Below are positions 1-64,000 of a stretch of DNA of 64,000 nt, one piece after another. The notes beneath the pieces are model-generated. The model was not told the origin of the DNA and searched no databases. It saw nothing but the letters and a program-made list of their open reading frames with translations. The stretch is from Octopus vulgaris (taxonomy: Eukaryota). The stretch spans positions 19,344,001 to 19,408,000 of the forward strand of contig OX597831.1 of the NCBI GenBank assembly GCA_951406725.2. The letters are read 5' to 3'. The stretch's first letter is position 1, and each line of letters opens with the position of its first letter. A program made the position numbers and the translations under genes.

Positions 1-197
1 CTAACGGTTTTTTTTACCATGTAGGCGGTCATCGAAATTTCTTTTTGTCTTGTTGCCGAGAGAGGCTCCCTTTCTTTCCTGGTGAGAAGATTGCATCTTA
101 CACCCTTTATTCCTTTGGAATGAAACCATGTTGTCTTCCAAACATATGTCGAGAGTAAAGGAATTTTGTTAACATCTTCGTTCGACTCCATTCTTTC

Positions 198-265
<68 letters not shown>

Positions 266-1769
266 CGATATAAGTGTGTATATATGAACAAATTTTAAGT
301 TTCTGGATATATCAACGATGATTTGAAGAATTTCATTCGGAAAAATTTCCTCTCACAAAATTCCCTCGATCTGGATGTCCAGGTTCTATCAGTATTGAAG
401 AAAATCCAAAGCTACCTACCGTAGACGTAGCAAAATTATTTGATTCGAGTCACACTTCGACCATAGAGCACCTTCATATACTAGGAAAAGTGCCTGAATT
501 TGGTCAGTGGGTCTCTCATTATTTACCTATGCAACTAAACAAGTAGTTGCTATCTGCTCATCGTTGATGGGTTGATTTGCCATTCCGGGATAGAATCGTC
601 TCAATAGATCAAAATTAGGTTTGCTGTAAGTAATTATATCCAATGAAAATGTCAATGCTCTGCACCAAATGAGAATAGAGAATACATCCCAAAACCATGG
701 CTAGAAACGAAATAAGTTACGATATTTGATTGGTGGATTATAAAGGTTGTTATCTCTAAAGATTTGTTAAACGGAAATGAAACGATGCAGATAAATATGG
801 CCGTCGATTGGAAGTATTGCACAAACACTGGCACAAAATGTAGCCAACGTTGTTACAACAGACAGAAAGGAGTTTGCCTTGCATGGTAATGCACATTTAA
901 CTCAGGAAAAGATTGAATATGTTAATTTGCCTCACCTTCCTTCATTCCTAACCATGTGGCATCTGACTACCATTTCTTTAATTCGTTGCTACATACGTTG
1001 CAGGGTAAAGCTGTTTTTGAGTGTTTCTTTGCTTGGAAAGCCAAAGTGTTTTCCGTCTGAGAATTCGAGGCTTTGCAATAGAGAACGAACCAAGGTAAAT
1101 GAAGGGAAATATTATCTGGATTTAAGATATCAATGAAGTGCTTGTTTCTTTACCGATCATGAAAACTGACATGCATTCCTACCAACATAATAACTAAACA
1201 TTTTCAATTTTGAGAAACAAAACAGAACATACATAATGTAACGTATATTAAGACTGGGAATAAATATTATGACTAAGAAAATCACCTCAAAGATTGCGAA
1301 ATATAACAGGTAAAGATGCATTTCCATTTTTCATATTGTCGAAAACATAACAAGACTTCAAACTATGTAATACAACCGTATTGGTACAAAGTTAATGTTC
1401 TTTTCCAATTCTACTTATTTTCTTTGTAGAATTCGATATTGCGGCAATTGAACCAGACTATTTGTGTGAAGTGTTTCTCTATTTGTTACTTTGCTTCTGC
1501 AAGTGTACTTGAGATGCAATCCTCTACAAACTGCTAGAACTAACCTTAAGCGTGTTCTTATTTAAAACGTGTTAGTTACAGGAAAAAACTTTATTATTGA
1601 TACATAAATCCTGTAATTTCACAGGAAATTACAGGATCTATGTATCAATAGATAAGCAGACACACACAAGTGTATACGCTCTTGTTCACACATTCAAATA
1701 CATCTAAATATGTAAATATATATTTGTGTATGTATGTGTGTATATATTTGTTTATATATATGTGTGTGG

Positions 1770-1950
1770 ATTGCTAGCCACTACACATTCTTTATTTTAT
1801 CTCCTTGCTTCTTTCTGGGTTCCTTTCTGTATAAGAGCGTAGGCTCGAAACGTTAAATTCTTTCACTTCCCGAGCGTTATACTAATACACCTGTTTGTTG
1901 TGTACACCAATTGTCTTCGACTTTTGTTTTTGTTGAGAATTCTCCCCTTT
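1770..1950 (+). mobile_element. Short microsatellite-flanked element with a degenerate minimal hammerhead-like motif (PLE pLTR-like family A)
   Basis: ttt-CTGTATAA-gagc-gtag-gctc-GAAACGTT-aaa at 1824-1857; the downstream tcccgagcg..atactaat..tttgtt block is homologous to the reverse complement of 50018-50214 and 30993-31092. Confidence 0.6.
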
Positions 1951-1959
1951 TTATATATG

Positions 1960-2003
<44 letters not shown>

Positions 2004-2225
2004 CGTGTATGTATGTATGTATGCATGCATGTATGTACATATGTATGTATATATATTATGCATATTTGTATATTAAAATAGCCGACACTTGCAAGCGTGT
2101 GTGATCTGGTACTTTTTACCACTTATTTGCCTCTTGTTTCTGTTGTGTATGCAGACGCAAGCATACGTAGATACCTTTTCAGATTTCCACACAAAAGCCA
2201 GCAACAATCCTACACGTGATAGCTG

Positions 2226-2259
<34 letters not shown>

Positions 2260-2608
2260 GGAAGTACTGCACCACGCTGTTGTCACTCATTTTCAGCGGA
2301 ACTTAAAGGAGCAACCTGAATCATAAACAAATGTCTCGCATGGGTCAGTTATAGAAGACCTGTTTGTATGAACATGATTTGACACCATAGCCAGTGTGAA
2401 ATGCAAATACAGACACGCGCCGATCCTCATGTCATACACATTTTGTATGACATCAAAAAACAAACAGTCTCCATCGACACTTAATTTCCTTGTAAAAGTT
2501 AATAGATACATGCTCTACGAAAATACGACTGAATTATCATTCAATTTTATGTTGTAATAATATCACATATAAACAAATATTTATATCTTCATCTGTCTCT
2601 CTATCTTT

Positions 2609-2662
<54 letters not shown>

Positions 2663-2837
2663 TGAGCTATTGTTTAACCCGAATCTTTCATATTAGTCGT
2701 ACTCACTTGAGCACTTTTCACAGATCCTCAATGCAAAACAATTCCTCAATTATAATCTAGAATTTAGTCAATTTAAATCTTTTCGCATTTCGTAGATTAA
2801 GGGATTATGGAATTTAATAAATCGCTTGGCAGATATC

Positions 2838-2978
2838 ACTTCGAATGACATATAGTTCGAGGAAAGAGACACGTTTTCTTTTATATGGATGTTGGTAAGA
2901 AATGGAAATAAGAAAGTATCCCGAGACCAGTGAAGTATGTTTAGAAAAGGAGATGATTTATAGGTGGCTAAGCTTCTG
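2838..2978. repeat. ~140 bp dispersed repeat, copy 1 (copy 2 at 4557-4696)
   Basis: cttcgaatgacatatagttcgag...ggatgttggtaagaaatggaaataagaaagtatcccgagaccagtgaagtatgt...ctaagcttct occurs twice in the same orientation. Confidence 0.85.
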
Positions 2979-4556
2979 AATTTGAAAGTATCTCAGTTAG
3001 GTGTGTGAGAGAGAGAGAGAGAGAGACGGAGAGAGAGAAAGAGAGAGAGAGAGAGAGATAAGCAACAATATTAACATTTGAATCTTTGTATGTTGTCAGA
3101 GCAGGATTGGAATATTGTGCTTCATGCAGCTGCTAATCTATTCTTAAGAACAGTATAGACCTTTTTCTTTAAATGAAGTTGGTTCCATTGCCAATTCAAT
3201 AAATGTGTAAGCCAGCATATTCAAAAACAATTCAAGCCATATTTTCACTTCTTAGCTACTTTCAAACAATTCGTTTTCATTTTGAAAATTTTGTTAAATA
3301 TAAAACATTTCATGTGACATACGATGTTGTGTGTTCGTCTGGACATTGCGTTTTGTTTAGGTAGAGTGGGACAGATGACTTTCGATCGGGCAGTCAAAGA
3401 ATGTTTGTGTATGCATGGTGCCAATAGAACAATAATTATACTTTAGATTCGTATATTTAATGGATCAGAAATTGCTTTGTGTAAAATTCCAGGGTCTTAA
3501 TATCTGAAGTCAATTTAAGATGCAATACAATCAGCATCTTTAATTGGAATTCTATTATTGAATTTCTGCAAAATACCGACAGGAACCCTACGTACGACGC
3601 CAAAGCTTCGGACGAATAATCAAATAAATTAGTCACTTTTATGACTCCCGCCGGTTAAATGCAAGGGAAGAGGAGGGCCTCCAGGTGTGAGGAATATCAG
3701 CTGAAAATCTTTGAAATAACACAGTATTGTTTTAAATCTAGAACGGCACACTGCATCATGTCTACGTAGCCATAGTCCTCTACTCTCTCAAACATTATTA
3801 TTATCATTGAATTGTATACACTATGTTGTACTATTATATTTATCTCTAAACGTCAGCATAACAATCGACTTGCTTACGGCATTTTGCCGGTCTGCTCGCC
3901 ATTCTACCAGCTCGCCGTCTTAAATAAATAAAAATATTAACATGCCTTTACATGAATCAGAGTGTTATAAGGATGTTTCTTTTTAAATTAGTTCTGGAAG
4001 TGGCATGAGTTTTTCCATGGACTATGAGAGAGACGAGTTGACATTCCTCTTGAGCAATCGGAACGTAGTAGTTATTCTATTAATTTTGTAGAGGTAGAAC
4101 TGGAGAACGTGGGGGTACGTTATTATGAATATATTAATACTGAATTCAGAAACCGTTATTATAATTTAGTGCATGTTACTCACGAGTAGCAATATGTTAT
4201 TATGCTATGCGAGGCGAAAATATCGGCAGAGCTCATTGAAGAAGGATTTCGTGGTCGTAATTCATAGAAATATTCAAATTTGGCTTTCGAGATTCCGTTT
4301 CCGTGTGGATAATACCTGGTTGTCAAAAGAAGAAATGAAGATAGATATCATCTGCATTGGTGTGGGTGATGTCAAAGGGGATCAACATTGTGAATTTAAG
4401 GCTGTCTGTTTTGGTTTTATGTTATATGTGGGGAAATACGTGGAAGACAATCTCTTCTTTTCACAACTACTTGTCTTTGTTTGGTTGGAGGAAGACTAAA
4501 AGCGATAGAAGAGATGGCGTGTAAAGAATTGACAGACACTTGACGAGTATGCCGAC

Positions 4557-4696
4557 TTCGAATGACATATAGTTCGAGCAAAGAGACGTGTTTTGTTTTA
4601 TATGGATGTTGGTAAGAAATGGAAATAAGAAAGTATCCCGAGACCAGTGAAGTATGTCTCGAAAAGGAGATGGTTTATAGGTGTCTAAGCTTCTTG
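4557..4696. repeat. ~140 bp dispersed repeat, copy 2
   Basis: Closely matches 2838-2978. Confidence 0.85.
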
Positions 4697-7600
4697 ACGA
4701 GAGAGACTTCAAGTGTGCAGGGATGCGTGTCACGTGTGTGTGAGAATGCTAATCACTGCAAAAGACTCATATTACCTGTTGTAGGCCAAATGCCATTGGT
4801 AAGAGAATCGAGAGCGTGAGTGAAAGGAATTCACAAACATATAATACTCAGTGTGGGAAGAAATCAAAATGGCGTGATTGAAAAGCTATTGCCCCGACCG
4901 CACGACTATTTCTGCACACTTGTTTTCCGAAAGTAAAGTAAAAAAAAATATTCTAAAGTAGATTTTTCTCTGAATAAACTAATTCAATTTACAGCCAATC
5001 GTTTCCATTTTGACTTCTCACAAAACCTAGAAACTTTCGTCGTATTACCTTTCAGCATTTTCTAAGTCAATTTCTGTTTCACTGCTTTACAATAACTACA
5101 GTATGTCTTGAAGCTAACATAATAAATGTATTAATAGTAAATTTTATTTTGGTTTTATTTAGGAATGTATGTCACTTCTTTATATACTGTATTCTGTTGC
5201 AAATGAACACGAAACCAGATTAGAGTAGTGGAGAAATGAAAATGCATGTGAATAATCAAGTAAAATCTTGTATTCCGGAATCAGAAATTCCATTTTTTTC
5301 TGTTTTTTTTTTTTTAGTTTTTTTTTATAACTTCCTATTGTTTGGTTACTTTTCTGCTGTGCAGTCATCAGAATTGAACTGAAGCTGTACTGAATCTGTT
5401 AGATTTAGACATTCTTCATTACAAAGTTAGAACCATTTTATTGCATCGTTACTGAAATGCAGTTTAGCAATCCCCTTTAATAAAGCTGAGAGAGTAACGC
5501 TTATTGAAAAAAACAATAAAATAAACATCAATTTTTATAACCTTGCAGATATTAGAGAAAATATTAGAGTAAAATTCTACGAGACGTTAGTGTTAACAAA
5601 AGCCTGTCAGTAGTAACAACATTTACGTTGTAAAAAATAATAGGTACAAAGATGAGGCAAGAGTCAGACAGCCTCCAGGAAAGACAAAAGAATCATTTTA
5701 AATGATCACTTTTTCTTTTTTATTTACAGACCATTGATTACATGTGGACTAGTTGCACCACCTTACTTGTGGACTAGTTCACTTTCGCAAGGTGGGAGAC
5801 ACAGCGCACCAACCATCTACTGGTCCTAAACAATTAGAATTTGCGCATTTTTATCAGTAAGTTTGTTTATTCCTGTAGCATAGAATAATTTCGGAGTGCT
5901 GAAACAAATGACCGTCATTTATCTTTCACTCATTTCAGTCATTGGACTGCAGCCATGCTGAGGAAACTTGTTTGCTGAATTCCTTTTGCAGTAGGCTATT
6001 AAAATGATTTTATAAGGAGTTTGTGAAAGATCAGGGAATTGCCAACAACTTCACTTAGGTGAGCTAGACAACTTTAGCTCAGTTAATTTACTTCCCCAAG
6101 TCATTTGAGTTATCACAGAGGAGGATTGGTCTTTATCTGTCGGTAAATGCCAGACATAAATGGCGCAGTCTTTTGAGCAATTTCTCGATTTGCAGACAAT
6201 ACATGTCTGTTGCGATGGTTACTCAACTATTTGAGAATTAACAATGAATGATGGTTCCACTTGCCGACAATCACAGTTTCATTGACCATAAACATTTTTC
6301 GATTTCACTTCAATTTCGAAACGTTACCAGCTTCTCACCTCTATTGACCCAGTGCATAAAGCCACCACTCGCAATATTCCACAATGCAATAAGGAAATTC
6401 ATAAATTTTTGTCGTCCTAGGGAAGCAATCTTCGCTTTCATCGGTGCCAAATCCACCACAAATCCTTTCAGAATTACGTTTAAGAAATATGTTTACGGTT
6501 CCCTAGACAAATGCTTCGTTGGTATTGTTAGTTATTATTCCAGCAGTCAGCTGCGGTTTGCATTCTATTTTGAACTCACAATATACAATCCATTCCATTT
6601 GCTTTAATAAACATTGGTTGGGATAGAGATAAGAAATATTTCCAGATAGGTGGGTGGTTAAAACTGGAAAAAATAGGATGAAGACGAATGATTTGGTAAG
6701 GTGAAACCGAGAGGAAAATACAAACAGAAACAAGACAAAATACACAAAAAAAAAGAAATGATAGAAGGCAAACGAGGAATCGAATTACAAATGAAATATA
6801 TGAAAATAGGGCTATAGAAAAAAAGGTGCAGATAAATCAAGATGGGATTAAATTAAAATGACTAGAATAATAAGAAAACGGAATGATATTATTAGGAGGT
6901 AGGGTGTGGTAACGGATGAAGTTGGGAGAAGAATTACGCGAGGAGGAATTAAGAATTGAGAAACAGAAAGGTTTCTTTGGGAGTAGAAGTGTATGAAAGG
7001 AATATGGCGATAGCGTGTGAGGGAGAAGGATTGAATACAATTCGGTGGGAAGTAAAATAGAGACGCAGATGTGCAAGAGTAGAGGATAAAAAGGGGAAAA
7101 GGAAGTAAATATACCAAATTGATAATGCAATGAGGCTGTACACACTGAAGCGATTGATTAGTTACCACAATTGAAATTACTTTAAATAATTAAATAAATC
7201 GTATAAAACGGAAATAATTTAGTGGTGTTAAGAATAGTTGCAATAATGCTATTTAATTTGGAATATGTCAATATTGTTTGAAAAGAAATATAACGTGTTT
7301 ATTAATGGGCGCAAGTAACGATTTGGGAGCAGTAGAAAGAAGATTAGATGATGAGAGGGAGAGAAACTTATACGGAGATTAGCGAGTAAGCAGCCTTTGG
7401 TGAGGAATATGAGAAGGATAACGAAAATCGGAGATGGGTCGACAATATATAAGGTCGGCCACTGAGTAAAGTATGTATTGTAAAAGTAGGAGAAAAGCTG
7501 TAAAAATATCGGAAGAACATTGCTTTAGAAAGATTAAAGAGGTATGAAATAGAAGAGTCAAAATGAATATAAGAATCTAGAATTATGAAGAATACTTGAG

Positions 7601-7894
7601 AATAGTTATTAAGATTAATTAAGAAAATAAGGGGTTTTAGTTTAAGATACACGAGATAAAGCAATTAATTCCTGTAATTTCGATTAAAATGATAGAAAAT
7701 CAAAATGGAAGGCAATGAAGTATATGTGTCTTCAGTCGTGTAGAGAGTGGATGGTCTTCAGTGTTTGGGTGGGGGACGATGAAGATTTGAAAGTTATATG
7801 AATTGTGGTCGTTAACGAAAATAGACGAGAAACAATGAAAGTCATTCACTGGAGAAAGTTCATATATAAATGTACGTATATAAATATGTATATA

Positions 7895-9516
7895 CAGTAG
7901 TGGCCAAAATGTTCAGAACGGCATTGTTTTCGTCAGAAAAGTAGATATAGGTTTTTATCAAAGTTGTTTTATATTCTATAATTTTCACAGACAATAAATA
8001 GGATATTAATCGTTATCGATTGAGATTTTGGTGTAATTTGAGAGGATAATACAAAAGTTATGGATGATTTAGGGATATACTGCAAAACCCTTGGCGGCCA
8101 TTTTGATCAGAACGGTTGCTTTTACTCCGTGTTTTAGTATATTTAACCGGTGAACTCTAATGTTTTGAATTTGTTTACGTGATGATTCATTTACTAAACA
8201 TTAGTAAGAATATCTGCATTGTACTTTGTTAATATAATCCCACTTACTCCGTTACCAATTCGTCAGCAGATTATTAAGCTTCGAAGGAAGGATAATTTAA
8301 GTATTGGATCTATTGCAAAGATTGTTAACAAGTCAAAAAGTGTTGTACACTGTATTCTTAAGGTCTACAATGATTGTGGTTTGTGTAAAGCAAGAAAGTT
8401 TACAGGTAGGCCAAGAAAAACGACCAAGAGAGAAGATCGTGCTATGGTAAAGTTGGTTAAAAAGGACAGATTTAAAACTGTTGCTGCTGTTTCTCGGAAA
8501 ATGAGCATTGTATTGAAGAAAACTTTATCTCGAAAAACTGTGTCTCGTCGTTTAGTTGAACATGACCTACAAGCAAGAGCACCTGCAGTGAAGCCACTGA
8601 TCATCTCCAAGAATAAGAAGTGTCGTCTTACCTTTGCAACCGAACATGTGTTGTGGTCTCAAGAAAAATGGCAAACGGTGCATTTCCGTGATGAATCTTA
8701 GTTTATGTTATATGGCTCAGATGGGAAAAGGTACGTTCGTCGAAAAGTAGGTGAAAAATTGTCGCCTAAATGCCTTAAGACTAGTGTTAAATTCGGTGGA
8801 GGTAGTGTCATGGTTTGGGGGATAATATCTGGAAATGGTGTGCGCCCTAGGGTGCGATTATATGGAAAGGTAAATGCCGGAGTTTATAAACAACTTGTAA
8901 AAGATCATGCCTTGCCTGTGCTGAGAAATTCAACTAAGCGATCACCCATATTCATGCAGGACAATGCCCCATGTCACAAGGCTAAGGTGGTCATGAACTT
9001 TCTCAAGGCTGAAAAGATTATTGTTATGGATTGGCCTGCTCCAAGCCCAGATCTTAATCCTATTGAAAATGTGTGGAATATTCTAGGAGAACGTTCGAAC
9101 GCCAGAAATCCTAAAACAACCGAACAATTATGGAATGCCCTTCAGGAAGAATGGAATAAGATCACCCAGCAAGAAATTGAAAGTTTAATTTCCTCATGCA
9201 GTCGAAGATGTCAAAGTGTGATTGAAGCTAAAGGGCTTCACACTAAATATTAAATAATTCCAGTATTCTCTATCATTTTTGATTTTTTTTTTTAAACCGT
9301 TCTGATCCTTTTGGCCGCCATGGGTTTTGCAGTAAATCACTAAATCATCCATACCTTTTGTATTATCCTCTCACATTACACCAAAATGTCAGACAATGAT
9401 AATTAATATTGTATTTATTGTCTGTGAAAATTATAGAATATAAAACAACTTTGATAAAAACTTATACCCACTTTTCTGACGAAAACAATTCGTTCTGAAC
9501 ATTTTGGCCGCCACTG
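7895..9516 (+). mobile_element. Full-length Tc1-like DNA transposon (DD34E) with IR/DR ends
   Basis: TA|CAGT...ACTG|TA termini; ~220 bp inverted repeats (7895-8117 / 9295-9516), each with outer and inner direct repeats (ggccaaaatgttcagaacg / ggccattttgatcagaacg). Confidence 0.97.
8219..9253 (+). pseudogene. Tc1 transposase (DD34E) broken by an in-frame TAG at 8699-8701
   Basis: HTH region, GRPRKTT, WQTVHFRDES*F, VKFGGGSVMVWG, FMQDNAPCH, WPAPSPDLNPIENVW; 34 residues between the second D and E. Confidence 0.95.
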
Positions 9517-9522
9517 TATATA

Positions 9523-10041
<519 letters not shown>

Positions 10042-10911
10042 ATATATTATAATCTTTCAAATTCACCGTGCCAGCGCAGTTTCATTCGGCAGCAAATGAA
10101 AAAATGCCGAACTAATCTTCTGAAAATGCTAAAATCATATACGTAAAATATATAGGGTAACGACTTTTTTAGTAACTAAAAGCATTGTGTAAACTGGTCC
10201 ATATAACATACGTCTGTATATACATACGTATATATATGTATATTAGAAGAAATGAGATAATCAGAAGATCGGATGGTTTATATTTACAGATATTTATTTA
10301 TATATTACATTATATATATATATATATATATATCATATCACTTAGATCATTAGCGCTTTCTCCCATTCTAGTGGTGTTTTCAAATGAAACTAAGCTCCTG
10401 TGTGGGGAATTTTAATCATTTTATAGAGTTTCGTAGTGGTGGGGAGGAATATAAGACAGTACAAGAGGATGAGATGGATGAGGAGAAAGTGAGAGAGAGA
10501 ACATGTGTGTATGTGTGTGTGTGTGTGTGTGTGTATTTGTATCTGAGGTGAGTGCTAAAGAGAAAGAGGGGAAGGGGGAGGTAAGAAGAAGGAAATAATT
10601 TTTTTGGTCTGCTGGACAGAATATTGATTCCAAGGGGTTCTAAGAATTTCAGCTTTGACCACTTCACAGTGTCACTGAGTGTGTGGTGGCGGGGAGGTAG
10701 GCCATAAATTATATTTCCTTTTATCATTGTGAGAATGGTCAAATGCTTTTTTTGGGTTTAAGAATTCTTTCCACTTTTTATGATCGTTTTGTGGAGGTGT
10801 GTGTGTGTCTGTGTATGTGTGTCCGTGTGTGTTTGTGTGTGTGTGTGTGCGTGTGCGTGTGTCTGTGTGTTTGGAGAAGGGAAGAGAGACAACAAAAGAA
10901 GAAAAAGAAAA

Positions 10912-10963
10912 AGAAAAATAAGGGAGGAAGGGGAAAAAATTGTGTTGATATTTATACCACTAT

Positions 10964-11020
<57 letters not shown>

Positions 11021-11066
11021 GTGGTATAAATATCAACAAATTTTTTCCTTCCTCCCTTATTTTTCT
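10912..11066. repeat. Inverted repeat (~52 bp arms) enclosing a (TA)n tract
   Basis: agaaaaataagggaggaag...tttataccactatta-(TA)n-taatagtggtataaa...cttcctcccttatttttct. Confidence 0.9.
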
Positions 11067-11079
11067 ATATATATACACG

Positions 11080-11324
11080 CTTATACATGAAATATTTGAA
11101 AAAAAACCTTTTATCGGTTCAAAATGAACAACTAAATTACACCATCTTGAAAATTGTATATCATAGAAAAGTTAAAATTAAAGTGACAATTAAAAAGTAA
11201 AGATTAAGTAAATTACAAAAATAAAATAATGTATATAACAGGCAATATATATATATACACATACACACATATACTAAATGTTCTACTATATTAGATTGTA
11301 AATCGAAAGATGTGTCCTTCAACG

Positions 11325-11401
<77 letters not shown>

Positions 11402-11563
11402 TTATACATGAAATATTAGAAAAAAACACCTTCTATCGATTCAAAATGAACAATCAAATTACACCATGTTGAAAATTGTATATCATAGGAAGGTTAAAAT
11501 TAAAAGGACAATTGGCAAGTAAAGATTAAGTAAATTACAAAAATAATATAATGTATATAACAG

Positions 11564-11625
<62 letters not shown>

Positions 11626-14539
11626 TACATATATACACACACATATTAAATGTTCTACTATATTATATTGTAAATCGAAAGATGTGTCCTTTAATATATG
11701 ATGAGTAAAATTTCAGCCATTTAATTTGGGGGAGAACTTAGCTATGAAATATTTTTTCATATTCCTCCTGAAAGAGCTGTCGTTCTTCGGACATTTGTAG
11801 AAGGGAAAGATCTAAAATTTCCTTCTCCACACGTAGCTAGGTGTGTACTTAGTGGTATTTTGCGTAGTTCTTCCTGCCGAATATGTTGTCGGTGAATCCT
11901 GGCTCACTGGCTCAAAGAATTACCAGTTTCACCTAAGTAATTCTCCTTGCACGTGGGGCAGGTTATGCAGTATTTAACGTTCTGCGTCTTGCAGTTCATA
12001 CCTGTATTTACTTTGAATACGTAACCACTTTTAAATCTCATCTCTCTGTTTCCCTCTATGTATTTGTAGGTGGGGGTTGCTGCAGATCCCACATCTACCA
12101 TCTCCGCACTCTTTTGCAAATAATTCCGTTTTAGTTTCCGAAGAGAATTTCGCTCTTGTTAGGTGTTTCTTTAGGTTTTTGTCCTGTCGTCTACTGTTTT
12201 TTATGCTATATTTGTTTAATATGTTTTTCATTTTGGGGCTTTGTACGGCTATTGGTAGGTTTGAATGTATGGTTTGGAAGATGTTGGTAACTCCAGGGTT
12301 GTGCGTGTTTATAAAAGGGATAATGTTTTCTTTGTTTTTTGTTTTGGGTGTCCTGATTTGTGCGATGTCTAGTTTAAATGCTCTTGTGATTCCATTTTCT
12401 ATTAGTTTAAGGGGGTATTTTTGCTCTAGGAGGAAGTTTTTGAGTTCATCTAGTCTTATTAGTCGTATTTGTGAATCAGTTACTATGCTACATATTCGTC
12501 TTGCCATACTATATGGGATGTTTCTTTTTGTGTGGGATGGGGGGGCAGGAGTGGAAAATTAGATATTGGTGTGTGTCAGTTTTTGTAGTGGATGTCTGTT
12601 GTGACGATGGAGCTGTGTATTTTGATGTTGATGTCTAGGAAGGGAAGTTCATTGTGGCTGGTATCTATTGTGAAGTTGATAGATGGGTGCAGCGTATTGA
12701 GGATGTTGTGGAATGTTCGTAGGTCTTCTGATCTGTTCCAAAAGATGAAGCAGTCATCGAGGTAGCGTTCCCACTTTTACTTCACTGAAGTTGTGTTCGA
12801 AGACTTTCCCTATTTCATCGTATAGTTTGTTCTCCAGGAAACCCATCATCAGGTTGGCATATGAAGGTACGAATTTTGTACCCATAGCCGTGCCTTTTAT
12901 CTGTCGGTATGTCTTGTTGTTGAATGAGAATGTATTTTCTTCGAGTATTAGTTGGGTGGGTTGGGTGATAAAGTTTGTCTTGAAGCGTTCGTCTATAAGT
13001 TCTCTGTATTTTTCTATCGATTGTTTTATTGCTTCTAGACCTAGGGTATGTGGTATGTTTGTGTATAGATTTATGACATCAAAGCTTGCAAGTATGATGT
13101 TTTTCGGGACTGTATTTCAAATGTGTGTGAGGAAGTCTATGTCATCCCTTATGTAGCTTGGTATCTGTGGGCATAAAGGTTTGAGGAGTATATCTATGAA
13201 GTGGTTTAGTTGTTGTGTTGGTGCCTGGGGTCCTGTCACTTTTGGTCTCATTGTGAGGTCTGCAGGCATTTGTATTCTTATATAGTGGTTCCTCTGTTCC
13301 TTTATGGCTCTCTGTATTTCAGAGCTTTTATGAATTTTTGGTAATCCATAAAAATTGCTTTCTTTGGTTCTTGAGTTGCATAGATAGTCTTTCTCCTTAT
13401 CTGTAAAGGAGTCCTGATATTCATTGACTAAATTTTAATTTCTTTTATTGTTGCTTTCTCCGGTGGTGTTGGTTCCTCTTTATAGTATGTCTGGTTGTTC
13501 CGTAACTCCAGTATCTTTTCTTTGTAGTAATCTGTATCCATAATTACTATTGCTCCACCTTTGTCAGCTTCTTTTATAATGATTGACTTGTCATTTTTCA
13601 GTTTTTGTAAGGCTTGTTTTTCTCCTCTGCAGAGATTCTGTTTGCATTTGTGTGTGTTGAGAGGGAATTTGGATATTGTCTCTATGTATGCGTCAAGGTG
13701 TTTGTCACTTCCCTTGTAAGGGGTGAAATGGGATTTTTTTCTTATGATTGAGTTATCTTCTGTTTCATTTATTTTCAAAGAATTCCATAAGGCGGAAGTG
13801 GCGGCTGAAGTTGTCTATAACAGTTTTTAGTTCTATGAGGTTTGGAGTGGGTGTAGGTATAAATTTGAGGCCTTTTAGTTGTAGGTTCATTTCATTTCCG
13901 TCAAGTTCTCTTTTAGAAAAGTTTATCATTTTGGGGTCTATGTGTTTTGTGAGTTCATCCGGAATTTTTGGTGTATTGGGTCTGGAGTATGGTTGAAGTA
14001 TCCTCTCCCTAAAAAATGGGTTGTGTTGTTACGTCTCCAAATTCCATTTTCAGTTCTTAGGTTTTCTTGTAGTTGGGGTGGTCTGTGTGGTCTGTATGTG
14101 TTGTTTTGTCTTTGGTAGTTGTTTTCTTCCCATCTTCTGTGTTATTGAGCCAATATCTATTACTGGGGTTCAGGTTTCTTTGTGGGTAGGTGGAAGGTTC
14201 ATGTATTGTGTTTGTATTGTATTGATAGTGGGGGTTGTTTTTTATCCATCTTGTAAATTTGTGGGGTTGCATGGGGTTGGTGTTTGTGTGGTTTCGATTT
14301 CCTCGATGTTTGTTGTAGGTTATGTGTTGATTTCTATCCATTTGTTTATTGTTCCATGTGTGTGTCCTTTTAGGATGTCCAGTGTTATGTGTTGGTGGTT
14401 GTTCCTATTCTATTTGTTCTCTCCAAGTGTCATAGGTTGTTGGTTGTATGTATTGTGCTCGTCTTGCTGTTTGTGTGTTTGTTTTTGTGGGGTTTTTGGT
14501 TGATGGTTGTCTTTCATATTTTGTGTATCTGTTTTCTGT

Positions 14540-14545
<6 letters not shown>
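11080..14545 (-). mobile_element. Penelope-like retroelement, Neptune-type (RT plus C-terminal GIY-YIG), degraded, flanked by (TA)n
   Basis: Minus-strand frames give LKGLKFIPTP, IIIKEADKGGAIVIMD, FYGLPKIHK, SFDVINLYTNIPH, QIKGTAMGT, RYLDD (YLDD at 12753-12764), LPFLDI, a Cys-rich linker ECGDGRCGIC and GIY-YIG NVKYCITCPTCKENYLGETG; the 3' UTR is duplicated (11080-11320 / 11401-11690). Confidence 0.93.
11718..14341 (-). pseudogene. PLE RT/GIY-YIG polyprotein, frameshifted
   Basis: ORF fragments 14057-14341, 13428-13778, 12031-12507 and 11904-12119 plus intervening motifs. Confidence 0.9.
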
Positions 14546-14613
<68 letters not shown>

Positions 14614-14617
<4 letters not shown>

Positions 14618-14995
14618 TATAATTAAGGGCTAAAGAGGGTTATTCTAAAGCCAATATACTGATTTATCCACTTATAGTCCGCTTGCTACAGGAGAATTGA
14701 AACTGAAAACGGGCAACTAACCTTTAGAAAATTTAAATTTCGTTATCTCTATATTGAATCAATTTCGGAATTAATCTTATAAAAAGATATATTCTTTCTT
14801 CAGTAGAGCTTTCGATGTAGAGCAAGCGGATTATAAGTGGATAAATCAGTGTATTGGCTTTAGAATAACCCTCTTTAGCCCTTAATTATATGATGTTTAT
14901 ACTTCAACCGTAACGGTTTTTTTAAATATACTGCCCACGCTTCCTGATGGATTCCTTTTCTGTAGAGAAAGGGACTTCATCCTATATTGTTAGTA

Positions 14996-14996
<1 letters not shown>
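14614..14996. mobile_element. (TA)n-anchored element with 74 bp inverted arms and a ~100 bp one-sided extension
   Basis: Arms 14614-14687 / 14821-14894 with 2 mismatches; the extension contains the aaccg-taa-cggtt hairpin and runs to the next (TA)n. Confidence 0.75.
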
Positions 14997-15045
<49 letters not shown>

Positions 15046-15768
15046 ATATATATATATATACATATATATGTATATATATATGTATGCACAGGGCCAAATG
15101 TGCTTATATACATATATACAATTACGAAATTGCGTAATTGCCCTCTGGTTCATAACTAATGACGAATTAGAGAGCTCTGTTTTCCGTCCGCCTGTGTATT
15201 TAATATGTTTTCCGTTGGTCTGTACATTGAATATATGTTTTGTAACATATATGGTGGTGCTTTAACACATGGGGTGGGATTTGTTTTGTTGGATACGATA
15301 ATGACAAGAAAAATGATGATGAAGATGAGGAGGAGGAAGAGAAGGATATTGATGGACGACGACGATGACGATGACGTAAATGGCGATAACGATTCGACAG
15401 AGCAATACACAGGTGCTCTTCAATCAATCATAGCAGCATTGGCACACTGATTTCATAGCTGATCGATTCTCTTCAACAATCAAACTTACATAACACCAAC
15501 CCAATTAAAAACAAAAAATGAGACAGATAAATCTCCTGGATATTTGTTTACTCGCAACTGATACGAAAGAATTTTCTAACAGACAGTATTCTGCCAGGGA
15601 CGGTTTGAAGTAGTCTCTGAAATGTATTTGTGCGGTTACGCGGATACATAAAAATATGTGAGCGTGTGTGTAAGTAGGTAGGTACGTATGATATATATGA
15701 TATGCATGTTTATGTATACATCTACATATGAATAATAAATAGATGTATGTATATATGTATATATATGC

Positions 15769-15801
<33 letters not shown>

Positions 15802-15834
15802 TAGATAGATAGATAGATAGATATGAAAAAACAA

Positions 15835-16881
<1,047 letters not shown>

Positions 16882-17301
16882 ACTTTCATCAAACATCATA
16901 TTATGACTATTTAACTAACATTGGGCCTTTCATATTGCAATTACCGGAGGATTATAATCAAGATATAGAAATTTATAATTCTTTTCACAGTTGTGCAAAC
17001 AATAATGTTAACTCGTTATTACAATGCTAACTCGTCATCCTCTTACTTAATTATAATCGACTTATATAAAGCATTATTATTCATTAAAACCTCGTACATA
17101 TGGTGATTTACATAATCTTTCCAGTATATTTTTATAAAGAAGAATAATTGATACATACATACAGTAGATAGATAGATAGATAATTAGGTGGAGACATAGA
17201 TAGATAAATAGATACATACATACATACATGGATAAATACGTAGGTAGGTAGATAGATATAGATAGATAGGAAGATAGGTAGATATGTAGATAGATAGATA
17301 G

Positions 17302-17332
<31 letters not shown>

Positions 17333-17333
17333 C

Positions 17334-17381
<48 letters not shown>

Positions 17382-17759
17382 TGAAATTTTAAGGATCCGA
17401 TAGAATCCGGTAGTTAGATCGTAAAAGCATCCAGCCAGGAGTAGTGCACTAAGAACGCAGTCTGATCTATAAGTACTTGCCAAAGCAATCACAGATTTGT
17501 CATTCCAGTTACACACATGTTCTCACATAATAACATGTGTGTGTGTGTGGGGGGTGAGTTTGTGTGAGTATGTATATAATTAATATAGAAAGCCGTGTGC
17601 AATGTTTTACCAAAACGGAAAGTATAATAGTCACTAAATATGACTAGGGTCTTAGAACACCGACATTGCTGGAAATAAGAGCTAAGAATCTCTAAAGCTG
17701 AGTGAAAACGCATAATTTTATACATATGTACTGACAGGGACTGCAATCGCCCGAAAGCA

Positions 17760-17830
17760 CCGGTCGAGAATTCCCTATACAGTATTTCTTTTAATTCCAT
17801 ACCCTCATCAGTAGGGAGCGCTCGACTCGG
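17760..17830 (-). ncRNA. Extended type I hammerhead remnant (helix II damaged)
   Basis: Reverse complement: gtcgag-cgc-tcccta-CTGATGA-gggtatggaattaaaa-GAAA-tact-GTA-taggga-att-ctcgac; two perfect 6-bp helix I segments separated by an internal loop. Confidence 0.7.
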
Positions 17831-18345
17831 CTGATTCCGGACTAAAGCATGAATGCGTGTATTTACTATCGATTAGAACACTTTTATGTTACATTCAAAC
17901 TTAATATGTTGAAAGGACATTGTGAATGTCCTTTGCGAAGCCAAAAAGAGAGTACGTAATAACTCTTTTATGAAGAAAGTCTCTCCTCTAAAATATTAAC
18001 CATGAAAACTTATAACCGCTGAATAATTTGTTCATGTACATCACATGAGGATTATATATATATATATATATATATTTCTTTAATTAATTCATTTATTTTT
18101 GATCAACTTGTTTCATTATTTTACAGATATGGAAAAGCTCATTTCATGTATTTCTAAAAACAATTCTGGAGAGCTCGAACCAATATACGCAAGGGTTTAC
18201 AATTTCTTCGTCTCCAGGGATGAATAGTAACACTCTTAGAAGCCTTAAGATTATTACTCGGAGCGGTTTTAATCAGATTTCTAATGCAATAGTTTCGGGA
18301 ATAGCGTCGGCTAGTCCCTTTTGTGTGTGTGTGTTTGTGTGTTTA

Positions 18346-18377
<32 letters not shown>

Positions 18378-19358
18378 GATAGATATAGATATGTAGTATG
18401 GTATATAACACGACGCTGGTAATAGATTCGCAGCTGAACTGAAGGATGAAGTAATTTATCCTCTTTACTGTTGCAAATAGTTGGATTGCTTCAATCTGAT
18501 TGCTTAATTTGTAGCTTCCGGCGAACGAGGAAGAAGGTGGAGAAATAATTTCGAATCTCACCGTTTTCGGTCTGTAGCTAAATCACTCATAAACTCGTTC
18601 ATTTCAATCCAGTGTTAATTGGGTTTATATGAAAAATATTTTCAGAGTACAGATTAATGGGTTTTGTTATTTTTGTCTTTTTGCTGTTGTTTTTTTTTTT
18701 ACATCTCTTCATACATATGTGAATGGTGTGCTATATAGGGGGAAAAAAGCGTTGTCGACACCTGCTTCCCATCCGTTTCACTCAAGGTTCCAAAGCTGAC
18801 AGAGATTTTCTAACTCGCTACTTTGCTTGATGCAAGGTAAGTGGCTGATTGTTGCTTAGTTATTTATATATTCAGAGCGGGATGATTCATTGCTATGTCC
18901 AGCGGACGGGTGTTCAACACTGAGAACGGGAACAAATAGCTGAAAATCGTGATGTCTTTTGACCCCGTCGTCTGCTGAGAGATGCAGAGGTTCACTTCCC
19001 TGCTTGCAAAACATGCCAGATGCTGATTACCTGCTGGAGGAGGCTCATACCAGGGTTAAAAAGGGTAGCAACAACGATTAATACAGAACAGCCATATGAA
19101 CGTGGGCATAAAAATGACTTATCCTCGCACACGCACACGCACACACACACATACACACACGCACAAACACACACACCACACACACCGCAGCTGCAAGTGC
19201 TAATACTTATAATCTCCGCCTATCGAGCCTAAAGGCATATCAGGAGAGAATGCGCGCCATTTCGGAGCCTTTCTCTCGACGGCATGATACATGTATTTGG
19301 ATATATGTATAAATATATATATGTATATATGTATGAATATATATAGATGTGTGTTTTA

Positions 19359-19429
19359 TACTATAGCCTCTAACCTACCAAAGCCTTGTGAGTGGATTTG
19401 GTAGACGGGAAAATGGAAGAAGAACGCCG

Positions 19430-19483
<54 letters not shown>

Positions 19484-19705
19484 TGTGTGTGTATCTGCAT
19501 TTTGTGTGTATTTGTCCTCCCACTATCACTTGACAACTGATGTTGGTGTGTTTACGTCTCCGTAACTTAGCGGTTCGGCTAAGAAAACGATATATTACTA
19601 CCAGGCTTACAAAGAATAAAACCTGGGGTCGATTTCTTCGACTAAAAACGGTGCTTCCGCTTCCCCACTGTCAAAGGTCTGAAACAATTTAAAGAATAAA
19701 AGAAT
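19359..19705 (+). mobile_element. SINE-A, 5'-truncated copy
   Basis: actatagcctc..ccaaagccttgtgagtggatttggtagacgg, (TG)n, cgtaacttagcggttcgg and the family tail. Confidence 0.85.
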
Positions 19706-19756
19706 ATATATACGTATATGTATGTGCGCGTGCTGTATGTATATATATATATATAT

Positions 19757-20078
<322 letters not shown>

Positions 20079-20268
20079 TTGAATGTCTATGAGAAATACG
20101 TAATGCAATTTTGAAGTTTAAAGGTGGTTTTCTTTTAAAAGAAAAGTATTTCTTGCAAATTTTGATAAAATTCTTTATGAGGATGTTACTAACATTTTCG
20201 GAGAAGTTTCTATTCTGGGATGTGGCCGCTTTTGATTAACCTTTTGAAGCACAGGTGCCTATATATAC

Positions 20269-20363
<95 letters not shown>

Positions 20364-20393
20364 CATAATACACATATATATATATACATATAT

Positions 20394-20432
<39 letters not shown>

Positions 20433-20465
20433 TACGTATATGAGTGTGTGTGTGTATATATATGC

Positions 20466-20499
<34 letters not shown>

Positions 20500-20994
20500 G
20501 TATCTATGTATATGAACACGCATGTACATGCCTGTATGTGTTTTTCTGTGTGAGTCTGTTTATTTGTACCATTCACACAAGAGAAAAATTAGTATTCAAT
20601 ACATGCATTTCCGGACAACAAAGTGAAGGAAAACATCTCAGAATAGTCCACTGAATATTTCACTGTATATCTACAATGTGGTTCTTTACGTATTAGATAT
20701 TCAAATTCGGAATATTTCCATCTCCCTAAAGAGTTTATAAAAATAATACGTGTAAGTAATAATCGCAGGATTTACACTTACTTTCCTTTAGTTTCAATTA
20801 CGAAATCATATTTTGCTGACATAGTGATGGGAAGATCACGCCCTATGACATTTGTGTAGGTTTTACTTGACTTCATAAGAGAAACAAGAATTTACAACTA
20901 TTCATTCCTTGTTCTATGAGTGGATGCCTAAACAGAATACATTAACTGCCTTTCGGTAAAAGTCTTTGGGTATGTATGTAAATATACATTTCAC

Positions 20995-21267
20995 TGGCAT
21001 CTCGTCGGTTACGACGACGTATGTTCTCGTTAAATTAACGTGCAAGTGGCTGAGCACTCCACAGACACGTGTACCGTTAACGTAGCTCTCAGGGAGATTC
21101 GGCGTGGGGCAGAATGTGACAAAGCTGGCTCTTTGAAATACAGGTCCCACTCATTTTTGCCTGAAGAGTGGCCTGGAGCAACGTGCAATACATTGTCTTG
21201 CCCAGTGACCCAACGCGTCGCTGGGAATTGAAATCATGACCTTACGATTGTGAGCCGAATACCCTAA
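20995..21267 (-). mobile_element. SINE-B, degenerate copy
   Basis: Homologous to 22990-23365 (aattaacgtgcaagtggctgagcactccacagacacgtgtacc). Confidence 0.8.
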
Positions 21268-22567
21268 GCTCCTGTGTTATGAAGTACGATGTTTTGCTCA
21301 GAGGCTCTCTGTCGGTCTTGCCCAATGTCCACAAATCATCTAAAGTACGGCAGGGGTTTTTTGTGTTTCTAAAATATGCTATCTAATGGTAATTGGATTA
21401 GTTTTAGAAAACTGATGATCCCACATGTCTAAAATTATTATGTACACCACAAGTGTGCAATTCTTGTATATTTTTAGAAACGGTAAAGTAAATCAGTTTG
21501 AATTGTAGTAATTATTGTTTACATTACAAATATGGGATCCTTGAACATAAGCACGAGGGTGGTTCTGTGGTACGTAGCTTGCTTCCCAGCCACATAGTTC
21601 CAGCTTCAGCTCTACTGAAGTGCTGCCTTTTAGTATCTATAAATTATACACAGTTTAATTAACCTTAGAAATCCCTCCCGTAAAATGGTGATATATTTGT
21701 AAATTGGGTAAATGTAGTATGTCGTTTCTATGGTGTCTTTTTTGTTTAATCGGGGATTTCATTGTTTCTGTGTATATTCAGCAAATTTACTTTTTTATCT
21801 GCCACATATTTTCCCTCCATCCAGAATCATTCCTTCTCAAGTTTGGATCCGCTTGAAACGAGGAAATGAAGTGCTGCCACCTGTTGTTGTTCACAGGAAT
21901 TGAATATTAAATTGAATCCTAAGCTACGTCACAAACCAGGCGGTCGTTGCCACACAAACACCGTTGCCGAGTAAACAATGTCAGACTGACGTATACATTT
22001 ATGCATGTTTGCTTACATAGATAGACTCATTAAAACCTATTCGTATCTACGTCATAGCAAATTGACAGCTTACAAAACACTACTGACAAACAATCCGCAT
22101 AAATATTCACCCAAACTAATCTCTCTAACACTTTAAATATGCATAAATGCTGACACGAAGATTGCACCATTCATTAAGCTATAATTGGAAAATTTTCTAT
22201 GTTGATCCTTATTGACTTTTAAGTAAAATAATTTCGACATTCGAAAATTTCTCTAATTGCTTTCCAAGACGGGAGATGTCGATCTAGAGCAACACAAGTC
22301 TACATTTTCCTTGGAATTTTCTTCTAATTTTTTACTTTTCGGTTTGGTTTTAGTGGTCGTGTATTTTTAATTAGATTTAGCTATCATGCATAAGGCCATG
22401 CTTGAGCAATGATAGATGTATTTTATCAGTGATTTCTTGACATCGTGCCTTGGTACATTTCTAACAGGGATCTTATTGACAGCTCTCTCGGCAGAGTAAA
22501 CATAAAAGTGATTTGTAACGAAAACTAAAATTAAACATCAATGTGTTGTGGTGTAATGTGTGTGTGT

Positions 22568-22944
22568 GGAGGCGCAATGGCTCAGTGGTTAGAACAGCGG
22601 ACCTGTGGTCATAGGATCGTGGTTCCGATTCGCAGACCGGGTGTTGTGAGTGTTTATTGAGCGAAAACACCTAAAGCTCCACGAGGGTCCGGCAGTGGGG
22701 TGGTGACGAACCCTACTATACTCTTTCACCACAACTTTCTCTCACTCTTTCTTCCTGTTTCTGTTGCACTTGTATTTCAAAGGGCCAACCTTGCCACACT
22801 CTTTCCCACGCTGAATCTCCCCGAGAACTACGTTAAGGGTACACGTGTCTGTACAGTGCTCAGGCACATGCACGTGAATTTCTCGAGCAGGCTGTTCCAT
22901 TGATCGGATCAACTGGAACCCTCGTCGTAAACGACGAAGTGCCA
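22568..22944 (+). mobile_element. tRNA-derived SINE-B, full length
   Basis: A-box TGGCTCAGTGG and B-box-like GGTTCCGATTC; body shared with 22990-23365, 20995-21267 and 38365-38545. Confidence 0.9.
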
Positions 22945-22989
22945 TATAAAATAATATATATATATATAAATATATATATATATGTGGAA

Positions 22990-23364
22990 GCACTCCGTCG
23001 GTTACGACGATGAGGGTTCCGGTTGATCCGATCAACGGAACAGCCTGCTCGTGAAATTAACGTGTAAGTGGCTGAGCACTCCACAGACACGTGTACCCTT
23101 AACGTAGTTCTCGTGGATATTCAGCGTGACACAGAGAGTGATAAGGCCGGCCCTTTGAAATACAGGTACAACAGAAACAGGAAGTAAGAGTGAGAGAAAG
23201 TTGTGGTGAAAGAGTACAGCAGGGATCACCACCATCCCTGCCGGAGCCTCGTGGAGCTTTAGGTGTTTTCGCTCAATAAACACTCAGAACGCCCGGTCTG
23301 GGAATCGAAACCGCGATCCTACGACAGCGAGTCCGCTGCCCTAACCACTGGACCATTGCGCCTC

Positions 23365-23365
<1 letters not shown>
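22990..23365 (-). mobile_element. tRNA-derived SINE-B, full length, tail-to-tail with the previous copy
   Basis: Reverse complement starts ggaggcgcaatggtccagtggttagggcagcggactc...ggtttcgattccc. Confidence 0.9.
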
Positions 23366-23462
<97 letters not shown>

Positions 23463-23465
23463 TAT

Positions 23466-23497
<32 letters not shown>

Positions 23498-23571
23498 ATA
23501 TATCGTAATAAAATAAAAATAACAGGAACCAAGAGGTGAAACGAAACGACGAATCGGAACGAATATATATA

Positions 23572-23643
<72 letters not shown>

Positions 23644-24740
23644 GTGTGTGTGTACCAGAATTTGCTTTACCCCTCTATTGATTAATAGTGCTAATATAAC
23701 TAACTGACATAAGGAGATCTCCAATAAAGAAACGAAGAGTAATCTGATCGTCATTAATTTGATAGTGATGTGTTTCTATTGCGTTGTGTGAATATATAAA
23801 GGTTTCGTTAATCGCCAAACAATAAGAACCATCAGTTATTTATTTCAAATTACAGGTTGTGTATAAGTAAGTTAATATTTACTGATCAAAATGTTCTGCT
23901 ATAGAAACCAAGCCACTGTTTAGCAGTGATTTATTCGGGAATGTTCATGACTACATTGTTATATCATTTAACACATATTCAATCATTCTATGAGAGGATA
24001 GTATCACGCTTACCTTTAGCGGAAACCTCTGCTTACTTTCTGAAATGTGTTGATTCAGCCGTTCTATATAATCTTCAAGATATTATGACAACGAAGATAT
24101 AAGCGACCCAGTTACTAAACCTTTCTCTTTTATTCATTTAACCCGTACGTATTTAAGATCAATCTCTACTTGGTTGCAAGACCATGTGTATCCTAGAGTT
24201 ATATGTATTTTGAAGAGTGGATCGTTCAGAAAATTATATATACAATTAGCATTGTTAGTCATTTAGCCTATTTTTAACTGTAGAATTAAATACTTCCCGA
24301 TCTAAATCAAAATTACATTCCTACTTTATTCATTATATTATATTATAATTGAAACTAATTTTTTAAGATCAAATTAATAATTTGAGTAGATAATATTTTC
24401 AGCTGGATATATGAACATTAATCTGGTTTTTTACCATTAGGAGGAAACAATTTAAGATGTGTTGCGAACTCATCATTGTGTACACTTCAGCGCCATTGGT
24501 TCCTATCAAATGCGAGATCAGTTATATTATTAAATCTAATATAGCATCTGGCTACTGCATTTAAATTTGGCAGAGGACATACTGTTTAAATAATTAAATA
24601 CATACGACTAAATGGTCATTGATAATTGAATACATGTACTAAAACAAAATCATTTTTTCGTGGTTGATAAATTACGTTTTACTTTTAATTAAAGTATGCA
24701 TATAGATAGATAGATAGGCAGACATAAATATATAAAAACC

Positions 24741-24796
<56 letters not shown>

Positions 24797-24889
24797 GTGG
24801 TGCTATTAAGTTAGACGTGGCCTGGACCAATCTTTGGTCGAAACATATCTAAGTTTATCTAAGTTTATATATATATATATATATAAAAA

Positions 24890-27688
24890 ATAATAATAAT
24901 AATAATAATAATAATTGTGTACAGTGCTCAGGTGCACTACAACTCATCTAAAGTGTATATATAATCAGGTGTAGTTTCGACGGATTTCGGGAAGCATGAG
25001 GGCCTTAAAGGATGCAGTGTCATGGCAGTCAACAACTGATGCAGGCAGTTTATTCCACGCTTCAGCAACCCTGAGCGTGAAAAAATGTTTCCGAAAGTCA
25101 TGGGAGCTGTGCTGTTTTCTGACTTTGTAGGCATGTCCACGTGTGTTAGACACATGGAGATCAAAAAGGTGTTCAGTGTTGTTGTTGGTGAGGTGGTTGA
25201 TAACCTTGTGGGTGTTTACCAAGTCCGTCGCCAGACGCCGGAGCTTCAGTGAATCCATGCCCAGGGAAACAAGGCGCTCAGAATATGGTAGGTGTCTGAT
25301 GGAGGGTATGCGTTTGGTTGCACGTCTCTGGACAGATTCCAGGAGGTCAATGTTCTGAGCAAGATAGGGATTCCAAACTGATGATGCGAATTCGAAGTGT
25401 GGTCGTACCATAGCTGTATGCAGTTTTAAATAGATGGCTGGAGAGCGGCTAACAAAAGTCTTGCTGAGTGATGCCAAGACACCCTCGGCCTTCTTGACAA
25501 TTTTAGAGATATGCTTTGTCCAACGCAAATCACTGCTGACAGTGATGCCTAGGTCACGCTCGCAAGAGGATTTCTTGATATCAGTGTTGTGGAGGGAGTA
25601 TGTGGACGCAGGGTTTTTTCTCCCAAAATGCATGGTGGTACGCTTGTCCACAGCCAGTTTCAGTTGCCAGTCTGTGATCCATTGCTGCATTGTGTCTAGG
25701 TCTGATTGCAGGAAAGAGTTGTAGACATCAGGATCAGTCCTCTTGATTTCAAGGTACAGCTTGATGTCGTCTGCATATTTCAATACTGTGGCATTCTTTA
25801 AATTGGCATCTATGTCATTAATGTATGCCACAAACAGGAGGGGACCAAGGACAGATCCCTGTGGTACACCCGATGACATCTCATATGGTGTAGAGTGCTG
25901 TCCTAGAACTGTGACTACCTCCTTTCGGCTGAGGATGAAGGATTTCAACCAGTTAAAAAGGTCATCCCCCACACCCATTGCAGAGAGTTTCACCATAAGC
26001 CTTTTGTGTGGCACAGAGTTGAAAGCCTTAGCAAAGTCAAGGTAGACAACATCCACCCATGAGCCACTGTCAGTGATCTGAGTAATGTCCTCAAGGAACT
26101 CGACAAGCTGGTCACTGCAGCTGGAGTTAGGGACAAATCCATATTGTGAGGGTCGGATGAGACTGTGAGAGCTCCAGAAGTTCCAGAGTGTTTCTCTGAC
26201 ACACGATTCCATCAGTTTTGCAATACAGCTAGTGAGACTGACTGGGCGATAGTTGACAGGTGATGTGCGGTCACCCTTTTTGAACAGAGGAATGACACTG
26301 GCAGTTTTCCACTGCTCCGGAGTAGCACCATTGTTGAGACAGTACTGGAAGAAAATAGAAAGCTGGTGTAAAAGGAAGTGCCTGCCACGTTTGAGAAGCA
26401 GGTATGTAACTCCATCGAGACCAGGGGAGGCATAGTTGTGCTTATTGTGAAGGTGACGTCGCAGCATTGCAGGTGTAAATTCCATAGTTGTTATGGAGTT
26501 TGCTGTTAGTGATGGTGAAGATGGTACATTTTGACTTTCGACAGTAAATATGTTTGCATAGCACTCGGCAATGAGTTCTGCGCATTCCTTGGGGTCGTCA
26601 GTGATCTGGTTCGTGTGAGGGTTGCGAAGAGGGCCCACTGGAGAGTGAGGTCTCTGCTTTGAATGCACATATTTCCAGAAAACCTTGCTGTCAGGATTGG
26701 CTGCTATGCACTGTTCAAATTCAAGCACTGCATTTTTTGTCACTTGCTTGAGATGGTTGGAGGATTTATTCCGCTTCTTCCTGTTGGTGTCTGATTTATG
26801 CAACTTGTATTCCTGTTCAGCAGTCCGACGTTCCTTCCTGGCAAGTCGGACCGCTGAAGTTTCCCAAATTGCCCTTTTGGGGCAGTTCTTTTTTTGTTTA
26901 TGTGGCACTGATGCTGCACATGCTGCCCATATTGAGTCCAGGAAACTCTGGAGTATAGTATTCACATCTCCAGAGTTGTAGAATTCACGCCAGTTTGGGT
27001 GCTGTAGTTCAGTGTGGTACAGGTTCCAATCTGCTCTCTTCCAATCGAAGGAAGCAGATTGGAGATGGTTCAGGTGTTTGTTGCCCGCAAGAGCCAGATT
27101 GGCGATGATCATAGCATGATCAGAGTCACCTAGAGGTTCCTCCGTAGTGCAATTGATAACCGCTTCAGGAGTTGTGGTGAAGAGCAGGTCCAAGGTGTTG
27201 TCGCCTCTTGTTGGAGAGGTGACTACTTGTGACCAGTTTGAGTCCAGCACAAGCTCAACAAAATCGTTTGCACTCTGTGGCCAACGGAAGGTTTCCCAAT
27301 CGATCTCAGGATGATTGAAATCGCCTGCAATAAACACATAAGTGGCTGTTTTCCTGGCTGCAGCTCGGAGGATGTTGCAAAGCTGTGTGTCCTGATGGTA
27401 ATTCGGGGGACGATAAACAACGCCAAGCAGGAGTGTTGACATGGTCATACGTACGTCACAGAAAAAAATTTCTTCTTGTGATTCGTTCAAATCGGCACAA
27501 GGAATTACCAAAAAATGTGAACGAACGTGGACCATCACACCACCACCACGGCGGTTAGTGCGGTCCTTACGGAAGAGGTTGTACCCCGTGATGTTGAAAA
27601 CCCCATCACAGAGTAAGGAATGCGCCCATGTTTCCGTGACAGTGATGAAGTCAGGGTCAACACTTCTGACGTAGGCGTTGAACAAATG
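24890..27688 (-). mobile_element. CR1-like LINE, 5'-truncated at the start of ORF2, with (TAT)n 3' tail
   Basis: APE motifs ITVTETW, GYNLFRKDR, GGGVM, GDFNHP, LDLLF, SDH; RT motifs YRPVSLTS, LDFAKAF, GVPQGSVLGPLLF, YADD; CR1-type ERDLG, TRGH and FFTLRVAEAWNKLP; short 3' UTR then AAT repeats. Confidence 0.96.
24965..27688 (-). CDS. LINE ORF2 (AP endonuclease plus reverse transcriptase), ~905 uninterrupted codons; true N-terminus missing
   Basis: ORF 24965..27739; its first ~17 residues are translated microsatellite. Confidence 0.9.
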   Translation of the reverse strand, partial: HLFNAYVRSVDPDFITVTETWAHSLLCDGVFNITGYNLFRKDRTNRRGGGVMVHVRSHFLVIPCADLNESQEEIFFCDVRMTMSTLLLGVVYRPPNYHQDTQLCNILRAAARKTATYVFIAGDFNHPEIDWETFRWPQSANDFVELVLDSNWSQVVTSPTRGDNTLDLLFTTTPEAVINCTTEEPLGDSDHAMIIANLALAGNKHLNHLQSASFDWKRADWNLYHTELQHPNWREFYNSGDVNTILQSFLDSIWAACAASVPHKQKKNCPKRAIWETSAVRLARKERRTAEQEYKLHKSDTNRKKRNKSSNHLKQVTKNAVLEFEQCIAANPDSKVFWKYVHSKQRPHSPVGPLRNPHTNQITDDPKECAELIAECYANIFTVESQNVPSSPSLTANSITTMEFTPAMLRRHLHNKHNYASPGLDGVTYLLLKRGRHFLLHQLSIFFQYCLNNGATPEQWKTASVIPLFKKGDRTSPVNYRPVSLTSCIAKLMESCVRETLWNFWSSHSLIRPSQYGFVPNSSCSDQLVEFLEDITQITDSGSWVDVVYLDFAKAFNSVPHKRLMVKLSAMGVGDDLFNWLKSFILSRKEVVTVLGQHSTPYEMSSGVPQGSVLGPLLFVAYINDIDANLKNATVLKYADDIKLYLEIKRTDPDVYNSFLQSDLDTMQQWITDWQLKLAVDKRTTMHFGRKNPASTYSLHNTDIKKSSCERDLGITVSSDLRWTKHISKIVKKAEGVLASLSKTFVSRSPAIYLKLHTAMVRPHFEFASSVWNPYLAQNIDLLESVQRRATKRIPSIRHLPYSERLVSLGMDSLKLRRLATDLVNTHKVINHLTNNNTEHLFDLHVSNTRGHAYKVRKQHSSHDFRKHFFTLRVAEAWNKLPASVVDCHDTASFKALMLPEIRRNYT

Positions 27689-27994
27689 TATATATATATA
27701 TGTATGTATGTGTGTGTGTGTATGTATATATACACACACACATTTTAATCTTTTTTGTACTGAAGAGGAAACGATATATAGATAGATAGATACATATAAG
27801 CAGATATAAATATATAAATAGATATATGTGTGTGTGTGTGCGTGTGTGTGTGTCTACGCCTATGTGTGTGAGTATGTATACATAATGTTATAATTATAAT
27901 GATACTACAACTTCGTCAACTTCTGTATAATAAACAATTACTAATATTTTCGTATTGAGAATTCTATGAGTGTAATTTAGAATTGATGATTTGA

Positions 27995-28090
<96 letters not shown>

Positions 28091-28299
28091 ATTTTTAAAT
28101 TTACACTTGTCCTGTAAGATTCGTTTGAAAGTCGCAGGGGCCTTCACTTTAACACCTCGCGCGCGGAGAAGTAAATATATTTCATAAAATAGTTTACACA
28201 GTAAGTCTGATTGGTAAGTGTTGGTTCAAAACAGAAAGCGAAATCAATCAATACCCAAATGTCTATGGTCATATTTCTAAGGAAAAATGAAACAGGTTT

Positions 28300-29340
28300 T
28301 AAGCAATTATTTTTATAATTCCCGTTAGTTTCTGGTTCTTCTGTCAACAGATCCCTTATTCCTTACTCAAAGTAGTTCCTGTCTATACTGGCGAAGAGTT
28401 ACCCCAGGTGAATTACTACATTGCTGAAGGAAAGTCTGTTTAAAGAAAGTTGGTGCCGTCGAAAAAGATGGATATCCTAAAGCGTAAGTTGGTGTGAATA
28501 TGTTGAGCGAGGCATTAATCCCCAGCCAAATACCAGTAACTTCTGCAGCGTCTGCAAAAAGTGTGGATCTGGAATAGGCACTTTACAAGACAATGCCCTT
28601 ATGGTTAGCTAGTATTGAAACCTTTGGTGGCACGCTGCCTTTAATTTGTTCGGCTAATTACAGAACGCATCCGAATTTATATCCCTGTTCGTGGGAAGAG
28701 GCTCATAAAAGACAACGACCCTCGAATCCGTCTAAATTGAAAGCATATCTTTCTTCAAGTGCAGTCCTGCTCTGGAAGTTGCTTGCAATGATTCAACGTG
28801 CTTTTTCTATGCTCATTTATATTCACACTGGTACAGATTATCTATTTTTACTTCCCTGTTGCATTTCTCTTCAAAGAACGATCGGCTTGTTACAAGCTTC
28901 TGCAACCAATCACAAATATACATTATCTGAGTTGATGAGGGATCCAACTATCGAGTCTGCTGCCGTTTGCAAATGTTTGCAGTTTGTTTTTCAACCTTCG
29001 ATTTGGATTTATGGGGAATACCTACGATCATCCTGTTCGTATAAATGGGACTTTTGTCGCAGGGTGATAACAGCTGGCTGGAGAGAGTGAGGTGCAACTT
29101 GAACGGAAAACAATTCTTGATCGTAAACTTGCACACCATATTTAGCATGCACGTTCTGCTTCAGCATCCTCTCTGCACACAAGACATATCTTGCTGCAGG
29201 TTTCCACTGCTTTCTTACAACTTCTTTTTTAAAATCACCCAAGAGGCATGAGGTGCTGATAATGTTCGTTTTTGGTTCTCCATCTTCAGGGTGATCACAA
29301 TCACAGAAAATACTTCCTTCCTCGTGGCAAGTTCGTTTCG
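28300..29340 (-). pseudogene. Heavily degraded mariner transposase remnant
   Basis: Minus-strand pieces MENQ, GLHLKKDMLSI*TDSRVVVFYELLPTNRDINSDAFC and TYSHQLTL*DIHLFR match the mariner motifs LHPKKVMLSVWWD..G..YYELLP..INS..YC and PYSPDLAPSDYHLFR. Confidence 0.75.
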
Positions 29341-30387
29341 AACTGCGTTAATGTGTCAGATATAGAATGATAACGCATGCCCTATAGATAAAAAATTATA
29401 CGGTCTCAGGTAACTAATGTGTATGTATGACTAAAGTAAAATCAGAAGGCGAACTAAATTTGGCCAGCCAAATATATGCATTTAAAAAAACAAAACAGCA
29501 AGATTGGGAACCATCTTTCTGTAAATTCGAAATGAGCATTTAAGTCCATTTTATATGTTGGCAAGTAACAGAGTAGAGTCATTTTTATAGTTCTCTTAAC
29601 AATTTCTTTGTATTATTTTTCTTTATGGAGCAGTGATATTCTGAACATTTCAAGCAGCAAAGACTAATTTTTAAAGCAATGAATATCATTTCAGAAAACT
29701 AAGAACTGTTAATGTCTCAAAGGAATTTTGGCAATTTGGTTATAATGTTTCCGATAACTTAATCTTTCAAGAGGAGAAATATATACGAAAATCATATTCG
29801 ATGTATAGTGTGACTGGCGATCAACATAACGAATTATATAGTGACTAATATGCGTGTGTATGTATCTATGTATGTATGTATGTATGTATGTATGTATGTA
29901 TGTATGTATGTCTGTATGTATGTACGTACGTAATTATATATTTACATATGTATATATGTATGTATATATATAATGGAACAAAAATGAAATAGAGGACAAT
30001 AAAACATTCGGACAATAAAACGATGCAAAGGCGGACAGGAGAAACAACAATTAGAAGAACGGGCAAAAAAGACGGGTGATTCGTGGCCTTCTTTTCTCAG
30101 TCAAGTTACCAGAAGTCCTTACTGTTTCGGGCAATTACACACGTGAGACAGCTCGATCTGGTTGCCCCACAAAAAGTCAAAGCTAAGGGAATTAGATTTT
30201 TGGTAAGAAAGCTAGCGAATGTGTACGGCAAAAAAGGCAAAACACGGAGAACATAGGTACACAATTACAAATACAAAGAAGAAAATGACTACAGGTGTCT
30301 TTCGACTGAGAACGAATTAAACTGAGTTAACGTGTATGAAGTAAAAGCCTAAAGGCAAGAACATAGGAGATGGACATAAGAGGTGTT

Positions 30388-30427
<40 letters not shown>

Positions 30428-30433
30428 CCCTAA

Positions 30434-30479
30434 GACACCTGATGAAGGCAGGACGGTATGTCAGCCGAAACGCTGTGTC
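30434..30479 (+). ncRNA. Minimal type I hammerhead motif next to (TA)n (PLE-type)
   Basis: gacac-CTGATGA-a-ggc..gcc-GAAAC-gct-gtgtc; 5-bp helix I; the cleavage triplet appears mutated (GCT). Confidence 0.75.
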
Positions 30480-30917
30480 AACAACAAACAAGATGAGAAC
30501 AAATATCCGTCAAATGTAAATAATTTAAATAATGTTTGTGATGTTTGCCAAGCAAGGAGAAGAAAGAAGAAATAAGAAAACAGTTTAAGAAAGAGGGGGG
30601 GTAAAGACGTTTAATTTCGGACTTGTTTTTTCAATAACATGTGACCTTTTAGAGTGGGGAAGGAAAAGAAATGTTTATATTTGAATAGGTTTTGGTCTTT
30701 AATTGAATAAACAGATGTTTCTCTCTAACTATAAACGACTTTTTGATAAATCCGATAAGGGAAGAAAGCGTTAAAAGCGTAAATAAAATGTAAATAAAAA
30801 CACATATATATATACATAATCATACAACAGTCTCACTACCATATTTTTCTAAATATACAATATCTGTACATCACTTGAAACACACCCTCTCTCAGTATAT
30901 GTATGTATGTATGTATA

Positions 30918-30992
<75 letters not shown>

Positions 30993-30994
<2 letters not shown>

Positions 30995-31092
30995 CGGGAA
31001 GCTTTATGAAAATAAACAAAAGACGAAGGCTGGTGGAATATAAACAAACAATTGTATTAGTATGGCGCTCAGGAATATAAATAAAACAAATC
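30993..31092 (-). mobile_element. Family A fragment within (TA)n
   Basis: aaaataaacaaaagacgaaggctggtgga..attagtat..cgctcaggaata matches 50018-50110. Confidence 0.8.
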
Positions 31093-31325
31093 TTATATAT
31101 ATATATATGTATGTATGTATTCACAATTAAGTTAAAGCTATTATTTAATGATTTATTGGCGGCCAGCGTACTAACAGGACCATATTAGTTCATATGTATA
31201 TAAGTATAATTATTTTACATTTTCTATTTGTTATAATTATATACATATATATATATGAGGTTCTGCGTTCTATAGCCTTGCGCTTGTGAGTGGTTTTTGT
31301 AAACGAAAACTGAAAGAAATATGTC

Positions 31326-31363
<38 letters not shown>

Positions 31364-31609
31364 TTATTATATAAAAATAAACAATTACTAGCTTAACAAT
31401 CTCCATTTTCATTTTCTTTTTCTTCTTTTATATGAATATAAACTATATTGTTTTGTAAATATACCGAAGTCAATTTTTCTCCCCTAAAACACTTCAAGGC
31501 GATGCTCCAGCATTGCCGTAATCAAATAACTGAAAAACACAAGAATAAAAGGATATGTATTCATAGAAGGTGGTGCTCCAGTCACCGTGGTTGATCGCTA
31601 AATCAACAA

Positions 31610-31673
31610 GTTCTTTTTCTCTTTCTTTTTATTTCCTCGTGTTCTTTTCTGTTGAAGAACGTAGGCTCAAAAC

Positions 31674-31676
<3 letters not shown>
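31610..31676 (+). mobile_element. Family A fragment ending at its hammerhead-like motif
   Basis: tttt-CTGTTGA-a-gaac-gtag-gctc-AAAAC-GTA followed directly by (TA)n. Confidence 0.65.
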
Positions 31677-31719
<43 letters not shown>

Positions 31720-31844
31720 TAGCCTCATGAAGGGGTTGTTTCTTCGAAGGAAATAATAGTTCAATACCTATTAATTTGTGGGAATTAACTTTCTTAAAAT
31801 GATAGGTATGTATATATAAAAACATATAGTGTATATTCATATGT

Positions 31845-31881
<37 letters not shown>

Positions 31882-31949
31882 ATGTGTGTGTGTGTATGTG
31901 TGTGTGTGTATGTGTGTGTGTATGTGTGTGTGTGTATGTGTGTGTGTGT

Positions 31950-32079
31950 GTTTCCGACGAAGTGCTCCGCTCGAAACGTCAAACTCTCCTTCTTTCCTTC
32001 TTTCCTGAGCGTCCAATAATACTATATATGTTCCACGTCCTCGCGTTGTTGTGTTTTTTGTGCTTTCATGTTTGGATTA

Positions 32080-32083
<4 letters not shown>
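31950..32083 (+). mobile_element. Short element related to family A with a minimal hammerhead-like motif
   Basis: gttt-CCGACGA-a-gtgc-tcc-gctc-GAAAC-GTC-aaac (31950-31984), then ttcctgagcg; flanked by (TG)n and (TA)n. Confidence 0.65.
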
Positions 32084-32113
<30 letters not shown>

Positions 32114-32122
<9 letters not shown>

Positions 32123-32456
32123 AAGTAAATAAGAGGGCTAGCGGCAGGCTGTTTCGCCTCATACCGAAGGAATTAGAAATGGCAGTCTACTCCGATTTTG
32201 TGTATGTGAGCCGCACGGGCCTTCGTTTTTGGAATCTCCACTTACAGAAAATGGAAAAAACAGTCTTTGACTGCCATTTCTAATTCCTTCGGTATGAGGC
32301 GAAACAGCCTGCTGCTAGCCCTCTTATTTACTTTACTATATACTGAACCTTACAAAGTTCCTGACGATAAATTTGTCGTATTTACATACCGAAATTTACC
32401 GGTAAATAATTGTTGGTTACATGAAAAACCACAGAAAAATTATTTACCATTTTTAT

Positions 32457-32460
<4 letters not shown>
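32114..32460. mobile_element. (TA)n-anchored element with 74 bp inverted arms and a ~120 bp extension
   Basis: Arms 32114-32187 / 32269-32342 (1 mismatch), 81 bp spacer, extension running to (TA)n. Confidence 0.75.
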
Positions 32461-32498
<38 letters not shown>

Positions 32499-32689
32499 CT
32501 TTATATTAGATTAACTTTATATATATATATATATGGTGATGGTTAAATGGTTTTGATTGAGTAAGTATATAATAATAAAAGGAGTAAAATACCCTGAAAA
32601 TTTACCTTCAACAAATGAAAGCAAGTATTTGCAACATTTATCTATGATAAAGTTCGCTAGTTCTCAGAGAATGAGTATATGATTTTAAC

Positions 32690-33506
32690 ATGGTAAAATG
32701 CAAGCAAGAGAAATAATATTCTTATTGCTATAAACCTGGAAAATTACACGTCCAATTATTACATTTGGCCAAGCACAGGATAACTTATCATATCTAGTAA
32801 AGTACAGAACAAAAGTATTACATAAAATATTGCAGCTAAGGATAAAATTTCAAATAAAATATTTAGATTTCGAAAATACTAGCTTTTACTAAAATTAGAA
32901 ACTATATTCTATGTGTTATTACCCGTTCTTTAAAAATGAAAAATACCTGAATTCAAATATTTTTGCACTTTCAAATGTTCTTTTTTTATAATTATTAATT
33001 ATTAATTGGAAATTTGAAAATAGGTTATATAAATAAGTATTAGTACATAATTAGCTAGTACAATAAATAGAATATTAGTTATATATTACAGTAATATATA
33101 GAGTTGTTGCTTAAGTTATTGCCAAGTCTTCACAGTTTTAGCATTGACTCAATGCTTATTTTCTACATAAGGAACTTGCCTACTACATATTCTTTTCTAC
33201 TTTGCACGAAACGTTAGCTATACTGTTACTTCTGGCTTTCATTTTTAAGCATTCTAGTGTGTCAATATTTTACCAGCATAATGATACGTTTTTCAATTAT
33301 AGTGTTAGTTCATAAATTAAAATAAAATAATTCTTAATATTCAAATAATAATGCTTAGCTGCAATATTCTAAGTAAAAGTTTTCTTGTTCTGTACTTTAC
33401 CAGATGTATTAAGTTGTCCTGAACTTTTCCAGGTGTAATAATTTGTCCTGTAATTCCCGGGTTTATAATGTTAGGAATATTATTTCTCTTGCTCTCATTT
33501 TTCCAT
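32690..33506. repeat. Old diverged inverted repeat (~150 bp arms, ~510 bp spacer)
   Basis: gcaagagaaataatattc...gtaaagtacagaacaa...aatattgcagctaag (32690-32840) versus cttagctgcaatatt...ttgttctgtactttac...gaatattatttctcttgc (33354-33506). Confidence 0.75.
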
Positions 33507-34807
33507 ATAATCCATGTTTATCCAGACCATGCGATTATGCTAATTAATAATGTCAAATGTGTCAATTAGCAGTGTCGTTGATAACTTTTCCCTTATCGAA
33601 ATGACGCGGGTGACATGTATTAAAAGTCCCTTTATAGAAATATATTCCTAAAAATGTATAGAACTATTTTACCACCCTCAAATTTAAGAAACAAACACTC
33701 ATAACATTTCCCTTTCAAAACTTCATTGCATGCTATTGATACTGTGAACATTCGCCAAATGAGATCTATCATTTAAGCTTAATTATTATATAATTTGTTT
33801 TTAAAATAAAAAGTTAACAATACTTAAATCCAATTTATGGCCTTCTATTTTTTGCATGATATTTTACCTCAGAACGTTTTTGATATAAATTTTTATTGCA
33901 TGAGACCAAAACTATGAAATCCTTCATCGTTTCTTCTATCATTGAAGCTAAGATAAACATATTTTGCTTTAAAAAAAAAGTTATTTAGATTTAAATTGGT
34001 TGGTATTGCTACTTACTCTCCTAAAATGTCGCTAAAAATGTTTGATGTAAATTTTTTTCTACTGGATCAAATCTCGATTTCGTTATACTAAAATATAAGC
34101 TAGGAACCCGTCCTCTTCAAAAATGTTTATAGTTTGCAATTTGGTTAATAACAGAATTAGCGACAAGCTCTGAAAGAATATTATTCAAGAATATTATTCA
34201 ACTACTACCGTAGTCGAATGATTACCATGGTGTACGAATTATGCAGTATCAGTTCATAAGATACTTAGAATACTATTTATCTTTTATCCTTATCTCTATT
34301 TTCAGGCAACACCTTGAAAGTTTTACAGGAACAAGTCGTCCACAATGCTTATTTGTTTCAAGTCTGGGACTCATTCTATTTGTATCACTTTTGCAGAAAC
34401 GCTAGGTTACTGGGAGGTAAATAAAACCATTTTTAGTTGTCAAGCACCGATGAGGGACAAACACAACTCATATAAAATGACACCCACACAGGTTCGTGCA
34501 AAAGTAGGTATACTGTTATGTAAAAGAAAACACGAACAATACACATTTATTTTAGTCAAAATCTTAAAAGCCATGATGAAACAATTATTATTATTATGAT
34601 AAATGCATTGTTATGATTAATGACCAAATGCTGCCAACTAATTTAAGGTGCTAATAGTTTTAAATATTATAACATTAACGTGATACTTCCAGTGAATCTA
34701 TTTTTGCACACCCTGTATATATATATATAATAAATATTAGGGAATAAATCCAAATTTACAGGGAAGAATCAGATTTAGGATTGAATCCACTTTTATAGTA
34801 AAATATA

Positions 34808-34997
34808 ATATAATATTAATTAGAGACAAAACCACTATTATGCAAATCAAACAAAGAAAGACTTAATCCAATACATAAAAAAATTTATATAAATTAAATA
34901 TAATTAATCTTAATTATATTTAATTTATATAAAATTTTTTATGTATTGGATTAAGTCTTTCTTTGTTTGATTTGCATAATAGTGGTTTTGTCTCTAA

Positions 34998-35009
<12 letters not shown>
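34808..35009. repeat. Near-perfect ~200 bp palindrome (2-nt loop) abutting (TA)n
   Basis: Arms 34808-34907 / 34910-35009. Confidence 0.95.
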
Positions 35010-35059
<50 letters not shown>

Positions 35060-35221
35060 GATATACATACGACAGGTTGTTTTTTGCCTTCCTTTATCGG
35101 GGATTGAACACGGAACCGTCTCGTTTGGAAGCAAACTTCGCAGCACACAGCAACACTTGCACCAGTTTGTTCACACTTGCATTATAGACTTAAATGAATT
35201 TCGACATCTTTTCCAATGATA

Positions 35222-36505
35222 CGGGGGGCAATAAGTAATGCCCCTGACCCACTTCCCATAACAGTAGAGCAACGACACTTGGCACAGTTATTAGTCTTCT
35301 TTTACATAGGAACCACCCAGAGTTACGCATTTCTCCCATCGTCTGATGCAGCTCTAGAGACTGTTTTTGTAGAAGACCCCAGCTTGGTCCTCCAACCACG
35401 ACCTAACTTCAGAAATCAAGGCTGCATCATCTGGGAAACGCTTTCCTTTCAAAAACAACTTCATGGCTGGGAAGAGGCGAAAATCCGAGGGTGCAAGGTC
35501 AGGAGAGAAGGGCGTTGGGGGAGGAGTTCATAGCCGCACGCCTGTGCTTCTGATCTGGCGACCATCGAGTTGTGGACCGGAGCGTTGTCCTGCAGGAGGA
35601 GGAGGATGCCTTTGCTGATCTTGCCCCGCCTCTTGATTTTGATAGCTTCTCTTAATTTCCTCAAAAGTGAAGCATAATAGGCTCTTGTAATTGTGATACC
35701 CTTTGCCAGGAAATCTGTCATCACTACTCCGTCCTGGTCCCAGAAGACTGTGAGCATGACCTTGCCATCGGAGGGCTGCACCCTTGCCTTCTTTGGAGGA
35801 GATGAGTCACGGTGCTTCCACTGCATTGACTGGGCTTTAGTCTCTGGATCATGGTGATGGACCTAGGTTTCATCCTGTGTAATCAGTCTTTTGAAAAATT
35901 TTGACTCATCTTCATGGCACATCTCCAAATTCATCCTCGAGCACTCTACGCGTTCTTGCTTCTGGAAAGGTGTGAGCAACATGGTAATCCATCTGGCAGA
36001 CACCTTTTGCATATGCAAATGGTTATGAATGATAGTTTCCACAGACCCGGTACTAATCTTGACCTCATGGGCTATTTGGCGAATAGTTATGCGTCGATCT
36101 TCCAAAATGGCAGCCTCAACTTGACGGACAGATGCCTTATCAATGGCAGAAGGAGGGTGACCAGATCTGGGGGCTGTATCCACAGAGTTCCGACCATGTT
36201 TGAATTCACGATGCCGGCGTTTTACAAGGTCATATGATGGGGCATCATTACCATAAGTTACTTTCATTTCATCAAAAGTCTCCCGTGGTGTGCGTCCTTT
36301 TAAATACAAAACCCGGATCACTGCTCGACACTCAACAGGCTCCATTTCACACTTGACTCAGTTCAAACACCTGTAAATCAGAAATAGTTTAGAGCTGTAA
36401 TTTGCCACGTAATCTATAGAGATATAAATAATTGCACATGCAAAATTTCAGCAAGGTCAAACAACTACAAATGGGTCAGGGGCATTACTTACTGAACGTC
36501 CCTCG
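35222..36505 (-). mobile_element. Full-length mariner transposon with a defective transposase
   Basis: TA-flanked TIRs (taagtaatgcccctgaccca / tgggtcaggggcattactta); ORFs 35863-36345 and 35461-35826 show RAVIRVL, PRSGHP, VSARWI, ITQDET*VH, KVMLTVFWD, QDNAPVH. Confidence 0.95.
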
Positions 36506-38364
36506 TATTTCTCCCTCGGAGATTTTTAACATTTTTCCTGAAGCATTTTACTAGTGGTTTTATCTTTGTTTGACCTGCAAGAAATCAGCAATCGCATCCC
36601 CTTCAAATTGCACACAACTTTCGAAAGATAAATGAGGTAAAATCTCAACGGAAAATCCTGTATCCTAGCCCTTGTGCCTGCAGAAATGATAGCCATTTCT
36701 AAATTGAATAACAAATTACAGCTCTAGACGAAAGAAAGGAGGACACGCCGATTCAAAGAAGGATCATTTATGTTTCGGGAATGGTAAAGAGATCAAACCA
36801 GTCCTTATGATCTTGGATAAAGAAAAAAACAGCCTCTTAATAAAGAAGGATTATAAAAGTGACGGATGGGTCACGCGTGGAATTATTTTTGCCATAAAAC
36901 TGCTTGATATTAGCGTCGTTTCAGGACAAAAGTACATAAAATCAACTGCGTTTCTGTCAATTAGGGACATATACGTCGCAAATCCACACTTGGAGAAAAT
37001 TATTTTTATCAATACTTTGCATCATTTCGTTTTTCAAATATCTCACATTTTATTTGTTTTTTATGACTGAAAATCATTAGTTGTGTTCGTGTTAATGATC
37101 TTACGAAATTAATGTTTTGAAATAAATATTTAAAAATATGCTCAATAATAAAAGAAAATATTCTATTTGCAGTGATCTTTAAAAATACTTTACTATATTT
37201 GTTATTTCTATTATGGCGTTAGCGTAATATAATCAAACCTAAAAATTGTGAGAATTTAATTAACTCAACTTGACAATATAATTCGCCAACATTCCTTGCC
37301 AAACAAGCGATGAAAATCGTATGATTTGAAAATAAGACTCAAATTTGTCAGAGACTCGTAGAGACGATATTTGAAGTGTCTTGCATGACAGCAATCAACA
37401 TCAAATTATACTCCATAATTTATAGTTGGACATGGCAATTAAAGCATTATGCTAACATCACCGAAGGTTGTTCACAAAGTTTTGTTCCTTATTATTATTT
37501 GGAACAGAGGGCAGTGAGCTGGCAGAATTTTTAGCACGCCAGGTAAAATGCTTAGCGCTAGCATAAAAAAAACAATCCTTTCTAAACCAATGGAATGCCC
37601 AAGCATCAGTAAATTGGCTTTAATATATAATCTTCATCTTATCATTTTACACTCTTTATATTCCATTTCCCACCTCTTTTTTACTTTATCTACTCGCTTA
37701 GGTTTGATATACTGAAAAATAATGGCATCATAATCTGCAGAAAATTTCAGACACGACTTTTTAGAAGAATTCTGGTGTCTTCTATGTCAGGCTAATTTAC
37801 TGAAAGGAATTGGTAGAAAGCATTAAGTGAAAATCCTTCGACGTAGTTATAAAAAAAAAAAAAAACTTTTATTTTCTCTTTCACTCAAAGAATGATACCC
37901 TTATTTATTAACAGAGTGATAATATTCAATTCAGCTCGAATCAAATCCAATATATAACTGGTATGTTATTCGATGGTATAAATGGTGCACGGGCGCATTA
38001 GAATTATCCCAATTTCAACAACGCATCTACATGAGAAAGTGATTTTAGTGCATTAAGGCATGTATATATTATAAATTTGTTTGTAGGACGCCGGATGAAA
38101 TCTGAGACAATTTCCTAAGAATAAAAATGGGTTTTATGTACTATCTAATCTTTATGCTATGAAATACATTGTTTTCACTATCTGTGGAAAGAAAATATAA
38201 CTGACTTCACTAAGATTTCAATTCAGGACAAATGCGAACGAAACTAAAACGTCCTTGCATGCATTTCTTACAGCTTGTGCTTCTTTTCCCTATATTTTAA
38301 ATAAATAATACATATTCTAATATCCTTATAGTGCAGTTCACTTAGCTAGCGAAAATGAATAGGA

Positions 38365-38545
38365 CCTGTATTTCAAACGTCCAACCTTGTCAAGTCCTGC
38401 GTCACGCTAAATCTCCCTGAGAGCTGTATCAACAGTGCGCATATCTGCGGAGTATTCAGCCACTTGCACGCTAATTTCAGTTGCAGGCTATTCCGTTGAT
38501 CGGATGAAACTGGAACCCTCGCCGTCGTAAATGACGGCGAGTCTG
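38365..38545 (+). mobile_element. SINE-B 3' fragment
   Basis: cagccacttgcacgctaatttc..gcaggctattccgttgatcggat..actggaaccctcg. Confidence 0.8.
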
Positions 38546-38881
38546 TATTGTAAACCATAAATCGATAAATAAATTATTATATAATGCAAATTGTACATCT
38601 TGGGTTCAATGTTGTATGAGATGGTATGTTTGCATCATTAATTCCTCTGACACCGGCTCCTCAATTACATCATCTTACATCAGCATTTTCTCTTTCCTCT
38701 CATCATTAAGAAATTACATCCATTTCTTATTATCTGTTTTTCAATCCAATTATGCCTTAACTCTTTGTCTACACTCTTCTATAACAACTCTCACATTTTC
38801 CACTTTGCAATATTGCCTACATTATATACTCACCTTCATATCCCACCGTTCTTCTAATGATACTATCTCTCTCTCTCTCTC

Positions 38882-38929
<48 letters not shown>

Positions 38930-40599
38930 GTTTTCACTGCATCACTTATTACCTTTTCTTCTTCTTCTTCTCCTAATCAACAATACCTCCACTCTCTCTC
39001 TCTCTCTCTCCCTCTTTCTCTCTCTTTTATTTCTCTTTTATTCTCTCATTTATTCCCACTTCTGACATCCTGATTTATCCTCTCATTGCAAGTATCATAC
39101 TTTCTCTTTCCCCTGTTAGGCTAGTTTTCTTATATCCCCCTTCTTTTTCTCTCTCTTGCATTTTCCTTTCTATCATTCTCTTTACCAATCTCTTCACTGA
39201 TAGTTTATCTATTTCATCGTCAAAATCGGAGAAATTTATTGAAAATTAGAGATAAATTAATATATCTATTTTCCATTTCATTCAAAGCAGCCGACAGAAC
39301 AATATTTGCCTAATGAACGCAAATGAGATAGAACATTACGTCTATTATGAACAAACTGAACTAGGACTTCCACAAATAATATGATGCAATGTTATTGAAA
39401 CTACATTTTCATTCAAAACTGTATTCTCATTAATATATAAGAAAAAATTCAGTAAAATAAATTCATATTTAGCACGAATATCTGTTTATAGATGTAAATT
39501 TTAATCAATCTCTCTAGCAAGGTATCTATAGATCTCTATATCTGTCTATCTAGCAAGATATCAACTATTTTATCTACCTATCTATCCACGTATATATCTA
39601 TTCATCTATCTATCTGTTAACCAATCTATCTCACTCTCCACCTCTTTACCAATTTACGTATTCCATTCAATATCCTTATATAACACTACACAAAGGGTTG
39701 GGGACTAAAAGAGTCGTAGATCGCTCAATTGAGTAGATTATTAAGTTATTTTCTGTCATTAGTTCAAATCCCACGGGAACAAAGGAATACAACTTTACGT
39801 TTTTATCATTTCTGGATCGATAAATAAAGTCGAGAGGTGGGTTCGTTTCTTCTTTTATTTATGTTTTCCATCGCTGTAAACCGTCCTCCAGCCTGGACGC
39901 ATTGAATATCCGATTTGCATTTAGAATTGCGTTACACCTACTACTACCAGTAGCAGATGTAATTCTTCTCACAAGAACTAATTCAACTGGGCTTACAATT
40001 GAATATGTATGTATGTATGCCTGTATTATTGTTTATAAGTATGCATGTATGTATGTATATCGTTATATATGTGTGTGTATATATATATATATATTTGTGT
40101 GTGTGCGTGTTTTTGTGCGTGTGTCTATGGATATATAGACATTTGCCCACTCACAAAGTTTCCTACGAAATTCGATTACCGAACTGGCTAGAAAAAAGTA
40201 TTCTGCAGAGAAGCAGAACTTAGATGTTGTCTGAATACTAAATAACAACTCGGTGTCCCGATTGAGATTTCAGTGTTAAAGCTCGCTTAAACTTGTGTCA
40301 GCAAAGATTATTTTGGTAGACAAACTAAATAGAACTCTTTCTTCCGAAAACAACATCGTACACATATATTTTATATTAATACATACGTATGCGCATGCGT
40401 ATGTTCCTGGATGCGTTAGTGTATATGTTATTTCTTTTTTGTTTTATTTGATGCAGTGATTGGACTTCAAAGGTAAGGTATAGTCGAAGACAGATCGAAG
40501 TCTGTACTTATTTTGAAAGTTCTTATTCTACCGAGCCCGTTTTGCTGAACCGTTAAATTTTCCAGCGGCGGCGAGCGCACAAACACAAGCAGAACGACC

Positions 40600-40955
40600 T
40601 CACATTTCCGGGTTCAGTCCCACTGCGTAGCCCCTTCGGCAAGTGTCTTCTACTATAGCTTCGGACCAACAGAAGCCTTCTGAGTGAATCTGGTAAACAG
40701 AAAGTGGAAGAAACCCGTCCTACATACATGTGTGTGAGTGCCTGCGTGTATGTGTGTGCATATGTCTGTCTGTCCGTGTGTGTGCACACGACATCGCTTC
40801 CCCGTAACTTAGCAGTTCGGCAAAAGACACCACTAGAATAAGTATTAGGCTTACAATGAATAAGTCCTGGGGTCGATTTGTTAGGCCAACACCCTTTAAA
40901 GCGTTGCCCCAGCATGGGGGCAGTCAAATGACTGAAACAAGTAGAAGAGTAAAAC
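40600..40955 (+). mobile_element. SINE-A copy
   Basis: ttccgggttcagtcccactgcg..ggcaagtgtcttctactatagc..cccgtaacttagc..cagtcaaatgactgaaacaag. Confidence 0.85.
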
Positions 40956-41536
40956 AGTACAACTATATTATCAGAATATTGTCAATTGGAAACTGAGTCG
41001 CATAGGGGATGTGAACTCGAATTTCATACTAGCTGCCCAATACTTCTTCTTGGTCTGTATGGAATTGTGGGGTTGGGGAGTTGTGTGAATACATGTGTGA
41101 ATCCGCGTGTTTTAGTGATTCTTGTGTTGCACTTATGAGCAGGATATCGTAGGGTTCGATTCCCAGAAAGGTTACTATTTTCATTTCATTCTTGCTTTTT
41201 TCCTTCTTAACTCAGAATGACTTGTCGATCACTACTAACATTAATGAGCTTTGTACATTCAAACTAACTGATATACAATTTTAATATTACTGACTGCCAT
41301 GAACATTGAAACTTGTATCTGTCCTCCTAATTCATAATGCTAAATCTATCTGTTTTGGGCATTTTAATTTGTCAACGTTGAAACTTTTAAAGATGTTTAC
41401 CTAATTCATAATTCTAAACTTTTGCCATTGATAAACAAAAAATATTGTTGAAACAAATTTGGTATATATGTGAATAAATGTATTTTAAACATTTACAAGT
41501 TTTTCAAATTTAGGTGCATTTCAACAACACATTTGC

Positions 41537-41654
<118 letters not shown>

Positions 41655-41667
41655 GTATATATGTATA

Positions 41668-41700
<33 letters not shown>

Positions 41701-41725
41701 TTACATATATATATATATATATATA

Positions 41726-42230
41726 TACAGTGGACATTTAAACATTTATACACATAAAAGGTATCAATCATAGGATACCTTGCACACTAGATAGGATAGC
41801 CAAAATCCAAACCACTATTAGGGATAAATTCCGAAGGGAATGAAAGATAAGAACATTTACCATCTAATTTCTGGCTTTAAATTAGTAAATAAAATAATTT
41901 TATAAAAGCGAAGTATATGTATATACAGAAATAAAATAATAGCAAATTATTTTATTTGATAATTTAAATCCAAAAACCAAGGTCCAGGAAATATATGGTA
42001 AATGATTTTATTTTTTATTCCCTTCGAAATTTATCCCTAATAGTGATTTGGATTTTGGCTATTCTTTCTAGCGTGCCAGTTATGCTATGATTGATACCTC
42101 GTATGTGTTTAAATGTACACTGTATTTGTATGAATAATATATAGTCCATTGACTAATTTTTCAACACGCTAGGTCACTCGTAGTAAAAATTTCTAAACTT
42201 TTCTTACCCTGATATTATTAATTATAAGAT
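41726..42230. mobile_element. (TA)n-anchored element with ~135 bp diverged inverted arms and a ~105 bp extension
   Basis: Arms 41726-41863 / 41995-42124 (atagccaaaatccaaaccactattagggataaatt versus aatttatccctaatagtgatttggattttggctat). Confidence 0.7.
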
Positions 42231-42248
42231 AAATATATATATATATAT

Positions 42249-42306
<58 letters not shown>

Positions 42307-42370
42307 CGTTTAAATATTTGTTGTGCAAGATTTTATTGGCTAAACTGGCAATATGACCATTCCGAAATAT

Positions 42371-42421
<51 letters not shown>

Positions 42422-43321
42422 TACATGGATGCATGCATTCATAAGTACATACGTACATGCATACGTAGACGCACTCATATATATATATATATATACATAC
42501 ATGCATACATACATGTAAATATATTCATATGGAATGTAACCTTACATTCGTATGACTTTGTATATTTGCATAGGTAAATTTGTATCATATATTTATACAT
42601 TTACATGTATAATTGAAGCTACATTTCATGTGATTACACACCTGTAAAAGTAAGTAGGAAAGGAAGGCTCGATTTCTGCAATTAATCAACAACGTCTGAA
42701 TTACACAGTCCGTTAAGAGATGTGTTACACTACCACACATTTTCGTCCATAGTTAGCGCTTCCACGATCTTCTTGCCGGGTTTGTAGGCGTCGCTTTCAC
42801 CTTATAATAGCCAAGAATATGTATATACAGAAATATAATTAAATTACCAAGACCGATGAAGGAATATACCCTAGAAATTCTTTAGCTGTGAGAATACGCA
42901 ACTGAATAAGTTTAAATGTATGAGGTACGAAAGGGAATACGTTCGAGAAAGGCTTTAACAAAATTTCACGGATGACTGCACTTTGCTGTTCACACGAAGT
43001 TTATGTAAGTTGCCGCGGAAATATTTTGCAGTAATATTTCACTACGATGAATAACAAGAAATAAATATTAACGTTTACCACTCATTCTATTGGTGATATT
43101 TCTGCTATTCATATTTTGAGGTAATATTTGCAACAAAGCGAAGAAATCTTCTAAATGTCAAGTTTTGAAATAATAATAATAAAAAATTTAAACATAAGAA
43201 ATGGGCAAATAACTTAAGTTCATTTGTTAGATATATATTCTGCGCTATAAAACCGCTTTTTGTTAGTTATTTATTGTGAGTAACAATGACACTAGCTTCT
43301 CAATATTATGTATGCTTATAA

Positions 43322-43745
43322 GGCGGTGAGCTGGCAGAAACGTTAGCACGCCGGGCGAAATGCTTATCGGTTTTTCGGCTGCGCTACGTTCTGAGTTCAA
43401 ATTCCGCCGAGGTCGACTTTGCCTTTCATCCTATCGGGGTCGATCAATTAAGTAGCAGTTCCGCACTGGGGTCGATGTAATTGACTTAATCCCTTTGTCT
43501 GTCCCTGTTTGTCCCCTCTGTGTTTAGCCCTTTGTGGGTGGTAAAGAAATAAGAAACGTTAGCACGCCTGCCGAATTGCTAGCGGTCTGCCTTTACATTC
43601 TCAGTTAAAATTCCGCCGAGATCGACTTTGCTTTTCATCCTTTAGGGATTGATAAATTAAGTACCCGTTGCGTAATGGGGTCATCTAATTGACTGGCACC
43701 CTCCCTCAAAAAAATTTCGGGCTTTGTGCCTAGAGTAGAAAAGAA
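43322..43745 (+). mobile_element. SINE-C with Meta-domain-like core and partial internal duplication
   Basis: ggcggtgagctggcagaaacgttagcacg head, B-box-like gagttcaaattcc, core gcctttcatcct..ggggtcgat..aattaagta; a second partial unit starts at 43552. Other fragments near 37509, 46225-46390 (-) and 51460-51640 (-). Confidence 0.85.
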
Positions 43746-44066
43746 TATTATGTATGTTTAGAGTATAGGAGATGTAATGGTTGGGAGGTAATTCCTCCAA
43801 TGTGTATTATGTTAGAGCGTCTTGCTTCTAAAAGTAACTACAACCAAGGGTTAAAGAGCATTTCTGACATATGTTGATGCATATATATATATCAAAATAG
43901 AATCATATATATATATATCAAAATGTAGAATCTACATTGAGTGAAAGACGGGATGGACGCTTCATTTTTGTGCTGGTGCCCCACTATGTCGTACGCGACT
44001 GAGAGGAATTGCATCCCCAACGTAGAAATTATGATGTAACACATGTCCTTGAAGTAGTAATTGTGC

Positions 44067-44144
44067 GCGGCTGAAGAAGGCCATAGACACACATTATGCA
44101 TTGTTATAAATCCGTCTAATAAAGGCCCGAAACATATGTACCGC
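44067..44144 (+). ncRNA. Type I hammerhead motif with canonical core inside a ~330 bp (TA)n-flanked element (43920-44250)
   Basis: gcgg-CTGAAGA-a-ggcc-[41 nt loop]-ggcc-c-GAAA-catat-GTA-ccgc; helix III is the palindrome ACATATGT. Confidence 0.8.
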
Positions 44145-45372
44145 TGAATTCTTGGCATCATGTTTTTATTTTGATTAATTTGCTCCACCACCTACACCAC
44201 CAAATGGTATATACAGGTGCTTACAATTATCAAGTACTCACCCTGAATTTTTATATATATATATATATATACACACACATAAAATAGGATAAAATTTTCA
44301 AAAAATTTCATCAGTGGCCAGCATAATAAAAAATACAGTAGTGCTCAAAAGATTGAAATTTAGACTCCGATTTTTATAGTGGATCATTCCAACAGGTAAA
44401 TAAAAGCTATAAGTTGATCTGATTGAGCGGTTATAGAAAGAGTTTCTGAGGTAACCAAATGAGACAGTTAAGATATATTAAATATGTCAGGTACATTTAA
44501 ATACAAAATATGTATAACTGCATACATGCGAAACGAAAGAAACCAAAAGGTGGAAACTTTCAGATGATGAACGATAAAAGTTTATGCATAAATGTGTGTC
44601 TGTCTGTCTGTGCACGTGTAAACACATATATGACCCGGCGCACGTGATTAGCGTAGCATTGACTTCAAAGTGACATCTATGAATTCTCATCTAAGCATCC
44701 TTATCCATTTAGGCAATTAATAGGCAAGTTATCGAGGTTTATCTCCCGGCATCAAAACTCTTAGGGACTTGCTGTGTTGAAAAACAAATTATATATCAGA
44801 AGCAGATGACGCACTGTCTCGCCAAAGGCTTCGTTTTGACTTCCATGGGCCTTGTCAGTGATGTGTACTCGTAGATGGGATTACAGTTCATGATGTCTAA
44901 AGATAAACAAGAAAGAAAAGAAGCAGGAATGCATTGATCTGAAACTTATAGTTGCTGACATAGTATAGGATTGAACTCTTGACACAGCAGACAAAATATT
45001 AATGTTCCTTTCTGATTCTTGTTTTATTTTATTTATTCATTTTGTTTTTATAGATATCGAGAAATGCCTAATCCAATATGCCTCGTCTTCCTTAAGTTAC
45101 AAGAGCCGAAATGGAGTCGGTTTTCGTTACTTCTCCAAGATAATAGAACTTCTACATAATCAGACTGTGTCCATTAATATGTCCATAAATATAAACGGGT
45201 CTGTTTGCAATTCATTTTTTTTCAGATGATGTTGCAATTAAGTAACCATCCTGTTTTGTTTTTGGGGCATAGTTCCCAGACTAAATCCAGGCGATGTCAT
45301 ATATTGTGTCATCAAGGTGATAACTTATGATTTGTTTGTGATTCATTTGTGGTCGTGGTAGTGGTGGTGGTG

Positions 45373-45418
<46 letters not shown>

Positions 45419-45786
45419 CAGCAGCAGTTGTTGCTGTTATCGTCGTCGTCGTTGTTCTCATTGTTCATAACCTCCGAGTCATCTCTATTTCATGTCCGGC
45501 TGGATAATGGTATGACGTTCCAGCCGCGGGCATCACATTTACTTTTGTTTTTCATTTCATGCATAAAATATCTACGAATTCACAAGCCACTATCGTGTCT
45601 TCTATGACATATGAATTCCAGAGGAACAATCATGCCTTGTGTTCCAGCTATATCATTCCCCTAGTCCATTTAACCATGTAACCCCATTCGTTAACATGTC
45701 AGTATAAAATGAGAATAGATTACGTGTGTCTATTCTAACAGATGGACCAATTATGTACACACACACACATATATATATACATATAC

Positions 45787-45942
45787 ACGACGGGCTTCTT
45801 TCAGTTTCCGTCTACAAAATCCAATCACATGGCTTTGGTCGGCCTGAGGCTATAGTAGAAGACACTTGCCCAAGGTGTCACGCAGTGCGACTGAACCCGG
45901 AACTCCGTTGTTGGTAAGCAAGCTACTTACCACACAGCTACT
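45787..45942 (-). mobile_element. SINE-A 5' half
   Basis: Reverse complement of head and core (agaagacacttgcccaaggtg..actgaacccgg..ggtaagcaagctacttaccacacagc). Confidence 0.85.
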
Positions 45943-47605
45943 TCTTACGATTTTTCTTCTCCTCCTCCTCGTCCGCATTTTTTCTACCTCCATCACTAAC
46001 CTTCGTTTTTCTCTTCTTCTCGAGCATCACTCATTATTATCATCGTCATCATCGCCGTGATTATTGCAGTCGTCATCATTATCAACATCATCGTAGTTGT
46101 CATCAACCTTGTCGGCGGCGTCGAAATTGTTGTTGTTTATTATGGTCGTCATCATCGTCGTAACCTCCCCATCATCATTATACTCAAGAACAACACCATC
46201 ACCATCTGCCTCCTCATAATCCTTTTCTGCTTTAGGCACAAGGCCTAAATTTCGGATTGAAGGCCGGTGGTTGATTACATCGATGCAAATATCGCAACAG
46301 GTACGTATTTTATCGAATCAGAAACGGCAAAAGCAAAGTCGACATGGCCAACATTAGAACCCACAAACTCTAGTCTGACGGAATGACGCGAAACACGTTG
46401 TTCGTCGCCTTCACCTTGCTTTTCACATTGAAAGAGAAAAATGTATATATCATCCGTACTATACGTATTTATCTAACCAAGCGCACAAAATCGCAGAGCC
46501 AAACATGTATGTGTATATATGTATTTGTATGTGTATATGTATACATCTCTTATGATAAAAAGCAGATTTTCTCTGCCAGTTCCCATGTTCCTTTTTAATA
46601 CAATTCTACAATATAGAATTCCTTCAATTGGAATTTACCTATGATTTTTCCAAGTAGATTCGATTGGGTCATGGCATAAAAAGTTTTTTTCAATTTGACC
46701 CCCAATTAAGCAAAAATTCGAGAAAACTCAATACTTTACGATTTCCCTCTCTCATTTCAAGTGGTTTACTCCTGCTATTACTTCTCATACTTTCTCTTTG
46801 CAAGTGTAAAACTATCAAAGTGAAAGTATTATATAACAGGGATGAGACATTAATACTGGTCATCCTTTTTGCAAGAGGAAGATTCGCTATGGTCTTATAT
46901 GCTACACCACTGGTTTTCAATTCATATTAACCAAATTAATATTAAATTTTTCACCCTTATTATGTGTGTGTGTGTGTGTATTAGCAATTCGTATAAAATT
47001 GCATCAATGACTTGAACTTGAATAAGTGGTTTCACATAAATGGGGATAATTTAAAAAGGTTTGTTGTTATTATTATTACTGTTTGACTATTGTAATCATG
47101 TTTGTTGGTTCCTCGTCAGGGAAACGTTGTTGTGTTACATTTGTTAAATATTTGTAAACCGTAACCCTCCCCCTTTCGGAGAAGGGGCTTTGGTTATTGT
47201 TTAAAAATTGAATTGTGTCCCTGTTTGGGGAAATTGGCAATATTTTCACCGTCTTTGTGGAAGCATTTTTGTTAAAATGCCTTCGATAGAAGAAAGTACA
47301 AAAATGAATTTCGCTGCAGCAGTACACTTCTATACAAGAGGGAGGACAAGATCCAATTGATCGAAATTGCAAGAGACGGGCATACAATTCCAGTCTGGTA
47401 TATATTTTGAGTATTGTTATCACTATCGATATCAAGATATAACTTTGTATTTTGTATTTTATGTGTAGATGTATATATGTAGATGTACATATAATATGTA
47501 CACATATATATGCACATATATATACATGCATAATATATCTACCCATACACACATACGCACACACACACATACACACATACTTAGGGGCAGGTGTGGCTGT
47601 GTGGT

Positions 47606-49960
47606 AACAAACTACGTTCGAAGATACTGTACCTGATATGGGCGGTAATGCCTTGCCGGTCTATGGTCGACCTTCAACAAACCGGGAAGGCACAAACACT
47701 CTGTCTTCACATTTGCTGCGTGAGACATGTTTTAATGTTGACGAGCTTGCCGACAATGAGCCAAAGCTCCTTCCAGAACAGAAGTTCGCTTACAACTCCG
47801 TTGTTAATTCAGTCCGGGCCAAAGCTGGGGGGATTTTTTTCTGGACGCTCCTGGGGGCACTGGGAAAACTTTTGTCAACAAATTAATATTGGCTGAGATT
47901 AGGCAAACACAAGGCATTGCCCTAGCTGTGGCATTATCTGGAATTGCGGCTACTTTGTTGCCAGGCGGCAGGACAGCTCACTCCACTTTCAAGCTCCTGC
48001 TTGACTTAGCGAAGACTGAGACACCAACTTGCAAAATCAGTAACAGCTCCGGTCTTCAGACGATGCAAGCTTATCGTTTGGGATGAATGCACGATGGCCC
48101 ACAGAGGTGCTCTTGAGGCACTAGATAGATCTCTCAGAGACACCAAACACTCTTCAGCTCCCATGGGAGGCATAACACTTCTTCTTTCAGAGGACTTCCG
48201 ACAAACACTTCCCGTTATTCCCAAAGGGACTAGAGTTGATGCAGTAAGTCCGTGTCTTAAGTCATCCACAGTGTGGCCACTGGTGAAGACTCTCAAACTT
48301 CACACCAATATGCGAGCTCATATGCGACGTGATATCACATCAGCAGCATTTTCTCACACCCTCCTTGCACTTGGCGAAGGCAAAATACCAGGGGATGAAA
48401 ATGGTAATATTGCCATCGATTCCATTTGTACCATTGTTAAAACGCCTTCTGATCTCTGAGATGCAGTGTCCCAGATCTACAAGCTAATTATCAGAATATG
48501 GATTGGATTGGCCAAAGGGCTATTCTGGCCCCGAGAAATAAAACTGTTCATCATATTAATGATGAAATGCTAAAACTCATTCCTGGGGATGTCTATATAT
48601 ATATAGGTCTATCGATACAACTCCTGACCTAGAGGACGTCATCAACTATCAAATAGAGGTACTCAATTCCTTTGAGCCCCTTCGACTACCACCACACATT
48701 CTCAAACTTAAAGTTGGTGCCCCTATAGTGCTCATTAGAAATTTGGTTCCCCCAAAACAATGCAATGGCACACGTTTGATCGTTAAGTCCTTATCTCCCA
48801 ATCTGACTGAGGCCACCATTATCACAGGGTGCGGTCGAGGCAACGTTGTGCTCATACCTAGGATGCATCTTTTCCCATCAGGAGCAGACCTACCTTTCAT
48901 ATTTCGGAGGTCCCAGTTCCAAGTAAGGCCATGTTTCGCAATGTCAATTAACAAAGCGCAGGGTCAAACACTGTCTGTGGCGGGAATTCATTTGGGAGAG
49001 CCATGTTTCTCTCAAGGTCAGCTTTATGTTGCCTGCTCGCGTGTCGGCAGCAACAGTGATGCTTTCGCATTCGTTCCACAACGAAAAACAAAAAATATTG
49101 TGTACAATGATGTTTTATATGATTACTACGTTTCGTCATTTTCGAGCACGTTAGTATTTCACTTACATACGACTCTCTTTTATGATAGCATTTACATTTT
49201 TAGGCGTTTCATTACATTAATTCACACTTAACCAACACCTGTCCTTCGCTCACCTCTATTTCTACCCATTCATCATCAAACCACCAGCCTCATCTTCTAT
49301 ATCCAAAGTACATGACACATCTACCCCCTACATCTACACTCTCACTGTTAAAGTTTACATAAGCGACAACACGATCGCAACATACACTTTGGAAACTAAG
49401 CAACAGATCATTTTATACAACAACAAATTTAATCATAACGCCCATCAATGAAAACATCTCCACCACTGCGTTGTGATTCATCTATTCAGCACCACTACAG
49501 TCTCGCCGGTCTGACATATGGTGAGTAGATGCTATTGTTCTATATTTTATAAATTACCCATATTTACTTACCCATGCTTCATTCTTCTCTTGCCTACATA
49601 GGGCATCCATTCTCTTTTAACACAGTATGAAGTTTTGTAACAGCACATCCGCTGCCGTTCGTGGAAAACGAAGAGACCCTTTTCACCTGCGAACGTTTTA
49701 CACCGCCTTCCACGACTATCAAATTCTTACACTTACGAGAACAATAACATGGCTCTTTTCAAGGCAACCTCGCATTCAATTCTTACACCATTCTACGAAG
49801 GGGTAGGAACCCCTTTACACGGCTTTCTATACACTTACAAATACATTCATTCGCCGGAAACTTATATCAATATTTGCCTGAATAATCATCATAATTCAGT
49901 GCAATCATTAACAGTACTTTCAAGCAATTCAGCCCCGAGCATCGCCAGGCAATTCTGCTA

Positions 49961-49961
<1 letters not shown>
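47606..49961 (+). mobile_element. Helitron 3' half: Pif1-like helicase pseudogene, 3' UTR, hairpin and CTAG end
   Basis: FLDAPGGTGKTF, SGIAATLLPGGRTAHSTFKL, IVWDECTM, DFRQTLPV, LKVGAPIVLIRNL, CNGTRL, FAMSINKAQGQTL, GQLYVACSRV, TKNIVY; terminus cccgagcatcgccaggc..CTAG|T at 49958-49961. Confidence 0.95.
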
Positions 49962-50017
<56 letters not shown>

Positions 50018-50020
<3 letters not shown>

Positions 50021-50214
50021 GGAAGGTTTTCAAAAATAAACAAAAGACGAAGGCTGGTGGAGTACAAACAAACAAATGCATTAGTATAGCGCTCAGGAAT
50101 AGAAATAGAAAAAGTATTTTACGTTTCGAGCCTACGCTCTTCGACAGAAAGATACACAGAAAAAAACAAGGAGAGAAAAAAATGCGTGTAGGAGCTAACG
50201 ATCTATCATGGCCG
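50018..50214 (-). mobile_element. Family A short element in (TA)n with a CUGUCGA hammerhead-like motif
   Basis: Reverse complement of 50117-50150: ttt-CTGTCGA-a-gagc-gtag-gctc-GAAAC-GTA-aaa. Confidence 0.75.
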
Positions 50215-50238
50215 TATATGCATATATATATATATATG

Positions 50239-50609
50239 AGTATACTTTACGTTGTCGAGCGGTTACTGTTTACATCTCGTTCAGAGTTTTATTATCGCTT
50301 GCAGACAGTTTTTCGAAATCAGTGACGGAAGTAACTGGGAAAAACAATAAATAAATATTTGCAAACAGGTCTCCCTTCATCGAAAACCGGTGATTGCCGT
50401 ACGCCGAAGACAGGCAAATACTTAGAAACTGCAGTCCATGCGTGTCACTTAGGTTTACGAGAGAGGGATGACTTCCCTTTGCAAATACCATAAGGTCCTA
50501 GAAAGTGTGCCTAAAGCCAGCTGGAGACGATGATCTCTTGAGGTTAAAAGCTACAGTAACATCCACCCTTAGTGGTTAGCCATATTTTGATGGCTAGTAT
50601 ACTTTACGT
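50239..50609 (+). mobile_element. Retrozyme-like monomer (357 nt plus 14-nt terminal redundancy) in (TA)n
   Basis: agtatactttacgt repeated at 50239-50252 and 50596-50609; collinear homology with the 358-nt unit at 62807-63773; internal hammerhead. Confidence 0.85.
50384..50456 (+). ncRNA. Extended type I hammerhead, slightly decayed
   Basis: aaacc-ggtga-ttgc-cgtacg-CCGAAGA-cagg-caaata-ctta-GAAA-ctgca-GTC-catgcg-tg-tcact-ta-ggttt; palindromic helix III ACTGCAGT; predicted cleavage after 50436. Confidence 0.8.
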
Positions 50610-50617
50610 ATATATAT

Positions 50618-50678
<61 letters not shown>

Positions 50679-51829
50679 GCATACATATATATATACATAT
50701 ATATGCATGTATGTATATATATTCATATATAGATATAAATACACAAACACACACATATATATAGATAGATATATATAGAGAGAGACAGAGAGAGATGGAG
50801 ACAGATGGAGAGAGAATTACATATGTTTGTGCATAAACAAAGGCTAAACAAACAGCAGAATAAACTAACACGACCACAGGTAGTTTACAACAAAATAAAT
50901 TTTATAATCAATATTCGCGACACTGTAAGTCTTTACTTTTGTTACGACTTCTTATAAAACATCTACATCAGAGTTTATAGAACTGTGTAATATTCGGTAA
51001 ATGATGCTTTTATAAAACAATCAATGACTAAACACGCCATTGAAGTTATATTCACTTTTATATTATCGTACAGAGTATTGTCTAGCGCAAAACTTTAGAC
51101 TGACGCCGTGTTGGCTCCAGGATATCAATGAATGATATATGCAAATTGATATTGTATAATAACATGATAATAATCACAATGCAGCTTTAAAATCAGAAGG
51201 TTTTTTAAGAGAAATGCCTGTGGTAAATTATAAAACAAAAGAATTGATTACGAGGATTTTCATTGTACGTGTATGTATGTATATGTATAGACAGGATATT
51301 CGGGTTAAATATGACTGTTTTTCGTGTTTCCATTTTTCAGAAACAGCTTAATGTGTTGGTGCAATCAACCTCGTTGGCCAACGTAAAAGATTATGGTTGG
51401 TGCTGAAAAAAGAGATAGCTGATATGGATCATTTCAAGTCAGCTAAATATTGGTTTCAGGTTCCGGCATAAAGTCAGCAAATTTGGGAGGGGCTAAGATG
51501 ATTACATCTGTTGAGGGGCTCAATTCGTATTTATCTCATCGACTCTGAAAAGATAAAAAGCAAGGCCGTCCTCGGCGAATATTGAACTCAAAATGTAGAG
51601 ACGCACAAAATGCCGCTAATTATTCTGTCAGTTCGCCGCCCTAAGCCTTCTGAATGCTGGAAAAGAGTTACTTGTATCCTGAGTCAAGCTGGGCATCAAC
51701 ACGAAGACGTCATGACCCTTGCTCAATGACCTATAAACGCAGCAGAGGTTGTAAAATGTAGCATAAACAGAGGCGTCGGAGACCACGAAGCCATGGCCAG
51801 TAGAAAGGGGCAATAAAGTGGGTGTCAGT

Positions 51830-52270
51830 ACCTCCTGCATGCTGGAATTCATTCACACAATTTCCATCAATGCCTTATGTTCGATTCAGGCAGCTGTGGA
51901 GCATCAGAAGACTACCGTCAATTCGTGGGCGGAGAATATTTTTGTTGGAAAGCCACTTTGTGTGGCAACAGGATTGGGATTTTTGCTATGCCTTTGGAGA
52001 TGGTCAGAAGTTGTTTTCAGAGAATTTCTACGAGTCACCTAGTCCCAATTTCTGGCATACTAATTCCCCCGGTGATAATCACATGGATAACTGTGTGTGG
52101 AACACGGTTGAACTAGACAACAAACGTTCTGCTTGCAACAGAAATACCAAGTTGATGGTCAAGACCAAAGAGTCATTCCCTGTAAGAAATGCATCCTTTT
52201 TGCAAATATACAGAGAACCCACCCTCTTTGCCATACACTTTGCTGTTGTGTCGTCATTTGTTTTTAAAGC
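51830..52270 (+). pseudogene. DD37D (maT-like) transposase C-terminal remnant
   Basis: ORF 51822..52292 has FVWQQD, then 37 residues including FWHTNSPGDNHM, then D-NCVWNTVE, matching QQD..WPPNSPDLNPMDY.VW. Confidence 0.65.
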
Positions 52271-52339
52271 TCTGAGGAGGGTATTTACATAAAATATCGA
52301 ACAACATGGAATGTTTTTAATCTGACCGGACTGAAATTC

Positions 52340-53570
52340 ACAGGTTTTTACTTCACTCATTGGGGAACTTGTATACGCTGGCGATTGCGATCTTGTCAGT
52401 CATTCCGAAACATGTTTGCAATCTCTTGTATCTTAAATCGAATGAGCTTGGGATGATTTGGCTTGACCATCATCTGGAAGAAAACTGTTTTAATGCATCA
52501 ACCTGTGTGTGGTGCTGTTTGTAACACTGCTAAAATGTTTGTTAAGAGTAAGTTACATGAGGCTGCCGATTCGTTCATCCACCTTGCAAACTCTGTAGAA
52601 AATGATGGAACTATTGATACAGCGATACATCTGCGAGTTCAAAGGGTAACAAAAGCATTTGGTGGCTTGAGGTCACGCGTTTGGCGCCAGCGACATATAA
52701 ATAAGAATGCAAAGCTGGTTCTTCACAAATCATTTGTCTTACCATCCTTGTTATATTCTTGTGAAACTTGGACTTGTTATGAAAGGCATTTTAAATTGTT
52801 AGAACAATTCCACCACAAATGCATTCATCGCACTTTAAAAATTCAATGGAGTACTTTTACTCCAGACACAGATGTCCTTGCATCTGTAGGCATCACCTCA
52901 ATCAAAGCTATGATTTTGAGGAACCAAATGAGGTGATGTGGCCATATTGTGCGAATCGAGGGTGAACGCATACCGAAACAGCTGTTTTATGGTGCGTTTG
53001 CAGAGGGAAAATGCTATAGGCGTAAACGTAGCAAAAAAAAAGTAAAAGTTTTGAGGATGGCTTAAGGATTACTATGAAGTCACTTGGAATGAATCCAGAA
53101 GACATAGAAACCCTTCCTTTGGATCGAGCTGGATGGCGAACAAAAGTATGGAGTAGAGTGAAAGCGTTTGAAGAGGCCAGGATAACGCATGTAAAACTGA
53201 AAAGAGACCTAAGGAAGAATGTTACGATCCAGAAGGAGAATGACAATGACATTTTTTGTGTGCACAGTTTCTGACAGACCATGACGTCCTTTTGCTGGGC
53301 TCAAATCTCATTTGCGATTCCAGGACAAACGAACTTCCACCAACTATTCTGCCTATATGTCTGTGCACACCTTTGAATGCAGTGTATGCCAGAATGTTTT
53401 CAAATCTAACGGAAGCCTCAAAAGACATTTCAAAATCCACATTGATCAGAGTTTAACTACAGCTCTTGGTGGTCCAACTTAGTTAGGAAATCTAATTGGG
53501 TGTCTTTTCAAAACATTGCCTGATTTAAAAAGCCACATCAAATACCATCATGGTTCTGAGGTGTACGTTC
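52340..53570 (+). mobile_element. RTE-clade LINE, 5'-truncated and degraded
   Basis: YAGD (YADD-like), AFGGLRSRVWRQRHI, VLPSLLYSCETWTCY, LEQFHHKC, R*CGHIVR..RIPKQLFYG, DRAGWR. Confidence 0.88.
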
Positions 53571-54523
53571 AGGAGGTATGTATGTGTATGTGTGATAGCG
53601 TTAACGGCTTGGATTAAGATTGATCAAAATCCCTGTCGTAGTAAACTGTACAGGTGGGTAAGATGTAATGTTGTTTTCTCCATATGTTGATTGGGAAGTT
53701 TTATTATTCAATGTACTTTGAAGGATAGAAACAAAGGAACAAATAAAGTAAAATGCTTATAAGAATCATGTCCATATGATTACATCGAAATCTATTCAAT
53801 ACTTTATGCTTATGACTTAAACTGTTCGTTTCAATCCTGGATATTCTCCAAAATAAATCGGTATCTTTCGATGGAGAGACCTCTAAGAAATTTACAGATT
53901 GTCTCTTTGCGTCTGTGTTCCAGCGAATTTCTTGTAACTACTCTAACCTAATGATTCTGTGTTTCGAGTACATATCTCAGCGATGATTGTACTTTGAATT
54001 CCGAGTTGTACAATATTACAAGTTACTTAATACAACGTTCTAAAGGCCGTGCCACTTCCACAGTTTATATATATTCCATAGAAAGAGCTGAAATGTTCCT
54101 AGATTTAACGGTATCACAAAACGCCTGGTTGGAGACCAAACCATCCGAGTTCATCTACACGGTTAAAAAAAAAGCTGAAGGACCGCCCCAATAAGTGGGA
54201 ATCGGAGTAGAGAATAAGCTGAATAAAATCATAATTAGCTTATCTTTTTGTATTTTATTTCTCTCAAAGCCAGGAATTTTCAGCACCCCCTTGGATACTC
54301 CACAAAAAGGAGTCACTCGTCTTCTTAGAAATTGTTGCTAAATAAACCCAGACTACACATGACTGTTTGAAATAAACATCGATATATCGGGAAATTTAGG
54401 TCTAGGTGGTGATCACTGATGGAGCGCCTTACTTTATAGCTCAGCTTGCTCACGGCTGAACATAACAAAAATAACAACAAATACGTAAAGCTAAACATTT
54501 TTTTTTCCGTTTTGGAAGTGTAA

Positions 54524-54785
54524 GGCACAGGAGTGGCTTTGTGGTAAGTAGTTTGCTTACCAACCACACGAGTCCGGGTTCAGTCCCACTGCGTGGCACC
54601 TTGAGCAAGTGTCTTCTACATAGGCGCAGGAGTGGCTGTGTGGTAAGTAGTTTGCTTACCAACCACACGAGTCCGGGTTCAGTCCCACTGCGTGGCACCT
54701 TGGGCAAGTGTCTTCTACTATAGCCTCGGGCCGACCAAAGCCTTGTGAGTGGATTTGGTAGAGAGAAACTCAAAGAAGCCCGTCG

Positions 54786-54860
<75 letters not shown>

Positions 54861-55075
54861 ATGTTTGTGTGTCTGTGTTTATCCCCCCAACCTCGCTTGA
54901 CAATCGATGCCGGTGTATTTACGTCCCCGTAACTTAGCGGTTCGGCAAAAGAGACCGATAGAATAAGTACTAGGCTTACAAAGAATAAGTCCTGTGGTCG
55001 ATTTGCTCGGCTAAAGGTGGTGCTGCAGCATGGCCACAGTGAAATGACTGAAACAAGTAAAAGAGAGTAAAAGAG
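54524..55075 (+). mobile_element. SINE-A, full length, with a tandemly duplicated ~99 bp head
   Basis: Head 54524-54622 is repeated from 54623; CORE-like gtggcaccttgggcaagtgtctt; internal (TA)n(TG)n; family tail. Confidence 0.92.
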
Positions 55076-55800
55076 AGACCTCGTAAGCTTATGGACATCC
55101 ACCACTTACAGATAAGAAACACTTGCAAAATATTTGAGATATTTATGAATAATCATTGTTTTAGCAATTGTTGTTGTCAATGTCGTTATTATTTCAGCTT
55201 TTATATAGCACCATATGAACGCTAATTGAACGGATCAATTATAAAATCCTCTCTACCCATAAATAATATGTTGTTTTCGCGAGCGTTGGGTGTATTGGTG
55301 TATGGTGTGCCTAGTATGTCTTGATTTCAATGTGTTATGGCCGTTTTTTTTTCTCTTGCAGGGTATGTGATTACGTAAAGATACACACGTTAGAGTATCG
55401 ATTTTTTATATGAGTGTTTACATCATTTACACATTTTACGGTTCCCACTTTGGGAATGAAACAATTACACTCTTCATATACGCTTCTAATAGATATAAGA
55501 ACACCATAAATACACCGTAACGTCGTTCGCAATCTACAAAAGAATTCATTTGGGAATTATTCTTTGAATTTCATATGGCTCAATCAGTATTAATTCGTGT
55601 TCCAATCAGGGCGAAATTGTTTGGGTTACATAAAATTAGATGACCGTGTAGATGGCAAAAACATTAATTACATGTTGCCGAGATTTATCAAGAAAACCAC
55701 ATCAAGCCTAATTAGTGCAACGTAATTGATAGCGATTCACTGCTCGGTAGAATTTTTATTATAATCATCATCATCATCATTATTATTATTATTAATATTA

Positions 55801-57397
55801 TTTTTTTTTTTTTTTTTTTTTTCTTCTTTCAAATTTGCTTCCATTTCTTGCTGAGCGTCTTCCCGACTCCTAGGGCAAAGAAACTCATAGTATACATTGG
55901 TAGGCCATTAAACCAAACTCAATAGTTCGTTCATTTTTTTTTAAGTTAAATTAAAATACATGAGCAGCAACAGTTCTCACATCGACAATGCTCTTCTCAA
56001 TACGTGTGATGTACCAGTTAAGACAATCTTTTGCACTTCTTGCAGGGATGGTAAGCCAGGGATCATTCTCATATAATTTTCGGTTCCCTTCTTGATCATT
56101 CCTAGTGCTCCTACGATCACTGGTATTGTAACCGCCTTGAGATGCCACATTTTCTCAATTTCAATGAGTAGGTCTTTATATTTTCTGAGCTTGTCAAACT
56201 CTTTCGCCGAGATATTATGATCACAGGGGATGCTCATGTCGATCAATAAGCAAACTTTATTGTTTTTGTCTTTCACAACAATATCTGGTTTATTGGCTTT
56301 GATGGTTCGGTCTGTATGTACTGGAAAGTCCCACAGAATCCTTACATTTTCTCCTTCAGTTACAGCTTCAGTGTGGTGATTATACCACTTGTCGGCAGTT
56401 TTGATATTGTAATGCCGACTTATTAGCCAGTGTAGATATTGGCCAACTCTGTCATGTCTTAATGTATACTCCACTGGTGCTAAGACTTTACATCCAGAGA
56501 TTAGGTGGTCCACTGTTTCAATCATGTCATTGCAGAATCGGCATTTTGGGTCTGCTCCATTTTTCATTACATTGGCCGGGTAGTTCCGGGTTAATAGGCT
56601 TTGATCTTGAGCAGCCAGGATGAAACCTTCGCTCTCTGCTTTTAGCCCTGAGGTCCGTAGCCACTGATGGGTTTGCTTCTGGTCAACATCAGCTTGTTTG
56701 CTACGGGCCACATATTTGCCATGCAAAGTTTTCTCCTCCCGCCTATTAGCCAATTGCTCGTGCGCTTTTTTCGTTGCCATTATTTTCACCTTCTTTGCAA
56801 CAATAGTTGCCGTACTTCCGTCGGGTTGTTCAGTTTGGGTATCCTGCACATATCAATAGCAAATGTTTTGCTTTCCTTTATGATAGAATGAAGCTTCTTT
56901 CGTCTCTCGTGATTTCCACGAGCTTTAGCATCCAGTCATTCGATATTTCGAGATATTTGGCCAGTCCAATTGTGGTTGTTTTGTAAGCTAGTTCAAATTG
57001 GATCAGGCCTCGACCTCCTTGGGCTCTGGGAAGGTAAAGGTGATCTACGTCTGCCTTTGGGTGGTGCATCCTATTACAACTCAGCAGCTTGCGTATTTTC
57101 CTGTCTATATTCTTTACTTCACTCATATTCCAGTTCAACACATTGTAGCTATAAGTAACAACTGGAACTGCTAAGGAATTTATAGCTAACACCTTGTTAC
57201 GTGCATTTAGTTCAGATTTCAGGACTGCACTAACTCTCCTATAACATTCCTTCCTAATCTTCTCTTTCATGCTTGCATGCTGAATACCAGAGCCTTCATT
57301 TATCCCTAAATATTTGTATGTGTGTTCTTGCTTTATCCCTAAATATTTGTATGTTTGTTCTTGCTTTATCCCTAAATATTTGTATGTTTGTTCTTGC

Positions 57398-57399
<2 letters not shown>
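55801..57399 (-). mobile_element. R4/Dong-clade non-LTR retrotransposon 3' half (RT end, CCHC, restriction-like endonuclease), poly(A)-tailed, in (TAA)n
   Basis: YKYLGI, LNARNKVLAIN, HHPKADVDHLYLPRAQGGRGL, LHGKY, AAQDQ, CRFC..ETVDHLISGC, RHD, KPDIVV..LIDMSIP, K..KY; T-run at 55801-55822; TTA repeats on both sides. Confidence 0.93.
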
Positions 57400-57460
<61 letters not shown>

Positions 57461-57503
57461 ATCATTATTATCATTATTATTATTATCATTATTATTATTA
57501 TCA

Positions 57504-57582
<79 letters not shown>

Positions 57583-57584
57583 CA

Positions 57585-57646
<62 letters not shown>

Positions 57647-57650
57647 ATTA
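57400..57650. repeat. (TAT)n/(CAT)n microsatellite flanking the R4/Dong element
   Basis: ~250 bp trinucleotide tract. Confidence 0.97.
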
Positions 57651-58426
57651 TTGTGGTTCTTTATTTGTCCGAAATTGTTTTCGTGAACCGATTTGGTTTT
57701 ATTTCAATTAATAACAGCTGAAAACTGACGTCATAACCTTGATACAACAAGCCGTGATGAACAACGGTGCTACGACTACCTTCAGGGGTAGTTAGCAGTG
57801 TGCATATTCTCGCTCATTGTTATTAAGAACCCAGAGCAGCATAAATCGATAGAACGTCCACCTATCGTGAAATGATTGTCGATTTCTACTCCTTAGTTAG
57901 TTACGCTTCATGTTAAGAGCAATTATAATTAAAAGGAATATTACCAAAGTAAACAGCAAACAGCCTAAGGAAGTAATTACCTTGTGAAATGAAATTTGTG
58001 AATAGAAACAGTTCAAACGTTTCTGAATCTATTTCACGTGCATAAGGACCATATGAAATTTACAATAGAGAATTGTCTGTAATCAGAGATATTATTTATA
58101 AGTAACTTTAGAAAACCATAAAAATTTACTTATAAAGTATGAATCTAGAAAAAGTTTGATAAAAAGGTTGTAGCGTGATGTTAGTAAATATGTAGACCAA
58201 CTGCACTCATCTTTTGTTTATATTGGTTCCAAATTTTGGCACAAGGACAGCAATTTCCTGGAAGCGGAGTAATGTGGGTAGTGACATCAAACTCCCTTAT
58301 TCGCCAAATACCACACATCTCATTCATAACAGTGTAGCAAAACAGAGGTGCCCCCACTATGGCCACAGCTTTGAGCTGAAACTGATAAAACAATATACAC
58401 GTAAACATATATACATACATATATAA

Positions 58427-58491
<65 letters not shown>

Positions 58492-58494
<3 letters not shown>

Positions 58495-60046
58495 TGCGTC
58501 CCACATTATTAGGCAAATCATCCTTCTCTTAATAAATAAATGTATATTCGTTCAAAACCAGTTGTTTTCCTACTGATTCTTGGCAGCACCTATCTGCGCA
58601 AATTCTGTTTAGATAAATCGGATGTGCTCAAACGCCAATATATGGCGCCCATTTTTGTGATTGGGCAACATTTTCACTGTCACACATTATTAGGCAAGTA
58701 TAATAAAAACTATGATTGAGTCAGAACAAACATCTATTTAATGCAAAAGTAAAACTTTCACAAAAATATTATTCATAAAGGACATAATGGTGAACATAAT
58801 AAAACGTTCGAATGAAAATAAACATGGGATTATGACGTCATAAACTCCTATTGTTTGATGTATGATTCTCCACATGCAATAACCTTCGTTACGTGCCCAT
58901 CCATTGCATTTGTCAAGGTGGTGATACTTTCCTGTGTCACGTTTTGAGCAGCATCTACAATTTACTTGAAAACTGCCGACCTTCTTGGTAAACGCACATC
59001 TTCAGTGCACACAGGTTCTCGGTCGGGTTTAAATCAGGGAAACAAGGTGGCCACTCCGTCAAAAGACTTCTAGAGAAACCCATTTGCTGCAGGTATGCCT
59101 TAGAATTCTTCGCTGCATGAGACAGGGCATTTTCTTGCATGAAGATTAACTTTCTCTTGAATGGAAGCGTTTGCTTTTTGAACAACAGTTGGAAATTGCC
59201 CTATAAGAAGATAATATATGTTTACGATGTCATCTTAATGCCATCTGGGACTTTCCATAGCCTGACCATTATACCACCAATGATGCCAGCCTAAAACATG
59301 ACCTTATCTTGCCACTGTTAGCGTCGCAAACGATGAGAACGGTTTCCGCTGATTGATACGCAAACTTTACTCCAGCCTTCTGGTCCAACAAGGGTAGCAC
59401 GGTATTCGTTAGTGAACATAATTGTTGAAAAATCAATCTTAATATATTCTTCTTCCCATTTCAGTCTCTTCTGTTTATGAACGGCCTTCAGAGGGGACAT
59501 TCTAACAGGTTTCACATTCCTGGCTACTCGCTTCAAGAGGCGACACCTGGTTATTTTCTCTATGTCTTCCCTGCCTCAACGTTTGAAGACTTTTCTACTG
59601 GTCAGATGTGGGTTCCGCACAATTTCCCTTTACACACGAGAGAGAGTACAATTCAAAGCAACCCTCGACATATCTCTATCTGCCTTCGCCCGAAAAGAAA
59701 TAGGAGACGGCACAAATTTCTTCACTGTCCGGTTTCTCTTCACAGTATTTTTGATGTTGCTATGGTTGTTTTTCCATTTTCCAAGCTCTGACACAGCGGT
59801 ACGCTTCTAATTCAATGTAAGACTACATTTCTGACCCTTAATGACACTCAAATCGGGCGCCTGACTAATAATTTGCGACAGCGGCAATGTTGCTGCTACC
59901 CAATTATGGCCACCGTTAGTTTTTGTCAGCGCAGATCCGATTTATTGTAGGCGTTGCGAGCAGAGAGTGGGGAAAACAACTGGTTTTGAATGGATACACA
60001 TATATTTATTGAGAGAAGGTTGATTTGCCTAATAATGTGGGACGCA

Positions 60047-60049
<3 letters not shown>
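58492..60049 (-). mobile_element. Tc1-like DD37E (TRT-type) transposon, degraded, with IR/DR ends, in (TA)n
   Basis: TIRs actgcgtcccacattattaggcaaatca / tgatttgcctaataatgtgggacgcagt with inner repeats near 58675 and 59861; FTNEYRATLVGPEGW; FMQEN followed by 37 residues to the E of DLNPTEN. Confidence 0.9.
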
Positions 60050-60096
<47 letters not shown>

Positions 60097-60098
60097 AA

Positions 60099-60183
<85 letters not shown>

Positions 60184-60787
60184 CAGATATTCGAACTCTT
60201 CGAATATACTTCTGTGTATGCATGTGTATGTATGTATGTATGTATGTATGTATGTATGTATGTATGTGCGTGTGTGTTTAAAATGTTACACGTGATTTAT
60301 ATAATCTTCAGGCTGCACACAGCAGATAATTTACCTCACGAATCGTGAAATTAAGAAAGTAAAATCGAAAATATATTTTGAAAAATATCAAAAAAGTAAA
60401 TTTAAGACACAAATAGACGGTAATTTCTTTAATGAAATTAGAATACAATTTAGTTTCGATATAATACTTAATTTAACCCGGCTTCCATTATCCTCGGTTG
60501 CTAATAATTGAAGATTTCTAATCATTTAATATAATTCTCTACTTTTGTTATTTGTCAATTTTTGTCTCGCTTTATTTTGCTCTTTGTTACAAAACAGATC
60601 CATTTTAAAAATGAAACGAACAAGCCATTTTGAAGGTAATTTAATATTGCTTTATTATTGCGCACAACAGATCGACGATTTATTTCTCATTAGATAGGCT
60701 GCCATTAAGTTTTAGAATGACAAAACAATAATTTAGATATCAATATATCATTTTCTCTTTTCACTTTTCAGAAGTTAAAATAAAACG

Positions 60788-60883
<96 letters not shown>

Positions 60884-61090
60884 GTGTGTGTGTGTGTGTA
60901 TGTATATATCGACATAGTGAGAGTATGTGGAAGAAAGTGAAAGAGTAAGAGTGTGGGAAGGAAAGAGATAGATACATAGATAGATACACATATGAATATA
61001 CATATATACAGGTATTACATATCTACACACATACATATATATGCGTATATACACACACATACACACACAAACACAAACGCACACACACAA

Positions 61091-61164
<74 letters not shown>

Positions 61165-62962
61165 TGTTTTAATTATTTTCGTTCACTTTACACTAATCTT
61201 CAGAATATAACAGAGGTGTCTTACATTTTCAATAAGATCAGGATTGATCAATTTCTTTCTGTGGAAGGTAGAAATGACATAAATGAAATCTTTCTCAAAT
61301 ACGTCACCTCACGTAAATTATGCCCATATCTATTGTAACCCCTCTTTCCGAAGATAATCTATCTTTGGGAAATCTGAATCCATAGTGTTAATCTCTCCCC
61401 CACCAAAAAACTATCGATTCCAATTCGCCACTGCTGTTGTGCTGTGCCTGTGATAAAAGATTATAGTTTGGATCAAAAATCAAAATTTTCGAAGCCGTGT
61501 GTACGACCTTTGAGTTCCAAGTCTGCTTCGATAATGATGTATGATTTTCCAGGAATGGTGACTGTTTGGGCTGTCTATTTTATGATGGAAAATTGTTAAT
61601 GAGTGCTCTTTCAACTCTGTGTAGTACAAGGTAGTATCTTGAGAGGGGAAATGTTTCACAGTGTCCATTACTGCTTTTTTGTTATTTGAAACAAAATCAG
61701 TGCTGATCGTTCAGGTTTTGTCTGTAAAAGCGTTCCAGTTTTGGTCGTACCATATTTCCTGCAATTGGTGTATTATTTAGGATAAGAACATAGAAAATCA
61801 TCTCACCTTTTGAACTGAAGACTGAATATTTTCTAAACACCAACATAATTATGTTCCCCAGTTTTTTTTTTGGTTTTTTTTTATAAAGTCAGTGCAAAGG
61901 AACATCTCACAATGGATATATGCCCTGCCTAAGTATTAGCGACAATACTGGTCTTTTGCAGTCATACTAAAAGCTGGAATGACTGACATAGTATTGTTGA
62001 CATTCAGAATTGCTTCAAACAAGAATCATTGCCGACAGTTCTTGTTACACCTAGTTCAGAAATAATTCCTTATCAAGCCACCATCATCTTATAAACACAC
62101 CAATCCACCACGGACACCTGTAAGACACCACACCAAAATCCGAACACACTGATAATCCAAATGTTACGTGACTGATTTCTAATATCTCATGAGAAACGTT
62201 ACGACAGAGCGTCGTCGATTCAGGGTGTGTGCATTAGTTCCAATCTGTGCCTTACTGAGAATCTATAAATATTTTGCACTCTATTTCAATCCTGAACAAC
62301 GAACTCCGAAATCATCTCAATAATCCGGCACATGACAGGGGCTGTTTTTTTTTACTTTAGATTGTCGAAAATATTTCGCCATTATGGATAATGAGGAGAG
62401 CTCCAAACATTCAAAATAATGTCAATACCATATTGGTATTTATCTTAAGCTAACAAATAAATTGCATGAAACGTCAGGTGTGACCAAAATAATCATTTCG
62501 TCCCTAAATAAATTTGTTTTAATAAGTGTACAACAAAGGAGACTTTGGAGCACATTTATCGATTAAAAAGTGAATAAACAAAAGTAATCGATACATACGT
62601 GTGTGTGTGTGTACATGTGCGTGTGACCGTTTAAGCGAAGTTGGTGTGTTCACAGTGCCAAACTCTGATAATACCCCCGACCATTCTCTTTTACTTCTCG
62701 TCTTGACTGCTACTCATAATTGTAATTCAGTTCTGGTCGCAGATTTATTGAAATTACATCCTTACGATACATACATGTATATATATATAAATATATATAT
62801 ATATATAACAAAAGGGACATTAGCCATTTGAATGTGGCTAGGGACAGGGCAGGGCGGTGGGGGTGTTACTGATGCATTTAGCCCCAGGCGATCATCAACG
62901 TCACCAGATAGGCTTGACACCATCACGGTGTCCTCTATCCTGCAAAGGGAGATCATTCCCCG

Positions 62963-63038
62963 AAGAAGCGGATGCCACATACGGACCCAGGTTTCAAGGT
63001 GTTTGCCTCTCGTCAACGTATGGTAGGCACCGCCCCTC
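62963..63038 (-). ncRNA. Extended type I hammerhead ribozyme (U3 core variant), copy 1
   Basis: Reverse complement: catacg-TTGACGA-gagg-caaaca-cctt-GAAA-cc-tg-g-GTC-cgtatg, with extended helix I. Confidence 0.88.
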
Positions 63039-63495
63039 GACGAACAACTCTCTGTGCAGGATATTTATATATAGATTTTCACGTAAATACATTTACTGAT
63101 TTCGAAAATCTGTTCGACAGCAATAATAATTCTCTAAACGAGATATAGACAGTAACTGCTCCATAACAAAAGCGACATTAGCCATTTGAATATGGCTAGG
63201 GACAGGGCAGGGCGGTGGAATGATCTCCCTTTGCAGGATAGAGGACACCGAGATGGTGTCAAGCCTATCTGGTGACGTTGATGATCGCCTGGGGCTAAAT
63301 GCATCAATAACACCCCCACCGCCCTGCCCTGTCCCAAGCCACATTCAAATGGCTAATGTCCCTTTTGTTATGGAGCAGTTACTGTCTATATCTCGTTTAG
63401 AGAATTATTATTGCTGTCGAACAGATTTTCGAAATCAGTAAATGTATTTACGTGAAAATCTATATATAAATATCCTGCACAGAGAGTCGTTCGTC

Positions 63496-63571
63496 GAGGG
63501 GCGGTGCCTACCATACGTTGACGAGAGGCAAACACCTTGAAATCTGGGTCCGTATGTGGCATCCGCTTCTT
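63496..63571 (+). ncRNA. Extended type I hammerhead ribozyme (U3 core variant), copy 2
   Basis: gaggggcgg-tgcc-tac-catacg-TTGACGA-gagg-caaaca-cctt-GAAA-tc-tg-g-GTC-cgtatg-t-ggca-t-ccgcttctt; predicted cleavage after 63550. Confidence 0.88.
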
Positions 63572-63771
63572 CGGGGAATGATCTCCCTTTGCAGGATAGA
63601 GGACACCGTGATGGTGTCAAGCCTATCTGGTGACGTTGATGATCGCCTGGGGCTAAATGCATCAGTAACACCCCCACCGCCCTGCCCTGTCCCTAGCCAC
63701 ATTCAAATGGCTAATGTCCCTTTTGTTATGGAGCAGTTACTGTCTATATCTCGTTTAGAGAATTATTATTG

Positions 63772-63816
<45 letters not shown>

Positions 63817-64000
63817 TGTATGTATGTATGTATATTACATGTACAGAGAGAGAGAGGTGGGGGTGTTCTTCAACAGTCACGAGAATATGGAGCAAATGTG
63901 CAGGCACAACTCTGACTACTTGCGATACAGAATACTGTTGGTAGTGTTGGTGTAGTGGATCTTTTGCGAGGCTATTCACTGTTTCCTTGTTCACCCAATA

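Follow-up and report, generated by a model that had tools for sequence, protein, structure and literature searches.

What kind of element occupies positions 50239..50609 of the plus strand in the window, the whole 64,000-nt stretch of Octopus vulgaris DNA analysed here, why does it begin and end with the same 14 nucleotides, and what moved it? An initial annotation had read the locus as one monomer of a retrozyme with a hammerhead ribozyme, divergent from a related unit near 62.8 kb, with a 14-nt redundancy left by reverse transcriptase going once around a circle. The copy is a slightly decayed, ordinary member of a hammerhead retrozyme family. The sequence AGTATACTTTACGT occurs in the window at 50239 and 50596 only, which gives the 357-nt period that the annotation had described. 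The insertion as a whole is single-armed, consists of the 357-nt unit plus 14 nt and belongs to subfamily A1, with 95% identity to the A1 consensus (18 differences). In unit numbering, position 1 is 50239 and the predicted cut falls after position 198. As a boundary, however, 50239 is one among many scattered 5′ ends: the 5′ copy of the 14-mer (50239..50252, +) is element sequence at such a truncation point, and the 3′ copy (50596..50609, +) finishes at a fixed family end, S1 (unit position ~15), the presumed start of reverse transcription. Between S1 and a second fixed family end, S2 (unit positions 57–61), lies a stretch of ~44 nt (50253..50299, +), the equivalent of the Penelope "tail." A (TA)n target flanks the insertion on the left (50222..50238) and on the right (50610..50675), with no strand assigned to either.

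The second copy in the window is a subfamily B element built of two arms placed back to back, whereas the copy at 50239 has one. Its inverted arm of 414 nt (62805..63218, −) ends at S1, and its direct arm of 557 nt (63217..63773, +), with the hammerhead core TTGACGA at 63518–63524 (+), ends at S2; a 161-aa open frame over the subfamily B unit gave no Pfam match. BLAST aligns the window copy with the 358-nt unit at 62805–63773 at 72% over 180 nt (E 8e-20), and a near full-length local alignment with the 62.8 kb unit scores 326, compared with 114 ± 9 (maximum 141) in 200 base shuffles. All the motifs listed in the annotation are present and collinear with that unit, and the two copies do form one family with distinct subfamilies, the A and B consensus sequences being 67–69% identical.

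The type I hammerhead of the window copy (50384..50456, +) can be read directly: a helix I whose distal and proximal parts are separated by an internal loop, the core CCGAAGA (50404–50410, +), which carries the U4C change, helix II with the loop CAAATA (50411–50424, +), the GAAA (50425–50428, +), a palindromic helix III (50428–50435, +) and the GTC, with the cut predicted after C50436. An Rfam search of the window at gathering thresholds gave no matches, and the assignment therefore rests on alignment, patterns and pair counts. The distal helix I proposed in the annotation, AAACC/GGTTT, and its 62.8 kb counterpart both form in predicted single folds of the two window copies, and loop II (CAAAYA) and GUC are retained in the hammerheads. 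The sequence ACCTGGGT that had been used in the comparison belongs to the 62.8 kb element's minus arm, and the plus arm has ATCTGGGT. In the window copy, G>A at 50438, adjoining the cut site, breaks the second helix I pair and C>T at 50422 turns a helix II G-C pair into G·U. The circular fold of this copy gives a z of −3.5, compared with −6.4 for the A1 consensus (40 shuffles). With its single, damaged hammerhead, the window copy is probably inactive.

Selection for structure across subfamilies, also claimed at the outset, was assessed in an alignment of 40 hand-picked hammerhead regions, 38 of them distinct, whose rows are related. Twenty pairs were fixed beforehand by the hammerhead model, and pair counts were compared with shuffled and slid controls; distal helix I was left out of the count because the alignment register shifts there. 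Paired cells make up 94.9% of 750, compared with 21–51% when partners are slid, and 10 of the 20 pairs show changes on both sides. There are 89 cells with both-side changes, compared with 31.5 ± 4.3 in shuffles, and 0 of 500 shuffles reached 89; neither the number of pairs with a both-side change (reached in 96 of 500 shuffles) nor the number of pair types (451 of 500) was above shuffles. The core 3–8 pair is C-G in 24 rows, U·G in 8 and U-A in 6, and is never broken; the 10.1–11.1 pair fails to form in 20 of 38. Although the four central letters of helix III are variable, they stay self-complementary in 74 of 76 cells, which fits cleavage as a dimer (PMC4209133), and the full active core is absent from monomer folds, as expected for a dimer-type helix III. 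Thus, the hammerhead helices, the core 3–8 pair and the palindromic helix III covary in these 38 related rows, in agreement with the claim. Five hammerhead regions were folded as monomers, and in four of them, but not in the window copy, the GUC cut triplet is predicted to pair with a GAC that lies within or next to the core; such pairing could protect monomers or circles from cutting.

The core letters also bear on the idea, raised in the annotation, that CCGAAGA arose in individual copies by decay from CTGAAGA. An A1-core pattern gave 174 matches, and in the first 100 matches listed, for which the core letters were counted by hand, CCG was found 64 times, CTG 25 times, TCG 9 times and CCA twice. 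Since T>C cannot arise independently in most copies, and since several insertions have CCG in each of their two arms, CCGAAGA is not per-copy decay; this U4C variant was propagated. U4C is seen also in CCGACGA and CCGATGA cores; it has been reported to lower activity in vitro and to be viable in a viroid (PMC3088659). The converse, CTGAAGA as pure CpG decay of CCGAAGA, was rejected: there are 25 CTG against 2 of the mirror product CCA, and two insertions have CTG in each arm, so that CTGAAGA is a real sister lineage as well.

In the 2.8-Gb host genome, the A unit as query gave 4,386 candidates, of which the best 40 were scored, and the 62.8 kb unit gave 2,037, the best 40 scored at 96–99% identity; the 30 loci fetched with the A unit show 90–94% identity, the window copy itself excepted. 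Exact hammerhead patterns found 553 canonical-core and at least 2,081 relaxed-core matches, and reversed patterns, as a control, found none. The loci sort into ~10 subfamilies with units of 352–360 nt and consensus rows 59–98% identical. Copies of subfamily D are 99–100% alike and those of B 96–99%, and A is older. Subfamily D (L091, L101–L107, L115), with a 353-nt unit, a canonical core, G10.1-C11.1 and often several units, is probably the most recently active. Two of its loci, L101 and L106, are apparently a single insertion duplicated ~1 Mb apart, and at L091 the 3′ flank recurs inverted at the 5′ side. A strongly diverged retrozyme-like copy at L134:15–264, found by profile search only (E 3e-6 and 0.01), suggests that older subfamilies exist. 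Throughout the family, copies have polarised ends and are scattered over many contigs, their units follow one another head to tail without a seam in arms of up to 1,261 nt, and the unit closes on itself without terminal repeats. The unit is low in GC and codes for no protein, with no open frame for a reverse transcriptase and GIY-YIG endonuclease. With its conserved type I hammerhead core and helices I–III, its head-to-tail units within 150–450 bp and its lack of coding capacity, the family has every testable feature of animal non-LTR retrozymes (PMC7229834).

The anatomy of the insertions suggests how such an RNA may be moved. We mapped the ends of 83 distinct insertions (90 loci less 7 duplicates), taking positions 5–19 as S1 and 54–65 as S2. 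Outer 3′ ends fall at S1 or S2 in 117 of 133 cases and outer 5′ ends in 0 of 33. As the A and B loci had been picked for full-length similarity, the count was repeated on 17 further insertions in genome order (25 loci less 8 overlapping), where all 25 of the 3′ ends lie at S1 or S2 and all eight pairs are S1+S2 (seven if the duplicated pair L101/L106 is merged). The two fixed 3′ ends are thus ~44 nt apart, and the 5′ ends are scattered, giving arms of 30–1,261 nt. Fifty of the 83 insertions are two-armed, with the arms facing outward. When both ends lie at a site (n = 38), the combination is S1+S2 in 37, S1+S1 in one and S2+S2 in none; the 12 other two-armed insertions have one end outside S1/S2. 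Target duplications of at least 10 nt were scored once the 35 insertions flanked on both sides by (TA)n had been set aside: they accompany 9 of 24 insertions with two arms and 1 of 24 with a single arm, compared with 1% of random flank pairs, and the true duplications of the family measure 11–16 nt. A (TA)n flank adjoins 52 of the 83 insertions, compared with 3.8% per background 20-mer. S2 arms of 91–237 nt are rare among the two-armed insertions (L002–L110). Penelope-like elements (PLEs) are described as leaving inverted truncated copies, a one-sided 30–40-bp tail and short duplications in microsatellite targets (PMC8557442, PMC3846280), and the tail was shown to span two internal start sites of reverse transcription (PMC11167929). 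The two fixed 3′ ends, inverted arms, duplications and AT-rich or microsatellite target of the octopus insertions are features of endonuclease-bearing (EN+) Penelope-like insertions.

These ends also revise the view that the 14-nt redundancy records a single trip round a circle, given the fixed start S1 at the 3′ end, the scattered 5′ ends and the range of arm lengths. In the window copy, copying would have begun at S1, run 371 nt and stopped, so that the overlap is simply arm length minus unit length. What holds of the original proposal is a template longer than one unit, as arms run across the cut site. In a set of 43 pattern-picked insertions with 66 arms, 21 of 66 arms are longer than one unit, the cut site is passed by 47 of the 54 arms that start at S1 or S2, and 3 of 66 arms have their 5′ end at that site. 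With most arms crossing that site and few 5′ ends there, cut linear monomers were not the main template. In subfamily B, divergence within an insertion (median 0.009–0.010) is lower than that between loci (0.027). Among locus-private variants, eight are shared between copies and 82 unshared; the likeness within insertions fits one donor for both arms, circle or multimer alike. L003, however, has arms from two subfamilies, A1 and A2, and in L026 the subfamily switches within one arm, ~30 nt downstream of the cut site. Because these two loci mix subfamilies, a single circle for each insertion does not account for every case. A template jump exactly at the cut site was rejected on the position of the L026 switch, the sole one mapped.

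Predicted structures surround the two starts. The S1–S2 stretch ranks among the best conserved parts of the unit across subfamilies. A predicted 7-bp helix encloses S1 (5′ strand, 50554..50560; 3′ strand, 50262..50268; both +), with seven of seven positions paired in 10 of 10 subfamily rows and one compensatory change. Just upstream of S1 lies the hairpin TAGCCA-N8-TGGCTA (50577..50596, +), whose GCCA/TGGC core is invariant in the ten subfamily rows and hence conserved, not covarying. A predicted two-part hairpin just downstream of S2 (50309..50344, +; unit ~71–106) shows five both-side changes and is, by analogy with PMC11167929, a candidate protein-binding signal. The background rate for such column pairs is 0.9% in the ten rows, and the pairing test is weaker there because the structures were derived from the same sequences.

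The genome carries many intact PLEs, and we searched among them for a partner. Sixty endonuclease loci, each taken with 1.5 kb of flank, were covered by BLAST and profile search: 30 with GIY-YIG, for the most part Neptune-type, and 30 from a second PLE group. In these two groups no autonomous PLE sharing the retrozyme terminal sequence was found; the only profile matches were the diverged copy in the L134 flank and a known B copy beside L146. The Neptune-type PLE, so assigned by the description of the Neptune/Nematis type in PMC8557442, has a 781-aa open frame, a cysteine motif before the endonuclease and a minimal U3-A8 hammerhead. Its two 3′ ends lie 38 nt apart in (TA)n, and one S1+S2-like inverted copy has one end of each kind. 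It has no detectable terminal sequence in common with the retrozyme, and the two tails are weakly alike (p 0.01 and 0.08, tested after the likeness had been seen). This Neptune-type PLE (L176–L191; e.g., L179 and L181) is young, has many 781-aa open frames and offers a candidate protein for in vitro tests. The second PLE group (L146–L175), which is very abundant (19,173 candidates), has open frames of up to ~980 aa, an asparagine-rich stretch and a long 3′ region; directly after the end of one of its copies sits a subfamily B retrozyme (L146/L038).

Several other elements were seen in the window. A broken Penelope-like element at 11700–14500 (−), recognised by eye from reverse transcriptase and GIY-YIG-like remnants with a weak RVT_1 match, has no sequence in common with the retrozyme unit. 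A 962-aa open frame at 24968–27853 (−) with endonuclease and reverse transcriptase domains belongs to a LINE-type element. Pif1-type helicase fragments at 48010–49228 (+), ~1 kb upstream of the retrozyme copy, are possibly a Helitron remnant. A separate short repeat at 50019–50212 (−) carries a minimal hammerhead-like motif at ~50113–50148; with a fixed end at 50019 adjoining (TA)n and the other end variable (453 candidates, best 40 scored), it looks like the end piece of another Penelope-like family. The window retrozyme occupies the flanking (TA)n of this repeat. A composite insertion of the two was rejected, as the repeat forms a family of its own and retrozyme sequence lies within 1.5 kb at only 1 of 29 other loci, and there not adjacent.

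We favor, with a probability of roughly 0.7, the reading that the family is a non-coding hammerhead retrozyme of 352–360 nt whose RNA is taken up by a Penelope-like reverse transcriptase/endonuclease, which nicks AT-rich DNA and initiates reverse transcription at two internal sites of an RNA template that exceeds one unit and is probably circular. Multi-unit insertions would be transcribed and their hammerheads would cut as dimers, a step proposed because helix III is kept as a palindrome. Ligation would then close the monomers into circles, which have been reported for the retrozymes of mussel and axolotl (PMC7229834). A Penelope-like protein would bind the structured region around S1/S2 and nick both strands ~11–16 nt apart, one nick priming at S1 and the other at S2, to leave two back-to-back arms, or one arm kept. 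Results from related systems qualify parts of this scheme. The anole element did not need cleavage in vitro, where the predominant substrate was uncut RNA and copying began at the same sites on both strands (PMC11167929); strict S1+S2 pairing is not what that system predicts. Among Xenopus retrozyme dimers, one of nine cleaved in vitro (10.64898/2026.07.22.740005).

The dispensability of cleavage and dominance of uncut RNA in the anole system lend weight to a variant that we regard as possible, at less than half the likelihood of the favored reading: the same Penelope-like machinery and start sites would act on an uncleaved, multimeric read-through transcript of a tandem copy, the hammerhead serving as a protein-bound fold or in some other step. 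The amplification of weakened cores (U4C, U3·G8 and the 10.1–11.1 mismatch) and the mosaic arm of L026 point in this direction. So would the stopping of S2 arms within 25 nt of S1 in 9 of 32 cases (p 0.03 against a uniform distribution), as twin priming on one multimer predicts, but the trend is not significant against S1 arms (3 of 21, p 0.2) and is suggestive only. Moreover, if 5′ truncation acted alone, arrays would lose length with every generation, but arms of 2–3.5 units are found in young subfamilies; such long young arms would need regeneration by a circle or by template jumps. Retention of the core and of the palindromic helix III across ~10 subfamilies also argues against an uncleaved template. 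Less likely is a reading without a self-standing retrozyme lineage, in which the copies derive as stubs from the terminal repeat (pLTR) belonging to an autonomous PLE yet to be found. Their insertion anatomy is that of PLE ends, the partner search covered two PLE groups and, in Xenopus, 24 of 57 retrozyme families match known elements, nearly all of them PLE ends (10.64898/2026.07.22.740005). Here, however, units join seamlessly head to tail, and S2 continues into the next unit, not into an open reading frame. PLE protein matches accompany 7 of 115 retrozyme loci, with no arm entering the reading frame as far as mapped, and the retrozyme hammerhead is of the canonical type with helix I/II loops, unlike the minimal one of the PLE seen here.

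Still more improbable is a LINE-type or other non-PLE reverse transcriptase, with the inversions produced by ordinary twin priming or fold-back. Target-primed copying in general leaves a fixed 3′ end and a scattered 5′ end, so this part of the anatomy would suit such an enzyme as well, and LINE-type reverse transcriptases occur in the window and at the loci; self-priming has, in addition, been proposed for PLE inversions (PMC3846280). The insertions, however, have no poly(A) or repeat tail, and they show two fixed internal ends in strict S1+S2 pairing. Their arms copy overlapping sequence and mostly differ in their 5′ ends, unlike fold-back palindromes. We give almost no credence to the idea that the 14-mer is a target-site duplication or that the unit spreads as a DNA-level satellite. 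The true duplications of the family are of similar length to the 14-mer, at 11–16 nt, but in 35 A-type loci element sequence flanks both sides in 33 of 49 exact 14-mer matches; these matches are internal to the element, so the 14-mer is not host target sequence, and a target-site duplication was rejected. A satellite is at odds with the dispersal of copies over many contigs and with their polarised ends.

On the favored reading, copying by a Penelope-like enzyme from two internal sites, we tentatively suggest an extension that we think rather doubtful as a whole. A dimeric enzyme may nick both strands and assign S1 to one nick and S2 to the other, on one circle or on two RNAs joined by the helix III palindrome, and copy round the circle from both. 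Slow cores (U4C, U3·G8 and the 10.1–11.1 mismatch) would be kept since a circle has to escape cutting, and the choice of pairing partner among the RNAs would lie with the palindrome. In L003 and L026, both mixed insertions, the joined subfamilies have identical helix III palindromes. If the extension is true, the 355-nt RNA would be a minimal, protein-free substrate exposing the unsolved integration step of Penelope.

Among openly available papers, with the 2026 preprint and PMC7229834 covered in their main text, our literature search found no description of this family or of paired fixed ends in retrozymes. Comparison with the animal non-LTR retrozymes of mussel (350–390 bp) and axolotl (330/350 bp) described by Cervera and de la Pena (2020, PMC7229834) shows a non-coding unit of similar kind, here ~355 nt, with GC below 50%, a canonical type I hammerhead, a short palindromic helix III, partial tandems, thousands of copies and coexisting PLEs. 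What sets the octopus family apart from that description is that many insertions are short and partially tandem or paired back to back, with 3′ ends fixed at two sites, and that core variants (U4C, U3-A8, U3·G8) mark whole subfamilies. Expression, cleavage and circles were demonstrated in that work and are proposed here for the octopus family. The C3-G8 to U3-A8 covariation, the U10.1-U11.1 mismatch and U4C have all been reported in natural hammerheads (Perreault et al. 2011, PMC3088659; Cervera and de la Pena 2014, PMC4209133); in contrast to those reports, the variants co-occur here in one genomic family, together with U3·G8 and C10.1·A11.1. The subfamilies are thus a natural mutational scan of the hammerhead core.

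With the EN+ PLE insertions described by Arkhipova et al. (2013, PMC3846280), Craig et al. (2021, PMC8557442) and Frangieh et al. (2024, PMC11167929), the octopus insertions share the inverted 5′-truncated copy, short target duplications, a 30–40-bp tail at one end, AT-rich or microsatellite targets and two internal starts downstream of the hammerhead, with the cut site read through. Unlike those elements, the retrozyme has no open reading frame, a tail of ~44 nt, a unit that is a closed period instead of a terminal repeat, and start sites ~176 and ~220 nt after the cut site. The strict S1+S2 pairing of the retrozyme family is likewise not among the in vitro PLE results cited here from PMC11167929. 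That published in vitro system, combined with a 355-nt RNA with mapped starts and covarying structure, makes the choice between circle and multimer and the S1+S2 asymmetry directly testable. Retrozymes have been argued to derive from PLEs by Li, Clavereau and Pollet (2026, 10.64898/2026.07.22.740005), who likewise describe monomers, dimers and multimers and reach the same conclusion as to the mobiliser; they argue from co-occurrence and from similarity between terminal repeats, for the most part in vertebrates. In the octopus family, for which no matching terminal repeat was found in two PLE groups, the evidence is instead insertion anatomy. Mobilisation of retrozymes by PLEs has been proposed from co-occurrence and terminal similarity; in the insertions described here the Penelope signature is itself visible, as two fixed starts, each used by one arm, and as target duplications.

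Follow-up and report, generated by a model that had tools for sequence, protein, structure and literature searches.

Retrozyme copies in the window

The window analysed here, a stretch of 64,000 nucleotides of Octopus vulgaris DNA, carries two insertions of short hammerhead-bearing repeat units, which belong to two families and whose parts are collected in Table 1. The family A element at 50.2 kb sits within (TA)n, and the family B locus at 62.8–63.8 kb consists of two arms (414 and 557 nt) placed tail to tail, one ending outward at what we call site 1 and the other at site 2, a layout typical of two-armed insertions. The 358-nt unit of this locus is 65% identical overall to the 357-nt unit of family A. 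A motif scan places in each unit of both families a type I hammerhead with its core, stems I and II and a palindromic stem III; an Rfam scan gave no match at the gathering score. With unit numbering starting at the predicted cleavage site, a hairpin with a GCCA-N8-TGGC core (P3) ends at position 160 in family A and 163 in family B. Stop-to-stop frames of 100–161 aa cross the copies, and tblastn with six PLE proteins found no PLE protein match over the monomers.

Table 1. Parts of the two retrozyme insertions, in positions of the window.
Feature	Positions	Strand	Remarks
Family A insertion, single-armed, 371 nt (357-nt monomer + 14-nt terminal repeat)	50239..50609	+	3' end is site 1
Type I hammerhead motif, CCGAAGA core, palindromic stem III	50398..50442	+	motif scan; predicted cleavage after 50436
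Outer helix P1, 5' strand	50553..50560	+
Hairpin P3, GCCA-N8-TGGC core	50577..50596	+	predicted pairing probability at least 0.99 in circular monomer
Site 1, post-hairpin linker and (TA)n junction	50597..50612	+	junction at 50609/50610
Tail of ~45 nt, internal copy (P1 3' strand, hairpin P4, site 2)	50253..50300	+	read through, not an end here
Family B left arm, 414 nt	62805..63218	-	outward 3' end is site 1 (62805), against (TA)n
Left-arm hammerhead	63022-62978	-
Left-arm hairpins	62840-62821, 63198-63179	-
Family B right arm, 557 nt, 358-nt period	63217..63773	+	outward 3' end is site 2 (63773), against (TA)n
Type I hammerhead motif, TTGACGA core	63512..63556	+	predicted cleavage after 63550
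Hairpin P3, last monomer of right arm	63694..63713	+	earlier copy at 63336-63355
Tail of 44 nt, site 1 to site 2	63730..63773	+	at one end only of the two-armed insertion

The sequence-only reading of this DNA had located the three 3' ends, and its measurements were accurate. In the 50.2-kb copy, 13 nt separate the hairpin from (TA)n; in the left arm of the 62.8-kb locus the distance is 15–16 nt (given as about 15), and the end of the right arm lies another 44 nt out, which puts the ends 173, 179 and 223 nt from the cleavage site (given as roughly 170–220). The partner strand of the outer helix P1 lies beyond site 1, so that in the 50.2-kb copy it is present only at the start of the element (50262–50269). 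A copy that ends at site 1, with half of P1 and all of P4 missing downstream, would thus offer the complete arrangement for re-copying there only as a multimer or circle.

Other mobile sequences are found elsewhere in the window. Hammerhead-bearing or related PLE-type end fragments adjoin (TA)n at window positions 50020–50210 (-), 30994–31085 (-), 31948–32084 (+) and 17817–17770 (-), and the one at 50.0 kb shares its TA tract with the family A copy. Positions 47600–49961 hold a decayed Helitron with helicase-like frames (which we take to be Pif1), whose terminal hairpin and CTAG resemble the 3' end of the Helitron described below. Fragments at 52457–52936 (+) and 55977–57660 (-) resemble what are presumably LINE reverse transcriptase/endonuclease proteins.

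Two insertion end sites across the genome

Genomic copies were chosen by exact short anchor patterns remote from the hairpin. For family A we used one anchor upstream of the ribozyme (30 of its 36 matches) and another just downstream of it (70 of 203), and for family B an anchor upstream of the ribozyme (30 of 53). A whole-monomer BLAST sample was phase-biased, and the 21 elements found by BLAST only were omitted from the end histograms and retained for the TSD, microhomology and arm-identity analyses. With identical elements merged, family A comprised 93 elements with 129 outward 3' ends, of which 63 fall at unit positions 168–179, 51 at 213–226 and 15 elsewhere, and family B 25 elements with 42 ends, 19 at 176–182, 17 at 219–226 and six elsewhere. 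These two intervals, which held 114/129 and 36/42 ends before removal of near-duplicates, were picked post hoc, and the comparison was hence made with the best two intervals under uniform ends, which in 20,000 simulated draws held at most 36 (family A) and 18 (family B). Fuzzy de-duplication dropped six elements with similar flanks, clear duplicates among them being only one or two (one pair, L145/L175), and left 62, 46 and 13 of 121 family A ends at site 1, site 2 and elsewhere, and 19, 16 and 6 of 41 in family B. Consequently 108/121 and 35/41 ends lie at the two sites.

In both families, site 1 is found 8–19 nt past the hairpin and site 2 about 45 nt beyond site 1, and a single end out of 162 lies within 10 nt of the cleavage site. 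The upstream-of-ribozyme anchor, which is able to catch cleavage-site ends, gave 35/42 ends at the two sites and none at cleavage. A histogram of junctions, the check that the sequence-only reading had proposed, therefore excludes both a uniform spread around the monomer and clustering at the cleavage site. The shared 3' end which that reading saw in the window does recur genome-wide, although as two fixed sites and not as one end plus an outlier. Arms longer than one monomer, which read through both sites, make up 52/162, so the template continues past both, as a circle or multimer would.

Two-armed elements account for 33/88 in family A and 17/24 in family B. Where both ends of a two-armed insertion lie at a site, 34/36 pair site 1 with site 2 and carry the tail of 44–45 nt on one side only; 14 further two-armed insertions have one end elsewhere, often slightly upstream of site 1. 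Single-armed copies favour site 1 (43 vs 14). Two arms belonging to the same insertion are closer in sequence than arms taken from separate insertions (98.0 vs 93.0% identity in family B, 95.0 vs 92.3% in family A), which points to a common source transcript or locus and is not proof of one molecule. Across the copies, 5' ends showed no significant general enrichment around the hairpin (21/150 vs 17.2 expected).

Some arms are very short. Eight of 30 free site-2 arms stop after 47–80 nt, at positions 142–176 (L008, L048, L050, L102, L137, L145/L175, L146, with one pair duplicate), and their partner is often about one full turn long (357–377 nt), as if both cDNAs had run on one circle and blocked each other. 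Two two-armed insertions only 3.3 kb apart (L097 and L098) have an identical inner junction (52/334), and the former is the sole case with site 1 at both ends, a pattern that points to subsequent rearrangement.

The hairpin and a larger predicted fold

A third family (E), found by anchoring on the hairpin, has a 369-nt unit which is 53–58% identical to those of families A and B, against 46% for shuffled sequence, and BLAST of its loci gave no match to either. In this hairpin-anchored sample, 15/41 ends lie 8–15 nt past the hairpin and 16/41 at 60–82 nt, so that site 2 is broad and farther from the hairpin than in families A and B, with a tail of about 55 nt, while the offset of about 9–16 nt between hairpin and site 1 is retained in all three. 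One family E monomer (L286) has a CCGAGGA hammerhead core and an extended, self-sufficient stem III in place of the short palindromic one of families A and B.

Searching by flanking motifs only, with the hairpin left free, gave 6,003 matches against 12 for the control, i.e., about 6,000 matches to the domain, in several-unit tandem arrays and as dispersed copies. In the first 30 of these loci, GCCA-N8-TGGC is retained in 27, and inspection indicates that further families stop at the same two places. An alignment of 34 rows (these 30 loci and four of family E) has near-invariant core pairs in the hairpin, with the outer A-U pair broken in 14/33 rows. The sequence TAGCCA/TGGCTA, which the earlier reading took as conserved, thus holds in both window families, whereas more widely it is only the GCCA-N8-TGGC core that does.

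In the enclosing helix P1, one position alternates between A-U (15) and G-C (14). Covariation over the fold is 0.142 against 0.084 ± 0.008 for shuffled alignments, a value reached by 0/500 shuffles, which ignore relatedness, in 34 rows in which the search pattern itself prescribed the core letters of P1. An earlier 24-row alignment, made up without families F and G, had covariation not above the shuffles (359/500). We regard this as moderate evidence for a covarying fold, judged from the alignment, to which the invariant core of P3 contributes nothing. RNAalifold recovered P3 and P4 and did not recover P1. When the window monomers are folded as circles, the hairpin is predicted to pair with probabilities of at least 0.93 and to lie inside P1; folding energies of the whole segments are unremarkable (z of -1.5 and +0.35). 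Site 1 would correspond in this predicted fold to the linker that joins P3 to the 3' strand of P1, and site 2 to the position after a second small hairpin, P4. The P3 hairpin is, by these predictions, one arm of a larger covarying fold; it is probably part of the positioning signal and not the whole, which makes it a good candidate for one component of a larger signal.

Copies of the hairpin carried by a Helitron

The exact hairpin sequence has 6,914 matches in the genome, a number that we rejected as a count of retrozymes, since 21/30 inspected loci are one Helitron-borne fragment. The carrier is a non-autonomous Helitron of about 400 bp which starts with TC and ends with a hairpin and CTAG, followed by T (21/30 loci; L061–L089, e.g., L062:1200-1600). 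It captured a miniature two-armed insertion, with a short inverted site-2 arm, positions 107–171 ending at site 1 and a duplication of about 11 bp, and amplified it to about 3,500 copies, far beyond the parent family.

These copies offer a view of the hairpin with site 1 and none of the rest of the domain. The 3,532 matches to this pattern continue into the Helitron, and three differ after site 1: two of them by point changes within what is still the Helitron, and one by entering a repeat that is presumably SINE-like. The hairpin alone has therefore left at most one visible retro-copy, which counts weakly against its sufficiency, in a search that by our estimate sees under a tenth of the possible ends.

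Target sites and microhomology

A resolvable, non-TA TSD was found in 23/113 family A elements, with a length of 11–16 bp (mode 12), the rest lying in (TA)n or having none evident. The resolved TSDs are AT-rich, and (TA)n adjoins 37/108 site junctions in family A and 31/35 in family B. At the 37 junctions whose position is fixed by a TSD, the overlap between the target and the element sequence that would continue past the junction is 0 nt in 15, 1 nt in seven, 2 nt in nine and 3 nt in six. The mean of 1.16 nt exceeds the 0.70 nt obtained with targets permuted (P = 0.003; P = 0.012 at site 1 and P = 0.035 at site 2), and overlaps of at least 2 nt occur at 9/18 site 1 junctions against 3.7 expected (P = 0.004). 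The overlapping words are diverse (TT, AC, ATT, TG, TAC) and mostly not TA. The short TA microhomology that had been proposed to place the start is consequently retained as a small excess of overlap, but 15/37 junctions have none and the words are not specific to TA. Being modest and varied in its words, pairing seems to nudge the start by a few bases without setting it, and the variety of words, together with the share of (TA)n, points to TA as a preferred target and not as a priming code.

Search for an enzyme partner

The sequence-only reading had also suggested looking for the same hairpin in autonomous PLEs, and this search came back empty. Neither the hairpin nor monomer homology appeared in an autonomous PLE among 50 GIY-YIG loci, taken from the 150 of 6,136 candidates that were scored, and tblastn with six PLE proteins found no RT + GIY-YIG ORF in or linked to the copies among 268 retrozyme/hairpin loci; two of these loci matched, and in neither did the PLE match lie upstream of a copy and run on into it. 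Some PLE ORFs (L221, L235) have retrozyme matches close by, which were considered as pLTRs and rejected, being separate TA-flanked insertions. The retrozyme behaves like a PLE, yet it is not an autonomous PLE.

Of 148 GIY-YIG matches within the 150 scored candidates, 16 belong to 781-aa frames that also contain an RT domain. This PLE (L222:2745-5087, with relatives L223–L230) is young and has a CX4CxxC linker, a type described as a mark of Neptune/Nematis (PMC8557442). Its copies have two ends that are 38 nt apart, located 66 and 104 nt downstream of where a hammerhead-like motif with a variant core (TTGATAA) is predicted to cleave. There is no GCCA-N8-TGGC near these ends and no homology to the monomers, and a PDB search gave no relative of the protein. 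The tail of this PLE contains a small CTCG/CGAG hairpin with TTATTAT after it that recalls P4, a weak likeness for which six post hoc tests gave P values of 0.007, 0.06 and 0.26 over the 40-nt tail and no significance over 140 nt.

Origin of the two end sites

We think it likely that these elements are non-autonomous retrozymes whose two fixed ends arise from a Penelope-type RT-endonuclease, supplied in trans, which starts reverse transcription internally at two points. Internal initiation away from the ribozyme site, as the sequence-only reading had argued, is well supported by the two sharp end sites, the single end in 162 near the cleavage site, the long arms (52/162), the TSDs of about 12 bp and the tail-to-tail, PLE-type anatomy. 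Under such a mechanism, the enzyme would bind a folded domain (P1, P3 and P4) of a circular or multimeric RNA and cut an AT-rich or (TA)n target, with the nicks in the two strands spaced by about 12 bp. The two DNA ends would then prime at different sites, one at site 1 and its partner at site 2, with each primer sliding a few bases to exploit 0–3 nt of chance pairing. When joined, the two cDNAs would give arms placed tail to tail and the tail at a single end; when only one was kept, a single arm would result. Much more tentatively, a multi-helix RNA domain with GCCA-N8-UGGC as its invariant core may dock a dimeric Penelope RT, with each subunit copying the same circular RNA from its own fixed point, one per nicked strand. 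If true, this would be the first defined trans-acting PLE recognition signal, comparable to the LINE-derived 3' tail of a SINE, but internal and usable on a circle.

The version put forward by the sequence-only reading, in which the lone P3 hairpin recruits the enzyme and TA microhomology fixes the start, accounts for the presence of the P3 core in 27/30 loci chosen without it, for its roughly constant distance from site 1 in families A, B and E, and for the (TA)n at 31/35 family B junctions. We nevertheless consider it unlikely, since the distance from P3 to site 2 is not fixed and site 2 lies behind a different hairpin, the microhomologies are mostly non-TA, and the Helitron-borne hairpins with site 1 have produced essentially no such ends in 3,532 matches, which is a weak test. 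The sites might instead be set at the DNA level, as places where the GIY-YIG endonuclease cuts the cDNA or an intermediate at the tail, and not where priming occurs. A staggered cut would also give one site per end, the tail has been ascribed to EN-mediated resolution (PMC8557442), and earlier work cited in PMC11167929 reported that recognition by the Penelope EN depended on the tail. This account is quite unlikely in our judgement, given the microhomology excess at site 1, conserved features that resemble RNA structure, containing G-U pairs as well as compensatory ones, and in vitro RT starts that match the ends of the tail (PMC11167929).

Sharp ends would be expected as well from RNA processing, if template RNAs were cut or terminated at both sites and copied from their 3' ends in the manner of LINEs and SINEs, and family B does have a run of four T at site 1. 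The run is missing from family A and from other B subfamilies, the arms longer than a monomer traverse both sites, and the pairing of site 1 with site 2 is left unexplained, which together make this a very improbable origin. Contigs of four sequencing runs, presumed to be RNA, gave neither ends nor strand for these elements. Finally, the pattern could be an artefact, arising either because a single old insertion was copied together with its flanks or because alignments halt where AT-rich sequence meets (TA)n. Multiplication of that kind is real for most hairpin matches (21/30 loci, by the Helitron) and for at least one duplicate pair (L145/L175), but the Helitron copies stand outside the end counts, the ends lie at G/C-containing positions and are seen again in several families, and flanks and TSDs differ among insertions, so that the artefact is largely refuted and keeps next to no probability.

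Comparison with known systems

Metazoan non-LTR retrozymes and their proposed partnership with PLEs are already published (Cervera and de la Pena 2020, PMC7229834; Li, Clavereau and Pollet 2026, 10.64898/2026.07.22.740005), and hammerheads in pLTRs have been reported (PMC4209133). The octopus elements resemble the retrozymes so described in their type I hammerhead, their head-to-tail unit in the range of 350–390 nt, their dispersed and tandem occurrence and a TSD longer than 4 bp; the units of 357, 358 and 369 nt fall within the 150–450 nt used to delimit retrozymes, and the TSDs exceed the 4 bp required. In Xenopus, 24/57 retrozyme families matched known TEs, nearly all of them PLEs (10.64898/2026.07.22.740005), whereas we found no homology to the pLTR of an autonomous PLE in the 50 octopus GIY-YIG loci. 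Retrozyme RNAs are circular in other animals and are thus without a 3' end, and the available accounts in both retrozyme papers leave priming and genomic pasting open and give no maps of insertion ends, start sites or a cis fold (PMC7229834; 10.64898/2026.07.22.740005). Within the part of the retrozyme, hammerhead and Penelope literature that was covered, we found no published map of retrozyme insertion ends.

The anatomy of the insertions is shared with the EN+ PLE units described by Craig et al. (2021, PMC8557442), which have an inverted 5'-truncated copy, a tail of 30–40 bp often at one end only and a preference for (TA)n, there linked to the CX2-5CxxC linker. Those are coding elements, the non-autonomous examples given in that account being Chlamys types such as MRC1. 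The closest mechanistic parallel is PAc (Poseidon, from Anolis carolinensis), whose purified protein nicks and extends both strands in vitro, and whose RT begins, independently of ribozyme activity, at two adjacent internal stem-loop sites that bound the tail (Frangieh et al. 2024, PMC11167929). Both systems have two adjacent internal starts downstream of a hammerhead with a tail between them, AT-rich targets and an end that cleavage does not define, and in both the two strands would be nicked and extended, as seen in vitro for PAc and as inferred here. PAc, as described there, differs in being autonomous, with starts about 85–90 nt past the cut, and homology-free, whereas the octopus element is apparently non-coding, has its sites 170–225 nt past the cut and shows a weak microhomology bias of 0–3 nt; its tail measures 44–45 nt, or about 55 nt for family E, and a given insertion has its two ends at different sites.

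What is already known is thus the two-site mechanism for an autonomous PLE and the proposed link between retrozymes and PLEs, and the hairpin's role, as read from sequence, is that of a candidate only. The two-site footprint points to a stretch of about 130 nt of RNA and a pair of start positions, and the rule of one site per end suggests how the tail-to-tail insertions of PLEs may originate. Being common to the octopus retrozymes and to the tails of PLEs, this footprint provides direct evidence at the genome level for mobilisation of the PLE type through internal initiation.

Follow-up and report, generated by a model that had tools for sequence, protein, structure and literature searches.

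Near the downstream end of the window, which is the whole 64,000-nt stretch of the Octopus vulgaris genome analysed here, a 358-nt non-coding unit is found in two head-to-head arms. This copy is very likely a non-LTR retrozyme, the dead-end daughter of a hammerhead-bearing non-autonomous retroelement, that owes its insertion to an endonuclease-plus Penelope-like element (PLE) and its protein. Mobilisation by a PLE can be held with high confidence, and for the usual template we lean towards a monomer circle. The outer ends, which use a tail site and an inner site once each, the target duplication of about 12 bp and the same footprint in an autonomous PLE together argue that PLE machinery pasted the retrozyme, with both target ends priming. 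A first interpretation, made from the sequence only, had placed the element among the retrozymes and cited the proposal of PLE mobilisation; both are supported beyond the evidence then at hand, by 42 of 48 end pairs, by the 12-bp duplications and by the PLE footprint at 10 of 10 loci. Two mechanistic questions are at stake here: by what route animal retrozymes move, and how the tail and inverted arm of PLEs arise. PLEs have been named as a candidate by Cervera and de la Peña, and a mechanistic system has been called for by Craig et al.

Architecture of the Element in the Window

The 358-nt unit, its inverted, longer-than-unit arms and their (TA)n setting, as first described, are borne out (Table 1). 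Direct repeats within the element are spaced by 358 nt, the 414-nt left arm is 99% complementary, in inverted orientation, to 63316-63729, and (TA)n flanks the element on either side. Both arms, of 1.16 and 1.56 units, map to the circularly permuted unit 63416-63773, with four substitutions on the left and three on the right, and differ from each other by about 1%. The assignment of bases 62805-62806 is ambiguous between the left arm and the TA run. At its outer end, the left arm stops at unit position 314, the inner start site, and lacks the tail, while the right arm stops at position 358 and carries it. Terminal direct repeats were not found in the element. Its ATG open reading frames only reach 42-133 aa, and the subfamilies differ there by 1-2-nt indels. 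No frame with RT and GIY-YIG lies in the element or is joined to the unit, in the window or at 151 other loci. The two hairpins named in the sequence-only reading are present, and their inner stems are kept across subfamilies.

Table 1. The element and its parts, in positions of the window
Feature	Position	Strand	Details
Left target tract	62767..62804		(TA)n
Left arm	62805..63218	-	unit 259-358 then 1-314 (1.16 units)
Left-arm type I hammerhead	62971..63031	-	core UUGACGA; helix III ACCUGGGU; predicted cut after C62984; score 82.5 bits, with a model built in part from these same copies
Internal copy of the 44-nt tail, left arm	63119..63162	-	read-through
Head-to-head arm junction	63217..63218		2-nt overlap
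Right arm	63217..63773	+	unit 160-358 then 1-358 (1.56 units)
Complete 358-nt unit	63416..63773	+	GC 46.6%
Long rod (predicted)	63471..63598	+	continues helix I, hammerhead at its tip
Right-arm type I hammerhead	63503..63563	+	helix I 63512-63517/63551-63556; core UUGACGA 63518-63524; helix II 63525-63538; GAAA 63539-63542; predicted cut after C63550
Hairpin gacacc/ggtgtc within gatag/ctatc	63595..63627	+	inner stem kept across subfamilies, with compensatory change
Hairpin tagcca/tggcta	63694..63713	+	immediately before the inner start site; 4 of its pairs do not vary in 17/17 aligned units
44-nt tail	63730..63773	+	bounded by the two fixed start sites; more conserved than any other segment in the lineage
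Right target tract	63774..63813		(TA)n

A Dispersed Lineage with Several Subfamilies

The genome searched is a 2.8 Gb assembly of 227 contigs. With the unit as a query, 1,947 candidates were obtained at first look and 40 of them scored; a diverged relative lying beside a PLE locus, 83% identical over 41 nt of the unit end, gave 3,025 (40 of them scored). Exact matches to a 34-nt motif from the shared end number 1,374, against none for its reversed control, and the family-A hammerhead core is matched 220 times genome-wide. Dispersed copies, for which a genome-wide search had been proposed, do exist, and they fall into several subfamilies. Identity to the window copy is 82-97% in A, C and E and 58-63% in group B. 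The last ~44 nt are better preserved, with 81-100% identity to the window copy as against 58-97% for whole units. Unit length stays within 353-360 nt in 50 of 51 whole units, the remaining one measuring 374 nt. The tree gives no order for the core changes within A, C and E, and no core is claimed as the first.

An older copy of the same lineage is present in the window at 50239-50609 (+), 84% identical to a group-B unit and 72% to the window unit. It consists of a single arm of about one unit, ends at the inner start site in (TA)n and retains a decayed hammerhead at 50389-50449. Variants of the family also occur in contigs of four presumed-RNA sequencing runs, contigs which are silent on strand, ends, level and circle. 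Two stretches of about 9 kb (L118 and L119), 54 kb apart on contig C1, carry the same insertion set and apparently represent a segmental duplication. Another small tandem unit, with a canonical-size hammerhead, was met at L049:1-290 and L120; its core UUGAUAA and its ACAUGU palindrome match the pLTR of the 781-aa PLE family described below. Near it lies a further, unrelated head-to-head element, one end of which reads TTATTGCT into (TA)n. Several retrozyme-like lineages probably coexist in this genome. Elsewhere in the window, 54523-54723 holds two 99-nt tandem copies of a repeat that we take to be SINE-head-like; ARAGORN detected no tRNA gene in the 64-kb window.

The Insertion Footprint

Outer ends were tallied over 68 loci of A, C and E (47, 9 and 12, respectively). 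Group B, whose ends look similar by eye, was omitted because it is too distant from the reference sequences. A tail end was defined as lying within 8 nt of the unit end, and an inner end as lying 40-52 nt earlier. Head-to-head arms with variable inner ends are found at 48 of the 68 loci, and their outer ends fall at two fixed sites 44 nt apart, which bound the equivalent of the PLE 'tail'. One tail end and one inner end are combined at 42 of these 48 loci, and the other six have an odd end; no pair of two tail ends or of two inner ends was seen, in a set of loci picked by best match or by tail match, a choice which disfavours inner pairs and leaves tail pairs unaffected. The inner junction is shared by none of the 29 family-A two-arm loci, window copy included, and the longest arms reach 5.6 units. 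From the polarity of the arms, each of them would be a cDNA grown from one target 3' end.

(TA)n lies on both sides at 25 of 41 two-arm loci checked. Where one side is not TA, 13 of 16 two-arm loci show a target duplication of 12-16 nt, which is exactly 12 nt at nine of them, and three show none; only one of 240 mismatched flank pairs used as a control reached 12. At the window copy the duplication is unreadable, the target being (TA)n.

Three other origins were weighed against this footprint. The outer 414 nt of the element do resemble inverted repeats, and MITEs commonly target TA, so that a DNA transposon with long terminal inverted repeats, or else an assembly artefact, might come to mind. 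This is hardly credible and can be taken as largely refuted: the outer ends are 44 nt apart, every locus has its own arm lengths and inner junction, the arms of the window copy are about 1% different, the duplication is of 12 bp, and the same layout recurs at 48 loci and in autonomous PLEs. The other copies do not have DNA-transposon termini either: their outer ends lie at the two fixed sites, and their inner ends vary.

Twin priming is the L1 mechanism that gives an inverted arm, and a SINE-like LINE passenger inverted in this way on one RNA would be compatible with the arm polarity and the 12-bp duplication. It would leave unexplained an element with neither poly(A) nor a repeat tail, a second priming site fixed at 44 nt from the first, arms that overlap in content where one RNA should be split between them, and the identical footprint left by autonomous PLEs of the same genome. 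Such an origin is very improbable.

Slightly less remote, though still very unlikely, is a two-stage history in which monomers or pLTR remnants insert first, tandems and inversions arising later by local unequal crossover or fold-back; a satellite-birth route by local amplification is discussed in the text of bioRxiv 2026.07.22.740005. Later amplification does occur in this lineage, since L090-L096 are seven 119-nt tandem repeats of the unit end plus TA tract, amplified locally after insertion. The long tandems, in contrast, join tail to unit start without intervening target DNA; there are two distinct fixed outer ends, a single duplication encloses both arms, and the units of one locus are about equally diverged. 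Insertion of both arms by PLE machinery remains the preferred reading.

Six loci (L007, L019, L021, L027, L164 and L175) hold three- or four-piece insertions with same-polarity jumps within an arm. These jumps suggest template switching by the RT.

Penelope-Like Elements in the Same Genome

A GIY-YIG search of the genome gave 6,136 candidates, of which 150 were scored, and two intact PLE families were characterised. The first one (L051-L056) has an intact 781-aa RT/Zn-finger/GIY-YIG frame with RVT_1 and GIY-YIG matches, preceded by a frame of ~479 aa without Pfam match. Its CxxxxCxxC linker makes it look Neptune-like, according to the description in bioRxiv 2021.04.23.441226. Its tail measures 36 nt, one arm is inverted at L056, and its minimal hammerhead has U3-A8; the targets are (TA)n, in which both tail and tail-less ends are seen.

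The second family (L204, L206-L217, L057) has a 4,271-nt unit with 454-aa and 775-aa frames and an AC-rich tail, and forms seamless tandems of the full 4,271-nt unit; RVT_1 and GIY-YIG matches were obtained in a 574-aa truncated copy. Twelve of its loci were picked for close opposite-strand matches or arms, and the ten two-arm loci with both outer ends seen all combine one tail end and one inner end. Its minimal hammerhead has the core CCGAAGA, and older relatives (L034 and L060) have CUGAAGA. The 150 scored matches are 99-100% identical over the 130 aa searched, and the family looks very young. The retrozyme insertion, which had been called a recent event, is so in a relative sense only: its units are 1-2% apart within the locus, as against 99-100% protein identity among the scored PLE copies over the stretch searched.

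As to the helper, no autonomous PLE sharing the unit was found among the GIY-YIG loci, which align with it only via separate neighbouring insertions. PLE proteins compared by tblastn with the window and 151 loci yielded fragments in the window and at six loci, none of them joined to the unit. Two tail pairs 8.3 kb apart have no ORF of at least 200 aa between them, and pLTR homology of the unit to the two intact local PLE families was not detectable. Shuffling gave a tail as similar to that of the 781-aa family in only 8, 14 and 29 of 1000 cases for the tails of A, B and C, which are related sequences; for the 775-aa family, 563-715 of 1000 shuffles were as good, that is, there is no likeness. 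The former likeness is to be read as a lead only, because it was spotted by eye before the test. That the Neptune-like 781-aa family acts as the helper is accordingly a tentative proposal.

The window also contains a decayed RT/GIY-YIG PLE copy at 11716-13995 (-), with up to 91-95% protein identity to the L058 family, and a GIY-YIG fragment at 16535-16702 (-).

The Hammerhead Ribozyme

Each arm carries one type I hammerhead only. In both arms, a 6-bp helix I (CAUACG/CGUAUG) is followed by a 3x1 internal loop and five further pairs, helix II has four pairs with a closing G·U and the loop CAAACA, and then come GAAA, a short helix III and GUC, in agreement with the initial description. The 'complete hammerhead' claimed for both arms has fared less evenly. 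The fold itself stands, with one hammerhead per arm and covariation in all helices; its completeness does not, the core having been overlooked. In the conventional hammerhead numbering, the core UUGACGA of the window copy has a C3U change, which puts U3·G8 in place of C3-G8.

The unit folds with z = -3.23, better than 100 of 100 shuffles. Over 38 natural copies of families A and B, 93.6% of the cells are paired as against 85.7% in shuffles (0 of 500 reach the natural value), and a slid-partner control gave 23-50%. In these 38 picked copies, double changes are seen at 7 of 18 pairs, across all four helices, mostly reflecting a handful of between-family events and not 78 independent ones. Another 16 distinct matches show them at 10 of 17 pairs, with a bias towards the model, to which they were themselves aligned. 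Compensatory changes in every helix argue that the hammerhead fold is real and that the ribozyme has been under selection in the past. A scan with Rfam models, put forward earlier as a check, was run and detected no hammerhead: one search returned 38 matches, none to a ribozyme, and another a single match, to a miRNA model. A second hammerhead-like string further downstream (UUGAUGA...UAAA) was considered and rejected, since subfamilies B and C do not keep it and vary, over this segment, in the manner of a simple hairpin.

Past selection is also supported by position 3, which covaries with position 8 in subfamilies C and E (C3-G8 in 17 cases, U3-A8 in 11, another pair in one). Among the 100 family-A cores listed, out of 220 genome-wide matches, 53 have U3·G8, 47 U3-A8 and none C3; U3·G8 was found in 72 of 80 family-A cores in a sample biased towards the window copy. 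U3-A8 is reported in PMC3088659 as a known active natural hammerhead variant. According to PMC9901934, every single change in this region of a type III hammerhead leads to low activity, which makes cleavage by U3·G8 in the context of the window copy doubtful. Most subfamilies have a self-complementary 6-8-mer as helix III, and this palindrome matches the dimer-type hammerhead arrangement described in PMC4209133. At the window copy, a private C>T at 63543 (+ strand) weakens the helix III self-duplex, to -4.6 from -9.8 kcal/mol.

With the two ribozymes on opposite strands, no transcript would be cut twice, so that the window copy could not release a monomer circle. It is probably inert itself, a dead-end daughter. 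Two hammerheads on one strand are found at 7 of 26 sampled family-A loci, and such loci are better source candidates.

Monomer Circle or Linear Multimer

The template had been described from the sequence as 'circular or uncleaved multimeric'. This holds as a disjunction, within which the data lean to the circle, with one locus, L025, fitting a two-unit template. Divergence amounts to 161/14145 (1.14%) within arms, 126/10494 (1.20%) between arms in register and 140/10020 (1.40%) out of register, and this similarity favours a one-unit template. Out of 122 locus-private alleles, 112 are singletons and seven are present in all copies of their own locus. The steady unit length, held across subfamilies no more than 58-63% identical, and the lack of any shared inner junction among 29 loci point the same way.

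Two loci behave differently. At L025:1501-2569, three variants set the last lap apart from the one before it, and they do so identically and in one register in either arm (2/468 in register as against 7/335 out of register), a pattern impossible from a monomer circle unless the arms converted each other. At L167, a double change is common to laps 2 and 4, as in a two-unit repeat. Either a dimer template, whether linear or circular, or conversion at a later stage would be required at both loci. The donor of L025 was not found, and its variant pair occurs nowhere else in the assembly.

These two loci also lend weight to a reading in which a tandem donor is transcribed into a linear multimer that stays uncleaved and is copied by the same PLE machinery, the ribozyme with its U3·G8 being crippled and the subfamily spreading as a tail-bearing passenger. 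The C3U core would fit, and hammerhead mutants still insert in vitro, as reported in PMC11167929. Most arms, however, are shorter than two units, so that linear copying, in the absence of a long master, would make the arrays shrink. Among the matches listed (100 of 281 family-A junction matches), no same-strand run exceeds three, the inverted junction of a donor is found in no sampled daughter, and subfamily-diagnostic changes are present in every lap, which calls for a one-unit stage. As for L025 itself, the uniqueness of its variant pair makes arm-to-arm conversion possible. Taken together, we regard copying from a linear multimer as rather unlikely, without being negligible.

A Possible Insertion Cycle

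The cycle that best accounts for these data would start from source copies with two same-strand hammerheads. Once transcribed, their RNA would be cut as a dimeric hammerhead through the palindromic helix III and ligated into a circle of ~358 nt, as in the known retrozyme cycle. A PLE RT/GIY-YIG protein would then bind the RNA near its conserved tail and make cuts in the two strands of (TA)n, or of other AT-rich DNA, at a distance of about 12 bp; the duplication is what is observed, and such cutting would produce it. The target 3' ends would prime RT, one at unit position ~358 and the other at ~314, in line with the fixed, one-each ends observed; priming as such is suggested by the arm polarity and by PLE biochemistry. 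Each cDNA would run round the template for a variable length, the observed arms extending up to 5.6 units. Finally, both cDNA ends are found joined head-to-head, often with an overlap of a few bases, and repair would fill in the remainder.

A bolder, joint reading is possible but speculative. This could be the first retrozyme whose insertion scars directly record the PLE reaction, with one PLE complex acting on one RNA, cuts 12 bp apart, strict one-each priming and rolling round a 358-nt circle; the near-dead U3·G8 subfamily would still pass through the monomer stage, its ribozyme being rescued through dimer formation, through pairing in trans with sister subfamilies, or through the PLE protein.

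Comparison with Known Systems

Metazoan non-LTR retrozymes have been described in coral, in Mytilus mussel (~350-390 bp) and in axolotl (330/350 bp) (PMC7229834). The lineage shares with them a non-coding unit in the range of 150-450 bp (358 nt here), a GC content below 50% (46.6% here), short tandems, a canonical-size type I hammerhead with a weak palindromic helix III, a target duplication of more than 4 bp (12-16 nt here) and PLEs in the same genome. One subfamily also has the U·U at the base of helix II that is known from HHR_Amex2. In contrast, the sections of PMC7229834 consulted describe no head-to-head arms, no two-site tail and no fixed 12-bp duplication, the word 'inverted' being absent from the main text, and the window subfamily differs by its U3·G8 or U3-A8 core. 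Circles and cleavage were demonstrated there; for the present lineage both are predicted.

On the PLE side, PMC11167929 reports that reverse transcription begins within the RNA, at two neighbouring sites between which the tail lies, that the protein cuts and extends both strands of AT-rich DNA, and that insertion in vitro is independent of hammerhead cleavage. PLE insertions often include an inverted truncated copy, with the tail on one end (bioRxiv 2021.04.23.441226). Endonuclease-plus PLEs (Poseidon PAc, PMC11167929; Neptune, Naiad and Chlamys, PMC8557442) thus resemble the lineage in their partial tandems, inverted 5'-truncated arm, one-end tail, two internal RT start sites, AT-rich or (TA)n targets and hammerhead. 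The retrozyme differs by having no ORF, a hammerhead of canonical and not minimal size, and a tail of 44 nt instead of the cited 30-40 bp. Moreover, PAc in vitro is reported without strand difference in start site, whereas the insertions studied here take one end from each site.

Non-autonomous Chlamys elements such as MRC1 (PMC8557442) are likewise non-coding PLE passengers with multicopy head-to-tail insertions. They are green-algal, however, and generally resemble the 3' end of an autonomous element, where only a weak tail likeness is seen here. PLE mobilisation of retrozymes was proposed in PMC7229834 and PMC8557442, and is backed by pLTR homology in Xenopus (bioRxiv 2026.07.22.740005). 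The pLTR-derived Xenopus retrozymes (bioRxiv 10.64898/2026.07.22.740005) share this link, but the evidence given there is homology and co-occurrence, as opposed to an insertion footprint, and local tandem amplification is suggested where tandems made at insertion are favoured here. No cephalopod retrozyme came up in the literature searched, nor any retrozyme described with a tail, inverted arms and a 12-bp duplication, although Repbase, Dfam, subscription journals and supplements may have the family. For the giant squid, the genome paper lists 235 Rfam hammerhead matches, without analysis in the part consulted.

In this lineage, a substrate of 358 nt comes with start sites already mapped, a 12-bp stagger that can be measured and a strict one-each rule. 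Its core varies naturally (C3-G8, U3-A8 and U3·G8), and the genome also has intact ORFs that are candidate helpers. With these assets, the identity of the helper, the choice between circle and multimer and the need for cleavage become directly testable. It is not a new class, as inverted arms and tail are already PLE features and the retrozyme-PLE link is already in print; it is a retrozyme of known kind with a footprint that is, mechanistically, unusually clean.
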